A stretch of DNA of 37,265 nt, from the IMG/VR virus record IMGVR_UViG_2731957842_000006. The stretch is one strand, 5' to 3'. How positions within the stretch are numbered: position 1 is the first letter of the stretch; the number at the start of each line of letters is the position of its first letter. The notes under the pieces are model-generated. The model had not been told where the DNA came from and made no database searches. It saw nothing but the letters and a program-made list of their open reading frames with translations. This document shows, one piece after another, positions 1 through 37,265 of this stretch. The stretch is from a virus (lineage: Duplodnaviria > Heunggongvirae > Uroviricota > Caudoviricetes). The translations under genes were made by a program, and so were the position numbers.

Positions 1-672
1 TCATTTGCTTTCAACTGAAATTGATATGTCATCATCAAAATCCTGTTCAGGGAAAATATCCGCACCTTCAAATTGCAGAGGAGCTAAAATAATTCGCTCA
101 CTCCACGCGCTTACTCTGGCAAATCCGTCCTGATTCACCATCCCTACCGGATACGACACCTCACAGCGAATTTCTTTATTTGCCGCATCATAATAATACA
201 GAACGATATAAGTTCGGGTGCTATCTATCGGCGTGATCTCAGCTTTGCCTGAATGTAAGGTATCTGCTTGGAACATATCGAATGTACCCGGATTGTTGTG
301 AACAATCGAGCGAGTTGCCTCTCCCTTTGCATTTTTGGTTTTAGGCAATCCATCAGGACGCCCGGTATGTCCGTCACCTGAGGTAATAATCAGATTAACC
401 CCTTTGCTTGAATTAACGACCATTTCCATGCGATTGACTACTTCAGAAGACCAGCCGTTACCCTTACCAATCAGAATACGGCGAAGCGCGGCAACCATCT
501 CACTCCAAAAGCGGAATCCAGCATCCACTTTAGGGTGGAGCTTACTGGATTTGCGTCGCTCGTATAAAGCAGACATTAACGCATCGCGAATATCATTTTC
601 TGTAAAGCCCAGTTTACTAAGTACAAAATCCGAATCAATTCCTGTATGCAGAACACAATGAGGCATATTCAT
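1..672 (-). CDS. hypothetical protein, cargo gene distal to the tail-fibre module (about 223 aa; alternative start at 690)
   Basis: Complete ORF with stop at 1-3; GGGAGA Shine-Dalgarno 8 nt before the ATG at 672; own promoter-like palindrome upstream; no family recognised by eye. Confidence 0.45.
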   Translation of the reverse strand: MNMPHCVLHTGIDSDFVLSKLGFTENDIRDALMSALYERRKSSKLHPKVDAGFRFWSEMVAALRRILIGKGNGWSSEVVNRMEMVVNSSKGVNLIITSGDGHTGRPDGLPKTKNAKGEATRSIVHNNPGTFDMFQADTLHSGKAEITPIDSTRTYIVLYYYDAANKEIRCEVSYPVGMVNQDGFARVSAWSERIILAPLQFEGADIFPEQDFDDDISISVESK

Positions 673-694
673 GAAAGTTTCTCCCATCACTTTT

Positions 695-739
695 ACTTCT
701 TGATTTTATCATAAAATTTATGAAAAAATCAAGAAGTGA
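695..739 (-). promoter_or_regulatory. perfect 13-bp inverted repeat (ACTTCTTGATTTT / AAAATCAAGAAGT, 17-bp near-palindromic spacer) overlapping a sigma70-like promoter
   Basis: On the minus strand -35 TTGATT (727-732), 18-bp spacer, -10 TAAAAT (703-708), about 30 nt upstream of the start at 672; operator-like dyad symmetry. Confidence 0.4.
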
Positions 740-908
740 CACCCTACAAGCGATTGTAGACTTTCTCTTGTTTTCTTACGTTCCTGCTCTCCAATTGCGC
801 AATTGATTTCTTCAACAATGTGAGAGTACACATCATAAACCTCCGACTGCAGCCAGCAACCGGAGCCTCATTCTTCAGATACCAGAACAACTCACTGCGA
901 CCTATTCG

Positions 909-1642
909 TTACTCAACATTAAATGCTCGTATCGCATCTAAATCCTCCAGAGTGTCTAACGCTTCTTTCTTCTCTCGCTGACGGCGATAAATCTCGTCAT
1001 TGCGTTCAACAACAGCCTGCGCCATTGCTGCTGCCAGTTCTTCCGGTTCCGGCATTGACAGCTTCACCTGCTGGTTTTCCGCATCGCCCCATACCATGGT
1101 TTTTCGCGCTGTGTCAGACTTTGATGCCATTACTGCCGGATAAAGACGAGCCATTGAGTCGGGGCCAGCATTCCAGGTGCGACCGTTCCATTCGAACGTG
1201 AACGGCTGCGCTTCCTGTTCTGTGCTCCACACCTCGATTTCCCGCTTTCTGGCATCCTTTCCCACGGCGATAAGTTCTGACGTGACGGTGAATGCAGGGC
1301 TGTCCAGTGGCGCTTTTGTTTTCGTCTCGTCCGTGACGGTTTTGACAGCCTTTGGCGTGGCTGCCAGTTCTTCGCTGTCGTTGTCTGTATCACTACAGAG
1401 TTGCGCCAGACCTTTTTTGTCGTGGAAGCATTGCTTCCCTTCAGATCATCAACTATCCATTGCGCCTCGTCCCTGTGCTGTTTCGCGCTCTGCTGCGCCT
1501 GCACCACAGTTTCCTGTCACCACATCGGCAACTGTGCGCATCACACCTCTGAGGTGTTTACCCGGGATTTCAGAGTTATGTGGCATCCGTACATGGGGAT
1601 GCCTGCGCCATCAATCAGTGCACCTGATATCACTACAGACAT
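909..1642 (-). pseudogene. lambda Stf-like side tail fibre remnant (N-terminal 33 codons, internal deletion with in-frame stops, frame break, divergent C-terminus)
   Basis: Manual translation: MSVVISGALIDGAGIPMYGCHITLKSRVNTSEV then TGA at 1541-1543, resembling the lambda Stf N-terminus; later AQQSAKQHRDEAQ...TTKK / GLAQL...LAATPKAVK...APLDSP resembles the Stf middle region but changes frame at T6 (1413-1418); track ORFs 1130..1507 and 909..1265 are pieces of it. Confidence 0.55.
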
Positions 1643-1665
1643 AGTTTTTCTCGCGATAAATTAAA

Positions 1666-2211
1666 TCAGGAAGAGGCTTCCAGAGAGACGGGCCATTCAA
1701 TGGCGTTATATGAGGTTTTATCAGTGATGGTGCTGAAATCCATCGCCTGCAGCGATTTCGCGTAAATGCGGTACGCTTTCAGCTTCTCCCTGTCGTCGTC
1801 ACTGATTAATCCCAGCAGCAGGTCTTTTTCCCATTCGCTGGTCATGATGCTGACCCGTTGTAACAGGGCATCGCGCTCATCTTCCGCTTTAAGTTTGTAG
1901 TCGAAGACAAATTTATCGTCGCGGTAAAACCAGTAACCAGGCACGGTAATACGGCGGTTAGCGGTAATATCAGGAACTTCAATAACACTGGCGTTACGGG
2001 GTTCAATGCCTGTCACATCCTTACCGACCCAAACCACGCGCCCGTCTCCGGTGTAAACCATTTTTATGGTGTCACTGGCAAAATTTTTCAGCTCTTCATA
2101 CCAGTTTTTGTCATCTTCCGAAAAAAGCCAGGTGATACCATGTTGTTTTGTCATCTGATATTGTTCTGCGGTTTTCGGATTGCCTGCAGTAATATTTTTT
2201 AAATGCAACAT
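1666..2211 (-). CDS. tail fibre assembly protein (Tfa/U-like chaperone)
   Basis: 181-aa ORF immediately downstream of the tail fibre gene; sequence and position typical of Tfa proteins. Confidence 0.75.
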   Translation of the reverse strand: MLHLKNITAGNPKTAEQYQMTKQHGITWLFSEDDKNWYEELKNFASDTIKMVYTGDGRVVWVGKDVTGIEPRNASVIEVPDITANRRITVPGYWFYRDDKFVFDYKLKAEDERDALLQRVSIMTSEWEKDLLLGLISDDDREKLKAYRIYAKSLQAMDFSTITDKTSYNAIEWPVSLEASS

Positions 2212-2213
2212 TG

Positions 2214-3767
2214 TTAAACACTCGCCACGTTATACCAGGTGCCGTTAATCAGTTTCTGAAGCGGTCGGTAATACACGCCGTTGACGTTATCCGCTGAATT
2301 TTTACCAGTATCCGATATCGATATCCCTGACAATCCGTGTCCCGCAGGAGCGTGATATGTCCAGGAGATTACATTGCTGCCAGGTTTGTAATACATTTCG
2401 GAACCATAGCGCACATCCTGCACGCCGCCATTTCGCTGCTGATAACGGGCATCGAAATTTCCATAGTTTGATGGGGTCATCTGTCCGTTTACAGCGAATG
2501 TGATACTGCCATCGGTATTTCTCTGGCTGTAAAAATGCCAGCCGGAATCATCACCAAGCTCTGCAACTACAGGTCGGGATGAATTACCCCATAAATTAAA
2601 CGTTGCGTTTTTCGTGGAGTTGTTGGCGCTGGATAACGTGAATTTTTTAGCATTTCCGGCCTGAATATTTTTTAACGCTATCGCCACACCATTCTGGAAA
2701 CGAAATACATGCTGTCCATTCGCATAAACATCCAGAATGCCGTCGCCGTTTTGTTTTATACCTGTATCGTTATCCCCGAAAGCAATTGAGTTTCCGCCCA
2801 GCGCGTTCTTAACGCCGATACCCAGTGCACCATTGACCTGAGAACCACCGCCAACAGACACTTTATGCGACATGGATATCTCTCCTGTCCGCAAATTAAT
2901 GGTGAGCGGACGCAGGGGACCAATATCTCCATTCTCGCCCTGACCTTCACTAGTAGGGATAAGGTGCAGGCACTCTTCAGAACGGCGAAAAATAAGGCCA
3001 AAAGCCTCGTTAAAAATCCTCAATGCATTAACACCACGTATTTTCAGCTCCCCGGTCATCAAATCACCAGATTTTTTTACATATCGCAGATCAAAATCTG
3101 AATAGATATTGCCGGGGTTTATCACACTGAAATAGCTTTTCTCGCTATCAAGAAGGCAAATCAAAGGAATACCCTTAATGATATCATTCGCTACCAGCTC
3201 GGACTTGTTCCCCTTATAAAGTGGGAACGTACCAAGAACCTTTCCGCCTAGTGTTAGTTGAAGTGTCGCCGCGTTGGTATTGTTCTGAACGGGGAAAACT
3301 ATAATCGGAGTTCGTAGCGTCCAATCTGTACCTCCATTAACAAAAAACGTCGAGGGAAGTTCCAGCGTCAGTGCGTTTGCAGTGCCACCAGTAACACCCG
3401 CAATATAATGACCGCTCTGAAGCTGCGCTATCTGTACGAAATAGTTTTCCGATCCACGCGTGGCAAAGTTAGCCACAACGTCATTAAGGGACCAACCTTT
3501 CGCGGTTGTTCCTTCCTGCCCACGAATGACTTTCAGCACATCACCGCTTACCGATACCAGGTGACAAATCTCAAATGCAGACTCTTTATTATCGGTAAGC
3601 GTAATTTTTGCATAGACGCGTTGCCCGTTCGATTTATTTTCAAAATCGGCAGAAAGCAATTTTGCAAATTTAGCTCCCGTGCCCGGCATCACCGGAATAT
3701 CAGTCTGAATCGTCGTAATATCACCAGCCAGTGCTGAAACAACGTTATTTCCGAATCCAAGAATCAT
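2214..3767 (-). CDS. tail fibre protein (517 aa)
   Basis: Position after the baseplate J-like and I-like genes and before Tfa; Gly/Asn/Ser-rich repetitive C-terminal half; start overlaps the upstream stop. Confidence 0.7.
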   Translation of the reverse strand: MILGFGNNVVSALAGDITTIQTDIPVMPGTGAKFAKLLSADFENKSNGQRVYAKITLTDNKESAFEICHLVSVSGDVLKVIRGQEGTTAKGWSLNDVVANFATRGSENYFVQIAQLQSGHYIAGVTGGTANALTLELPSTFFVNGGTDWTLRTPIIVFPVQNNTNAATLQLTLGGKVLGTFPLYKGNKSELVANDIIKGIPLICLLDSEKSYFSVINPGNIYSDFDLRYVKKSGDLMTGELKIRGVNALRIFNEAFGLIFRRSEECLHLIPTSEGQGENGDIGPLRPLTINLRTGEISMSHKVSVGGGSQVNGALGIGVKNALGGNSIAFGDNDTGIKQNGDGILDVYANGQHVFRFQNGVAIALKNIQAGNAKKFTLSSANNSTKNATFNLWGNSSRPVVAELGDDSGWHFYSQRNTDGSITFAVNGQMTPSNYGNFDARYQQRNGGVQDVRYGSEMYYKPGSNVISWTYHAPAGHGLSGISISDTGKNSADNVNGVYYRPLQKLINGTWYNVASV

Positions 3768-4390
3768 TTTTGAATCACCGTTGTTGCATAGGAATAAATA
3801 AAAGGGAGTTTTACATATTTCTGGTCAATGGCATCTTTCAGAAAATAGCCTATACCATCACCATATTCTGGTATCTGAATAGAAAAAACACTGTCCGATA
3901 CAGTCACGCTCACATCAAAAGTGTGCTGCAACGGCGGGTCTATTCCGTTTTTCCCATGAATGAACCGTGCCACACGGCGCTTTAACCAGTCAATGCAGAA
4001 ATGCGAACCGTCAGCCTTATAAAAATTCCAAGTTAATATTCGCTTGAAATAATCATCCGGAACATACGATGCCTGCCCCGGAACATAATTCCGCATTGCC
4101 GCATAAGGGATTGTATTGTATTCAATGGTATCGTATGCGCCGCGTGCAATAGCCTCCTCGGAAACCTGTAGTAAAGGCCTTTCAACGCCATAAATCCCGA
4201 GAGCAATCCAGTCCAGCAATTGCCCGGTTATTGATTCCGATGTCCAGCATGGCAATGCCAGATTGTTGAGTGAATCGAGGTATTCCTGAGCAATTTCATT
4301 GTATGCATCAAAGAACGCAACAACATTCGGATCATCTCTGTACTGCACAAACGGATAAGCAGGGAGAATTTTTTCAGTCAGATATTGCAT
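3764..4390 (-). CDS. baseplate/tail protein I-like (YmfQ-like)
   Basis: 208-aa ORF between J-like and fibre genes, the conserved position of P2 gpI / Mu gp48-like proteins. Confidence 0.6.
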   Translation of the reverse strand: MQYLTEKILPAYPFVQYRDDPNVVAFFDAYNEIAQEYLDSLNNLALPCWTSESITGQLLDWIALGIYGVERPLLQVSEEAIARGAYDTIEYNTIPYAAMRNYVPGQASYVPDDYFKRILTWNFYKADGSHFCIDWLKRRVARFIHGKNGIDPPLQHTFDVSVTVSDSVFSIQIPEYGDGIGYFLKDAIDQKYVKLPFIYSYATTVIQK

Positions 4391-4395
4391 ACTTG

Positions 4396-5601
4396 TTAAC
4401 TTGAACCTGTGATACCACCGTCGAAAAAATAGGAATAGGTATCGCCATAAACCAGGCTTGTGTCTTTTGCCGGAGGAACAATATGGCCATTAATGCCAAT
4501 GCTCACACTGATTGTTGAGATCAACGTCGCATCAACCAACAATCTGACGGAACTGGTAAAAATATCCTGGATTCGCAGCAGATTTATCGGGTGTCCGACT
4601 TCAATAGAATTGATGTAATCAGCAACGTTTTGCTGCACAGCCATAGCAATACCCGCCGGATCAACATAATCATCAGATACAGTGTTCCAGGTGATTAGCA
4701 CCATGACGTTTTGTGATGACGGGATAACGAACGGTACCTGATAAACATCTGGCGAAACGGTTATTGAAACCGTGCGTTTTTCCACTGCCGCACCAGATGG
4801 ATTGCTAACATCGTTGGTCAGTTTCGAAATATCCGGTACAGATTTGTAAATAGCATAAGCCACATCATACGGATCACCGCCACCAACAACCGCAACCCAT
4901 TTCCCCAGCGACGACTGCCGGAAAGAAATCAGGTTTTCTCGCACACCGCTTACTGATTTGAGCATCGCTTTAAAGCAATCCGGTGTTCCCTGCACACCAA
5001 ACATGCCGGACTCCATGACTTCGGCGCGGTAAGATGCCCACGTTTGCGCCTCCTGACCTGGCATCCCTGCGGTAAGGTTCGTGCATTTTACAGGCTGATC
5101 TTTGGGTACCGATGTAATGACCTGCGTTACGGTTCCTTCCGGTACAGCCCATGAGCCTGACGTTGTGGCCACACAGTAGACTGGCTCAGTCTGCCCGCTT
5201 TCCGGCACCACCGTATCGCGGGAAACTGCATACTGGTAGTTGCCGTCACCGACAACAAATCCTTTAGGGATACCAAACCCCGGCAACGCCTCAAACACCA
5301 CGTATACCGCCGTATTTGTACTTAATCCCTTCTGTGCTCCATAAATGTTTCCGAGTTGCATCAGTAACGGAATATTTGCGCCGTATGGGCTTACGGAGTT
5401 AATAAGGTCCACCCGCGCCTGGTCTATTAATGCCAGCGCCCCGACAGCCGTGCTGGCAAGGTCTGTAATAAGCCCCGCCGGAAGGTTGGCTGTATATCCA
5501 GGTACTTTTTCGGCAACTCTGGTGATAAGATTCGCGAGCAAATCATTGGGTGGCGTAGGCTGCGCCCCCGCACTGGTCATAGTAATTGGTATTTCTGACA
5601 T
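4396..5601 (-). CDS. baseplate J-like protein
   Basis: 401-aa ORF; size and position match baseplate J family (Mu gp47 / P2 gpJ-like) ahead of the I-like and fibre genes. Confidence 0.7.
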   Translation of the reverse strand: MSEIPITMTSAGAQPTPPNDLLANLITRVAEKVPGYTANLPAGLITDLASTAVGALALIDQARVDLINSVSPYGANIPLLMQLGNIYGAQKGLSTNTAVYVVFEALPGFGIPKGFVVGDGNYQYAVSRDTVVPESGQTEPVYCVATTSGSWAVPEGTVTQVITSVPKDQPVKCTNLTAGMPGQEAQTWASYRAEVMESGMFGVQGTPDCFKAMLKSVSGVRENLISFRQSSLGKWVAVVGGGDPYDVAYAIYKSVPDISKLTNDVSNPSGAAVEKRTVSITVSPDVYQVPFVIPSSQNVMVLITWNTVSDDYVDPAGIAMAVQQNVADYINSIEVGHPINLLRIQDIFTSSVRLLVDATLISTISVSIGINGHIVPPAKDTSLVYGDTYSYFFDGGITGSS

Positions 5602-5612
5602 ATTTACTCCAT

Positions 5613-5640
5613 TAAAAAACCCGCTTTCGCGGGTTTTTTA
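5613..5640. terminator. bidirectional intrinsic terminator-like hairpin (AACCCGC-TTTC-GCGGGTT flanked by A6 and T6)
   Basis: Perfect 7-bp GC-rich stem with U-tract on both strands, between the inserted gene stop (5642) and the J-like start (5601). Confidence 0.5.
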
Positions 5641-5641
5641 C

Positions 5642-6801
5642 TTATTCAACCTCTTCTAAACTGCTCACTCTGGACCCTCGGCGGAAATTATCATCATTTT
5701 TAACATACTCATATGAATCCAGAATCAAACCAGATATGCGAAGTATATCTTCCGGATTAGTTATATGTATCCTTTTACCATCCGTATCAAGTCGAGCTCG
5801 TCTTATTTCATTCAACTGAACTTCACTAAGCGAAATAGGTAATGTTATAAATGAAGATTTTTTATCATAAAATCTTAACAGCCATCTATTAGTTTTACCA
5901 TTCAATAGTACACCAAAATATGACTCAGTATCTTTATATTCTATATTATCTTCTGTTTGTATGATTTGTTTTACCCTTTCAAATAGTTCCAATTCTTTGG
6001 CTGTGGTTATTATGTTGGGGTTTTCTTCATCAACAATGGCGTTATTAACTTGTGTATCCGTTGCATCATTTTCTTTAGTTTGCTCTACCGGTTGTGTAGA
6101 TAGCCCGGAAACCACCATTGCGCTAACAGCGCGCTCAACGGCCTGTTTAACTAATGGAGTCACGAACTCAAGAAATCTCTGATTAAGTTGTCTCTCAATA
6201 TTTGAACGACTAGCAACATATCGAACAAACTCCAGATCAACTTCACGAAGACTAGAACTGATTGTTTTAGTAAATGAATTCAAATAAACACTTTCTTCAG
6301 CCAGTGTCCGTAAAGCCTCTGGTTTGAATTTATCATAACGAAAACGAAATAATTGTGTAATATCGGAGTGAGTTAGAGAATCCATTCTTATTTTTAAAAA
6401 CGGCGTTGAATCCATTATGTTTTTTGTTTCAAATCCGTAAAAAAACGCCATTCAACACCATTTGTAATGGCTGATATAGTAACTTCCGGTGTTGAATTAA
6501 AATATCTTGATAGCTGTGGGCAGTGATTATCAATTTGTTCTGAAAACGATTTCGCCTCAATGAACATCACAGGAACATCATGACAAAATAAAGCGTAATC
6601 AACCCGTTCATTAGCCTTAACCCCGGGGAAGTCAGCACTATACTCAGCTTTGACTTTTCTTGGATCATACGGAGTAAAACCAAGAATATCTAGTAATGGC
6701 ATAATGAGTGCTTGTTTTGTCGTTTCTTCAGTTGTACAAAACACCCCCATTTTTGCAACATGCTCTGTGTGTATTTTTAACTTATTTGCAAAATTTTCCA
6801 T
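5642..6801 (-). CDS. HsdR-N-like PD-(D/E)xK nuclease-domain protein with about 265-aa uncharacterised C-terminal region; reading frame broken at a homopolymer (ORFs 6415..6801 and 5642..6451)
   Basis: N-terminal 128 aa carry the restriction-endonuclease-like pattern (PLLDILGF ... VDYALF ... VMFIEAKS ... QLSRYF ... ITNGVEWRFF); GGAGGAG Shine-Dalgarno 8 nt before the ATG at 6801; frame changes at A7 6439-6445 (one extra base would fuse both ORFs); roughly 33-35 percent GC by eye versus about 50 percent in flanks. Confidence 0.5.
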
Positions 6802-6829
6802 GCTTGTCTCCTCCATGGTAACAATATGT

Positions 6830-6859
6830 ATTTTGCAAATCCGAAATAATATATGTCAA
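6830..6859 (-). promoter_or_regulatory. sigma70-like promoter of the inserted nuclease-domain gene
   Basis: Minus strand TTGACA (6854-6859), 18-bp spacer, CAAAAT (6830-6835), about 30 nt upstream of the ATG. Confidence 0.35.
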
Positions 6860-6950
6860 TATGCTCCAGCTTAGAAAATTACTCGCCCCCCTAAAATATC
6901 TCTCTACAGCACTCCAAACCAAGGTAAAAGTTTTATCATAAAACTGTGAT

Positions 6951-7298
6951 TCATACCGGCACCTGCGTCCGGTAACTGGTCCCATTAAAAAACACAACAT
7001 CGATGTTATAGGTGGGGTTATCTGCTCCATCTACCTTTGAAATTGCCAGTGATGCAAAATACCCAGCAAACTGTTGCTGAACCATGTTCACATAGTAGTC
7101 TGGGTAAATCTGCTGCACGATGCACTGCTGTGCAGGAATACCGTAATTCGCGTAAAACGGCGACTCCCCCAATCCCAGCTTTAACGTCTGAATGAGCGTC
7201 GTCAGCCAGCCGTAGGAGAAATCACCGTTGGCGTCAGATTCTACTGCAACCCATTTTTTGTTGCCGTTCGCGTCGGTGACGCGGCCCCATGTTCTCAT
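6951..7298 (-). CDS. putative baseplate component (115 aa)
   Basis: ORF in the baseplate block between the spike-like gene and the J-like gene; family not assignable by eye. Confidence 0.4.
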   Translation of the reverse strand: MRTWGRVTDANGNKKWVAVESDANGDFSYGWLTTLIQTLKLGLGESPFYANYGIPAQQCIVQQIYPDYYVNMVQQQFAGYFASLAISKVDGADNPTYNIDVVFFNGTSYRTQVPV

Positions 7299-7498
7299 CG
7301 TGCCCCCATCACTTTAACTAACTCTGTCAGTACTGGTGAAAAGGCAAATGCTAAAGCTACGAGTGCAGCGGTGTAATACATGCGTCGTAAGGTATTGCTT
7401 TTTGCCACTAATTTTAAGGCTTTCACAATCCAGTCTCCTCCGCTAAAATTAATCACGGAAGACCTCCAAACATACGTAATCATCCCTTGCGTATTCAA
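7295..7498 (-). CDS. small hypothetical protein (67 aa or shorter), hydrophobic C-terminal half
   Basis: ORF whose stop overlaps the downstream start; weak support only. Confidence 0.25.
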   Translation of the reverse strand: MNTQGMITYVWRSSVINFSGGDWIVKALKLVAKSNTLRRMYYTAALVALAFAFSPVLTELVKVMGAR

Positions 7499-7511
7499 GG
7501 TGAGAAACAGA

Positions 7512-7539
7512 ACCCCCCGACTGGGCCAACAGTCGGGGG
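7512..7539. terminator. strong GC hairpin (11-bp stem CCCCCCGACTG / CAGTCGGGGGG, 6-nt loop) inside the baseplate operon
   Basis: Perfect inverted repeat followed by T-rich sequence on both strands, between the 7581..8294 and 7295..7498 ORFs. Confidence 0.3.
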
Positions 7540-7580
7540 GTTCGTTTTATGGTTAGAATTTAAAGTGAAATGAACCGGTA

Positions 7581-8294
7581 TTAACCAGGATTTGGTTTCT
7601 TCGACGTAATCGTGCTGCTGCCGCTTTGAACACCAGTCACATCGTGGCTGTGGCCGCTGACGCTCACGCCGTTGATAACTGCATCCATCTCGACATTAAG
7701 AGGACCAATCAGCGAAGCGGTTGTATCCTTCATCTGGGCTTTGTCCTGGACGATCGGTCCGTTGAGGTGAATTTTCCCGTTCAGGAAAATATCTTCGGCC
7801 TCGAGGTAAACAGCTTTCGACTTTTGCCTGATTTCTTCCAGAGCCACCATTACCGAGCTACTGCCGTCCTCTGTTTTGAGGATCGCGCCATCCGGACCGT
7901 ACAAAACGATTTTTTGCGGATCTTCGTCGGACCACTCCTTGTTTGCCAGTGGCACGAAAAACAGGGGAGTGAGCGACATCGAGTAAGAAAGCGTTGCCAT
8001 ACCGGTTCCCAATCCGGACACACCGCGCAGTGATACATCAGCGGCAATTGTTACTCCTCGATCGCCCGGCTGTATCGGGTAACGGATATACGGGAATGTG
8101 GCGACAGGGATTGTTATCTGCGGGAAGTTGATCCCCTCCGGCAGCATATCAAACTGAACTGTCACTATTTGCCCGCAGATATCGACAACATGGCAGGGCA
8201 ATTCGCGGCCTTTAAGCTCGGCTTGCTGGTTACCAGAACTGGTCATCATCTCCGACAGTGTTCGGAGAAACGGTAATTTTTGAGCGTTTGACAT
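7581..8294 (-). CDS. putative baseplate spike/assembly protein (237 aa)
   Basis: Position in the baseplate block; size compatible with gpV/Mu gp45-like proteins; not verified. Confidence 0.4.
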   Translation of the reverse strand: MSNAQKLPFLRTLSEMMTSSGNQQAELKGRELPCHVVDICGQIVTVQFDMLPEGINFPQITIPVATFPYIRYPIQPGDRGVTIAADVSLRGVSGLGTGMATLSYSMSLTPLFFVPLANKEWSDEDPQKIVLYGPDGAILKTEDGSSSVMVALEEIRQKSKAVYLEAEDIFLNGKIHLNGPIVQDKAQMKDTTASLIGPLNVEMDAVINGVSVSGHSHDVTGVQSGSSTITSKKPNPG

Positions 8295-9301
8295 TACACC
8301 CTCGCCCAGTTCTCAGCATATGCCTCAAATACCGTCACCCAGGCATCGCCATCGGCTGTCAGATACGAACCAATGTGTCTGACTGATTTCACAAGAAATT
8401 TCCCGGTGAACGTGGTCGAATTTTTTGCGATAACGCTGGGTACCGTTGTATTAGCCATCACAATCGACGCAGCGCCAGAATATAGCCCCTCCGGCAGTTT
8501 AACCACATCACCACATCTGATATCGCCTCTCATAGGGCATTTGAAACTGACGGTAAACGGCGCTATCCATGTCGGCTGCCCGACCAGTTCATGGGCATGA
8601 ATTGTTTTTGGCTCACCCCACTTTGCCGATGCGTTATCGTAGATTCGTATTCTGTCGGAAAGAATACTGATGGCGATTCCGCTATACCTTTCATTACGCA
8701 TCATCGCAATAGAGGCGTTTTTTACGACCATAGCCAGCGAACCAATCTCCGTATATTTGCCCGTCCACGGCTCTGGCAAAACCAGGTTGTCGCTGACTGT
8801 GCAATCAATAAGTTTATTGGGATATGCTTTTTGCAAAGCGCGGACTAAAACATCGCCCACCCTTTCCCCTGCTTCCCCCTGCCCCTCAATTGAAAAAGGT
8901 TTACCGTCATCGGTTTTGCGTATGCTTGGATTTATTACCAGGTTTAAAGTCTGGTTCGTGCCGATCCAGTTGGCATAGGCCAGATAAATTTCACCATAGA
9001 TTACCTCCCCCTGTTGATCCTTATTTGCCAGTGGTAACCCCTGAACAAAGCCTGCTTTCATACGTACCAGACAACCCTGCAAACTTACGCTTTGCTTCAG
9101 CATGTCAATTGGTAATCCATAGATCGTCAGCATCGTACCCGAACAGACTACATCCAGGCCGGTTACTTCAAAGTCAAATTCAACATGCAACCCACATCCT
9201 GGTGTTTCATTGGTATCAAAAGGTCCAATGGGTTTTCCATTGCTATCCACTGGCGGCTTGCCTGTTTTAGGATTAATAATTTCCAGTCGGTAATAACGCA
9301 T
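8294..9301 (-). CDS. putative baseplate hub protein (335 aa)
   Basis: Translationally coupled ORF in the baseplate block after the tape measure gene. Confidence 0.4.
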   Translation of the reverse strand: MRYYRLEIINPKTGKPPVDSNGKPIGPFDTNETPGCGLHVEFDFEVTGLDVVCSGTMLTIYGLPIDMLKQSVSLQGCLVRMKAGFVQGLPLANKDQQGEVIYGEIYLAYANWIGTNQTLNLVINPSIRKTDDGKPFSIEGQGEAGERVGDVLVRALQKAYPNKLIDCTVSDNLVLPEPWTGKYTEIGSLAMVVKNASIAMMRNERYSGIAISILSDRIRIYDNASAKWGEPKTIHAHELVGQPTWIAPFTVSFKCPMRGDIRCGDVVKLPEGLYSGAASIVMANTTVPSVIAKNSTTFTGKFLVKSVRHIGSYLTADGDAWVTVFEAYAENWARV

Positions 9302-9567
9302 TACGAAACCTCAAACTGATTCGTACTTTTGCGAAAAACAAGTTTCCCCGGTGAGCAAGGCAGCGCCAGATTGATGTCGTAACTGTCAGGTGACGCGATC
9401 AAAGGCATGTATACAATCACGTCGCCTGAACTGTCTTTCAGTTCCAGGTAGTAACGATTTGCATACAGATTAAACGGAACGCGGGCGAATGTTTCATATT
9501 CTCCGATTCTGGCCGTGAACTGAAATGGTCCTCGCCCGTCAGGTTTGAAAGGAATTAACGTTGTCAT
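9301..9567 (-). CDS. putative tail/baseplate protein (88 aa)
   Basis: Coupled ORF (stop/start overlap) within the tail operon. Confidence 0.35.
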   Translation of the reverse strand: MTTLIPFKPDGRGPFQFTARIGEYETFARVPFNLYANRYYLELKDSSGDVIVYMPLIASPDSYDINLALPCSPGKLVFRKSTNQFEVS

Positions 9568-10232
9568 AAGCCAAAACCAAACTCCTGCACGACCTGGTTC
9601 TTAATACCTGACCACGATAGCGCCCCGTCTGACGGCATCCCTTTATCAAATTTATCCAGAACGCTCGCCAGCGTTTTTACCGTTTGTTCGACAGACGACA
9701 ATGGTTGCTCAAACTCAATCTGCCAGGTGTGCTGAACCTGCTTGTTCTGCTCAGAGAAACCGGATGTATCGATAAACGACCGCATCAGACAGCGCGTGTA
9801 GATGAAAGATGGCGTCATTACGGTGTAACAACCGCCATACTGGTTATGCATATCGAGCGCCATTTTCAGCGCCGTGAATGTCATCCCCTTAGTGATGTAG
9901 CCACCGTCCTCCGTTGATGCCGGACGGATCATCTGCATGACTACCCGGTTAGGCTTCTTGACGGTCGCATTCGCTGCCGTTACCTGGTTATAGAAATTCA
10001 GGTTGCAAATATCCTGCTGAACCAACGTTGTCCCCGCCATCGGGGTAAATGCCGCCATCGAGCGTGTACGAATCTCGCCATGCAGCAGACCGTTCACAAT
10101 GCTTAGGCCTTCGGTCAAAACAGCAATCGGCATCACCCCGCCGGGAATTTTCGACGCTATGCCATCAACTAAAAGAATGGGCGATACTTCAAACGCCAGT
10201 TTGAAAGCTTGTCCAAAGTAATTAAGTGACAT
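9564..10232 (-). CDS. putative tail protein (222 aa)
   Basis: ORF directly downstream of the tape measure gene, coupled to the next ORF. Confidence 0.35.
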   Translation of the reverse strand: MSLNYFGQAFKLAFEVSPILLVDGIASKIPGGVMPIAVLTEGLSIVNGLLHGEIRTRSMAAFTPMAGTTLVQQDICNLNFYNQVTAANATVKKPNRVVMQMIRPASTEDGGYITKGMTFTALKMALDMHNQYGGCYTVMTPSFIYTRCLMRSFIDTSGFSEQNKQVQHTWQIEFEQPLSSVEQTVKTLASVLDKFDKGMPSDGALSWSGIKNQVVQEFGFGL

Positions 10233-10235
10233 GGT

Positions 10236-12314
10236 TTACCCCGGTATTTGTTGCATTCCGGCGAGTTGTGCCAGTATGTCGGAACCTGGTTTTTGTTGAA
10301 CGTCGAGCCTGATTACCTGAGAAGTATTATTTGGTGAATATACGTTTCCCCGGTTCATTGCCAGCGCCCGCATCACATCATCGCCACTTACTGCACGAGC
10401 GGCGTCCCCATTTTCATGGTTAATAATGCCCTGAATTAGCTTTCTCATTATCTCAAAATTAGAACCATCGATTTTCTCCTTAACACCTAATCCGGTGTAC
10501 TGAGAGAGATAGCTTTTATAGGACGATGTGTTATTTCCATCAGATGAAGGGGCATAAATATCAATAATCTGATCAATCGTATTTTTGCCGCGTTTCAGGT
10601 ATAGCATTACCTGCCGATCTAAGGCAGCAATGCCTTCCAGCATCGTCGGGAAGCTGGCAAAACGGGCATTTGGCCCCGATTCCAGGGTAGCCCCTTTTTG
10701 TCCTGCGAAATTAAGATTTCCGGGATTGTTATTCCTGATCCCTCTGGATAAATATGCAGATCTGTTTACTTGATTTGAAAATCCCTGCAATCCTCCAGGC
10801 CAGACCTTACCCGGATTGTTTTTTTGCCACTCCTGCACTTCGTTAAAATAATCAAAGTTGAAACGCCCCTCCAGCCCTTTCATTTCCTCACTGGTGGTAG
10901 GTGTGTCATTTGTAGGAATAGCCAATCCAGCTACTGTTCCGGCTGTAGCCCCAAGAAGACTTCCACCAACAACACGGGCGGCAACTCCGGTCGTTGTGGC
11001 TGCCACAGCACCAACTCTCGATGGTCCAGCAAGTACTGCGGCCCCAAAAAGCCAGGGATGTTCAACCGCAAAACCAACAAACCCGCTAAGTGCCTTAACA
11101 ACCTTTGCAACATTTTCGGCAAAATTATTCAGGTCGTTATTAAAATCCGGGCCATTTACATACTTACCAAGTTTATCCAGACCTGTTTCAACATCAGTCA
11201 AAATTCTTTTAAAGTTCTCACCGTTAAGGAAATTTAGACCAGCATTCTTTACACCATTAGATATTCTAATTAGCTGTACAGAGTTACCCGACATTACCCC
11301 CTGAAATCCGCTGGTAAGTTGATCCCAGTTATTTTCTAAGTTGCTGGTAAGATTCTGATACTGGCTTGTATGTCCAGAGGTGAGCAACGAGTCATTCTGA
11401 GAAGCTCGCGATAAAAACTCTTTGTTGAGTTCAGGTATTTTGTCCTGATATTTGACTAACTGGTTAGCAATACCAAAATTTACCCATCCAAGGCCACGAC
11501 CTCTGAGCATGCTCTGAGTAAGTCCAGTTCCCTCATACTCCTTTGCAAGAGCAGCAACTCTTTCTAACAATACAGGAAGATTTTCTGCTGCCCCTTTTTT
11601 AGGATTTATCCCTAATCCAATTAGCCCGTTGTAGGCAGGATGCTGAGTGTCATTTTGCGCGGCTGCCAGTGTATTGAGCAAATTACCAACACCGGAAAAA
11701 TAAGGCGAATAAGTGCTTTCTGCCGCCTTTAACTCTCCTGGCGTTGCCTGCAATTCATCAGCATTTTTCTGTTTCTCTACAACATTACGAGCCATCATGC
11801 CAAAGCCAAACGGCCCGGCAACACCCATAACCGCAAGTTTTGTCCCCCACGATACGGTGGTTTTAAACAGGTTGTTTAATCTCGAAGTCGTCGTCCGTAG
11901 CGTAGAATTGATCTGCTTGTAAGTTTTCAGCGTCTGTTTGGCGTTTTTCCCCAGCCCGCTGAGGTACTTATCAAACATCGTTTCGCCGCGACCTTTATAG
12001 TTGCTCACCAGCGAATCAGGTGTTTTCCCGCTGCCAACAAAGCGCCATTTTTCATCCCTTAAACGTCCATCAGTGGAAGCAGCCAGAACTGGCGCGGGTG
12101 AAGATGGTTTCCTGGGAGCCTGATTGGCTTCTCCGCCTGTGGTTGTCTGCCAAGAGCCACCTCCCGGACCGGTATTTGAAGGTATTTTAAGCGGCGTACC
12201 GGCAGGGCCAATCATCAGTCCGTTGCGATACTTTTCAAATATCGCCTCAAGCCGCCTGAGGTGTTCTTCATTAACATCCAGCGTCAGAACTGGCATCTGG
12301 TTACCAGCCATCAC
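10236..12314 (-). CDS. putative tail tape measure protein (692 aa)
   Basis: Largest tail-operon ORF, after the chaperone; Gly/Ala-rich hydrophobic stretches (AVLAGPSRVGAVAATTTGVAARVVGGSLLGATAGTVAGLA) typical of tape measure proteins; C-terminal region with RGIRNNNPGNL motif. Confidence 0.55.
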   Translation of the reverse strand: MMAGNQMPVLTLDVNEEHLRRLEAIFEKYRNGLMIGPAGTPLKIPSNTGPGGGSWQTTTGGEANQAPRKPSSPAPVLAASTDGRLRDEKWRFVGSGKTPDSLVSNYKGRGETMFDKYLSGLGKNAKQTLKTYKQINSTLRTTTSRLNNLFKTTVSWGTKLAVMGVAGPFGFGMMARNVVEKQKNADELQATPGELKAAESTYSPYFSGVGNLLNTLAAAQNDTQHPAYNGLIGLGINPKKGAAENLPVLLERVAALAKEYEGTGLTQSMLRGRGLGWVNFGIANQLVKYQDKIPELNKEFLSRASQNDSLLTSGHTSQYQNLTSNLENNWDQLTSGFQGVMSGNSVQLIRISNGVKNAGLNFLNGENFKRILTDVETGLDKLGKYVNGPDFNNDLNNFAENVAKVVKALSGFVGFAVEHPWLFGAAVLAGPSRVGAVAATTTGVAARVVGGSLLGATAGTVAGLAIPTNDTPTTSEEMKGLEGRFNFDYFNEVQEWQKNNPGKVWPGGLQGFSNQVNRSAYLSRGIRNNNPGNLNFAGQKGATLESGPNARFASFPTMLEGIAALDRQVMLYLKRGKNTIDQIIDIYAPSSDGNNTSSYKSYLSQYTGLGVKEKIDGSNFEIMRKLIQGIINHENGDAARAVSGDDVMRALAMNRGNVYSPNNTSQVIRLDVQQKPGSDILAQLAGMQQIPG

Positions 12315-13005
12315 AATACTCCTGCGGGATTTTTGAATTTGAGCAGCTCACGAAACTGAGCTGCTGTTTTTACATTTAGGCCGGAATCTGCACAGATGTC
12401 TCTGAATCCGGCTCCGGCTGAGTAGTCGAGGATGTCGCTGATGACGTGTTCGCCGTCGCGCCAGAACTGGCGGCTGATTTCAATGTCGGCAATGAAGCGA
12501 TCCATTCCGTAAGATTCAATAACGAGCATTGAGTGCTCCATACTCCATTGACCACATCCATAGTCCCCTTCGCCTGCTCCGGTGAATTTATCGACGAGAC
12601 GCATGTAAAAAAAATGAGCTCACCCGCCACTTCATCCAAATCAATGATTTCACGCTCCAGCGCCATATCGAGAGGGATTGTGTCGTAGCCTTTACCCTCC
12701 ACTGGGTAAACAAGATTTGCCAGGCGAATGACCTCATTAACAAGTGTATTACGGACCCCTTTATCACCTTCCCAGATATTAGAATCACGCGAGATCCGCT
12801 CCAGCATCAAAAAAGCGATACGCGGACCCGCAACGACGCCAAGACCTTCTGAAAAAATGGCAGAAAAAGTTTTACTCAGAATGAAGAAATGCTCTTTAAA
12901 CACCTCTTTGCTAATCGGCGTGGCATGGATCCAGCCATTATCCTTTTCTGTCCGGACAGGAATAATCAGGTTTAAATTTCGCGCGATTTTCATACCAGAT
13001 CCCAC
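12311..13005 (-). CDS. tail assembly chaperone-position protein read in two frames (ORFs 12376..13005 and 12311..12604), joined at a U8 tract
   Basis: Canonical position between tube and tape measure; frame switch (-1) exactly at plus-strand A8 12607-12614; zero-frame continuation is low-complexity, -1 frame continuation reads as protein. Confidence 0.4.
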
Positions 13006-13433
13006 ATTTCAGAGTTGATGTAATACGTACCAGTAATGGTGATGGCCACACCCGGCTCGCCCCCGGCGAAGGTCATATCCTGCACGTTGGTGATCGCCGT
13101 GTTATAGATATCGAAGTCACCGAACACCGTGCTGTCGCTATACACTTTTGCGTCGCCGATCGTGGCATTCTTTTCCCATTGCGTCTTGAATTGTTTTCCC
13201 AGCGCCTGGCTACGCAGCAGATGAACACGCGCCTGTAAAATCATGTATGGCTGCGGCGACTGCACGGCTCCCGTCATAGCGGGTAAAAACTCCGTGATAT
13301 TGCCCTGAAAGGACAATTCGACGCCTTCTTTTGCCAGAAAAGAGGCGGACACATTCAGTTCAGAATGGGAGGTAAATTTAACGCTGGCGCGAACCCGGTT
13401 AAGGGTGCCAACGGGGATCATTGGATTAGGCAC
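12990..13433 (-). CDS. putative tail tube protein (147 aa)
   Basis: Small ORF immediately after the sheath-sized gene and before the chaperone. Confidence 0.5.
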   Translation of the reverse strand: MPNPMIPVGTLNRVRASVKFTSHSELNVSASFLAKEGVELSFQGNITEFLPAMTGAVQSPQPYMILQARVHLLRSQALGKQFKTQWEKNATIGDAKVYSDSTVFGDFDIYNTAITNVQDMTFAGGEPGVAITITGTYYINSEMWDLV

Positions 13434-13444
13434 GGTTCAGTCCC

Positions 13445-14782
13445 TCACGAAAGCTGCATTGTCACATTGATGTTAAAAATGATTTCGACAAATCCGCGCA
13501 TCGGCGTATAGGAGGCCGAAAGGCCTGCATAACGCCCGATACCGTAATCATTGGGATTAGTGTTGATATACTGGCGGAAAGGCACTGCATCGACGACAGG
13601 CTGACCGTTGACCAGGCCGTAAGATACGCCCGTATTGAACACCGCCTGTGCGACCTGCTGCAGACGGTCGATCCCGTCCTGGTTGTAGTAAAGCGGGTTA
13701 ATTGGGTTATTGCTACCGTTGATCACCGTGTTGGCGAGCTGCATATCGACATTAATCTGCACCCAGTCCACGGAATACCAGTACGTCATATCGTTACCGT
13801 CACTGGTAACGCCTTTCACCAGAATCGTGTTGGAAATTCCCCCCTCAGCCCCCGTGTCGACGTAGTTAATATTCTGCTTCGTCATCGTGACCAGAATTGA
13901 ATTTTTGCCCTTGTGGGCGTTTACCGCCTGTAGATAACGAAATGCCATCGGCGGCACCTTGTTGATTTCTGAAGGTGATGCGGAAACATAGTTCCACATT
14001 ACGGCTGCTGCCGCGTTTGTCGCCGGGTACGTATCATCCGCCGTTGCAATAACCGACTTAATACCGGCATAAGGCGAAACGTAATTCGTGTCGTCCGGCG
14101 TTTTCGTCAGCACGAAGAAATACTGCATCGCTTCGTTGGCGGTGTGGAGTTTTGCCAGACTGATAAATTCTGCGTCACCATCCCACCGCTGCGGCACCAG
14201 ATACGCATAAAACCGCAGGAGCGGATCTTCCATATAAGCTTTCAGTGCAGCGATTTCCTTACTGACCCCGCCTTTCTGTACTCCCAGCTCCAGCAGGTAA
14301 ATCCCAACTGAATTTCCCTGGGCAAAAAACGTGTTTACTGCCGTCACCAGATTTTCACTGCCGACAATGGAAAACTGCCCCAGTGTCACTGGCGAACCGG
14401 AAAGCTGAGAATCAGCAATCGTCCAGGTCAGTGTTTTTTCATCCGTGACGGTAGCAGTATATTCGCCATTCCACGCGTCGGGCGAACACCCGGAAACAAC
14501 AATTTTCACCTCAGAACTGTTTTCGCGTCGGATGTTGCTCCCTTCCGGAAGCGTCATCGTAACGGTGACGTTTGCCGCAGATTTTCCTGCGGCAGCCGCC
14601 GACAACGCAGCAATCGGATTTTTAACCAGATCGTTAATATCCTGATTGCTGGTGAGTAATACAGGCTTCCCCGGCTCATGAGTCGTGGAGCCAAACGAGA
14701 GAACCGCAGACATCTGCTGCAGATTCGAGGGTATGGCCCCGATGGTCTGGGACACATTCACCGTGACGATATTAAACCCCAT
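13445..14782 (-). CDS. putative contractile tail sheath protein (445 aa)
   Basis: Size and position upstream of tube, chaperone and tape measure; family not verifiable without a search. Confidence 0.5.
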   Translation of the reverse strand: MGFNIVTVNVSQTIGAIPSNLQQMSAVLSFGSTTHEPGKPVLLTSNQDINDLVKNPIAALSAAAAGKSAANVTVTMTLPEGSNIRRENSSEVKIVVSGCSPDAWNGEYTATVTDEKTLTWTIADSQLSGSPVTLGQFSIVGSENLVTAVNTFFAQGNSVGIYLLELGVQKGGVSKEIAALKAYMEDPLLRFYAYLVPQRWDGDAEFISLAKLHTANEAMQYFFVLTKTPDDTNYVSPYAGIKSVIATADDTYPATNAAAAVMWNYVSASPSEINKVPPMAFRYLQAVNAHKGKNSILVTMTKQNINYVDTGAEGGISNTILVKGVTSDGNDMTYWYSVDWVQINVDMQLANTVINGSNNPINPLYYNQDGIDRLQQVAQAVFNTGVSYGLVNGQPVVDAVPFRQYINTNPNDYGIGRYAGLSASYTPMRGFVEIIFNINVTMQLS

Positions 14783-15726
14783 TATTTAACCTCATATTTA
14801 CAAATGACTTTTTCAATCAACTGCCGGGATATTTCCCGGGCGGTGCTCTGGTAGTAATTCACGTCAAAATCGACAATCTTTTTCTTCGCCAGAGCGTTGA
14901 TTTCAACCTGTCCCGACTTTGCGTCCTGAACCACCGGAATATTGGTTACACCAAACTTTTCCTCCTCCAGCGCCCTGTTCACCACCGAGTCGACAAGATC
15001 CAGCGCCATTTTGTTGCTGAATCCGTAAAGCGTCAGGCGAACCGAATCCTGGACGAGCTGGAATCGCTCACCACCGAAAACAACGGGAGCCATCTGCAAA
15101 GGAATACTGTTGCGAACATCCACCGCGATATACGGAGGGCGAAGGTTCTGCGGTACCAGGTAAGACGGATACACGGTCGCGGCATCTTTCATTTGCAGCC
15201 AGATCGGGATGCTGTTGGATATGATCTGCTCGTCGCTGATATCCTCCTCGCAGTCGATAATCTGGGAACGCATGGTTGGCAAAATCGCCATGCCGCGATA
15301 ATGAAAAATACCCGACTGCTGATAGCGGCTCTCCATTCGAGAAAAAGCGAACTGGACGCCGCCGTACTCACCGAGATAGATCGCATCGGGATTTTCCACA
15401 TTAAAATCATCAACCTGCTGAACAGGCGTGAAAATAATGTTGTTCACATCCTTCGAGACAGACTCGTCCTGAATCGCAATAACCTGACGATGCAGGCTGC
15501 CTTTGATTTTCAGACGAGTTGGTGACTCAATATTCAGACGACACAGTTCATCGCAACTGATGATTTCCGCATTAACCCAATAGACAAAACCATCCAGCGG
15601 CAGAACCTGCCGGACATAGAGCCTGAACGTGATTTCCTGGTCTGACGAGATGGTTTCAACTGCGGATTTAAGAACGGACGAGAGCTGCGAACTGTGCTGT
15701 CCGGCTAATTCTTCAAGACTCGGCAT
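14782..15726 (-). CDS. hypothetical virion protein (314 aa), neck/tail-completion position
   Basis: Coupled ORF immediately upstream of the sheath gene. Confidence 0.35.
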   Translation of the reverse strand: MPSLEELAGQHSSQLSSVLKSAVETISSDQEITFRLYVRQVLPLDGFVYWVNAEIISCDELCRLNIESPTRLKIKGSLHRQVIAIQDESVSKDVNNIIFTPVQQVDDFNVENPDAIYLGEYGGVQFAFSRMESRYQQSGIFHYRGMAILPTMRSQIIDCEEDISDEQIISNSIPIWLQMKDAATVYPSYLVPQNLRPPYIAVDVRNSIPLQMAPVVFGGERFQLVQDSVRLTLYGFSNKMALDLVDSVVNRALEEEKFGVTNIPVVQDAKSGQVEINALAKKKIVDFDVNYYQSTAREISRQLIEKVICKYEVK

Positions 15727-16153
15727 TGTTATCTATCCACGCTATAAAGCTGCCCTTAAACAGGCCGCCATCTATGAATGACGGGCGCCGCTCCCCGGTA
15801 TATTTGTCCTTAAGCCTTGAGTTAACACCCTGTAACGCAGCCTGGGTTGGGACCTGATTTCCGTTGATCGTCATTCCGGCCATTTCTTCGGTTTCAAGAA
15901 ATATATGGAAAATCTTCCCGGTCCCTTCCAGAAAATGCTCGCCAGGTAGCGGAGCCTTATACTTGAAGTGATTGACCAACTGGTACGCCAGTTCAGTACC
16001 TGCCTCCTGGATAATCTCGTCCTTATGCATTTCCCAGAAGTGCGTAAAAATTTCGTATCGCTCCTCGAGGTCACAGGCCACGTCAAACGTGGTTTTTCCC
16101 GGTTCGTCGCCGTAGTCATACGGCTGGTCGATAACCCCAAAACAAAGTTTCAT
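15713..16153 (-). CDS. hypothetical virion protein (about 146 aa)
   Basis: ORF with ATG overlapping the upstream stop (MKLCFGV start). Confidence 0.35.
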   Translation of the reverse strand: MKLCFGVIDQPYDYGDEPGKTTFDVACDLEERYEIFTHFWEMHKDEIIQEAGTELAYQLVNHFKYKAPLPGEHFLEGTGKIFHIFLETEEMAGMTINGNQVPTQAALQGVNSRLKDKYTGERRPSFIDGGLFKGSFIAWIDNNAES

Positions 16154-16590
16154 GGCGTGTAACCCCATACCGTGCCCATCTGCATCAGCACCGCAACAAC
16201 CTGTCGTCCATACGGATCCTGTAACATCTGCAAATCCAGCAAAGACAGATTACTCAGCGCGTCGCTGATGGTGATCGAACCCGATGTCCCCTGGTCTGCT
16301 GCCGCGCTGACAAGCCCGGTAGCCAGTTTCCCAAGGTTGAGTTTTTTTCTCAGGTCGGCAAACCACGAGCCGGGAGCGAAATTCAGGAGAAATGAGGCGG
16401 CAGCGTTATAAACCGTTCGCACATAGATGATGGGTAAACGCTCCAGCCCCTGATCGTGAGGGATTAGCTCCATCGCAGACTGAAAGCAACATTCCAGTGT
16501 CGGATCATCGTCAGCAATAGCGTGAACCGGTACTTTCATGTCGTCACGAACAAAGCGAATAAACCCCTCCAGTGACGGACGCAGGGTCAT
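16150..16590 (-). CDS. hypothetical virion protein (146 aa)
   Basis: Coupled ORF in the neck-like block. Confidence 0.35.
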   Translation of the reverse strand: MTLRPSLEGFIRFVRDDMKVPVHAIADDDPTLECCFQSAMELIPHDQGLERLPIIYVRTVYNAAASFLLNFAPGSWFADLRKKLNLGKLATGLVSAAADQGTSGSITISDALSNLSLLDLQMLQDPYGRQVVAVLMQMGTVWGYTP

Positions 16591-17060
16591 TATTTTTTAA
16601 CCTTAATATTTCGCTTTGTGCTGGGCGGATTTTCCTGTTCGGTGTTAACCGCTTCCCCGGTGATTTCCATTTCAATACCACCTGGTTGAGGTTTTTCGCC
16701 ACTCTGAATCACTGCCTGATCCACTGCGTTATTCAGCGATACGGCGCTGGCTGCGAGAATTTCTTCTGACAGGGATTCCAGATTTTCCGTTTTCTGCTCC
16801 GCGCAATCCTCAATGCGACCAACGCTCACAGGTTTATCGATGGAATAGCAGATACCAGAAAAATTCTTGTCCACCTTGTCACAACGCTGGAATCCGTAAG
16901 GCTCATGCTGTCGGATGATGTGGTCGATAATATCGGACTGATTTTCGATCATATGCTGACGTCCGGACGGAATTGTCACACCGAACGACTGCGTTTTTTC
17001 GGGGAGTTTGTAGTTGAACGTGTGCGGCTGACGTGAGCAGTTAGCGATGTAGAGCTTCAT
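16590..17060 (-). CDS. hypothetical protein (about 156 aa), first gene after the terminase truncation junction
   Basis: ATG at 17060 (track ORF starts at an upstream TTG); preceded by a terminator hairpin. Confidence 0.35.
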   Translation of the reverse strand: MKLYIANCSRQPHTFNYKLPEKTQSFGVTIPSGRQHMIENQSDIIDHIIRQHEPYGFQRCDKVDKNFSGICYSIDKPVSVGRIEDCAEQKTENLESLSEEILAASAVSLNNAVDQAVIQSGEKPQPGGIEMEITGEAVNTEQENPPSTKRNIKVKK

Positions 17061-17071
17061 AAATTTTTCCC

Positions 17072-17100
17072 ACAAAAAAGGGGAGCATTTAGCTCCCCGC
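17072..17100 (-). terminator. intrinsic terminator-like hairpin (GGGGAGC-TAAAT-GCTCCCC followed by T6 on the minus strand)
   Basis: 7-bp GC stem plus U-tract between the 63-aa ORF and the next gene. Confidence 0.45.
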
Positions 17101-17117
17101 GTTATCAGGTTGAACGT

Positions 17118-17309
17118 TTATGCGTATTCCCGGCGTTTGTCCGGCGACTCCTCCACCAGCTCCTGCCATGTCGCGGTAAATTCACGTCGCCACTGGTAAA
17201 ACGTGGTTTTATAGTCATCAGTTATGATGTCCGGGTAATCATTTTTCAGCGACTGATAAAATTCCTCGTTCCAGGCGATGTACTGCACCAGGCGTTCGAA
17301 ATAATCCAT
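17118..17309 (-). CDS. small hypothetical protein (63 aa)
   Basis: ATG overlaps the terminase TGA (TGATG coupling); no similarity to a terminase nuclease domain. Confidence 0.3.
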   Translation of the reverse strand: MDYFERLVQYIAWNEEFYQSLKNDYPDIITDDYKTTFYQWRREFTATWQELVEESPDKRREYA

Positions 17310-18043
17310 CACAGGTTCAATCTGCTGGCGTACACCATCGATAACGCGTCTTTGGACCAGTCCACGAACTCGGCAAGATATTCCTGCTGCCAAACGCGCG
17401 GATCGGATTTCTTCTCCGTTTCCTCCAGTTCTTCTTTCGGAATGTACGGATTCGATGAAGTTGGCGCATGGTGCATGACAAATCCCAGGGATTCATCGTG
17501 GCATATCGCGTAGAAAAAATTGCTCTCGTCGATACCGTTTGGTGTGGAAAATACCCACGCACAGCCACGGTAATCAACAAGCGTCGGGCGTATAGCGCGG
17601 GGCCAGATTTCCTCGAGCATTTCCGGCGATTTAGTGAATGCGGCCTCATCAATCAGCACAGCGTGATATTTACGCCCACGCCCGGCCAGTTTGTTATTGT
17701 CCGTTACCCAAAAGTCGATGCGCCCCCCATTACGGAGAATAATGCGCTTTTCATTTTTTGACTGGCTGAGGATCAGCGGTTGCAGAACGGCGCTAATTTC
17801 ATCCCAGATTTCCTGGTACTGTCGGTATTGTGCGGTAAAAATCCCCACCCTACCCGCGATAAGCTGCCCGGTGGTAGGAACGGCAAATTTCCGCGTCGCG
17901 AAACTGGTAGCGATGTTCACCAGCATCACCGTTTTACCCCAGCGACGACCACAGCATACCGCGTGGAAGCGTTCCTCTATTGCCGCCGTCCATGCAGCTA
18001 TTTGCCCCTCATGAGGTTTTGGGAGGTAGATTTCAATCGACAT
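17309..18043 (-). CDS. terminase large subunit, N-terminal ATPase domain only (244 aa; truncated)
   Basis: Walker A GRRWGKT and Walker B-like VLIDEAAF with STPNG motif; ORF ends after about 244 aa and no nuclease domain, portal or capsid genes follow. Confidence 0.6.
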   Translation of the reverse strand: MSIEIYLPKPHEGQIAAWTAAIEERFHAVCCGRRWGKTVMLVNIATSFATRKFAVPTTGQLIAGRVGIFTAQYRQYQEIWDEISAVLQPLILSQSKNEKRIILRNGGRIDFWVTDNNKLAGRGRKYHAVLIDEAAFTKSPEMLEEIWPRAIRPTLVDYRGCAWVFSTPNGIDESNFFYAICHDESLGFVMHHAPTSSNPYIPKEELEETEKKSDPRVWQQEYLAEFVDWSKDALSMVYASRLNL

Positions 18044-19124
18044 TATCCACTCCCGGCATCGGCAGAGAGTTGTGGATAATTATTTCGTTATTCTCACCAC
18101 CCACACCTTTTTTGAGGTTTTCAATCTCAGTGCGCAGCTTTTCGTTGCGAAGCCTCAGTCCTTCAAGCTCCAGATCATTGCGACTGTCAGTTGCACCACC
18201 AGCAGAACTTCCTTTCGTCGCCGTTATCAGCTTGATAAGTTCGCGCCGGGCGGCAGCCTTATCCTCCAGCAGGATCTCAACGCCGAATTTTCCGAGCTTT
18301 GCCCCTGCATATAATTGCCGCGCATCCCCATCAAGCAGAGCGGTATCAGCCATATAAAGCTGTCCCATTCCCTCACCGCAGCACTTCGGGCAGTCCAGAT
18401 TGGGTATGGCGTTATCAACAAAGCCAAGGCCTCCATATTCCGGCTCGGGTTTGCCATCTCTGGAGGCCTGTGCCGCTGCCTTATCGAATTCTGCAATATC
18501 ACGCCACTGGTAGAGGTGATTCTCGCCCCAGCAATAACGGCAGTTAACACGGCGAAATTGTGCCAACTGATTGGGGTCGGCCTGGACAATGGCCATCAAC
18601 TGACTCACCAGTAAATCCAGGTCTGCGGTATAGCGTTTCTGATACTGATTGCGGAAGTAGCTGATAGCACGATAAACCCTGGCATTTCTAAGCATACGGC
18701 TGGCGTTGCTGTTAGCTGTCGCACCTTGCCCCTCATAACCAGCCAGTCGGTATGCCTCTGTCGGCTTTTTCCCCTGAGCAACAAGCATCGCAAACTTAGC
18801 CTGCTGGTCAGAAATGCCGAATTCATCGGGGCAGAACGAAAATTCCTCCGCGTCGCCCTCATTCAGGCACGCATCGGATACTGGCTTTTTTTTCTGAGAT
18901 TTTCCGTTCCGCTTTTGCGCAGTCTGCGCAGATTTTTTCTGCGCACTTTGTTGCGCAGTTTTGCGCATTTCTGTCTGCGCATTTTTCGGAGGTTTTTTGA
19001 TGTAACGACGGGCTGTTGCGTAATTCAGTCCCCTTGCCTCACACCATGCCACCGGGGATACACCGGAGCGGGTGTATTCAGCAATATATTCCTGCTGCAA
19101 CGCCCCCCAGTCCGGTCTGCTCAT
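18033..19124 (-). CDS. putative terminase small subunit (363 aa; N-terminal HTH, Cys-rich C-terminal region)
   Basis: Directly upstream of and coupled to the terminase ATPase gene; HTH-like segment VSPVAWCEARGLNYATARRYI; CxxC ... CPKCC cysteine cluster. Confidence 0.5.
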   Translation of the reverse strand: MSRPDWGALQQEYIAEYTRSGVSPVAWCEARGLNYATARRYIKKPPKNAQTEMRKTAQQSAQKKSAQTAQKRNGKSQKKKPVSDACLNEGDAEEFSFCPDEFGISDQQAKFAMLVAQGKKPTEAYRLAGYEGQGATANSNASRMLRNARVYRAISYFRNQYQKRYTADLDLLVSQLMAIVQADPNQLAQFRRVNCRYCWGENHLYQWRDIAEFDKAAAQASRDGKPEPEYGGLGFVDNAIPNLDCPKCCGEGMGQLYMADTALLDGDARQLYAGAKLGKFGVEILLEDKAAARRELIKLITATKGSSAGGATDSRNDLELEGLRLRNEKLRTEIENLKKGVGGENNEIIIHNSLPMPGVDNVD

Positions 19125-19127
19125 TAG

Positions 19128-19379
19128 TTAGTCCTGATTTTTATCCACCCTGAGTAGTTCACGCAGGGCAAAGGCATCCCCTTTTCTGGCAAGCTTAAAC
19201 AATGCCGCCCGTAGTTCGGCTTCACCTTTCGCTCTGCCCTTACGGATGGATGCGTAAAAATCTGTCATTGCTTCCCGATTTTCTTTCAGTCGGTTCAGAT
19301 CAACATCCAGAACGTCAGCGATTTGTTGTGCAGTCATCCGGCACGCTGCCAGAGACTCTACTTTCGAATACGGAATCAT
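19128..19379 (-). CDS. small HTH-like protein (83 aa)
   Basis: GGGGGTGA Shine-Dalgarno before the ATG at 19379; helix-turn-helix-like MTAQQIADVLDVD; overlaps the upstream gene end by 65 nt. Confidence 0.35.
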   Translation of the reverse strand: MIPYSKVESLAACRMTAQQIADVLDVDLNRLKENREAMTDFYASIRKGRAKGEAELRAALFKLARKGDAFALRELLRVDKNQD

Positions 19380-20247
19380 TTGTCACCCCCATTGATATGC
19401 AGGGTGTCTTCTTCCTGTATTTTTCGTGAAGGATTTTTACTGCAGCGTTGTTCCAGGTGACCTGATGGTGAATGCGTTTATGGCTGGCACCCATCAGTGA
19501 GATTTTTACGCACGACGGCGCATACATGACGGAGTAAAAACTTTTAACGTAGGTTCCGGAGTCCAGATACAGCTCGGTCATTCCGCCGCTGTTTTTCTGC
19601 GTCTGTTTCTGCCCTAACTGGACAGCACCGATCGTCATAAACAATTCACCACAGCGACCAAGATTCGTATACGTATTCACATCCTCGTTAATGCGCCCCA
19701 TGAATGAGAACGGTCGATCAACGGAACAGATAAAACTGTTCATTGCCTTGCGTTTCACCCACGAAGCATGGCCGCCATTGTCACCAAGAAAATCTCCGCC
19801 CTGCGACATAGCGATGGAAAGCGCAGGTATTGATTCGTAGTACGCCAGCATTTCAGAAAGGATCGCATCCAGTTTTCTTATCGGGAAATAGGCCTGGTCA
19901 TAGTTGCGATCCACCCGAAACTGGAACTCGTGATAATCATCATCGAGCTGAATGAAGTATTTACACCCGACCAGTTTTGCCAGGTCGAAACAGGCATTAC
20001 GGGCGTAAAAAATTGATCGGCGGTCACCGAAATTATCGGCTTCGTCAAAACGACTGGCGATATCGGCTTTGGAAAACACCAGCACCTGTTCACTAAATTC
20101 AGCTATGTAGTGATGCCGTGTATTATCTTCATCATCAACAACGATAAAAATTTTCCCGGTATAGCCAGCACGACGCAACGTCCGGTAAGTCAGAACTTTG
20201 TCCGGTCGCCCGTGAGTCAGAATAAAGGCGCAAAAATCATCACGCAT
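19315..20247 (-). CDS. hypothetical protein (about 310 aa) with DxD-like acidic motifs (IVVDDED, QLDDDYHEF); possible nucleotide-sugar-binding fold
   Basis: Start at 20247 preceded by GGAGGAGGAGGA, which doubles as the Glu-run at the end of the ParB-like gene; function is inference only. Confidence 0.45.
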   Translation of the reverse strand: MRDDFCAFILTHGRPDKVLTYRTLRRAGYTGKIFIVVDDEDNTRHHYIAEFSEQVLVFSKADIASRFDEADNFGDRRSIFYARNACFDLAKLVGCKYFIQLDDDYHEFQFRVDRNYDQAYFPIRKLDAILSEMLAYYESIPALSIAMSQGGDFLGDNGGHASWVKRKAMNSFICSVDRPFSFMGRINEDVNTYTNLGRCGELFMTIGAVQLGQKQTQKNSGGMTELYLDSGTYVKSFYSVMYAPSCVKISLMGASHKRIHHQVTWNNAAVKILHEKYRKKTPCISMGVTNDSVFESRVSGSVPDDCTTNR

Positions 20248-21031
20248 ATTCCTCCTCCTCCCCGCCATGCATGATCTCCACCATACGCTGCGTCATCCGG
20301 ACAAATCCATTTTCAATAGCCTGCTGATAATCAATGATCACCAGCGCCGATTCCTCGAAAAAGCACTGAATTTCAGCGGGGGCGTGAGCGTAATAGTCCG
20401 CAATTCTGCTGAAATTAAACACCGTATGACGTTCTGCCGCACACAGGAGGAATTTCTCAATATCAGGATCAAGGGACGCCGAACGTATCCGGCTGATCAA
20501 CTCCTGAGTTTTCGTATCGTCGTACAGTTCACTGATATCTGGTTTATCGCCCGACGGCTCATAAACAGGCGTATCAATTTTCGTCGTGTACGGTTCCTCC
20601 TCATTTCCTGTACCGGGCAAAACATCCGTCAACAGTTCATCAATTTCTGTCGGGCTGAATCCTGTCAGGGAGATATCAAAATCAGCATTGATTAGGTCCG
20701 ACAGCTCCATCCGTAACAGATCTTCATCCCAGCCAGCATTCATCGGCAGGCGATTATCTGCCAGGCGGTACGCCTTTTTCTGATCATCCGTCAGACCAGA
20801 CAGAACAATAACCGGAACCGAATCCATTTTGAGCGCCTCAGCCGCCATAACGCGACCGTGACCAGCAATAATTTCGCCCTTTTCATCAATCAGCACTGGA
20901 TTAGTCCAGCCGAATTGCTTAATGCTTTCTACCAGTTGTGCCACCTGCTCAGGGCTGTGTGTCCTGGCATTGTGTGCATACGGAGACAGTTCTTGTAACG
21001 GGCGATAGACGATCTTCAATTTCTCGCTCAT
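20240..21031 (-). CDS. ParB-like nuclease-domain protein (263 aa)
   Basis: N-terminal ParB/Srx-like segment (LSPYAHNARTHSPEQVAQLVESIKQFGWTNPVLIDEKGEIIAGHGRVMAA); GAGG Shine-Dalgarno. Confidence 0.7.
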   Translation of the reverse strand: MSEKLKIVYRPLQELSPYAHNARTHSPEQVAQLVESIKQFGWTNPVLIDEKGEIIAGHGRVMAAEALKMDSVPVIVLSGLTDDQKKAYRLADNRLPMNAGWDEDLLRMELSDLINADFDISLTGFSPTEIDELLTDVLPGTGNEEEPYTTKIDTPVYEPSGDKPDISELYDDTKTQELISRIRSASLDPDIEKFLLCAAERHTVFNFSRIADYYAHAPAEIQCFFEESALVIIDYQQAIENGFVRMTQRMVEIMHGGEEEEYA

Positions 21032-21435
21032 ACAGCCTCGCTTTATGAATAAAAAAGCCCGCTATCGGCCAGTACGCTGGGTGCGCGGCGGGTGCCGATG
21101 ACGAGCTTTGGCATTATCGCAACCCCTCACCATGAAGGGCTGCTGTAATGCCTGTTACTCACGAATCAAACGAGCATGCTGACCACTCATTTCAATGCGT
21201 AAGTATTGTGGCTTGCCGTCAATCAACGCGGTGATTAACTTGTCACCTGTAGGTTTCCACATAATTTTCTCCTGTTTTAATGCCCCTTGCCGCCAGGCAG
21301 TTGATCAAAGTTCATCTTGATTCGGCAAGATTTAGAATGAATAAGATAAAATTGGCACACGCAGCAGAATTTCATGCTTTCCGGACGCTGGCGCACCCTT
21401 CATTTTTCAGCAAAATATTCTGCTATTACAGGCGA

Positions 21436-21617
21436 TCAGTTCTGCATACACTGCCGAACACCATCAATAAGCTGACAGACCTGAGACGCGGTATCGAAAA
21501 GCTGGCGCGCCTTATCCAGGCTAACGCATCCCACCAATAAAAAAGGCACCAGTATCGCTACCAGTGCCCATTTCGCCGCTGTTCGCGGCGTTCTGTGTGT
21601 CCAGTGTTTTCTGCTCA
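21436..21617 (-). CDS. small lipoprotein (60 aa), o-spanin-like position after the endolysin
   Basis: Start at internal ATG 21617; signal-peptide-like N-terminus with lipobox LVGC (MSRKHWTHRTPRTAAKWALVAILVPFLLVGC); no cognate i-spanin ORF seen. Confidence 0.4.
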
Positions 21618-21632
21618 TAACACACCTGGTTA

Positions 21633-22016
21633 TCAGCGTTTCAACTGAAAGTGAGGTCCGTCTTTCAGTGTTTTCCAGTCCCCGCCCCATTCGATGGCAG
21701 TTCCCAGCTCTGCGGCAGCCTGCTTAAATGCCTGCGCGATTTTCTCGTACAGAGGCCAGTCCCATGACACCTGGCTACCAATGTAGGCAACAACATCCAC
21801 CGCATCACCTGTCAGGTGGCGGCTGTTCATGGTCTGGCTCTTGCCTTCTGCAACCAGCTGTTTCTGGCGATACTTACTGCGCAGGCCTTCCGTAATACCG
21901 AAATCAACCTCCGTCAGCTCCAGCGCACGGCGAACGACAGCAACCAGCTGTGGTTTGACGCCCTCCAGATTTTTTTCACTGCGACGGCTGAATCTGAATT
22001 TACCCGACATATTCAC
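21633..22016 (-). CDS. endolysin, peptidase M15-like (L-alanyl-D-glutamate peptidase type)
   Basis: 127-aa ORF with SRHLTGDAVDV and DGPHFQL motifs; last gene of a holin-membrane protein-endolysin arrangement. Confidence 0.7.
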   Translation of the reverse strand: MNMSGKFRFSRRSEKNLEGVKPQLVAVVRRALELTEVDFGITEGLRSKYRQKQLVAEGKSQTMNSRHLTGDAVDVVAYIGSQVSWDWPLYEKIAQAFKQAAAELGTAIEWGGDWKTLKDGPHFQLKR

Positions 22017-22288
22017 CTCAACAATGGAAAGATTTTTGTGACGTTCCCGCGTGCGCGTATTACCAGCACACAGAACAACAGATTAAAAAACACTTCCAGC
22101 CAGCCCATTGCTAACGGACGACCACACAGATAGCTGAGTGGCGCAAAGGCATAAAGCAGCATCAACAGCCAGGCCAGCCATGACATCAGCGGTTTATGTC
22201 TGGAATCACGACGACGGTAAAAAAAGAGCGTCAGTACGATAACCGTGCATAACGCCACATTCAGCAATCCGGGAAGGTTACCTGACAT
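22013..22288 (-). CDS. small membrane protein in the lysis cassette (about 91 aa)
   Basis: Start MSGNLPG with GGAGGAGG Shine-Dalgarno; two or three hydrophobic helices; coupled to the endolysin start. Confidence 0.4.
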   Translation of the reverse strand: MSGNLPGLLNVALCTVIVLTLFFYRRRDSRHKPLMSWLAWLLMLLYAFAPLSYLCGRPLAMGWLEVFFNLLFCVLVIRARGNVTKIFPLLR

Positions 22289-22672
22289 TGCCGCCTCCTC
22301 CATCCCGCAGGCGGGAGAACAGGCCGGATACCAGTGATGCAATATCCTGCTGGTGGATGAACGACAGAATCTTCACCGAAATCACCGATACCAGTACCGC
22401 GCAAAGCGCGTCGAGAGATGTGCTGTGTAGCCCCAGTTTTTCGACCAGATAAGACGCCATGACATCCGCCCCCAGCACGCCAACGATAAACGACACCAGA
22501 AAATGCGCCGCCACACGCCAGACAGAAATCTGCTGGGGTATCGTCGCCACAAACAACGCCCCGGCGAATGCACCAAACACAATCCCGAAATCCGTTCCGG
22601 TAAACAGTCCAAATACCGTCGCCCCACCGAGCGCCGCAGCCGTACCGGAACCGGATAAGGGTTCAGACATGC
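22278..22672 (-). CDS. putative holin (about 131 aa)
   Basis: Start MSEPLSG at 22672 with GGAGG Shine-Dalgarno; multiple Gly-rich transmembrane segments; first gene of the lysis cassette. Confidence 0.55.
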
Positions 22673-22689
22673 TTTTTCCTCCCACAAAT

Positions 22690-22718
22690 AAAAAAGGGCC
22701 GCCAGCGGCCCGTAAAAA
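22690..22718 (-). terminator. terminator-like hairpin (GGGCCG-CCAG-CGGCCC followed by T6 on the minus strand) just upstream of the holin
   Basis: GC stem with U-tract about 20 nt upstream of the holin start. Confidence 0.35.
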
Positions 22719-22794
22719 CACCCTGTCAAAGGCACCCGCAGATGCCTTTTGTGTGGTGTTATCTGATGTGATGTGCGCCGGGCGTGGCGCGGAT

Positions 22795-22860
22795 ATGAAA
22801 AAGGCCCGCCGGAGCGAGCCATAAAAAACTGAATAAAAAAAACCGCCAGGTGCGGCGGTT
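22795..22860 (-). repeat. copy A of a roughly 66-bp direct repeat carrying tandem hairpins and U-tracts (terminator 22831-22860)
   Basis: Near-identical to 23475-23537; minus strand AACCGCC-GCACCT-GGCGGTT followed by T9. Confidence 0.6.
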
Positions 22861-23112
22861 AAGGATGTATTTCCGGGCTTGGCTTAGTATATGACCAATC
22901 ACAGTTTTGTTTTTGTCGATGTTTACAACATCAGAATAATGCATTTAAAGTAGTAAAAATATTTGCTAATAATGCATTATTCCGATGGTGTAAAAAATGG
23001 CACTGGAACCGCAACGAATATCACTCATTACAGAACAGGGGGCGCAAGGAACCATAAAAAACACCCTACATATATTATGTCAGTGCCTAACACAATCTCG
23101 CCTTAGTTACTG

Positions 23113-23187
<75 letters not shown>

Positions 23188-23474
23188 ATACTGTGCTGGC
23201 CCCCGGAATAACACGAATTACCAAGAGAGCCCGCACTGGTCTTTCCGGTGGCAAACAGCACCCCTGCTAACATAAAAGATAAACACCTTCCAGACGCAAA
23301 AATACTAACAACTGTTTTTCAGATATCCAAAATATATTTGGTTTTTATTTTTGAAAATATGTATACATATGTATCATAAATATACAAGCCATATCATAAC
23401 CGAATTAAAAATCTTTAGTTATCTCTTTTGCCGTCTGATCACCACCCACCGGCAGCTGAGAATTCCGGCACACA

Positions 23475-23537
23475 ATGAAAAAGGCCCGCCAGGGCGAGCC
23501 ATAAAAACTGAATAAAAAAACCGCCCGGGGCGGCGGC
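23475..23537 (-). repeat. copy B of the roughly 66-bp repeat with terminator hairpin (CCGCC-CGG-GGCGG plus T-run, 23512-23536)
   Basis: Direct repeat of 22795-22860 at high identity; located downstream of the tRNA-like pseudogene. Confidence 0.6.
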
Positions 23538-23902
23538 TAAAACGATAAAAGGACACAATATTATAATGATTATTGGGTTTGGGGCATCGGGTGCCTCCCG
23601 AAGTATTCCACTTTACGTGGATACTGTGGTTTCCCGCTAAACCGACTCTATAAACCACCCTCGCACTGAGGAACGCCCCAATTCATGTTTTCCGACACAG
23701 AGATGGCGCATCACTGGTTACTCCACGCTAAATCCTGCTTCCTTTCGTGGGCAATGCGCCATTTCTGTGTCATAAAAAATACAGCACTGAGTCTGTAACC
23801 GATCTCCATTACAGAATGAGGGACGATAAAGGTATTAAAGAGATCTGTTCCTCACGAAAACCGCCAGTGCTGTAAAAACTTGTCCAAAAAACAATGAAGT
23901 TG

Positions 23903-23976
23903 CGGAGAACAGGAATCGAACCGGCATTACCAACCTAAGGCTGATGTAATAACCACTATACGATACCTGCATATAG
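23903..23976 (-). pseudogene. degenerate tRNA-Gly-like sequence (acceptor and anticodon stems do not pair)
   Basis: Shares D-arm and T-loop (GGTTCGATTCC) with the tRNA at 23113-23187 but the anticodon arm is rearranged and acceptor halves are not complementary. Confidence 0.3.
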
Positions 23977-24491
23977 AGCAGGCCTCCGTAACCACAATAA
24001 TGACACTGATACCGATAACAGCCCTTCATTATGATTAAACGGATGCCAGCAATGACCCGCAAGACAGCGGGTAACACCCCTGTGAACAGAAACTTGCTGC
24101 CTTTCGGGTCGAGAGTAATATTACCGATAATTTATATGACATCAAAAACTAATTAGTTTTCATATTTAAACATATGTATAAATATGTATCAGACGCATAC
24201 AATTTATGTTATTTCATCCAGACTTCTGATTTCTCACAGGAAATTGCGAAAAAAAACAACATAAAAATGAACAAATTGGGAGTACGCTAACTCCGTTGTC
24301 GCAATAAATCACAGTAAGCTCTTCAGAAATAACAGTTCACAAGACTTACATCAACAGTAGTTTTTGTAATGATTAATGTTAACTGTAGCGTTGAAAAGAA
24401 AAGTTTTGACGAAATATGGTGAACTAACAGAGCCTAACGAATAGCCCTATTACGCCGAGCTAATAGCGCTGCCAGCTAAACTTGCATGGAA

Positions 24492-24568
24492 TGGTCCGCC
24501 ACCGAGGACTCGAACCTCGCACAATCAACTTAGAAGGTTGATGCTCTATCCCGATGAGCTAGTGGCGG
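24492..24568 (-). tRNA. tRNA-Arg (anticodon UCU, reads AGA)
   Basis: Hand-folded 77-nt cloverleaf: acceptor CCGCCAC/GTGGCGG, anticodon arm TCAAC-CTTCTAA-GTTGA, T-arm CGAGG-TTCGAGT-CCTCG, encoded CCA. Confidence 0.85.
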
Positions 24569-24570
24569 AA

Positions 24571-24646
24571 TGGTGGCCCTTGCTGGATTTGAACCAGCGA
24601 CCTGGCGATTATGAGTCGCTCGCTCTCACCACTGAGCTAAAGGGCC
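24571..24646 (-). tRNA. tRNA with CAU anticodon, Ile2 (lysidine-type, reads AUA)-like; could alternatively be Met
   Basis: 76-nt cloverleaf GGCCCTT ... anticodon loop CTCATAA ... T-arm GCTGG-TTCAAAT-CCAGC ... AAGGGCC-A-CCA; resembles ileX-type tRNAs; 2 nt from the tRNA-Arg. Confidence 0.8.
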
Positions 24647-24786
24647 GATTGAAAAATATTGACTGAATCAGTTTAGCGCTGTAATCCACCCAACACAACC
24701 GTTTAAATCTTGTATGTCAGCTACAATCAAGTAAAAATATCTGAACAACAAGCAGAAAAGTCTATATCCCGGTTACTCATAATGTT

Positions 24787-25500
24787 TTAGCGCACTTTGA
24801 CTATATTAATTTCAAATTCATCTGTATGTGCGCTATTAAGTATAACGAAATTCGTACTACCGTGCCTGTACGATTTTGATAAAACCAAGCGATCACCATA
24901 GCGAGCAAGAACGTAATACCAAACGCTCTCATAGTGAAGTGTCTGATACTCCTTCTTAAACTGAGGTTTGTACCATCCAGCAATAAGCGAAAACAACCAG
25001 AAATAGAGCATGAATCCGGCCATAACACACTCAATCTTGTGATGCCGAATAAAAGACACTTCAGAAATACATTTAACGTAAATAAACTTCCTGCCCGTTC
25101 TGACGAACATGGTAATTATTAATGCCACAATAGCGCATAAAACCAATGCATCTGGTACAAAGTGCTGATGAATTACCGAAAACTCCAGAGCCGGAGGAAC
25201 AAAAAGCAACAATATCGCAAGAAAAAGCCTGACAGCACTCAAATCCTTCATATTATTTTTTTGTTTGATCCCCAGAAAGAAGACAATACCGATCCCCCAT
25301 CCAGCCAAGAATATAACGATAACTGTGACAGCATAAAACAGGCTTCTGGCCACATCATCAACACCGGCCCCGACAACCCACCATGGAAAGCCATAGTAAA
25401 AGGAAGTACCCCAGCCATAGAAATAAGCACTTCCCCACCCAAGACACCCCATGTAAGCAACAAAAAGTGAAGAATTCCTGAGCAGAGTACTGTCACTCAT
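24787..25500 (-). CDS. AT-rich polytopic membrane protein (about 237 aa), cargo gene
   Basis: Several hydrophobic helices, W/Y/F-rich; roughly 40 percent GC by eye; start MSDSTLL at 25500 with AGAGG Shine-Dalgarno; AT-rich upstream region. Confidence 0.5.
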   Translation of the reverse strand: MSDSTLLRNSSLFVAYMGCLGWGSAYFYGWGTSFYYGFPWWVVGAGVDDVARSLFYAVTVIVIFLAGWGIGIVFFLGIKQKNNMKDLSAVRLFLAILLLFVPPALEFSVIHQHFVPDALVLCAIVALIITMFVRTGRKFIYVKCISEVSFIRHHKIECVMAGFMLYFWLFSLIAGWYKPQFKKEYQTLHYESVWYYVLARYGDRLVLSKSYRHGSTNFVILNSAHTDEFEINIVKVR

Positions 25501-25837
25501 AATCATCCTCTAACAACTTAACAACATTAACTCGCTTTACATAACAAAGAAAATTCCATGTAGTCAAGAGGGTTCAGGAAAGGAGAAACTAAAATTGCAT
25601 AGCCATCATAAAGTTTAACGTACCAACCTGCTTTTTCAGGTATAAAAAAACCAACCTCAAGGAAAGGCTGGCATAAGAAAAGTAAATAATGATTCCACTA
25701 AAACTTCGTCGCAGGAGGAATCCTGTGCCGCTTAACATACATAAAATTTAGACAACTAACAATCACAATATAAAATATTTAAGATTTCGTTATCAAAATA
25801 CCAGTCAGTAGAGCGCCAGCTCTCCCGTAGATGGTTA

Positions 25838-25870
25838 AACATAACAACAAAACCCGCTCAATGGCGGGTT
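25838..25870 (-). terminator. intrinsic terminator-like hairpin (AACCCGC-CATTGA-GCGGGTT plus T-rich tail on the minus strand)
   Basis: 7-bp stem followed by TTTTGTTGTT. Confidence 0.4.
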
Positions 25871-26118
25871 CTGGTGAAGTTCATGCGATTAATTCGCCAC
25901 GCGATACAGCTTTGCGAAGCGTATCGGAATTGAAGCAGTTTATGCGTAAGAAATCAAGCCATTTTTTGAGCAAATGATTCTCGCATGGGAATGTATAGCG
26001 CACACTCAGCAACAGCCAACCAATTAGCAATTCGCTTTGACCAGTTGTATATGCGCCATTGCTGTCTCCAATGGCGCTGTAGGTTGCCAGTTGTTCAGGC
26101 TGGCTTACGAATTATAAC

Positions 26119-26291
26119 TCATTCCCGAATCACCTTGAAACCGAGCCTTTCAAGATATTCAATGAATGCCTCGATAGATAAAATTACATGATTATCAGGG
26201 ATTAACGTTGCGTAGATAACTTCCCCATTCTCAACGCGCACAGCAAAGAGGCCATTTTCACTAAAAATTTCACGTAATTCTTCAATTTTCA
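26119..26291 (-). CDS. small hypothetical protein (about 57 aa, MKIEELREIFSENGLFAVRVENGEVIYATL...)
   Basis: Not in the ORF track (short); found by manual translation; GGAAGGA Shine-Dalgarno-like sequence upstream; exact ends uncertain by 1-2 nt. Confidence 0.3.
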
Positions 26292-26412
26292 TCAACAGAA
26301 TCCTTCCAGATAAATAGCACCCCCCTGTTCGGGGTCCATCCCTCTTCTCCCTGCGCGCTACTTAAGTATTTTTGATTCTATTCCGGCATCGTCCATAACT
26401 TCAAACGTATTG

Positions 26413-26444
26413 AAAATAAAAACAAAAACCCGCCGAAGCGGGTT
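26413..26444 (-). terminator. intrinsic terminator downstream of hok (AACCCGC-TTCG-GCGGGTT followed by TTTTTGTTTTT)
   Basis: Perfect 7-bp stem with U-tract about 70 nt after the hok stop. Confidence 0.45.
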
Positions 26445-26512
26445 AAGTGCGGGTGCGTTGAAGATGCCTGACACATCATAGGCGGCGAGGGATTTCTCCC
26501 TCGCCTGGTCTC

Positions 26513-26668
26513 TTACTCCTCAGGTTCGTAAGCTGTGAAGACAGCGACCTCCGTCTGGCCGGTTCGGATTCGTACCTCGCAGAGGTCTTTCCTCGTTACC
26601 AGTGCCGTCACTATGACGGTTAAACAGATGACGATCAGGGCGATTAACATCGCCTTTTGCTGCTTCAT
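26513..26668 (-). CDS. hok: Hok/Gef-family type I toxin (51 aa)
   Basis: MKQQKAMLIALIVICLTVIVTALVTRKDLCEVRIRTGQTEVAVFTAYEPEE: single transmembrane helix plus conserved C-terminal Hok motif; long leader with hairpins; track ORF 26513..26725 is an in-frame extension. Confidence 0.8.
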   Translation of the reverse strand: MKQQKAMLIALIVICLTVIVTALVTRKDLCEVRIRTGQTEVAVFTAYEPEE

Positions 26669-26878
26669 AGCCTGCTTCTCCTTGCCTTTCGGCACGTAAG
26701 AGGCTAACCTACATTTGTGAGACATAGATTGGGCCTCAGATTAATGTTAAGCGTCTTGCAGGACGCGTAATGTTAACTGGGGCTTTTCTCTATCTGCCTT
26801 TGGTGTTCATGCCCGAGGCAGATAGCCTCAAGCACCCGCAGCAATTCTACTTAACTCTCCTTTTCCCGCAAACCGTTT

Positions 26879-26962
26879 TTATCCCCAGCGGCAAATCGAA
26901 TACACCACCAGCGCCACCGCCATCGCAATTCCTACCGTGGTGAATGCCTCAGGCCGGGTCAT
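26879..26962 (-). CDS. small hydrophobic peptide (27 aa, MTRPEAFTTVGIAMAVALVVYSICRWG)
   Basis: AGGAGG Shine-Dalgarno 6 nt upstream; ATG overlaps the upstream stop (ATGA); not in the ORF track. Confidence 0.3.
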   Translation of the reverse strand: MTRPEAFTTVGIAMAVALVVYSICRWG

Positions 26963-27663
26963 TGATTCACCTCCTGCGGCGGTTCTGGTAGCGGCATCCA
27001 GTGAGTTGAGCTCTCTACTTCGACGCCGTCTTTGTCTACAAAAGCCATCTTATTCCCGCCACGAGTGGGGCAAAAAACCTTATCCCAGGAACCGGGGAAT
27101 ACATTCCCGAGATCATCGAGAAGAATCACATCGCAATATTCAGCAGGAACTGCATCACTACAGCTTATCCAGCCAGCCGGAGTTCCCGGAGAGCTGGTTG
27201 ACGTTTCCGAGATTTCCCGAAAATTGTTGGTTGACGAATTCTTACTTTCCCGAAAGTTTTCGGCCTGAAGCATGGCGACACGGCAGGCGTTCCAGCCATC
27301 AGCATATGTTTCAGTTACACCGTCGAGATGGCAGGTAAGCAAATCCATTTCATCAGGCACTACCATCGCTGGCGGCGCTGCGTAAAGCGGTGTTATTTCT
27401 GCCCGAAAATCACCTACTTTATGCAGTCGCACCCACCGTTCGATTTCTGCTTTGTCAGAATTCATAAGGGTGAACGTATTACATTCATGGTTAATTTGCG
27501 TGAAGGTTGCCTTCCACGCCACCGGCTCTGCTTCCAGTGATGCCAGTGCAATTTTGAATAACTCGCCCTCTACCTGCGCCATCCCTGAATTTGAGTGGCA
27601 TTTCGCAATCGCTATTTTTAATTTGGCTTCTTCGATTAATTGCTCTTTGGTTAATTCAGTCAT
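26959..27663 (-). CDS. hypothetical phage protein (234 aa)
   Basis: Complete ORF in the region between replication and late genes; no family assigned. Confidence 0.45.
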   Translation of the reverse strand: MTELTKEQLIEEAKLKIAIAKCHSNSGMAQVEGELFKIALASLEAEPVAWKATFTQINHECNTFTLMNSDKAEIERWVRLHKVGDFRAEITPLYAAPPAMVVPDEMDLLTCHLDGVTETYADGWNACRVAMLQAENFRESKNSSTNNFREISETSTSSPGTPAGWISCSDAVPAEYCDVILLDDLGNVFPGSWDKVFCPTRGGNKMAFVDKDGVEVESSTHWMPLPEPPQEVNQ

Positions 27664-27793
27664 TTTTCATTACCGCCCTTTCAGGCGGCCTCCTGATGTT
27701 CTGAGGGTGCAGAAATCCCTCCGGTTAAGGATTTAATAAAATTCACTTCTGATTTAAATTTTCAGTATTTTGTTGTCAGGTGGTTTATCGCCT

Positions 27794-28105
27794 TTATGCT
27801 TCAGTCTTATTTCTCAGCCATACACAAACAGGACCATCTTCAGTGTCATGAATGGAACCAATGAACCAGCCTTCACCTTCCGGGCGCTCCGGTTTCCAAG
27901 AGGCAATATCGGGACCATCTGCGTCCAGATTAAAATCATCTTCATCCATAGTTCTGATGGTCCATTGAAGATTATTTTCCTCCATCCATGCGTTAAACTC
28001 TTCCGTTGAAATATGTTCTCTACCATCACAGAATTTTTCATATTCAGGATGCGTCCAGCAGCCATATTCATCACGTACTACTGGTATTTCTTTAATTTCA
28101 TTCAT
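27794..28105 (-). CDS. hypothetical phage protein (103 aa)
   Basis: GGGAGA Shine-Dalgarno before the ATG at 28105; acidic, Trp-rich. Confidence 0.45.
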   Translation of the reverse strand: MNEIKEIPVVRDEYGCWTHPEYEKFCDGREHISTEEFNAWMEENNLQWTIRTMDEDDFNLDADGPDIASWKPERPEGEGWFIGSIHDTEDGPVCVWLRNKTEA

Positions 28106-28352
28106 TTCTGTTCTCCCACGTTTTCAGACTTTCACCACAGAACGGACAAAATGAAACCCGCACTGGTAATTTAGAAAATTCACCGGAACGCAACATCACC
28201 AAATCATGGTCGCGAGTTAAATTCTCATTCCAGATTTTGTATATCAGCAGACCTTTTCGCGTCGTGTATTCAGCATCATGCTCAAGGGCTTTTGCCAGTA
28301 CCGCACATGGTTCTATCTGATTGCTATTAACCTGACATTTTGATTCGCTCAC
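28098..28352 (-). CDS. hypothetical protein (84 aa) with CPFCG motif, GTG start
   Basis: AGGAGGTGA Shine-Dalgarno upstream of the GTG at 28352; coupled to neighbouring ORFs. Confidence 0.4.
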   Translation of the reverse strand: MSESKCQVNSNQIEPCAVLAKALEHDAEYTTRKGLLIYKIWNENLTRDHDLVMLRSGEFSKLPVRVSFCPFCGESLKTWENRNE

Positions 28353-28771
28353 AGCATCACCTCCTGAAATTCCCCCTGATAAAACGCCAGCACTCGCTGC
28401 ATAACCTCACTCTTCCGGCACTCGCGACAGATTATGTTCTGACGCCTGTCGTAGCGGCGTATTTCTCCGTCAGGTAATGACCTGATAAGGTCCGGATCAA
28501 CCACAGCCGTTTTCTTCACCTTTGCCCTCGATAGTTTTTTGCGGGCGTTTTGCCAGTCCTTACGAGCCTGTTCAGAGGGAAATAGCCCGTAGCCGGAGTT
28601 ATATACATCGCCACTGGCAACCAGCTCTCTGGCGAGAACGCTCATTAAATATCTTGTCGCACCTGTCTTAGCTTCAAGTTGTCGTAACGTCTCGCGCCCA
28701 TTCTGGCGCACGAGTTCAACAACCTGCCCCTTAATTTTTTCCCGCTCTTCTTGTGTAAATACTTTTGCCAT
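28349..28771 (-). CDS. hypothetical protein (140 aa; basic, CRECRK motif)
   Basis: GGAGG Shine-Dalgarno 7 nt before the ATG at 28771 (track ORF starts at an upstream TTG). Confidence 0.45.
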   Translation of the reverse strand: MAKVFTQEEREKIKGQVVELVRQNGRETLRQLEAKTGATRYLMSVLARELVASGDVYNSGYGLFPSEQARKDWQNARKKLSRAKVKKTAVVDPDLIRSLPDGEIRRYDRRQNIICRECRKSEVMQRVLAFYQGEFQEVML

Positions 28772-28786
28772 AAGCGCCTCCGGCAA

Positions 28787-29549
28787 TCACTTTTCCGATA
28801 CAACACAGCGGGAAGAATCAGTAATCTGGCGAACAATATCCCGGTGCTTGTTCAACTCCCGCAGCGCGGCGCAGACACGCTCCCACTTCTGGACATGGCT
28901 TTTCGCCCGACGCAGTTTGCGGTTTGCCAGATGCAGCGATGGCAAAATCAAATCATCCGCCCGCGTTTCGGTAAACGATGGCAACGACTGCACAATGTCC
29001 GCTACAGTATCTGTTTTAATTTCTTCCTGTGTTGCAGCCTCCTGTACTGGTAACGCAACACCTGCGGGCTGAGGAAAAGCCTTACCATCAGTTTCCGCTA
29101 CCGATGCTGCTTTCGGCTCTGCTGGTAAATTATCGCCCGGTATGCAGTAACGAAATTTACCGCCCTGATTTACGCGAATCAGACGACCTTTGCTGATTGC
29201 CATTGCCAGCGTTGAAGCCACTTTGCGTGATGTGGTACCAAACAATGTAGCCAGTTCATCCGCCGTTTGTGGTCCGCGTTGTTCAATCGTCGCGGTTAAA
29301 TCGCACTCTGAGATTTTCGCTACTGTCGCCGTGCTGGTTTCTTCCGGCTGTTCTTCTGGCGCTGGCTGTTCCTGCTGAACGTTGTTATCAGCCACACGCC
29401 AGGTGTATGCGCTTTTATCAACGAAGCCAGCCTTTTTTCAGTTCCCACAGCTCGTTCAGTACTTCTTCACGACTGATATCAAGTCGCGCAGCCAGCTCTA
29501 CCGACGTGGCTTTTCCCATCGCTTTCAGTGCGTCAAAAACAGTCTCCAT
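28787..29549 (-). pseudogene. winged-HTH protein in the Rac ydaW position, split by a frame break (43-codon N-terminal ORF 29418..29549 plus 202-codon ORF 28787..29395)
   Basis: N-terminus [37 protein letters not shown] reads as a wHTH; frame changes at T6 29433-29438 and a stop follows; T5 or T8 would give one continuous ORF of about 255 aa. Confidence 0.5.
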
Positions 29550-29569
29550 AAATTTCCTCCCGGTAAAAA

Positions 29570-30316
29570 TTACTTTTCAATACCTGGCTGACCAACATTC
29601 GGGCGCCAGCTCTCCCAGTTAAAATTCACCCAGCGCCCGCCGTTCATGGTCATGCGATCCATAATCCGCTCGCCGAGCAATGTTTTCATGGCCTCATAGT
29701 TCAGGTTTGTCAGCATTCCCACGCTACGCATCGACGCTGTCCGTCGATCAATAATCTGGTGCAGTACCACCTGCTCGTTTTTCGTCTCGCGCTGAATGCC
29801 AATTTCATCAAGAACCAGCAGATCCACTTCGCACAGTTCCCGCAAAAATTTTTCGCCTGACTGCCCGTCGTCATAGCTGGCGTGCAGGGCGCTCATAACA
29901 TCAGCCACGGTAACCACAATCACTGTCTGACCGTCTTTCAGCAGGCGATTCCCGATAGCTGCCGCTAAGTGATTCTTCCCGGTACCAGGTTTTCCGCTGA
30001 ACGCAAAATTTGTACACCCGGTCATCAGTTCATCGGCGATGGATTTCGCCTGGCTTAACGCGTATCGCTGGCCGTCGTTCTGCACCTGGTAATTCGCAAA
30101 CGAGCATTTACGGTGCAACGGCTGGATGCCTGAGCGATTCAGAATTTTTTCCACCCGCAACTGGCGATTCAGGCGGTTGATCTCCTCGCTACGTTTCTGG
30201 CCTTCAGCAAGTTGCCACTCGCGCCACTCCGCAACCGTTCTGAATGGGGCGGTTACATGTGGTGGGGTCAGTCTGCGGATACGCTCCAGAACGCCTCCTG
30301 TCGCAATATTTTTCAT
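29570..30316 (-). CDS. DnaC-like replicative helicase loader (IstB-like AAA+ ATPase)
   Basis: Walker [16 protein letters not shown] and Walker B LLVLDEIG; GGGGGT Shine-Dalgarno; follows the O-like gene. Confidence 0.8.
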
Positions 30317-30322
30317 GGTCTG

Positions 30323-31111
30323 TTACCCCCTGAAGCCTGGCGGGATCGCACTGTCCGGCAACGAGACGGTGTTAACCTGTCGGAGCAACGTCTCAGGCCG
30401 AACACCTTTCGGCGCGAACAGGCCCTGGTATTCATTGGCGATGCTGTGTCGAATCACCTGCTCAGGTGTAAACCCCTGCTGACGGAATTTTTCCAGTTCC
30501 CGTATCGCCCCGTTAGCGCCCTGCTCCGTTCGAATCGGTTTTCGCAATGCCTGTCTGAACCGGACCCACTCATGCCAGAGTGTTTCCGGCAACCAATCGG
30601 GCAGCTCAATAGCCTCCGGCTCGAATTTTTTAGACGCTCGTTTTTGGCGAGGGGGATTTAGGGGGAGATCAGTATTTAGATCTTCCTCTTCCTCTTCCTC
30701 TGGTAGCGCTTTTTGATCCGTTTGTGTAACGCCGGCAGCGTTACCTTTTCGTTTCAGTTCACGTATTTTTGTAACTCGCTCGTTTGTAACCGCCCGTTTT
30801 TTAGAGCTTTTTCCGTTATGGCGTTCAAAGTTAGGTAGAGAAAGCCCAACGTCATTTTCGACCAGCCATCCAACCTGAATTAACGCATCAGCAAAACCAG
30901 CCATAAAAGTGATGCGATCTATTGCACTTTTTGTAACGCCGCGAGCGTTACAATCTGCATTACCGTCTATCATTTGTTGATCCGCCCATGCCCAGAAGCG
31001 AATAACCTTCCCTAATGCGGCATCTGGATCAATATTCAGAATCTCAGCAAGCCTGAATATTTCCGGCTTATCCGGCGTAATAACCTCGAGCTTTATCCAG
31101 TTTGAAGCCAT
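30323..31111 (-). CDS. replication initiation protein, lambda O / DnaT-like position (262 aa)
   Basis: AAGGTGA Shine-Dalgarno; acidic linker (EEEEEED); immediately upstream of the DnaC-like gene as in lambdoid replication modules. Confidence 0.55.
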   Translation of the reverse strand: MASNWIKLEVITPDKPEIFRLAEILNIDPDAALGKVIRFWAWADQQMIDGNADCNARGVTKSAIDRITFMAGFADALIQVGWLVENDVGLSLPNFERHNGKSSKKRAVTNERVTKIRELKRKGNAAGVTQTDQKALPEEEEEEDLNTDLPLNPPRQKRASKKFEPEAIELPDWLPETLWHEWVRFRQALRKPIRTEQGANGAIRELEKFRQQGFTPEQVIRHSIANEYQGLFAPKGVRPETLLRQVNTVSLPDSAIPPGFRG

Positions 31112-31188
31112 TTGTTTTCACCTTGTAACGCTCGCAGCGTTACATTTAACTGATACCGAACAAAACAATCCGGCACGATTAATTTCAA

Positions 31189-31611
31189 TCAATGCACTAC
31201 GACAGAATCACCGGGCGACCCACCACCGCTGAAATGTGCTTTCCGGTAAACGGCCTGGACTGCATCATCATGCGCATCAATTGCCGTACTCAACGCTTCC
31301 TGCGCCGCCAGTAATGCACGGCGTTCCAGGGTATCGAAGATGCAGAGTCGGTGACGCAGCTCGCGCGGAAGAATTGCCAGAACCGCAGGGATCAGTGTCT
31401 GAATTTTTTCCCTTTGCGCTTTCGTTTCACCTTTTAACCAACGGTGATAGATGTTCTGCTGATTATTCCAGTCCTTGCCTGGTACCAGGGGCAATTCGCC
31501 GCCCCCCTGGCGCAGATATTCTTCAGTAATTGCATTGGCTACCCATGCCTGCCCTTTTTCAGCGGCCAGGGCTAACAGCACTGATTCGATGTGCTCATGC
31601 CTGATTTTCAT
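31189..31611 (-). CDS. YdaT-like / CII-position regulatory protein (140 aa)
   Basis: AGGAG Shine-Dalgarno; sits between the Cro-like and replication genes as Rac ydaT does; size matches. Confidence 0.5.
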   Translation of the reverse strand: MKIRHEHIESVLLALAAEKGQAWVANAITEEYLRQGGGELPLVPGKDWNNQQNIYHRWLKGETKAQREKIQTLIPAVLAILPRELRHRLCIFDTLERRALLAAQEALSTAIDAHDDAVQAVYRKAHFSGGGSPGDSVVVH

Positions 31612-31870
31612 GAATCAACTCCTGTGCATTTTGTGTGTTAGCCTTACATCCAACAGGTAAACCATCGGTCGGATTCGGGTAGATATCAGGCCGGAGTTCA
31701 TGAGGTGTAACCTCGAAATTCGTAGCCTCTGCGATACGCAATACCTTTTCAGGGCTTAACTGACTACGTCCAGTAGCAACGAGGCTAATCATTGATTGCG
31801 AACAACCAGCCAGCGCGGCCAAACAAGACTGTCGTACACGATTTTTTTTCAAATATTCATCTAATGTCAT
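31595..31870 (-). CDS. Cro-like HTH regulator (about 91 aa)
   Basis: ATG at 31870 with AAGGTGA Shine-Dalgarno (track ORF begins at an upstream TTG); HTH segment QSCLAALAGCSQSMISLVATGRSQ; divergent from the repressor gene. Confidence 0.55.
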   Translation of the reverse strand: MTLDEYLKKNRVRQSCLAALAGCSQSMISLVATGRSQLSPEKVLRIAEATNFEVTPHELRPDIYPNPTDGLPVGCKANTQNAQELIHENQA

Positions 31871-31974
31871 AAGGGTCACCTTAGTAATGTTCGCCAAAAT
31901 ATTAACTATACTAATTTAAATGATCAATACTTATATCAGTTTGAGATTATGAGCTGTGTTCATAAGATGGTGGT
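31871..31974. promoter_or_regulatory. immunity-region divergent promoter/operator interval between the Cro-like and repressor genes
   Basis: About 100-bp AT-rich intergenic region between divergently transcribed HTH regulator genes. Confidence 0.35.
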
Positions 31975-32438
31975 ATGAGAAGAAAACGCGAAGAAATCGC
32001 ATCGCCAGAAGCTACGCAGCGTCTACGCGGAATCTGGGATGCAAAAAAAGAGAGCTCAAATTGACTCAGGAGCTTGCTGCCGAGCTAATGGGCTTTGAGA
32101 CGCAATCTACGGTTAGCCACTATCTCAACGGAAAGGCTCCACTTAACACTGATGCGGCATTAAAATTCGCAGTATTGCTAAGAGTTAAGCCTGAAGACTT
32201 GAGGCCTGATTTAGCTGATCTGATGAATTACGTCCGTTCCTCTGGAACTTATGACGAAAGTTTCGAAGGCGAAGGGTGGCGGATGGTTAACAAGCAACAA
32301 GCTGATTTACTGGATCTTTTTGATATCCTCCCCGAATCAGAAAAAGCAAAACTAATCGAAAGGCTTAAAGGCCAGAATGAACTCTACAAAGAAGCGTTTG
32401 AAAATATGCTGGCAGCTCAGAAACGCATAAAGAAATAG
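31956..32438 (+). CDS. racR: CI/RacR-like HTH repressor (about 155-160 aa); N-terminus ambiguous
   Basis: HTH region LKLTQELAAELMGFETQSTVSHYLNG; main frame has no ATG before the HTH (track start is a GTG at 31956); an ATG at 31975 opens a second frame (MRRKREEIASPEATQRLRGIWDAKK) that joins the main frame if A7 at 32043-32049 were A8. Confidence 0.55.
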   Translation: MFIRWWYEKKTRRNRIARSYAASTRNLGCKKRELKLTQELAAELMGFETQSTVSHYLNGKAPLNTDAALKFAVLLRVKPEDLRPDLADLMNYVRSSGTYDESFEGEGWRMVNKQQADLLDLFDILPESEKAKLIERLKGQNELYKEAFENMLAAQKRIKK

Positions 32439-32455
32439 CCCCCACTACCTCGTAA

Positions 32456-32485
32456 CTAAACCGCCATCCCTGGCGGTTTTTTTGT
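32456..32485 (+). terminator. intrinsic terminator after the repressor gene (AAACCGCC-ATCCCTG-GCGGTTT followed by T-run)
   Basis: Stem-loop plus U-tract 20 nt downstream of the stop. Confidence 0.5.
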
Positions 32486-32674
32486 CCCCTGCGCCCCCAT
32501 CGCCTTACTTTTTTATCAAAAAAAACACTAAAATTTTCATTAGGATAGTACATTTTTATCAACAAAATGCATATTTATGTTGATCATCAATATGAATATA
32601 ACTAATATTATTGCAGAAGCAGCACGGCGCTGTAGGTTTTAGTTCCGCCACCCGGCGTTAAGGGGAGAGATAAG

Positions 32675-32809
32675 ATGGTGCATTACGAAGTAGTTCAGTA
32701 TTTGATGGATTGTTGCGGTATCACTTACAACCAGGCTGTGCAGGCTTTACGCAGCAACGACTGGGATCTCTGGCAGGCAGAAGCCTCTATCCGCAACAAC
32801 AAAATGTGA
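32675..32809 (+). CDS. small protein (44 aa), Rac ydaG-position
   Basis: AGGGGAGAGA Shine-Dalgarno; MVHYEVVQYLMDCCGITYNQAVQALRSNDWDLWQAEASIRNNKM; not in ORF track (short). Confidence 0.45.
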   Translation: MVHYEVVQYLMDCCGITYNQAVQALRSNDWDLWQAEASIRNNKM

Positions 32810-32819
32810 GGTGCGAAAA

Positions 32820-32972
32820 ATGCAAAAAATCGACCTCGGCAATAACGAATCCCTGGGGTGCGGCGTGTTCCCCAACCAGGATGGAACGTTCACTGCCATG
32901 ACTTATACCAAAAGCAAGACATTCAAAACTGAAACGGGCGCACGTCGCTGGCTTGCCAGAAATACTTGCTAA
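32820..32972 (+). CDS. small protein (50 aa), Rac ydaF-position
   Basis: Manual translation MQKIDLGNNESLGCGVFPNQDGTFTAMTYTKSKTFKTETGARRWLARNTC; follows the previous small ORF by 10 nt. Confidence 0.45.
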   Translation: MQKIDLGNNESLGCGVFPNQDGTFTAMTYTKSKTFKTETGARRWLARNTC

Positions 32973-33392
32973 TCCATTATTTGGATTAATTCAATATTCT
33001 CGCTGTAGGGGTATAGCAGAAACCACCAAAGCCCGGAGGTGGTGAAATAAAACCGGGCACAACACGAAGTCGCATTTCCGATATCCATAAAGAGTCGGTC
33101 TTGTCTGTTAAATTTAAATGGTGGGAGTGCGCCTCCGGTTGTGGATAACAACACTGCTGTGTGTAGTCTTGGCGGCATCAGTTTTTTCTTGAAGTTCGAC
33201 TGATGTCCGCCCTTTTTAAAGTGAATTTTGTGATGCGGTGAATGCGGCTAAGCGCACGCGGCACAGTTAAAAGTCATGTTAGTCCTTATTGGTTTGGGTG
33301 GGAAAGCCGACTGTAATTGTTAACTGGTTGCAGTCACCTGGAGGCACTAGGCACCGCATCAACAAAGTTCATTTGTAAAAATGGAGATAATT

Positions 33393-33614
33393 ATGATTGC
33401 ACATCACTTCGGAACTGATGAAATACCACGTCAGTGTGTGACTCCTGGTGACTATATTCTTCATGAAGGCCGGACATATATTGCCTCGGCAAACAATATT
33501 AAAAAGCGAAAACTTTATATTCGTAACCTGACTACAAAAACATGCATTACTGACTGCATGATTAAAGTCTTCCTCGGTCGTGATGGTTTACCTGTAAAGG
33601 CGGAGTCATGGTGA
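33393..33614 (+). CDS. kilR: KilR-like small protein (73 aa)
   Basis: GGAGA Shine-Dalgarno before the ATG at 33393 ([10 protein letters not shown]...); size and order (followed by 56-aa and 91-aa genes then recE) match the Rac early-left operon. Confidence 0.5.
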
Positions 33615-33784
33615 TGACTAAGAAAATAAAATGTGCTTACCACCTTTGCAATAAAGAAATTGAAGAAAGCAAAAGTATTAAAAGACCACTTCATTTCATG
33701 CGTGGAGTTATCCCAACGACGGAAATGAAAAAATATTGTAGTGAAAGTTGTGCCGAAAAAGACCAGATGGCACACGAACTTTAA
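33614..33784 (+). CDS. small Cys-rich zinc-binding-like protein (56 aa), Rac ydaE-position
   Basis: TGATG overlap with the upstream stop; cysteine pairs CAYHLC and CSESC. Confidence 0.45.
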   Translation: MTKKIKCAYHLCNKEIEESKSIKRPLHFMRGVIPTTEMKKYCSESCAEKDQMAHEL

Positions 33785-33858
33785 TTAACTGACTATTCGA
33801 AACTGAATTTATGCCAGCAATGGCAGGGATTCGCTCAACCTTAATTAAGGAGAAAAAC

Positions 33859-34134
33859 ATGATTACCAATTATGAAGCCACTGTTGTAACTACCGATGAC
33901 ATTGTTCACGAGGTTAATCTGGAAGGAAAGCGTATTGGCTACGTGATTAAAACAGAAAATAAAGAAACCCCATTCACTGTGGTTGATATCGACGGTCCAT
34001 CAGGCAACGTAAAAACACTTGATGAAGGTGTCACAAAAATGTGCCTGGTTCACATCGGAAAGAATCTGCCCGCAGAAAAAAAAGCCGGATTTCTGGCAAC
34101 TCTGATTGCAATGAAATTAGGCGGTGAAATCTGA
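33859..34134 (+). CDS. racC: RacC-like protein (91 aa)
   Basis: AAGGAGA Shine-Dalgarno before the ATG at 33859; immediately upstream of the RecE-family gene. Confidence 0.5.
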   Translation: MITNYEATVVTTDDIVHEVNLEGKRIGYVIKTENKETPFTVVDIDGPSGNVKTLDEGVTKMCLVHIGKNLPAEKKAGFLATLIAMKLGGEI

Positions 34135-34235
34135 AAGAAATAGCCTGCGCCATACGCAGGCTATGAACAGTGTGTATCCGGCAAGATCATTCACTGAACA
34201 AAACGAATTTTAATCTGAGTTGAGGTTAAAAAACA

Positions 34236-37200
34236 ATGAGCACAAAACCACTCTTCCTGTTACGGAAAGCGAAAAAATCATCCGGTGAACCTGACGTCGT
34301 CCTGTGGGCAAGCGACGATTTTGAATCGACCTGTGCCACTCTGGACTACCTGATCGTTAAGTCAGGTAAAAAACTGAGCAGCTATTTTAAAGCTGTTGCC
34401 ACGAATTTTCCTGTCGTTAATGACCTGCCCGCTGAAGGTGAGATCGATTTTACCTGGAGTGAACGCTATCAACTCAGCAAAGACTCCATGACATGGGAAC
34501 TAAAACCGGGAGCAGCACCAGACAACGCTCACTATCAAGGCAATACCAACGTCAACGGCGAAGACATGACTGAGATTGAGGAGAATATGCTACTCCCAAT
34601 TTCTGGCCAGGAACTGCCCATTCGTTGGCTTGCTCAACACGGCAGCGAAAAACCGGTAACGCACGTTTCACGCGACGGACTCCAGGCATTACACATTGCT
34701 CGGGCTGAAGAACTACCGGCTGTTACTGCCCTGGCTGTTTCCCACAAAACCAGCCTGCTCGACCCGCTGGAAATTCGCGATCTCCACAAACTGGTTCGTG
34801 ACACTGACAAAGTTTTCCCTAATCCTGGTAATTCAAACCTGGGACTGATAACTGCTTTTTTCGAAGCATACCTGAACGCTGACTACACCGATCGAGGACT
34901 GCTGACAAAAGAGTGGATGAAGGGTAATCGTGTTTCACACATCACTCGCACGGCTTCCGGTGCTAATGCTGGCGGCGGAAACCTCACCGATCGCGGCGAA
35001 GGTTTCGTACACGATCTGACGTCACTGGCGCGCGACGTAGCCACTGGCGTACTGGCCCGTTCAATGGATCTGGACATCTATAACCTTCATCCGGCACACG
35101 CTAAACGCATTGAGGAAATTATCGCTGAAAATAAACCGCCCTTTTCTGTTTTCCGCGACAAATTCATCACCATGCCTGGCGGGCTGGATTATTCCCGCGC
35201 CATCGTGGTTGCGTCCGTAAAAGAAGCACCAATTGGGATCGAGGTCATCCCCGCGCACGTCACTGAATATCTGAACAAAGTACTGACTGAAACCGATCAT
35301 GCCAACCCTGATCCGGAAATCGTGGATATTGCCTGCGGTCGCTCCTCTGCCCCGATGCCGCAGCGAGTAACAGAAGAAGGAAAACAGGATGATGAAGAAA
35401 AACCGCAACCATCTGGAACAACGGCAGTTGAACAGGGAGAGGCTGAAACAATGGAACCGGACGCAACTGAACATCATCAGGACACGCAGCCGCTGGATGC
35501 TCAGTCACAGGTAAATTCTGTTGATGCGAAATATCAGGAACTGCGGGCAGAACTCCATGAAGCCCGGAAAAACATTCCATCAAAAAATCCTGTCGATGCC
35601 GATAAATTGCTTGCTGCATCACGTGGTGAATTTGTTGACGGAATTAGCGACCCGAACGATCCGAAATGGGTTAAGGGGATCCAGACTCGCGATTCTGTGT
35701 ACCAGAACCAGCCAGAAACGGAAAAAACCAGCCCGGATGTGAAACAACCTGAGGCAGTAGTGCAACAGGAACCGGAAATAGTCTGCAATGCCTGCGGTCA
35801 GACTGGCGGAGATAACTGCCCTGACTGTGGGGCGGTGACGGGCGACGCAACATACCAGGAAACATTCGATGAAGAGAATCAGGTTGAAGCTAAGGAAAAA
35901 GATCCGGTGGAAATGGAAGGCGCTGAACATCCGCACAATGAGAATGCTGGCAGCGATCCGCATCGTGATTGCAGTGATGAAACTGGTGAAGCGTCAGCTC
36001 CTGTAGCAACTGAAATCATGTGGCCGTCATATTTCGAGCCTGGCCGCTATGAAAACCTCCCGAACGAGGTTTATCACTCCGCCAACGGAATAAGCAGCAC
36101 GATGCTGAAGGATGCCCGTATCAGCCTGATGTATTACCACGGGCGGCACATTGCCGGAACTATTCCGAACGAGGAAAGTGATGCACTGCTGCGTGGGCGG
36201 ATCATTCACAGCTATGTTCTGGAAACGGATAAATTCGCTGATGAATATGCCATTCCGGTACCGGTTCCTGAATATGTGGTTACTACTTCTAACGAACTGA
36301 TCGCCATCATTAAAAAACACAATGCCAGTCTGCCAGCACTGATGACACCAGAGCAGATGAAAGAGTGGATCGAAAGCTACAACAGCACTCTTATACAGCC
36401 ACTGTCTGTAAGTGCTGGGGCCGAAGAAACAGGCATCCTTTACGGTTCGCTTCCGGTGGAATTTCGGCGTATTCCTGAGGGGGAAAAACATACAGCATCA
36501 GCAATGAAAGCCTGTATTAAAGAATACAACGCAAGCCTCCCTCCTCTGTTGAAAACCAGTGGAGCACGGGAGCAGCTTCTGGATCAAATTGAAACTGTAG
36601 ACCCAGAACTGGCAAAAAAAGAACGTGCTAAATCTTTGCCTTACAACATCAGTGGCACAAAAGAGCAATTAACCGAAATCGCACGGAAAATTCGCCCGGA
36701 ACTGGTGACACTGGAGGACTGGCAAAAACGCCAGCAAGAAGAAAACGCCGGGAAAACGTTTATCAGTCCGGATATGTATGAACAGGCAAAAAATATTCAC
36801 GCTGCAATGCAAAACAATACTGATGCAGCAAGGCTACTCAACCACCCGGATCGCAAATCTGAAATCAGCTATTTCGGGTTTGATGAAGAAACCGGGCTGG
36901 AAATCAGGGTCCGTCCTGATATCGAAATCCGGCTGCCATACGAAAGCATTTGCGCTGACGTGAAGTCAGTCAGCCTCGGTTATGTGCGGCAGGAACGACT
37001 TAAAGATCGCCTGCACCGTGAAATTATTGAGCGTGATTATCACCTCAGCGCCGCAATGTATTGCGATGTGGCAAACCTGGACAAATTTTTCTGGATCTTC
37101 GTCAACAAAGATGCTGGCTATCACTGGGTGGCTGTCGTGGAAGCCTCGCAGGAACTCCTGGAACTTGGTCGACAGGAATATCGCCGGACGCTACGCCAGA

Positions 37201-37265
37201 TAAACGAAGCCCTAGAGACAAACAACTGGCCAGCACCGATTACCGAAAGTTATACCGACGAATTA
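34236..37265 (+). CDS. recE: RecE-family exonuclease VIII, 3'-partial (at least 1010 codons, runs off the window end)
   Basis: GAGG Shine-Dalgarno before the ATG at 34236; frame 0 has no track ORF boundaries and spot translations at 34236, 35520 and 37140 read as continuous protein ([14 protein letters not shown]...; ...[21 protein letters not shown]...); position after racC-like gene. Confidence 0.65.

Follow-up and report, generated by a model that had tools for sequence, protein, structure and literature searches.

The closest described relative of the locus presented here is hokW–sokW of the Stx2 phages 933W and Sp5 (AF125520). For the Sp5 copy, toxin–antitoxin activity, inner-membrane localization and the effect of a Sok promoter mutant were shown by experiment (Takada et al. 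2021, PMC8621323), and the sokW mutant without its promoter restored toxicity. [quoted passage not shown] HokW is 44% identical to the Hok protein of plasmid R1 (PMC8621323), and the model of hok regulation followed here involves tac/fbi pairing, the ucb element and coupling to mok (PMC9841398). A comparison with R1, based on Rfam and on PMC8621323 and PMC9841398, showed that our locus has in common with it the overlapping mok and hok frames, a GAGG Shine–Dalgarno (SD) sequence for mok, tac/fbi pairing, a ucb element, a Sok promoter inside mok and a full-length Rfam match; the R1 locus is plasmid-borne, whereas ours is phage-borne.

The other relative to be considered is hokD (relF) of the E. 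coli K-12 Qin prophage, since the Hok peptide of our locus is recorded as HokD; our copy is complete. K-12 hokD presumably sits behind relBE, with no mok, sok or promoter. Two related hokW-type loci are flanked by rem and ydfU/DUF968, which we take to be neighbors of K-12 hokD as well.

The DNA analyzed, hereafter the window, is a viral stretch of 37,265 nucleotides (IMG/VR record IMGVR_UViG_2731957842_000006). We are confident that the region of interest combines an ordinary, already characterized prophage hok/sok locus of the hokW/hokD type with a separate, unannotated 27-codon phage gene upstream of it. These are in all likelihood two independent modules, arranged head to tail on the minus strand: the complete hok/sok locus of the hokW/hokD group, including the hok promoter, at 26418–26871, and the 27-codon gene with its own SD sequence at 26879–26975.

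The hok toxin gene (51 aa, MKQQKAMLIALIVICLTVIVTALVTRKDLCEVRIRTGQTEVAVFTAYEPEE) occupies 26513–26668 on the minus strand. The product has the size expected of a Hok/Gef toxin (≈50 aa) and matched Pfam HOK_GEF (PF01848) with E = 3e-23 and 81.6 bits, against a cut-off of 22, and PHROG 251 ("MokW-like host killing") with E = 8e-33. The NCBIfam Hok models also matched, but under their strict cut-offs. An exact-sequence look-up returned HokD (UniRef name, RepID HOKD_ECOLI), and identical DNA is annotated as hokD in RefSeq, so that the Hok-family ORF recognized in a preliminary description from the letters alone is confirmed. A mok frame of 70 aa (26513–26725, minus strand), taken from the ORF list and annotated as mokW in 933W, overlaps hok and terminates at the hok stop codon; its own SD sequence, GAGG at 26737–26734, lies 9 nt 5′ of the mok ATG.

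The putative hok promoter (26844–26871, minus strand) consists of a −35 element, TTGCGG (26871–26866), a 16-nt spacer and a −10 element, TAGAAT (26849–26844). It is identical in 933W and is kept in hokW-type loci whose upstream DNA is unrelated. Because a simple sigma-70 promoter scan of the window missed this promoter as well as that of sok, we infer both from homology; the miss was not counted against either, because identical sequences are functional in Sp5. The full-length hok mRNA of ≈420 nt (26418–26837, minus strand) would run from GGGUGCUUGAGG, with position 1 of the Rfam model aligning at 26837, to the T-run of an intrinsic terminator (26418–26444, minus strand), made up of a stem at 26444–26427 (AACCCGCTTCGGCGGGTT) followed by TTTTGTTTTT. 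This terminator, already noticed in the preliminary description, is the first terminator-like site on the minus strand 3′ of the early promoter region.

The mRNA matched Rfam RF01794 over the full length of the model (positions 1–157) and scored 117.7 bits, where the gathering score is 59. Its predicted minimum free energy (MFE) structure, at −172 kcal/mol (z = −8.2), has the 5′ end paired with the 3′ end, nt 1–12 with nt 375–387. The 5′ partner is the tac element (26837–26826), for which the alternative partners are the 3′ fold-back inhibitory element, fbi (CUUCAACGCACCC, 26451–26463, minus strand), and the ucb or anti-SD box (AAAGCCCC, 26785–26779, minus strand). In the predicted closed fold, the C-run of ucb is paired with the mok GAGG. 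The tac stem region spans 26779–26837 on the minus strand, as delimited by the Rfam consensus structure, the folds of the full-length and 3′-truncated mRNA and the model of PMC9841398. When the mRNA was truncated from the 3′ end to before nt 372, its 5′ end refolded in the predictions. The MFE folds of the truncated mRNA kept the mok SD paired and did not reproduce the open form; support for the tac–ucb stem and the open conformation comes from the Rfam consensus structure and not from the MFE folds.

These results bear out the structured leader of the preliminary description. The hairpin with a 10-bp stem that it had reported is also present and forms in the predicted full-length fold (CTATCTGCCT at 26790–26799 with AGGCAGATAG at 26816–26825, minus strand), where it corresponds to the first, long stem in the Rfam model, but it lies at 26790–26825, one base from where it had been placed. 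The hairpin had also been assigned to the position of Sok, which did not hold: in the predicted structure it is the apical part of the 5′ tac stem of the hok mRNA, just outside Sok, and Sok (26717–26787, plus strand) adjoins it without overlap.

The plus-strand antisense RNA itself was found as anticipated, its promoter and RNA being present by homology to sokW. The coordinates of Sok (≈71 nt) were transferred from the sokW misc_RNA of AF125520. The Sok promoter (26682–26710, plus strand), with a −35 element TTGCCT (26682–26687), a 17-nt spacer and a −10 element TAACCT (26705–26710), is identical in sequence to the sokW promoter of 933W/Sp5. By our reading of its sequence, primer YO-421 swaps out this TAACCT hexamer in the "pro-less" construct of PMC8621323. 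Sok is complementary to the SD and start codon of mok and is predicted to have a single-stranded 5′ tail, followed by a long hairpin with bulges and a U-rich tail (−32.5 kcal/mol, z = −5.2). With Hok, the overlapping mok, Sok, the 5′/3′ fold-back and the terminator, 26418–26837 on the minus strand is a complete hok/sok type I toxin–antitoxin locus.

The 933W/Sp5 locus has the same architecture and is 94% identical over 566 nt, an identity that extends from the 27-aa ORF through fbi. The hok and sok promoters, the tac stem, the hok SD and the first 40 residues of Hok are identical to those in the window. The differences lie elsewhere. At the C-terminus, alignment showed TAYEPEE in the window vs. 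VDYESEK in HokW, which makes the window Hok a HokD/RelF in sequence. Within the first six codons of mok there are differences at 6 positions, so the 5′ tail of Sok differs as well, and past fbi the 3′ end of the window locus departs from 933W and has its own strong terminator. The window locus lies between the replication genes and the tRNA/lysis genes, whereas that of 933W is at the far prophage end, across attP from int.

According to the model, the weak promoter would give rise to a stable hok mRNA in which the 5′ tac element is held by the 3′ fbi element and the ucb box sequesters the mok ribosome-binding site. Slow trimming of the 3′ end would then allow the 5′ end to refold into the tac stem, with the 10-bp hairpin at its tip; this would free the mok SD, and translation of Hok would be coupled to that of mok. 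Sok, transcribed from its promoter inside the start of mok, would cover the mok SD and start and block this translation step. Any Hok produced would go into the inner membrane and damage it. All the sequence elements and the alternative pairings are seen in the window, while toxicity and antitoxin activity are those of the Sp5 locus, at the 94% identity given above.

Both modules are set in the early rightward operon of a Rac/lambdoid-type prophage, with the gene order repressor, YdaT, replication genes, DUF1627, DUF977, DUF551, the 27-aa ORF and hok/sok, tRNAs and lysis genes. The gene immediately upstream of the modules (26959–27663, minus strand, from the ORF list) encodes 234 aa with a C-terminal DUF551 domain (Pfam DUF551, E = 6e-19; PHROG 60/5117). 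The ATG of the 27-codon ORF (MTRPEAFTTVGIAMAVALVVYSICRWG, 26879–26962, minus strand) overlaps the TGA stop of this gene (ATGA). A perfect AGGAGG (26970–26975, minus strand), correctly noted in the preliminary description, precedes the ATG by 7 nt and falls within the terminal part of the DUF551 gene, outside the interval first reported. Downstream, the hok promoter begins 8 nt past the stop codon of the ORF, and 41 nt separate the end of the ORF from the hok transcription start; terminator scans of the window found no terminator between the ORF and hok. E. coli RM11911 has a 701-bp stretch identical to this part of the window, and there RefSeq marks the adjoining genes as pseudogenes.

Relatives of the 27-codon ORF were collected by exact-sequence look-up, tblastn and pattern scans, and from these comparisons it looks like a real gene. 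Homologs of exactly 27 codons, with 59–78% amino acid identity, occur in BP-4795, Av-05, PhiR12_1 and 933W. The 933W copy lies, unannotated, upstream of hokW, and the BP-4795 and Av-05 copies take up the 80–90 nt that the annotation leaves free between packed genes. The length was exactly 27 codons in 43 alleles, with one 25-codon variant that has an in-frame deletion of two codons. Residues M1, P4, A6, G11, A15, Y21, S22, R25 and W26 are invariant, in a pattern of WPEA, a hydrophobic helix and YSxCRWG; the window allele has R at codon 3, where W is usual. Hydropathy over 17 residues reaches a maximum of 2.1 at residues 7–23. Pairwise dN/dS ranged from 0.06 to 0.57, variable sites were distributed 15/10/22 over the three codon positions, and there were 14 synonymous and 6 non-synonymous changes relative to the Av-05 copy. 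In nearly all upstream contexts, a GGAGG-type purine-rich motif is found 7–12 nt 5′ of the ORF, and the ATGA overlap is retained behind at least five unrelated upstream C-termini. Homology breaks, or mosaic joints, fall exactly at the ATG or just past the stop. Across the family, start, SD, stop and length are kept, with an excess of synonymous change.

Neither the 27-aa peptide nor two other small peptides could be credibly assigned to a family in profile searches of Pfam, PHROG and NCBIfam. Their highest-ranking matches, with E values from 0.035 to 0.15, were taken as chance, including a match of the 27-aa peptide to KdpF (E = 0.035, below cut-off), and a 34-aa alternative peptide gave weak matches only when searched against phages by tblastn. 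Because 90% clusters mixed the 27-aa peptide with DUF551 proteins, it was considered as a C-terminal membrane anchor of the latter. This was rejected: the clustered DUF551 proteins that were retrieved end in ...PQEVNQ, without the peptide, and the genes upstream of the ORF are mutually unrelated.

Could the ORF be untranslated, and the 84-nt block be kept at the nucleic acid level, as a recombination linker, a transcript 3′ end or the shadow of an antisense frame? The antisense frame that shares its wobble positions is equally open, without stops, and has the same pN/pS; dN/dS was therefore not used alone as a frame test, and the frame was chosen by its start, SD, stop and mosaic joints. The antisense frame has no conserved start, and none of its landmarks coincides with the homology breaks, which fall at the ATG and stop of the 27-aa frame. 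An untranslated block would fit with the short, G+C-rich sequence and with the disruption of about one in six of the copies selected through hok (3 of 18 loci with this ORF type, two by a stop at codon 3 and one by a frameshift). None of the loci inspected has the ORF in its RefSeq annotation. The peptide was not found by full-text literature searches with peptide strings, nor, like hok, in the supplements of a Sakai Ribo-seq small-gene paper, and these sources thus gave no proteomic or Ribo-seq support. What argues for translation is that the start, the SD spacing, the stop and exactly 27 codons are kept at the amino acid identities given above, amid many third-position changes, that the sole length variant is an in-frame deletion and that the conserved residues form a sensible pattern. 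We therefore regard an untranslated block as unlikely and a translated gene as the preferred reading.

We also consider it improbable that the hok/sok locus has decayed and fallen silent, in the manner of the chromosomal K-12 hok loci, and does nothing. In its favor, the window Hok has the HokD sequence, prophage regions often decay, and the neighbors are annotated as pseudogenes in the identical RM11911 stretch. Moreover, Pedersen and Gerdes are said to have found in 1999 that the K-12 hok loci are inactivated, with hokD of K-12 lacking the upstream regulatory region. In the window, however, all elements are intact: both promoters, the mok frame and its SD, tac, ucb, fbi, the Sok hairpin and the terminator. 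In addition, the promoters, the hok SD and the N-terminal half of hok are identical to those of the functional Sp5 locus. On the strength of this likeness, the window copy would be expected to be an active hok/sok locus.

The distribution of the 27-codon ORF bears on its relationship to hok. Among 5426 complete E. coli genomes, 1610 (≈30%) contain it, in up to 7 copies each, and it is carried by temperate phages of E. coli and Shigella and by at least one virulent phage, Av-05. In 84 loci chosen by peptide similarity alone, the ORF was followed by hok in 36 and by one of two intrinsic terminators in 32; the 48 loci with no hok downstream include those with terminators, DUF4222–xis–int or other sequence. 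In one locus, a ParDE module lies downstream. Many hokW loci lack the ORF, and some have different small hydrophobic ORFs in its position. The 27-codon ORF is thus a free-standing mosaic unit of E. coli and Shigella phages, independent of hok, and the site directly 3′ of it is a recurrent insertion point, taken by hok/sok here and elsewhere by ParDE or a terminator alone.

The preliminary description had suggested that the 27-aa peptide was a second small membrane toxin or a leader peptide controlling hok, an idea that we now hold to be very improbable. The peptide does resemble type I toxins in being small and hydrophobic with a strong SD, it is encoded close to the hok start, with hok directly next in 36 of the 84 loci, other hokW loci have different small hydrophobic ORFs at the same site, and early-operon read-through would join the ORF and hok on one transcript, as there is no terminator between them. 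However, the ORF ends 41 nt 5′ of the hok start and therefore lies outside the hok mRNA, in agreement with the Rfam model and the 933W annotation, and more than half of its occurrences are without hok, among them virulent Av-05 and the xis–int regions of BP-4795-type phages, just as many hokW loci are without the ORF. A scan of 26879–27000 on both strands found no promoter-like site for the ORF and no opposite-strand antisense promoter, and there was no Rfam match to suggest a structured 5′ UTR or an antisense RNA; the missing promoter is not a strong negative, because the simple scan is insensitive. The overlap with the upstream stop is an operon-internal arrangement, unlike that of type I toxins. 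Finally, induction of pBAD18-hokW-sokW, an Sp5 clone whose insert starts at the region of the ORF ATG (primer YO-432) and so lacks the natural SD of the ORF, was not toxic while Sok was intact (PMC8621323). These comparisons lend no support to a functional link between the peptide and the toxin. The preliminary description had also staked itself on an antisense promoter and on conservation of the ORF and, as both are present, it stands in these respects.

As a gene of its own, the ORF has an ATG that overlaps the stop of whatever gene precedes it, and its translation would therefore most likely be coupled to that of the preceding gene, with the ORF as the final cistron of an early-operon block. 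The product is most likely a small inner-membrane phage protein, which would be a single-helix peptide of ≈3 kDa. Judging by charge only, its N-terminus is probably outside and the C-terminal R-W-G inside. By analogy only, it is like KdpF, AcrZ and MgtS in having fewer than 50 aa, one hydrophobic helix, an operon-internal position and translation signals, and unlike them in being phage-encoded and without sequence relationship. Our best guess is that it is a small membrane-embedded modulator. More tentatively, the ORF might found an undescribed family of phage micro-proteins that marks the 3′ boundary of early-operon accessory blocks and an insertion hot spot for hok/sok and ParDE, although we would not put this above a possibility.

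The hok/sok part adds nothing new in itself, being a clean copy of a locus that the GenBank entry for 933W annotates and that was examined by experiment in 2021. The 27-codon gene, in contrast, is strongly conserved, occurs in ≈30% of the complete E. coli genomes and escapes standard annotation as well as Pfam, PHROG and NCBIfam. It went unnoticed within the published hokW–sokW clone and is a candidate for small-protein studies. The arrangement of the two modules may also bear on regulation. Because hok is co-oriented with the early operon, with no terminator between, read-through from the early operon on induction could meet the convergent Sok promoter and shut Sok off. In 933W, such read-through must cross attP and would therefore be possible after excision only. 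In Sp5, a loss of SokW RNA that depends on RecA and induction has been reported, with its cause unexplained; read-through, if true, would account for it. The layout of early operon, mini-gene, hok and convergent Sok promoter thus suggests a testable cause for the release of Hok only on prophage induction.

A divergent HTH repressor gene (31956–32438, plus strand) stands at the head of a minus-strand series that runs through YdaT, a 262-aa ORF, a DnaC/IstB-like ATPase, DUF1627, DUF977 and small ORFs to a DUF551 gene, and then through a 27-codon ORF (the mini-gene), hok/sok, a PHROG-340 ORF, a membrane protein, tRNAs and an endolysin. The 262-aa ORF, which has no assignment, occupies the slot expected for a replication initiator. 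The TGA of the DUF551 gene (27663–26959; 234 aa, C-terminal domain at Pfam E = 6e-19) overlaps the ATG of the 27-codon ORF (26962–26879) as ATGA. The preliminary description had reported a hok ORF, a terminator and a 27-aa peptide with an AGGAGG Shine–Dalgarno (SD) sequence, and all three are there: hok (26668–26513) encodes 51 aa (Pfam HOK_GEF, E = 3e-23; PHROG 251, 'MokW-like host killing'), a terminator scan found a stem at 26444–26427 followed by a T-run, and the SD (26975–26970) lies 7 nt ahead of the ATG. The ORF listing also gave a 70-aa mok frame (26725–26513), and 41 nt separate the 27-codon ORF from the hok locus.

Elsewhere on this strand, a tRNA cluster (23115–24646) comprises Gly(TCC) at 23115–23187, Arg(TCT) at 24492–24568 and a tRNA with a CAT anticodon at 24571–24646; in a related prophage, the RefSeq label of one tRNA is tRNA-Ile. 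A borderline Rfam tRNA match at 23901–23970 (31.8 bits versus 29) was absent from the ARAGORN output. Two neighbouring ORFs at 19315–21031, 0.6 kb past the gene for the Peptidase_M15_4 endolysin (21633–22016), have matches to a TET-associated glycosyltransferase (PF20691, E = 1e-33) and to a ParB N-terminal domain, and may form a prophage DNA-modification module.

Judged by its sequence, the hok/sok locus is an already known one of the hokW/hokD group, and all the defining features that can be checked in this way are present. The 701 bp at 26300–27000 match E. coli RM11911 with 100% identity, the RefSeq annotation there being 'hokD', and the exact Hok sequence is recorded as HokD (UniRef RepID HOKD_ECOLI). 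Just 5' of this stretch, RefSeq gene calls in RM11911 give a 56-aa DUF551 protein and frameshifted pseudogene fragments, against the single unbroken 234-aa ORF of the window. The homologous region of phage 933W (AF125520), annotated mokW, hokW and sokW, is 94% identical to the window, ungapped, over 566 nt in a pairwise alignment. Transferred sokW coordinates place the Sok antisense RNA at 26717–26787 on the plus strand, spanning the mok SD and start, behind a promoter identical in 933W (TTGCCT, 26682–26687; 17-nt spacer; TAACCT, 26705–26710). This RNA is predicted to start with a single-stranded 5' tail, which leads into a long bulged hairpin and then a U-rich tail (−32.5 kcal/mol, z = −5.2). 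The hok promoter (TTGCGG, 26871–26866; 16 nt; TAGAAT, 26849–26844; +1 at about 26837; minus strand) is the same in 933W and is retained in hokW-type loci with unrelated DNA further upstream. A simple promoter scan called neither promoter; both were assigned by homology.

A Sok-like RNA had been expected on the plus strand at a 10-bp hairpin in the leader. The strand was right and the perfect stem exists (26790–26799/26816–26825), one base away from the reported coordinates, but it starts about 3 nt past the Sok 3' end and therefore belongs to the 5' structure of the hok mRNA rather than to the antisense gene. The sole non-tRNA Rfam match in the whole window, RF01794 'sok', covers 26837–26663 on the minus strand (117.7 bits, gathering score 59, model positions 1–157). 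Since the match is on the hok strand and its consensus closes with the hok SD and AUG, it is the sense leader that the model describes; because the family is named 'sok antitoxin', taking the Sok strand from the match would put Sok on the wrong strand. In the consensus, the first 8 nt, GGGUGCUU, form an outer stem with AAAGCCCC, and the inner long stem is the hairpin just described. Together they are the 'tac stem', which belongs to the translatable form of hok mRNA in plasmid R1 (PMC9841398).

The 420-nt transcript 26837–26418 folds with a minimum free energy (MFE) of −172 kcal/mol (z = −8.2 versus shuffles). In the MFE structure, nt 1–12 (the 5' element, tac) pair with nt 375–387 (the 3' fold-back inhibitory element, fbi; 26463–26451, CUUCAACGCACCC), and the mok SD, GAGG (26737–26734), pairs with the C-run of the anti-SD box (ucb). 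Cutting the 3' end ahead of fbi was predicted to refold the 5' end locally. The mok SD stayed paired in the MFE folds of truncated RNA, so the open form rests on the Rfam consensus structure rather than on folding. Directly 3' of the hok stop, a stem-loop (26485–26506, minus strand; GGCGAGGGAGAAATCCCTCGCC) carries several changes relative to 933W, spread over both arms; judged by eye on the alignment, pairing seems to be preserved, in line with a role as the protective 3' hairpin of processed hok mRNA.

The hok/sok sequence elements are thus all in the window, with some differences from hokW-sokW, the toxin–antitoxin locus of phages 933W and Sp5: four C-terminal Hok residues are not shared, changes in the first mok codons also alter six positions of the Sok 5' tail, and the sequence past fbi differs, the window copy ending in a strong terminator. 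Takada et al. [quoted passage not shown] By our reading of primer YO-421 against the wild type, the hexamer changed in that mutant is this TAACCT. We infer by analogy that the window copy is active and would behave as R1 hok/sok and Sp5 hokW-sokW do: a stable, folded-back hok mRNA would be slowly activated at its 3' end, unstable Sok RNA would mask the mok initiation region and, once Sok is lost, Hok would damage the inner membrane. In Sp5, Hok acts upon prophage induction and about doubles phage release (PMC8621323).

The 27-codon ORF is well supported by comparative evidence as a real, separate coding unit. Among 80 IMG/VR loci encoding an identical Hok, the upstream regions fell into several unrelated classes, and in the class found in the window the ORF was intact in 15 of 18 loci; codon 3 was changed from TGG to TAG or TGA in two and a 1-nt deletion was present in the third. 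A tblastn search of 50,697 phage records retrieved the peptide from 93, and every diverged copy (59–78% identity) had exactly 27 codons, including those of BP-4795 (MNWPEAFTAVGVAIAVAFILYSLFRWG), Av-05 (MTWPEAFTTVGVVMAVAFAVYSVCRWG), PhiR12_1 (MSWPDAIVTLGMVFAAAFVVYSICRWG) and 933W (MTWPEAFANVGTVMAVVLVVYSICRWR). At 111 loci there were 43 distinct 84-nt alleles and one of 25 codons with an in-frame deletion. Variable sites were distributed 15/10/22 over the codon positions, pairwise Nei–Gojobori dN/dS was 0.06–0.57, and the window and Av-05 differed by 14 synonymous and 6 non-synonymous changes; M1, P4, A6, G11, A15, Y21, S22, R25 and W26 were invariant. An antisense frame sharing the wobble positions is also open and gives the same ratio, so the substitution pattern alone leaves the strand unfixed; it is fixed by the landmarks, namely the retained ATG, SD (7–12 nt upstream) and stop, and the points where homology to other genomes ends, exactly at the ATG or directly past the stop: many E. 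coli matches begin at query base 14, the A of the ATG, and phage matches end at 26962 or 26879. Most alleles have TGG (W) at codon 3 (26954–26956); CGG (R) takes its place in the window and at no fewer than 20 of the 111 loci whose ORF is intact. The TGG sits in CCTGG, a Dcm methylation site, so the change to TAG could be a deamination hot-spot event.

The ORF occurs in 1610 of 5426 complete E. coli genomes, in up to seven places per genome and also in phage-plasmids. A one-genome-per-species scan confined it to Escherichia and Shigella, apart from two matches on short contigs, assigned to Segatella copri and Xanthomonas pisi, that look like contamination. A DUF551 or Ea22-type gene precedes it in BP-4795, PhiR12_1 and PhiR5_1, again overlapping as ATGA. 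Downstream in BP-4795 and its relatives come DUF4222 or a counterpart, a small ORF and int (most also have an annotated xis), and hok is absent. In the virulent Av-05 (Vequintavirinae), the ORF occupies 82 nt left blank by the annotation between two tightly packed genes. The upstream genes are of at least five unrelated types, ending in ...PEPPQEVNQ, ...GLISVEDILR, ...NDLKNIEQEVNR, ...AAMLKKKGMNQ and ...GLSGAERVDRR. Downstream of 84 loci picked by peptide similarity alone lay the hok promoter (36), one of two intrinsic terminators (32), DUF4222 (2) or various sequences, some hairpin-like (14). A ParDE type II module follows the ORF in E. coli 2022H048. The junction directly after the stop (past 26879 in the window; also in L179 at 1285–1971, L051, L104 and L137) recurs across genomes and, depending on the genome, has hok/sok, a ParD/ParE type II pair on the opposite strand, DUF4222-xis-int or one of several intrinsic terminators alone; it is apparently a hot spot at which accessory modules insert. 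At the same place, 40–140 nt upstream of the hok start, other hokW-type loci have small hydrophobic ORFs of other kinds: a 34-aa one, MSDDISLAMEGALAVIAVVGVYCLVVFLMDRLGN, listed by many E. coli records as 'hypothetical protein', and a 29/30-aa one, (M)VLVLKCALAIAAVMAIYCLAVVLMDHLSD. With their common tail, ...YCLxVVLMD(R/H)L(G/S)(N/D), these two look mutually related, and not clearly related to the 27-aa family.

RefSeq left the 27-codon ORF unannotated in every locus inspected, the feature under the match always being the upstream gene; a few GenBank submitters name the peptide 'bacteriophage protein' or 'prophage protein'. The Pfam, PHROGs and NCBIfam libraries have no family for it, and a literature search found no paper mentioning it. 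The published pBAD18-hokW-sokW insert (PMC8621323) begins GAATCAATGACCTGGCC / GAATCAATGACCTGGCCTGAAGC (primer YO-432, window 26968–26946); the whole ORF, less its SD, therefore lies between the arabinose promoter and hokW. As the insert starts at the mini-gene, the ORF was carried along unnoticed, and the sections consulted do not mention it.

The preliminary description had proposed the peptide as a second toxin or a hok leader peptide. The hok transcript does not include the ORF, no antisense partner accompanies it and its copies lack hok more often than they have it nearby, and our search found no mechanistic link between the two. The observations of that description were confirmed as a whole and its interpretation is partly supported, being right on hok/sok, imprecise on the hairpin and unsupported on the role of the peptide. 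By its composition, a hydrophobic core at residues 7–23 (mean Kyte–Doolittle 2.1) between an acidic N-terminal WPEA and a basic C-terminal CRWG motif, the peptide would insert into the inner membrane as a single helix. Its translation is most probably coupled to that of the cistron before it, the ORF being the final gene of an early-operon accessory block, and the peptide would represent an undescribed but unsurprising kind of small phage membrane protein.

The interest of the region is low to moderate and rests entirely on the unannotated mini-gene and on an idea of read-through, a hypothesis drawn from the layout. As a scan of the minus strand from 31985 to the hok terminator at 26444 detected no terminator-like site in between, early transcription could, upon induction, run through the mini-gene into hok, where it would collide with the convergent Sok promoter. 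In 933W (L001, 1–1400; L181, 58400–61670), L0142–L0139, the mini-gene and hokW lie at the far right prophage end, across attP from int at the left end and on the same strand; read-through from int could reach hokW only once excision and circularization have joined the two ends at attP. Early read-through against the Sok promoter would fit the rapid, RecA-dependent and unexplained loss of SokW RNA reported for Sp5 (PMC8621323).

Follow-up and report, generated by a model that had tools for sequence, protein, structure and literature searches.

The one-base break in a CI-like repressor gene of a Rac-type Escherichia coli prophage: most likely a homopolymer under-call

Background

The stretch of DNA analysed here, 37,265 nucleotides in length and called the window in the following, carries the immunity region of a Rac-type Escherichia coli prophage. 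The question raised by this region is whether the repressor gene is intact, broken or read in two frames. An ATG at position 31975 opens a frame of 29 codons, translated as MRRKREEIASPEATQRLRGIWDAKKESSN, which ends at a TGA stop (32062-32064). This upstream segment (31975..32064, plus strand) codes for the arm at the N-terminus of the repressor together with helix 1, and it aligns with residues of about 8 to 25 of lambda CI. The remainder of the helix-turn-helix (HTH) protein, ...CKKRELKLTQELAAELMGFETQSTVSHYLNG..., is encoded one base back from the ATG frame, in an ORF that is open from a GTG at 31956 to position 32438 (plus strand, 160 aa) and that includes ...NLGCKKRELKLTQELAAELMGF.... The two frames meet at a run of seven adenines (A7; 32043-32049, plus strand), and a single added A joins them to the exact 154-aa protein that is annotated in the nearest genomes, ...GIWDAKKRELKLTQE....

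An earlier note on this DNA, made from the sequence alone, had described the two frames, the junction at the A7 run and the adjacent YdaT gene, a description that was correct on re-reading. It had argued that a CI-like N-terminus is obtained only if translation starts at ATG 31975 and a one-base gap at the A run is crossed, the alternative being a start at the GTG. It had also implied that a broken or recoded repressor would affect the viability of the host. Below we compare the A run with that of orthologous genes, trace the window to its source assembly, and weigh sequencing error against mutation and recoding.

Length of the A run in orthologous genes

The 1371-nt region was searched against 5426 complete E. 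coli genomes, and a full-length match was found in 75 of these. The best matches, in RM11911, RM13745 and RM13752 (99.9%) and in A41 (99.6%), are each one base longer than the window, and in the alignment the additional base is the eighth A of the run. A run of eight (A8) is present in RM11911, RM13745, A41 and A30, and for the A8 genomes the RefSeq annotation has, from the same ATG, an intact gene of 154 aa named 'helix-turn-helix domain-containing protein'. As written, the repressor gene of the window (31975..32438, plus strand) equals the WP_042973012.1 gene of RM11911 minus one A; it encodes 154 aa if the run is A8, which in the intact orthologues codes for ..A-K-K-R... Sixty genomes were listed among the 75 matches: the longer form is found in 56 of them and A7 in four (ETEC6333, 6334, 6335 and 1701). 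In ETEC6333, the annotation of which was inspected, the repressor gene is marked 'frameshifted'. Annotations thus exist for both forms: RefSeq has the intact repressor under WP_042973012.1, and in ETEC genomes the A7 form is entered as a pseudogene, 'frameshifted'.

A large protein collection gave the same picture at the protein level. The exact intact 154-aa protein occurs on 317 contigs, whereas the 160-aa product of the GTG frame occurs on one. A gene call of 116 aa, starting at an internal ATG, is found on two contigs, of which only the source contig carries A7; the second, a contig of 531 nt, carries A8.

In addition, 24 full-length homologues of the repressor (151-155 aa, 52-96% identity) were found in Salmonella, Hafnia, Enterobacter, Serratia, Phytobacter and Dickeya, all of them Enterobacterales. 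All 24 carry the N-terminal segment in a single frame, and the residues L17, W21 and K25, located at the junction or ahead of it, do not vary among them. The two-frame pattern is therefore not due to chance, as homologues with identities as low as 52% still conserve, as protein, the segment that is out of frame in the window. Since the homologues keep the N-terminus in one frame and the orthologues are intact, the comparison points to ATG 31975 as the native start of the repressor and to a single ORF with A8 as the ancestral state. This bears out the start and the one-base gap proposed in the earlier note. Orthologues that start in the main frame with the same A7 run would, according to that note, contradict its reading; the intact orthologues have A8 and start at ATG 31975.

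The uninterrupted ORF of 160 aa, which is used by one automated gene call, could be taken to mean that GTG 31956, in the main frame, is where the repressor begins, with a different, lineage-specific N-terminus. We consider the probability of such a start to be practically negligible. The GTG falls within the spacer between the -35 and the -10 of the predicted repressor promoter (described below), the residues 1-26 of the GTG frame would replace helix 1 of the CI-type domain, and in genomes with A8 the HTH-encoding part is not in frame with the GTG. The homologues, moreover, conserve the N-terminus of the ATG 31975 frame instead. It is thus unlikely that the 160-aa ORF, a mechanical reading of the sequence, corresponds to a real product. 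The GTG was rejected as the true start on the basis of its location in the predicted promoter, its unconserved N-terminus and the A8 orthologues with an ORF from the ATG, and with it the alternative start of the earlier note falls away.

The repressor protein

The joined 154-aa protein matches the Pfam family HTH_3 (E 6.5e-9), and its residues 12-82 match the N-terminal domain of lambda CI in the PDB (E 2.5e-7 to 1e-5; 3kz3 and 1lmb with 2.5e-7 to 1.5e-6). Helix 1 of lambda CI is aligned with residues 12-25, a part encoded ahead of the A run. A predicted model of the protein (pLDDT 75) was compared by Foldseek with 1lmb, 1lli and 3kz3, which resulted in TM-scores of 0.72-0.83 (target-normalised) at 30-42% identity. 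Helix 1 of the model consists of residues 11-25, again encoded upstream of the A run, and the GTG product would be without it. Sequence and model together suggest that the repressor is of the lambda CI type (XRE/HTH_3), with a predicted five-helix, lambda-repressor-like N-terminal DNA-binding domain.

The C-terminal half is modelled as a low-confidence linker (about residues 90-106) followed by a helical hairpin (107-153), and neither a Pfam nor a PDB match was found for it. The Pfam search found no Peptidase_S24, the autocleavage domain of S24/LexA-like repressors, and PDB entry 3bdn, lambda CI at full length, is matched only in the N-terminal domain, by sequence as well as by fold. As an S24 protease domain is lacking, RecA-mediated self-cleavage of this repressor is not expected.

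The alignment with CI proteins that the earlier note had called for thus recovered the lambda-like N-terminal domain. The alignment with RacR, proposed in the same place, had another outcome: no similarity to K-12 RacR was detectable by BLASTP (best E = 4.5). Homology to RacR was rejected on this basis, and the repressor only occupies the position of RacR.

The source assembly and its homopolymer differences

Miscounting of long homopolymers is a known error of pyrosequencing. By way of the 116-aa product, the window could be traced to contig JTFE01000023.1 of assembly GCA_001441335.1, to which it is 100% identical over positions 29088-35438 (6351 nt). The record JTFE00000000 is that of strain VL2874 of E. 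coli, isolated from bovine mastitis (PMC4725725). The VL2874 genome was sequenced by Roche 454 GS FLX Titanium only and assembled with Newbler 2.6, and the 454 data are reported as 280,000-336,000 reads of 230-291 nt (PMC4556653). From these published read numbers we estimate a coverage of roughly 15x.

Over about 35 kb of alignment with RM11911 we counted seven SNPs and nine single-base indels, eight of the latter in homopolymers of 5-9 bases. Voting on these sites by the RM strains only was uninformative, as these are sister genomes, and VG48B2, JNU and A41 were added to resolve them. The RM strains have homopolymer frameshifts of their own, at 16093-16097 and 34076-34083. VG48B2, an independent complete genome from Switzerland, was compared over positions 1-30473 of the window, where it differs by one SNP (26319) and five single-base indels. 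Four of these indels are located in homopolymers: at 4424-4429 (A6 in the window, A5 in VG48B2), 6420-6425 (T6 and T7, respectively), 22835-22842 (A8 and A9) and 29433-29438 (T6 and T5). The fifth, at 17341, is the one outside homopolymers. At each of the four homopolymer sites VG48B2 is identical to the RM strains that cover it; JNU concurs at 4424-4429 and 6420-6425, and A41 at 29433-29438. Because of this agreement the window has to be regarded as the outlier at all four.

Two of the four changes affect genes. The T6 at 6420-6425 splits an ORF of 386 aa, intact in VG48B2, RM11911 and JNU, into two parts (5642-6451 and 6415-6816), and the T6 at 29433-29438 truncates a DUF1627 gene that is intact in RM11911, RM13745, A41 and VG48B2. 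With the run in the repressor gene included, the window has five private homopolymer indels, in both directions and with three of the five breaking genes, against a single private SNP. Such a ratio of indels to SNPs is unlike real divergence and fits 454 data. The pattern resembles the known homopolymer error of that method, which likewise gives private changes of plus or minus one base in runs of 5-9, in both directions and with almost no SNPs.

Given that the source is a 454-only draft and that its other private differences are also single-base changes in homopolymers, an artefact of sequencing is the most likely cause of the gap in the repressor gene. The sequence relations, the pattern of private indels and the sequencing method are direct observations; the true length of the tract in VL2874 is, in our reading of them, most likely A8. 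The A8 would have been under-called in the low-coverage Newbler draft, the one-base break would not be present in the bacterium, and the organism most probably has an intact repressor gene. The broken or recoded repressor that the earlier note had implied, with its consequences for viability, is hard to uphold for a 454-only source with private homopolymer indels elsewhere. There is a lesson on data quality in this, namely that the several homopolymer gene breaks in the window should be treated as 454 artefacts before a biological meaning is attached to them.

The only other A7 assembly found for the VL2874-type allele is a 3.7-kb Logan contig from SRR2070767. The presence of A7 in that contig counts against an artefact. 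It is identical to the window except for the A run at 32518-32525, which is A7 in the contig and A8 in the window, and this suggests that the homopolymer calls of SRR2070767 are noisy too.

A probably genuine A7 allele in an ETEC-type lineage

A second observation that counts against an artefact is the existence of a real A8-to-A7 allele elsewhere. In the porcine ETEC-type lineage A7 is almost certainly a real, inherited allele, to judge from the close relatives on both sides of the change. ETEC6333 (A7) and ETEC4075 (A8) show three differences in 31 kb, two SNPs and the indel in the A run, and the same A7 allele is also carried by LSBR01000601.1 and by Logan assemblies of four other accession series, so slippage can really occur at this site. 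The ETEC A7 prophage has lost structural genes and its replication gene is disrupted, with ydaT, the cro-like gene and kilR intact. There were two settings in which A7 was seen, the ETEC-type lineage, where it is probably real, and this 454 draft, where it is probably an error; no other independent origin was seen among the genomes and assemblies inspected.

Because A7 appears to be real in the ETEC lineage, a true mutation in VL2874 stays a live rival to the sequencing error, albeit one that we regard as rather unlikely. The A7 would then result from a genuine, recent slippage from A8, the repressor gene would be a pseudogene and the tract a hot spot of mutation, and a prophage that already lacks head genes would tolerate the loss of the repressor or compensate for it. 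Indeed, the window lacks several kb of head genes that are present in RM11911. It is also in line with such slippage that AAAAAAA is under-represented in E. coli genes, high indel rates being one possible reason (PMC4066793). The window has, however, four further private homopolymer indels next to one private SNP, a spectrum more like 454 error than evolution. The holin, endolysin, kilR, ydaT and replication genes are present, and in their company we would expect a truly null repressor to be hard to maintain. Furthermore, the VL2874-type allele shows A7 only in the source assembly and in the SRR2070767 Logan contig. We therefore keep to the under-call as the preferred explanation for the window. 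The persistent ETEC allele, with kilR and ydaT intact, could itself serve to test whether the repressor is dispensable or its function leakily restored.

Recoding at the heptamer

The tract, read in the ATG frame as GC-A AAA AAA, fits the X_XXY_YYZ pattern of a slippery heptamer perfectly and in phase, and after a -1 shift the reading would continue as exactly the wild-type ..AKKREL... This leads to the proposal that full-length repressor is produced from A7, either by -1 frameshifting on A_AAA_AAA or by transcriptional slippage, and serves either to keep the repressor at a low level that can be tuned or as a contingency switch between on and off. In one IS cluster, frameshifting at A_AAA_AAA has been proven and is stimulated by a stem-loop, whereas unstimulated heptamers reach only 2-10x the background of about 0.05% in E. 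coli (PMC4066793). No downstream stimulatory RNA structure was found in 32050-32120, the fold of this segment being no better than that of shuffled sequences (z = -0.13). Although the lineage with the real A7 keeps kilR and ydaT intact and persists, as recoding would allow, the two-frame layout is not conserved: the gene is one uninterrupted ORF in 56 of the 60 genomes that were listed and in 24 of the 24 homologues of other taxa. We consider recoding highly improbable. Programmed -1 frameshifting was rejected, since the heptamer is in phase but comes without a stimulatory structure and in a layout that is not conserved. The heptamer does not amount to a programmed signal, and the most it could do is lend a real A7 allele some slight leakiness. 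The likeness to the -1 sites of dnaX and IS3/IS911 is limited to the in-phase X_XXY_YYZ heptamer, and the site in the window differs from them by the missing structure, the unconserved layout and an ancestor that was a single ORF.

A related reading would make the A8 tract itself, at codons 23-26, a slippage-prone switch, with A7 variants, such as that of the porcine ETEC-type lineage, surviving by a trickle of wild-type repressor that the in-phase A_AAA_AAA heptamer or slippage of RNA polymerase would supply. If this were true, the prophage would be held at the edge of derepression; we consider it very unlikely.

Promoters, operators and terminator of the immunity region

The sequence TTGATC-N17-TAATAT has only two exact matches in the window, where 0.03 are expected. 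The two are inverted and flank the repressor gene, and both are contained in a 44-nt inverted repeat (70%) with arms at 31893-31936 and 32571-32614. The PR-like copy (31899..31927, minus strand) faces the Cro-like gene and the PL-like copy (32580..32608, plus strand) faces ydaG/ydaF/kilR/recET, genes that are named from their annotation in relatives, and we read the two copies as the putative PR/OR and PL/OL of the prophage. A consensus scan revealed a PRM-like promoter, TTGAGA-16-TAAGAT (31941..31968, plus strand). By its geometry, the start of transcription would fall on the A of the ATG, at about 31975, and the mRNA would be leaderless, as for cI transcribed from PRM in lambda. An intrinsic terminator is predicted after the repressor gene (32458..32486, plus strand); the interval of the earlier note, 31189-32485, also takes in its part at 32458-32479.

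No consensus operator emerged from the palindrome and repeat scans, which gave candidates only. These are the words ATGATCAA and ATA(T)AACTA, common to both sides, and the palindromes at 32577-32593 and 32595-32609.

In the arrangement that we propose, a 154-aa repressor, made up of a five-helix domain and a short helical C-terminal tail, would have its gene flanked on both sides by one early promoter in inverted copies, and would be expressed from the PRM-like promoter, with transcription starting at the ATG itself. The repressor presumably binds operators at both promoter copies. The PR-like copy would drive transcription toward the Cro/YdaS-like gene, ydaT and the replication genes, and the PL-like copy toward ydaG, ydaF, kilR and recET.

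The Cro/YdaS-like and YdaT genes

The first gene of the operon that is divergent from the repressor gene (31595..31870, minus strand) encodes a Cro/YdaS-like HTH regulator of 91 aa. It matches the Pfam families YdaS_toxin (PF15943, E 2.2e-10) and HTH_3, is annotated by RefSeq in relatives, and shows 42% identity to K-12 YdaS over 50 aa. The gene ydaT (31189..31611, minus strand) encodes a CII analogue of 140 aa (Pfam YdaT_toxin, PF06254, E 9e-11), which is 94% identical to K-12 YdaT and has 3c4r and 8bt1 as relatives in the PDB (8bt1 E 1.2e-6). Over the start codon of ydaT lies a YdaT-box-like inverted repeat, TTGATTCATGAAAATCAG (31601..31618, minus strand), the best match in the window to TTGATT-N6-AATCAA, with one mismatch. 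The latter is the sequence recognised by the CII-like tetrameric YdaT of CP-933P (PMC9986795). The YdaT-box of K-12 is found at the same position, over the ydaT start (PMC11879457), and K-12 YdaT is likewise a CII-like tetrameric DNA binder (PMC11879457, PMC9986795). YdaS and YdaT are, in short, analogues of Cro and CII.

In K-12 RacR is essential, and its loss derepresses ydaS and ydaT (PMC5700373, PMC5700377); the toxin-antitoxin reading of YdaS and YdaT is disputed (PMC5917428). The integrity of the repressor would matter here in the same sense as that of RacR in K-12. The suggestion in the earlier note of a Rac-type repressor that holds a toxic pair in check thus holds in part: the module is a lambdoid one of CI-like, Cro and YdaT proteins, but the repressor is not a relative of RacR, and the view of the pair as toxins is based on K-12 and under dispute. 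In the phage database only the ydaT part had matches (for example Rac-SA53 and vB_EcoS-666R9); the repressor allele was absent there.

Prophage context

The prophage is located at the Rac site next to ttcA, with the order ttcA-intR-xisR-ralR-recT-recE-kilR-ydaF-ydaG on one side of the immunity region and ydaV on the other. The neighbours of ydaT are a gene in the position of a replication initiator (30323-31111) and the DnaC/IstB-like ydaV (29570-30316), both on the strand opposite to the repressor gene. Tail and lysis genes were kept, and in view of the missing head genes the prophage is considered defective.

The Rac site and the YdaT protein with 94% identity, together with a repressor and a Cro-like protein that are unlike RacR and YdaS, point to a heteroimmune member of the Rac family, in which a swapped repressor/cro pair appears to have been joined to the conserved ydaT. 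Taken as a whole, the region is an immunity switch of the ordinary lambdoid kind in a Rac-type E. coli prophage; it is already annotated, and with its textbook architecture it holds little biological novelty.

Comparison with known systems

With lambda CI the repressor shares the N-terminal domain, both by sequence and by predicted fold, and the divergent cro-like gene. It differs from lambda CI in that the S24/LexA autocleavage domain is absent. Also shared with lambda are the two predicted inverted early promoters around the repressor gene and the predicted PRM-like start at the ATG. K-12 Rac has the chromosomal site, the neighbouring genes, YdaT (94%) and the YdaT-box over the ydaT start in common with the window. 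It differs in its repressor, RacR, to which that of the window is unrelated, and in its YdaS, with which the Cro-like protein shares no more than 42% identity, over 50 aa. A more distant relationship exists with CP-933P of E. coli O157:H7 and its PaaR2/YdaS/YdaT module: the YdaT of the window matches 8bt1, and the sequence relationship is distant.

Homopolymer differences outside the repressor gene

The window carries several further homopolymer changes that are private to it. In the baseplate region a run of six T residues at 6420-6425, against T7 in VG48B2 (an independent complete genome with a near-identical prophage), RM11911 and JNU, divides a 386-aa ORF into two minus-strand halves, 5642-6451 and 6415-6816. 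The ORF is undivided in these three relatives, where it is surrounded by baseplate genes and annotated as a 'type I restriction endonuclease' (WP_000426902.1). The split is probably another 454 miscall. A T6 run at 29433-29438, against T5 in RM11911, RM13745, A41 and VG48B2, likewise cuts the DUF1627 gene (28787-29548, minus strand) to a 202-aa ORF. At 4424-4429 the window has A6 versus A5, a difference that makes the baseplate J gene end differently, and at 22835-22842 it has A8 versus A9.

At two other positions the window version is intact and the homopolymer change belongs to the RM strains. The gene in the racC position has A8 in the window (34076-34083) and A7 in the RM strains, and its annotation reads 'frameshifted' in RM11911, RM13745 and also A41. 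A tail-region gene has T5 in the window (16093-16097) versus T6 in the RM strains. Homopolymer frameshifts in this prophage are also present in long-read complete genomes.

Head-gene gap and late-region genes

Compared with RM11911, about 5.6 kb of head genes is missing at 17127-17343, including the portal/'Acb1 family', DUF2213 and capsid-region genes, and the large terminase gene is truncated. The first junction is common to VG48B2 and the window, with VG48B2 retaining about 1.6 kb more. The prophage of the window is therefore defective, unless the gap reflects an assembly collapse. The late region contains three tRNA genes, all on the minus strand: Gly-TCC (23115-23187), Arg-TCT (24492-24568) and one with a CAT anticodon (24571-24646), assigned to Met by ARAGORN and to Ile by the RefSeq annotation in relatives. 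The toxin gene hokD lies at about 26513-26668.

The immunity region and its relatives

Two sites share an exact 11-nt repeat, ATAAGATGGTG: the beginning of the repressor gene (31962-31972) and that of the ydaG-like 44-aa ORF (32670-32680). The repressor-side copy contains an ATG (31967) that opens a 3-codon mini-ORF, the TGA of which overlaps the repressor ATG. Near the best match to the YdaT-box (TTGATT-N6-AATCAA) there are two weak matches with two mismatches each, one at the ydaT stop (31175-31192) and one within the cro-like gene (31792-31809); the total count of such matches across the window is not significant. In K-12 the position of the match within the cro-like gene corresponds to that of a reverse promoter, PracR4, driving the repressor.

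In VG48B2 (NZ_CP128584.1, 44809-44999) the entire immunity region is gone from the otherwise near-identical prophage: the O-like gene is joined to a truncated recE, and the repressor, the cro-like gene, ydaT and kilR are all removed. This deletion is an alternative route to disarming the same immunity module.

In ETEC6333 and ETEC4075 the repressor allele, with a probably real A7 or an A8 tract, belongs to ETEC-type Rac-like prophages. Beside their lysis genes (about 10483-11701) these prophages have genes for an ADP-ribosyltransferase and for an AB5 binding subunit of the subtilase family. This arrangement recalls the toxin-bearing Rac-like prophages reportedly described by Jobling.
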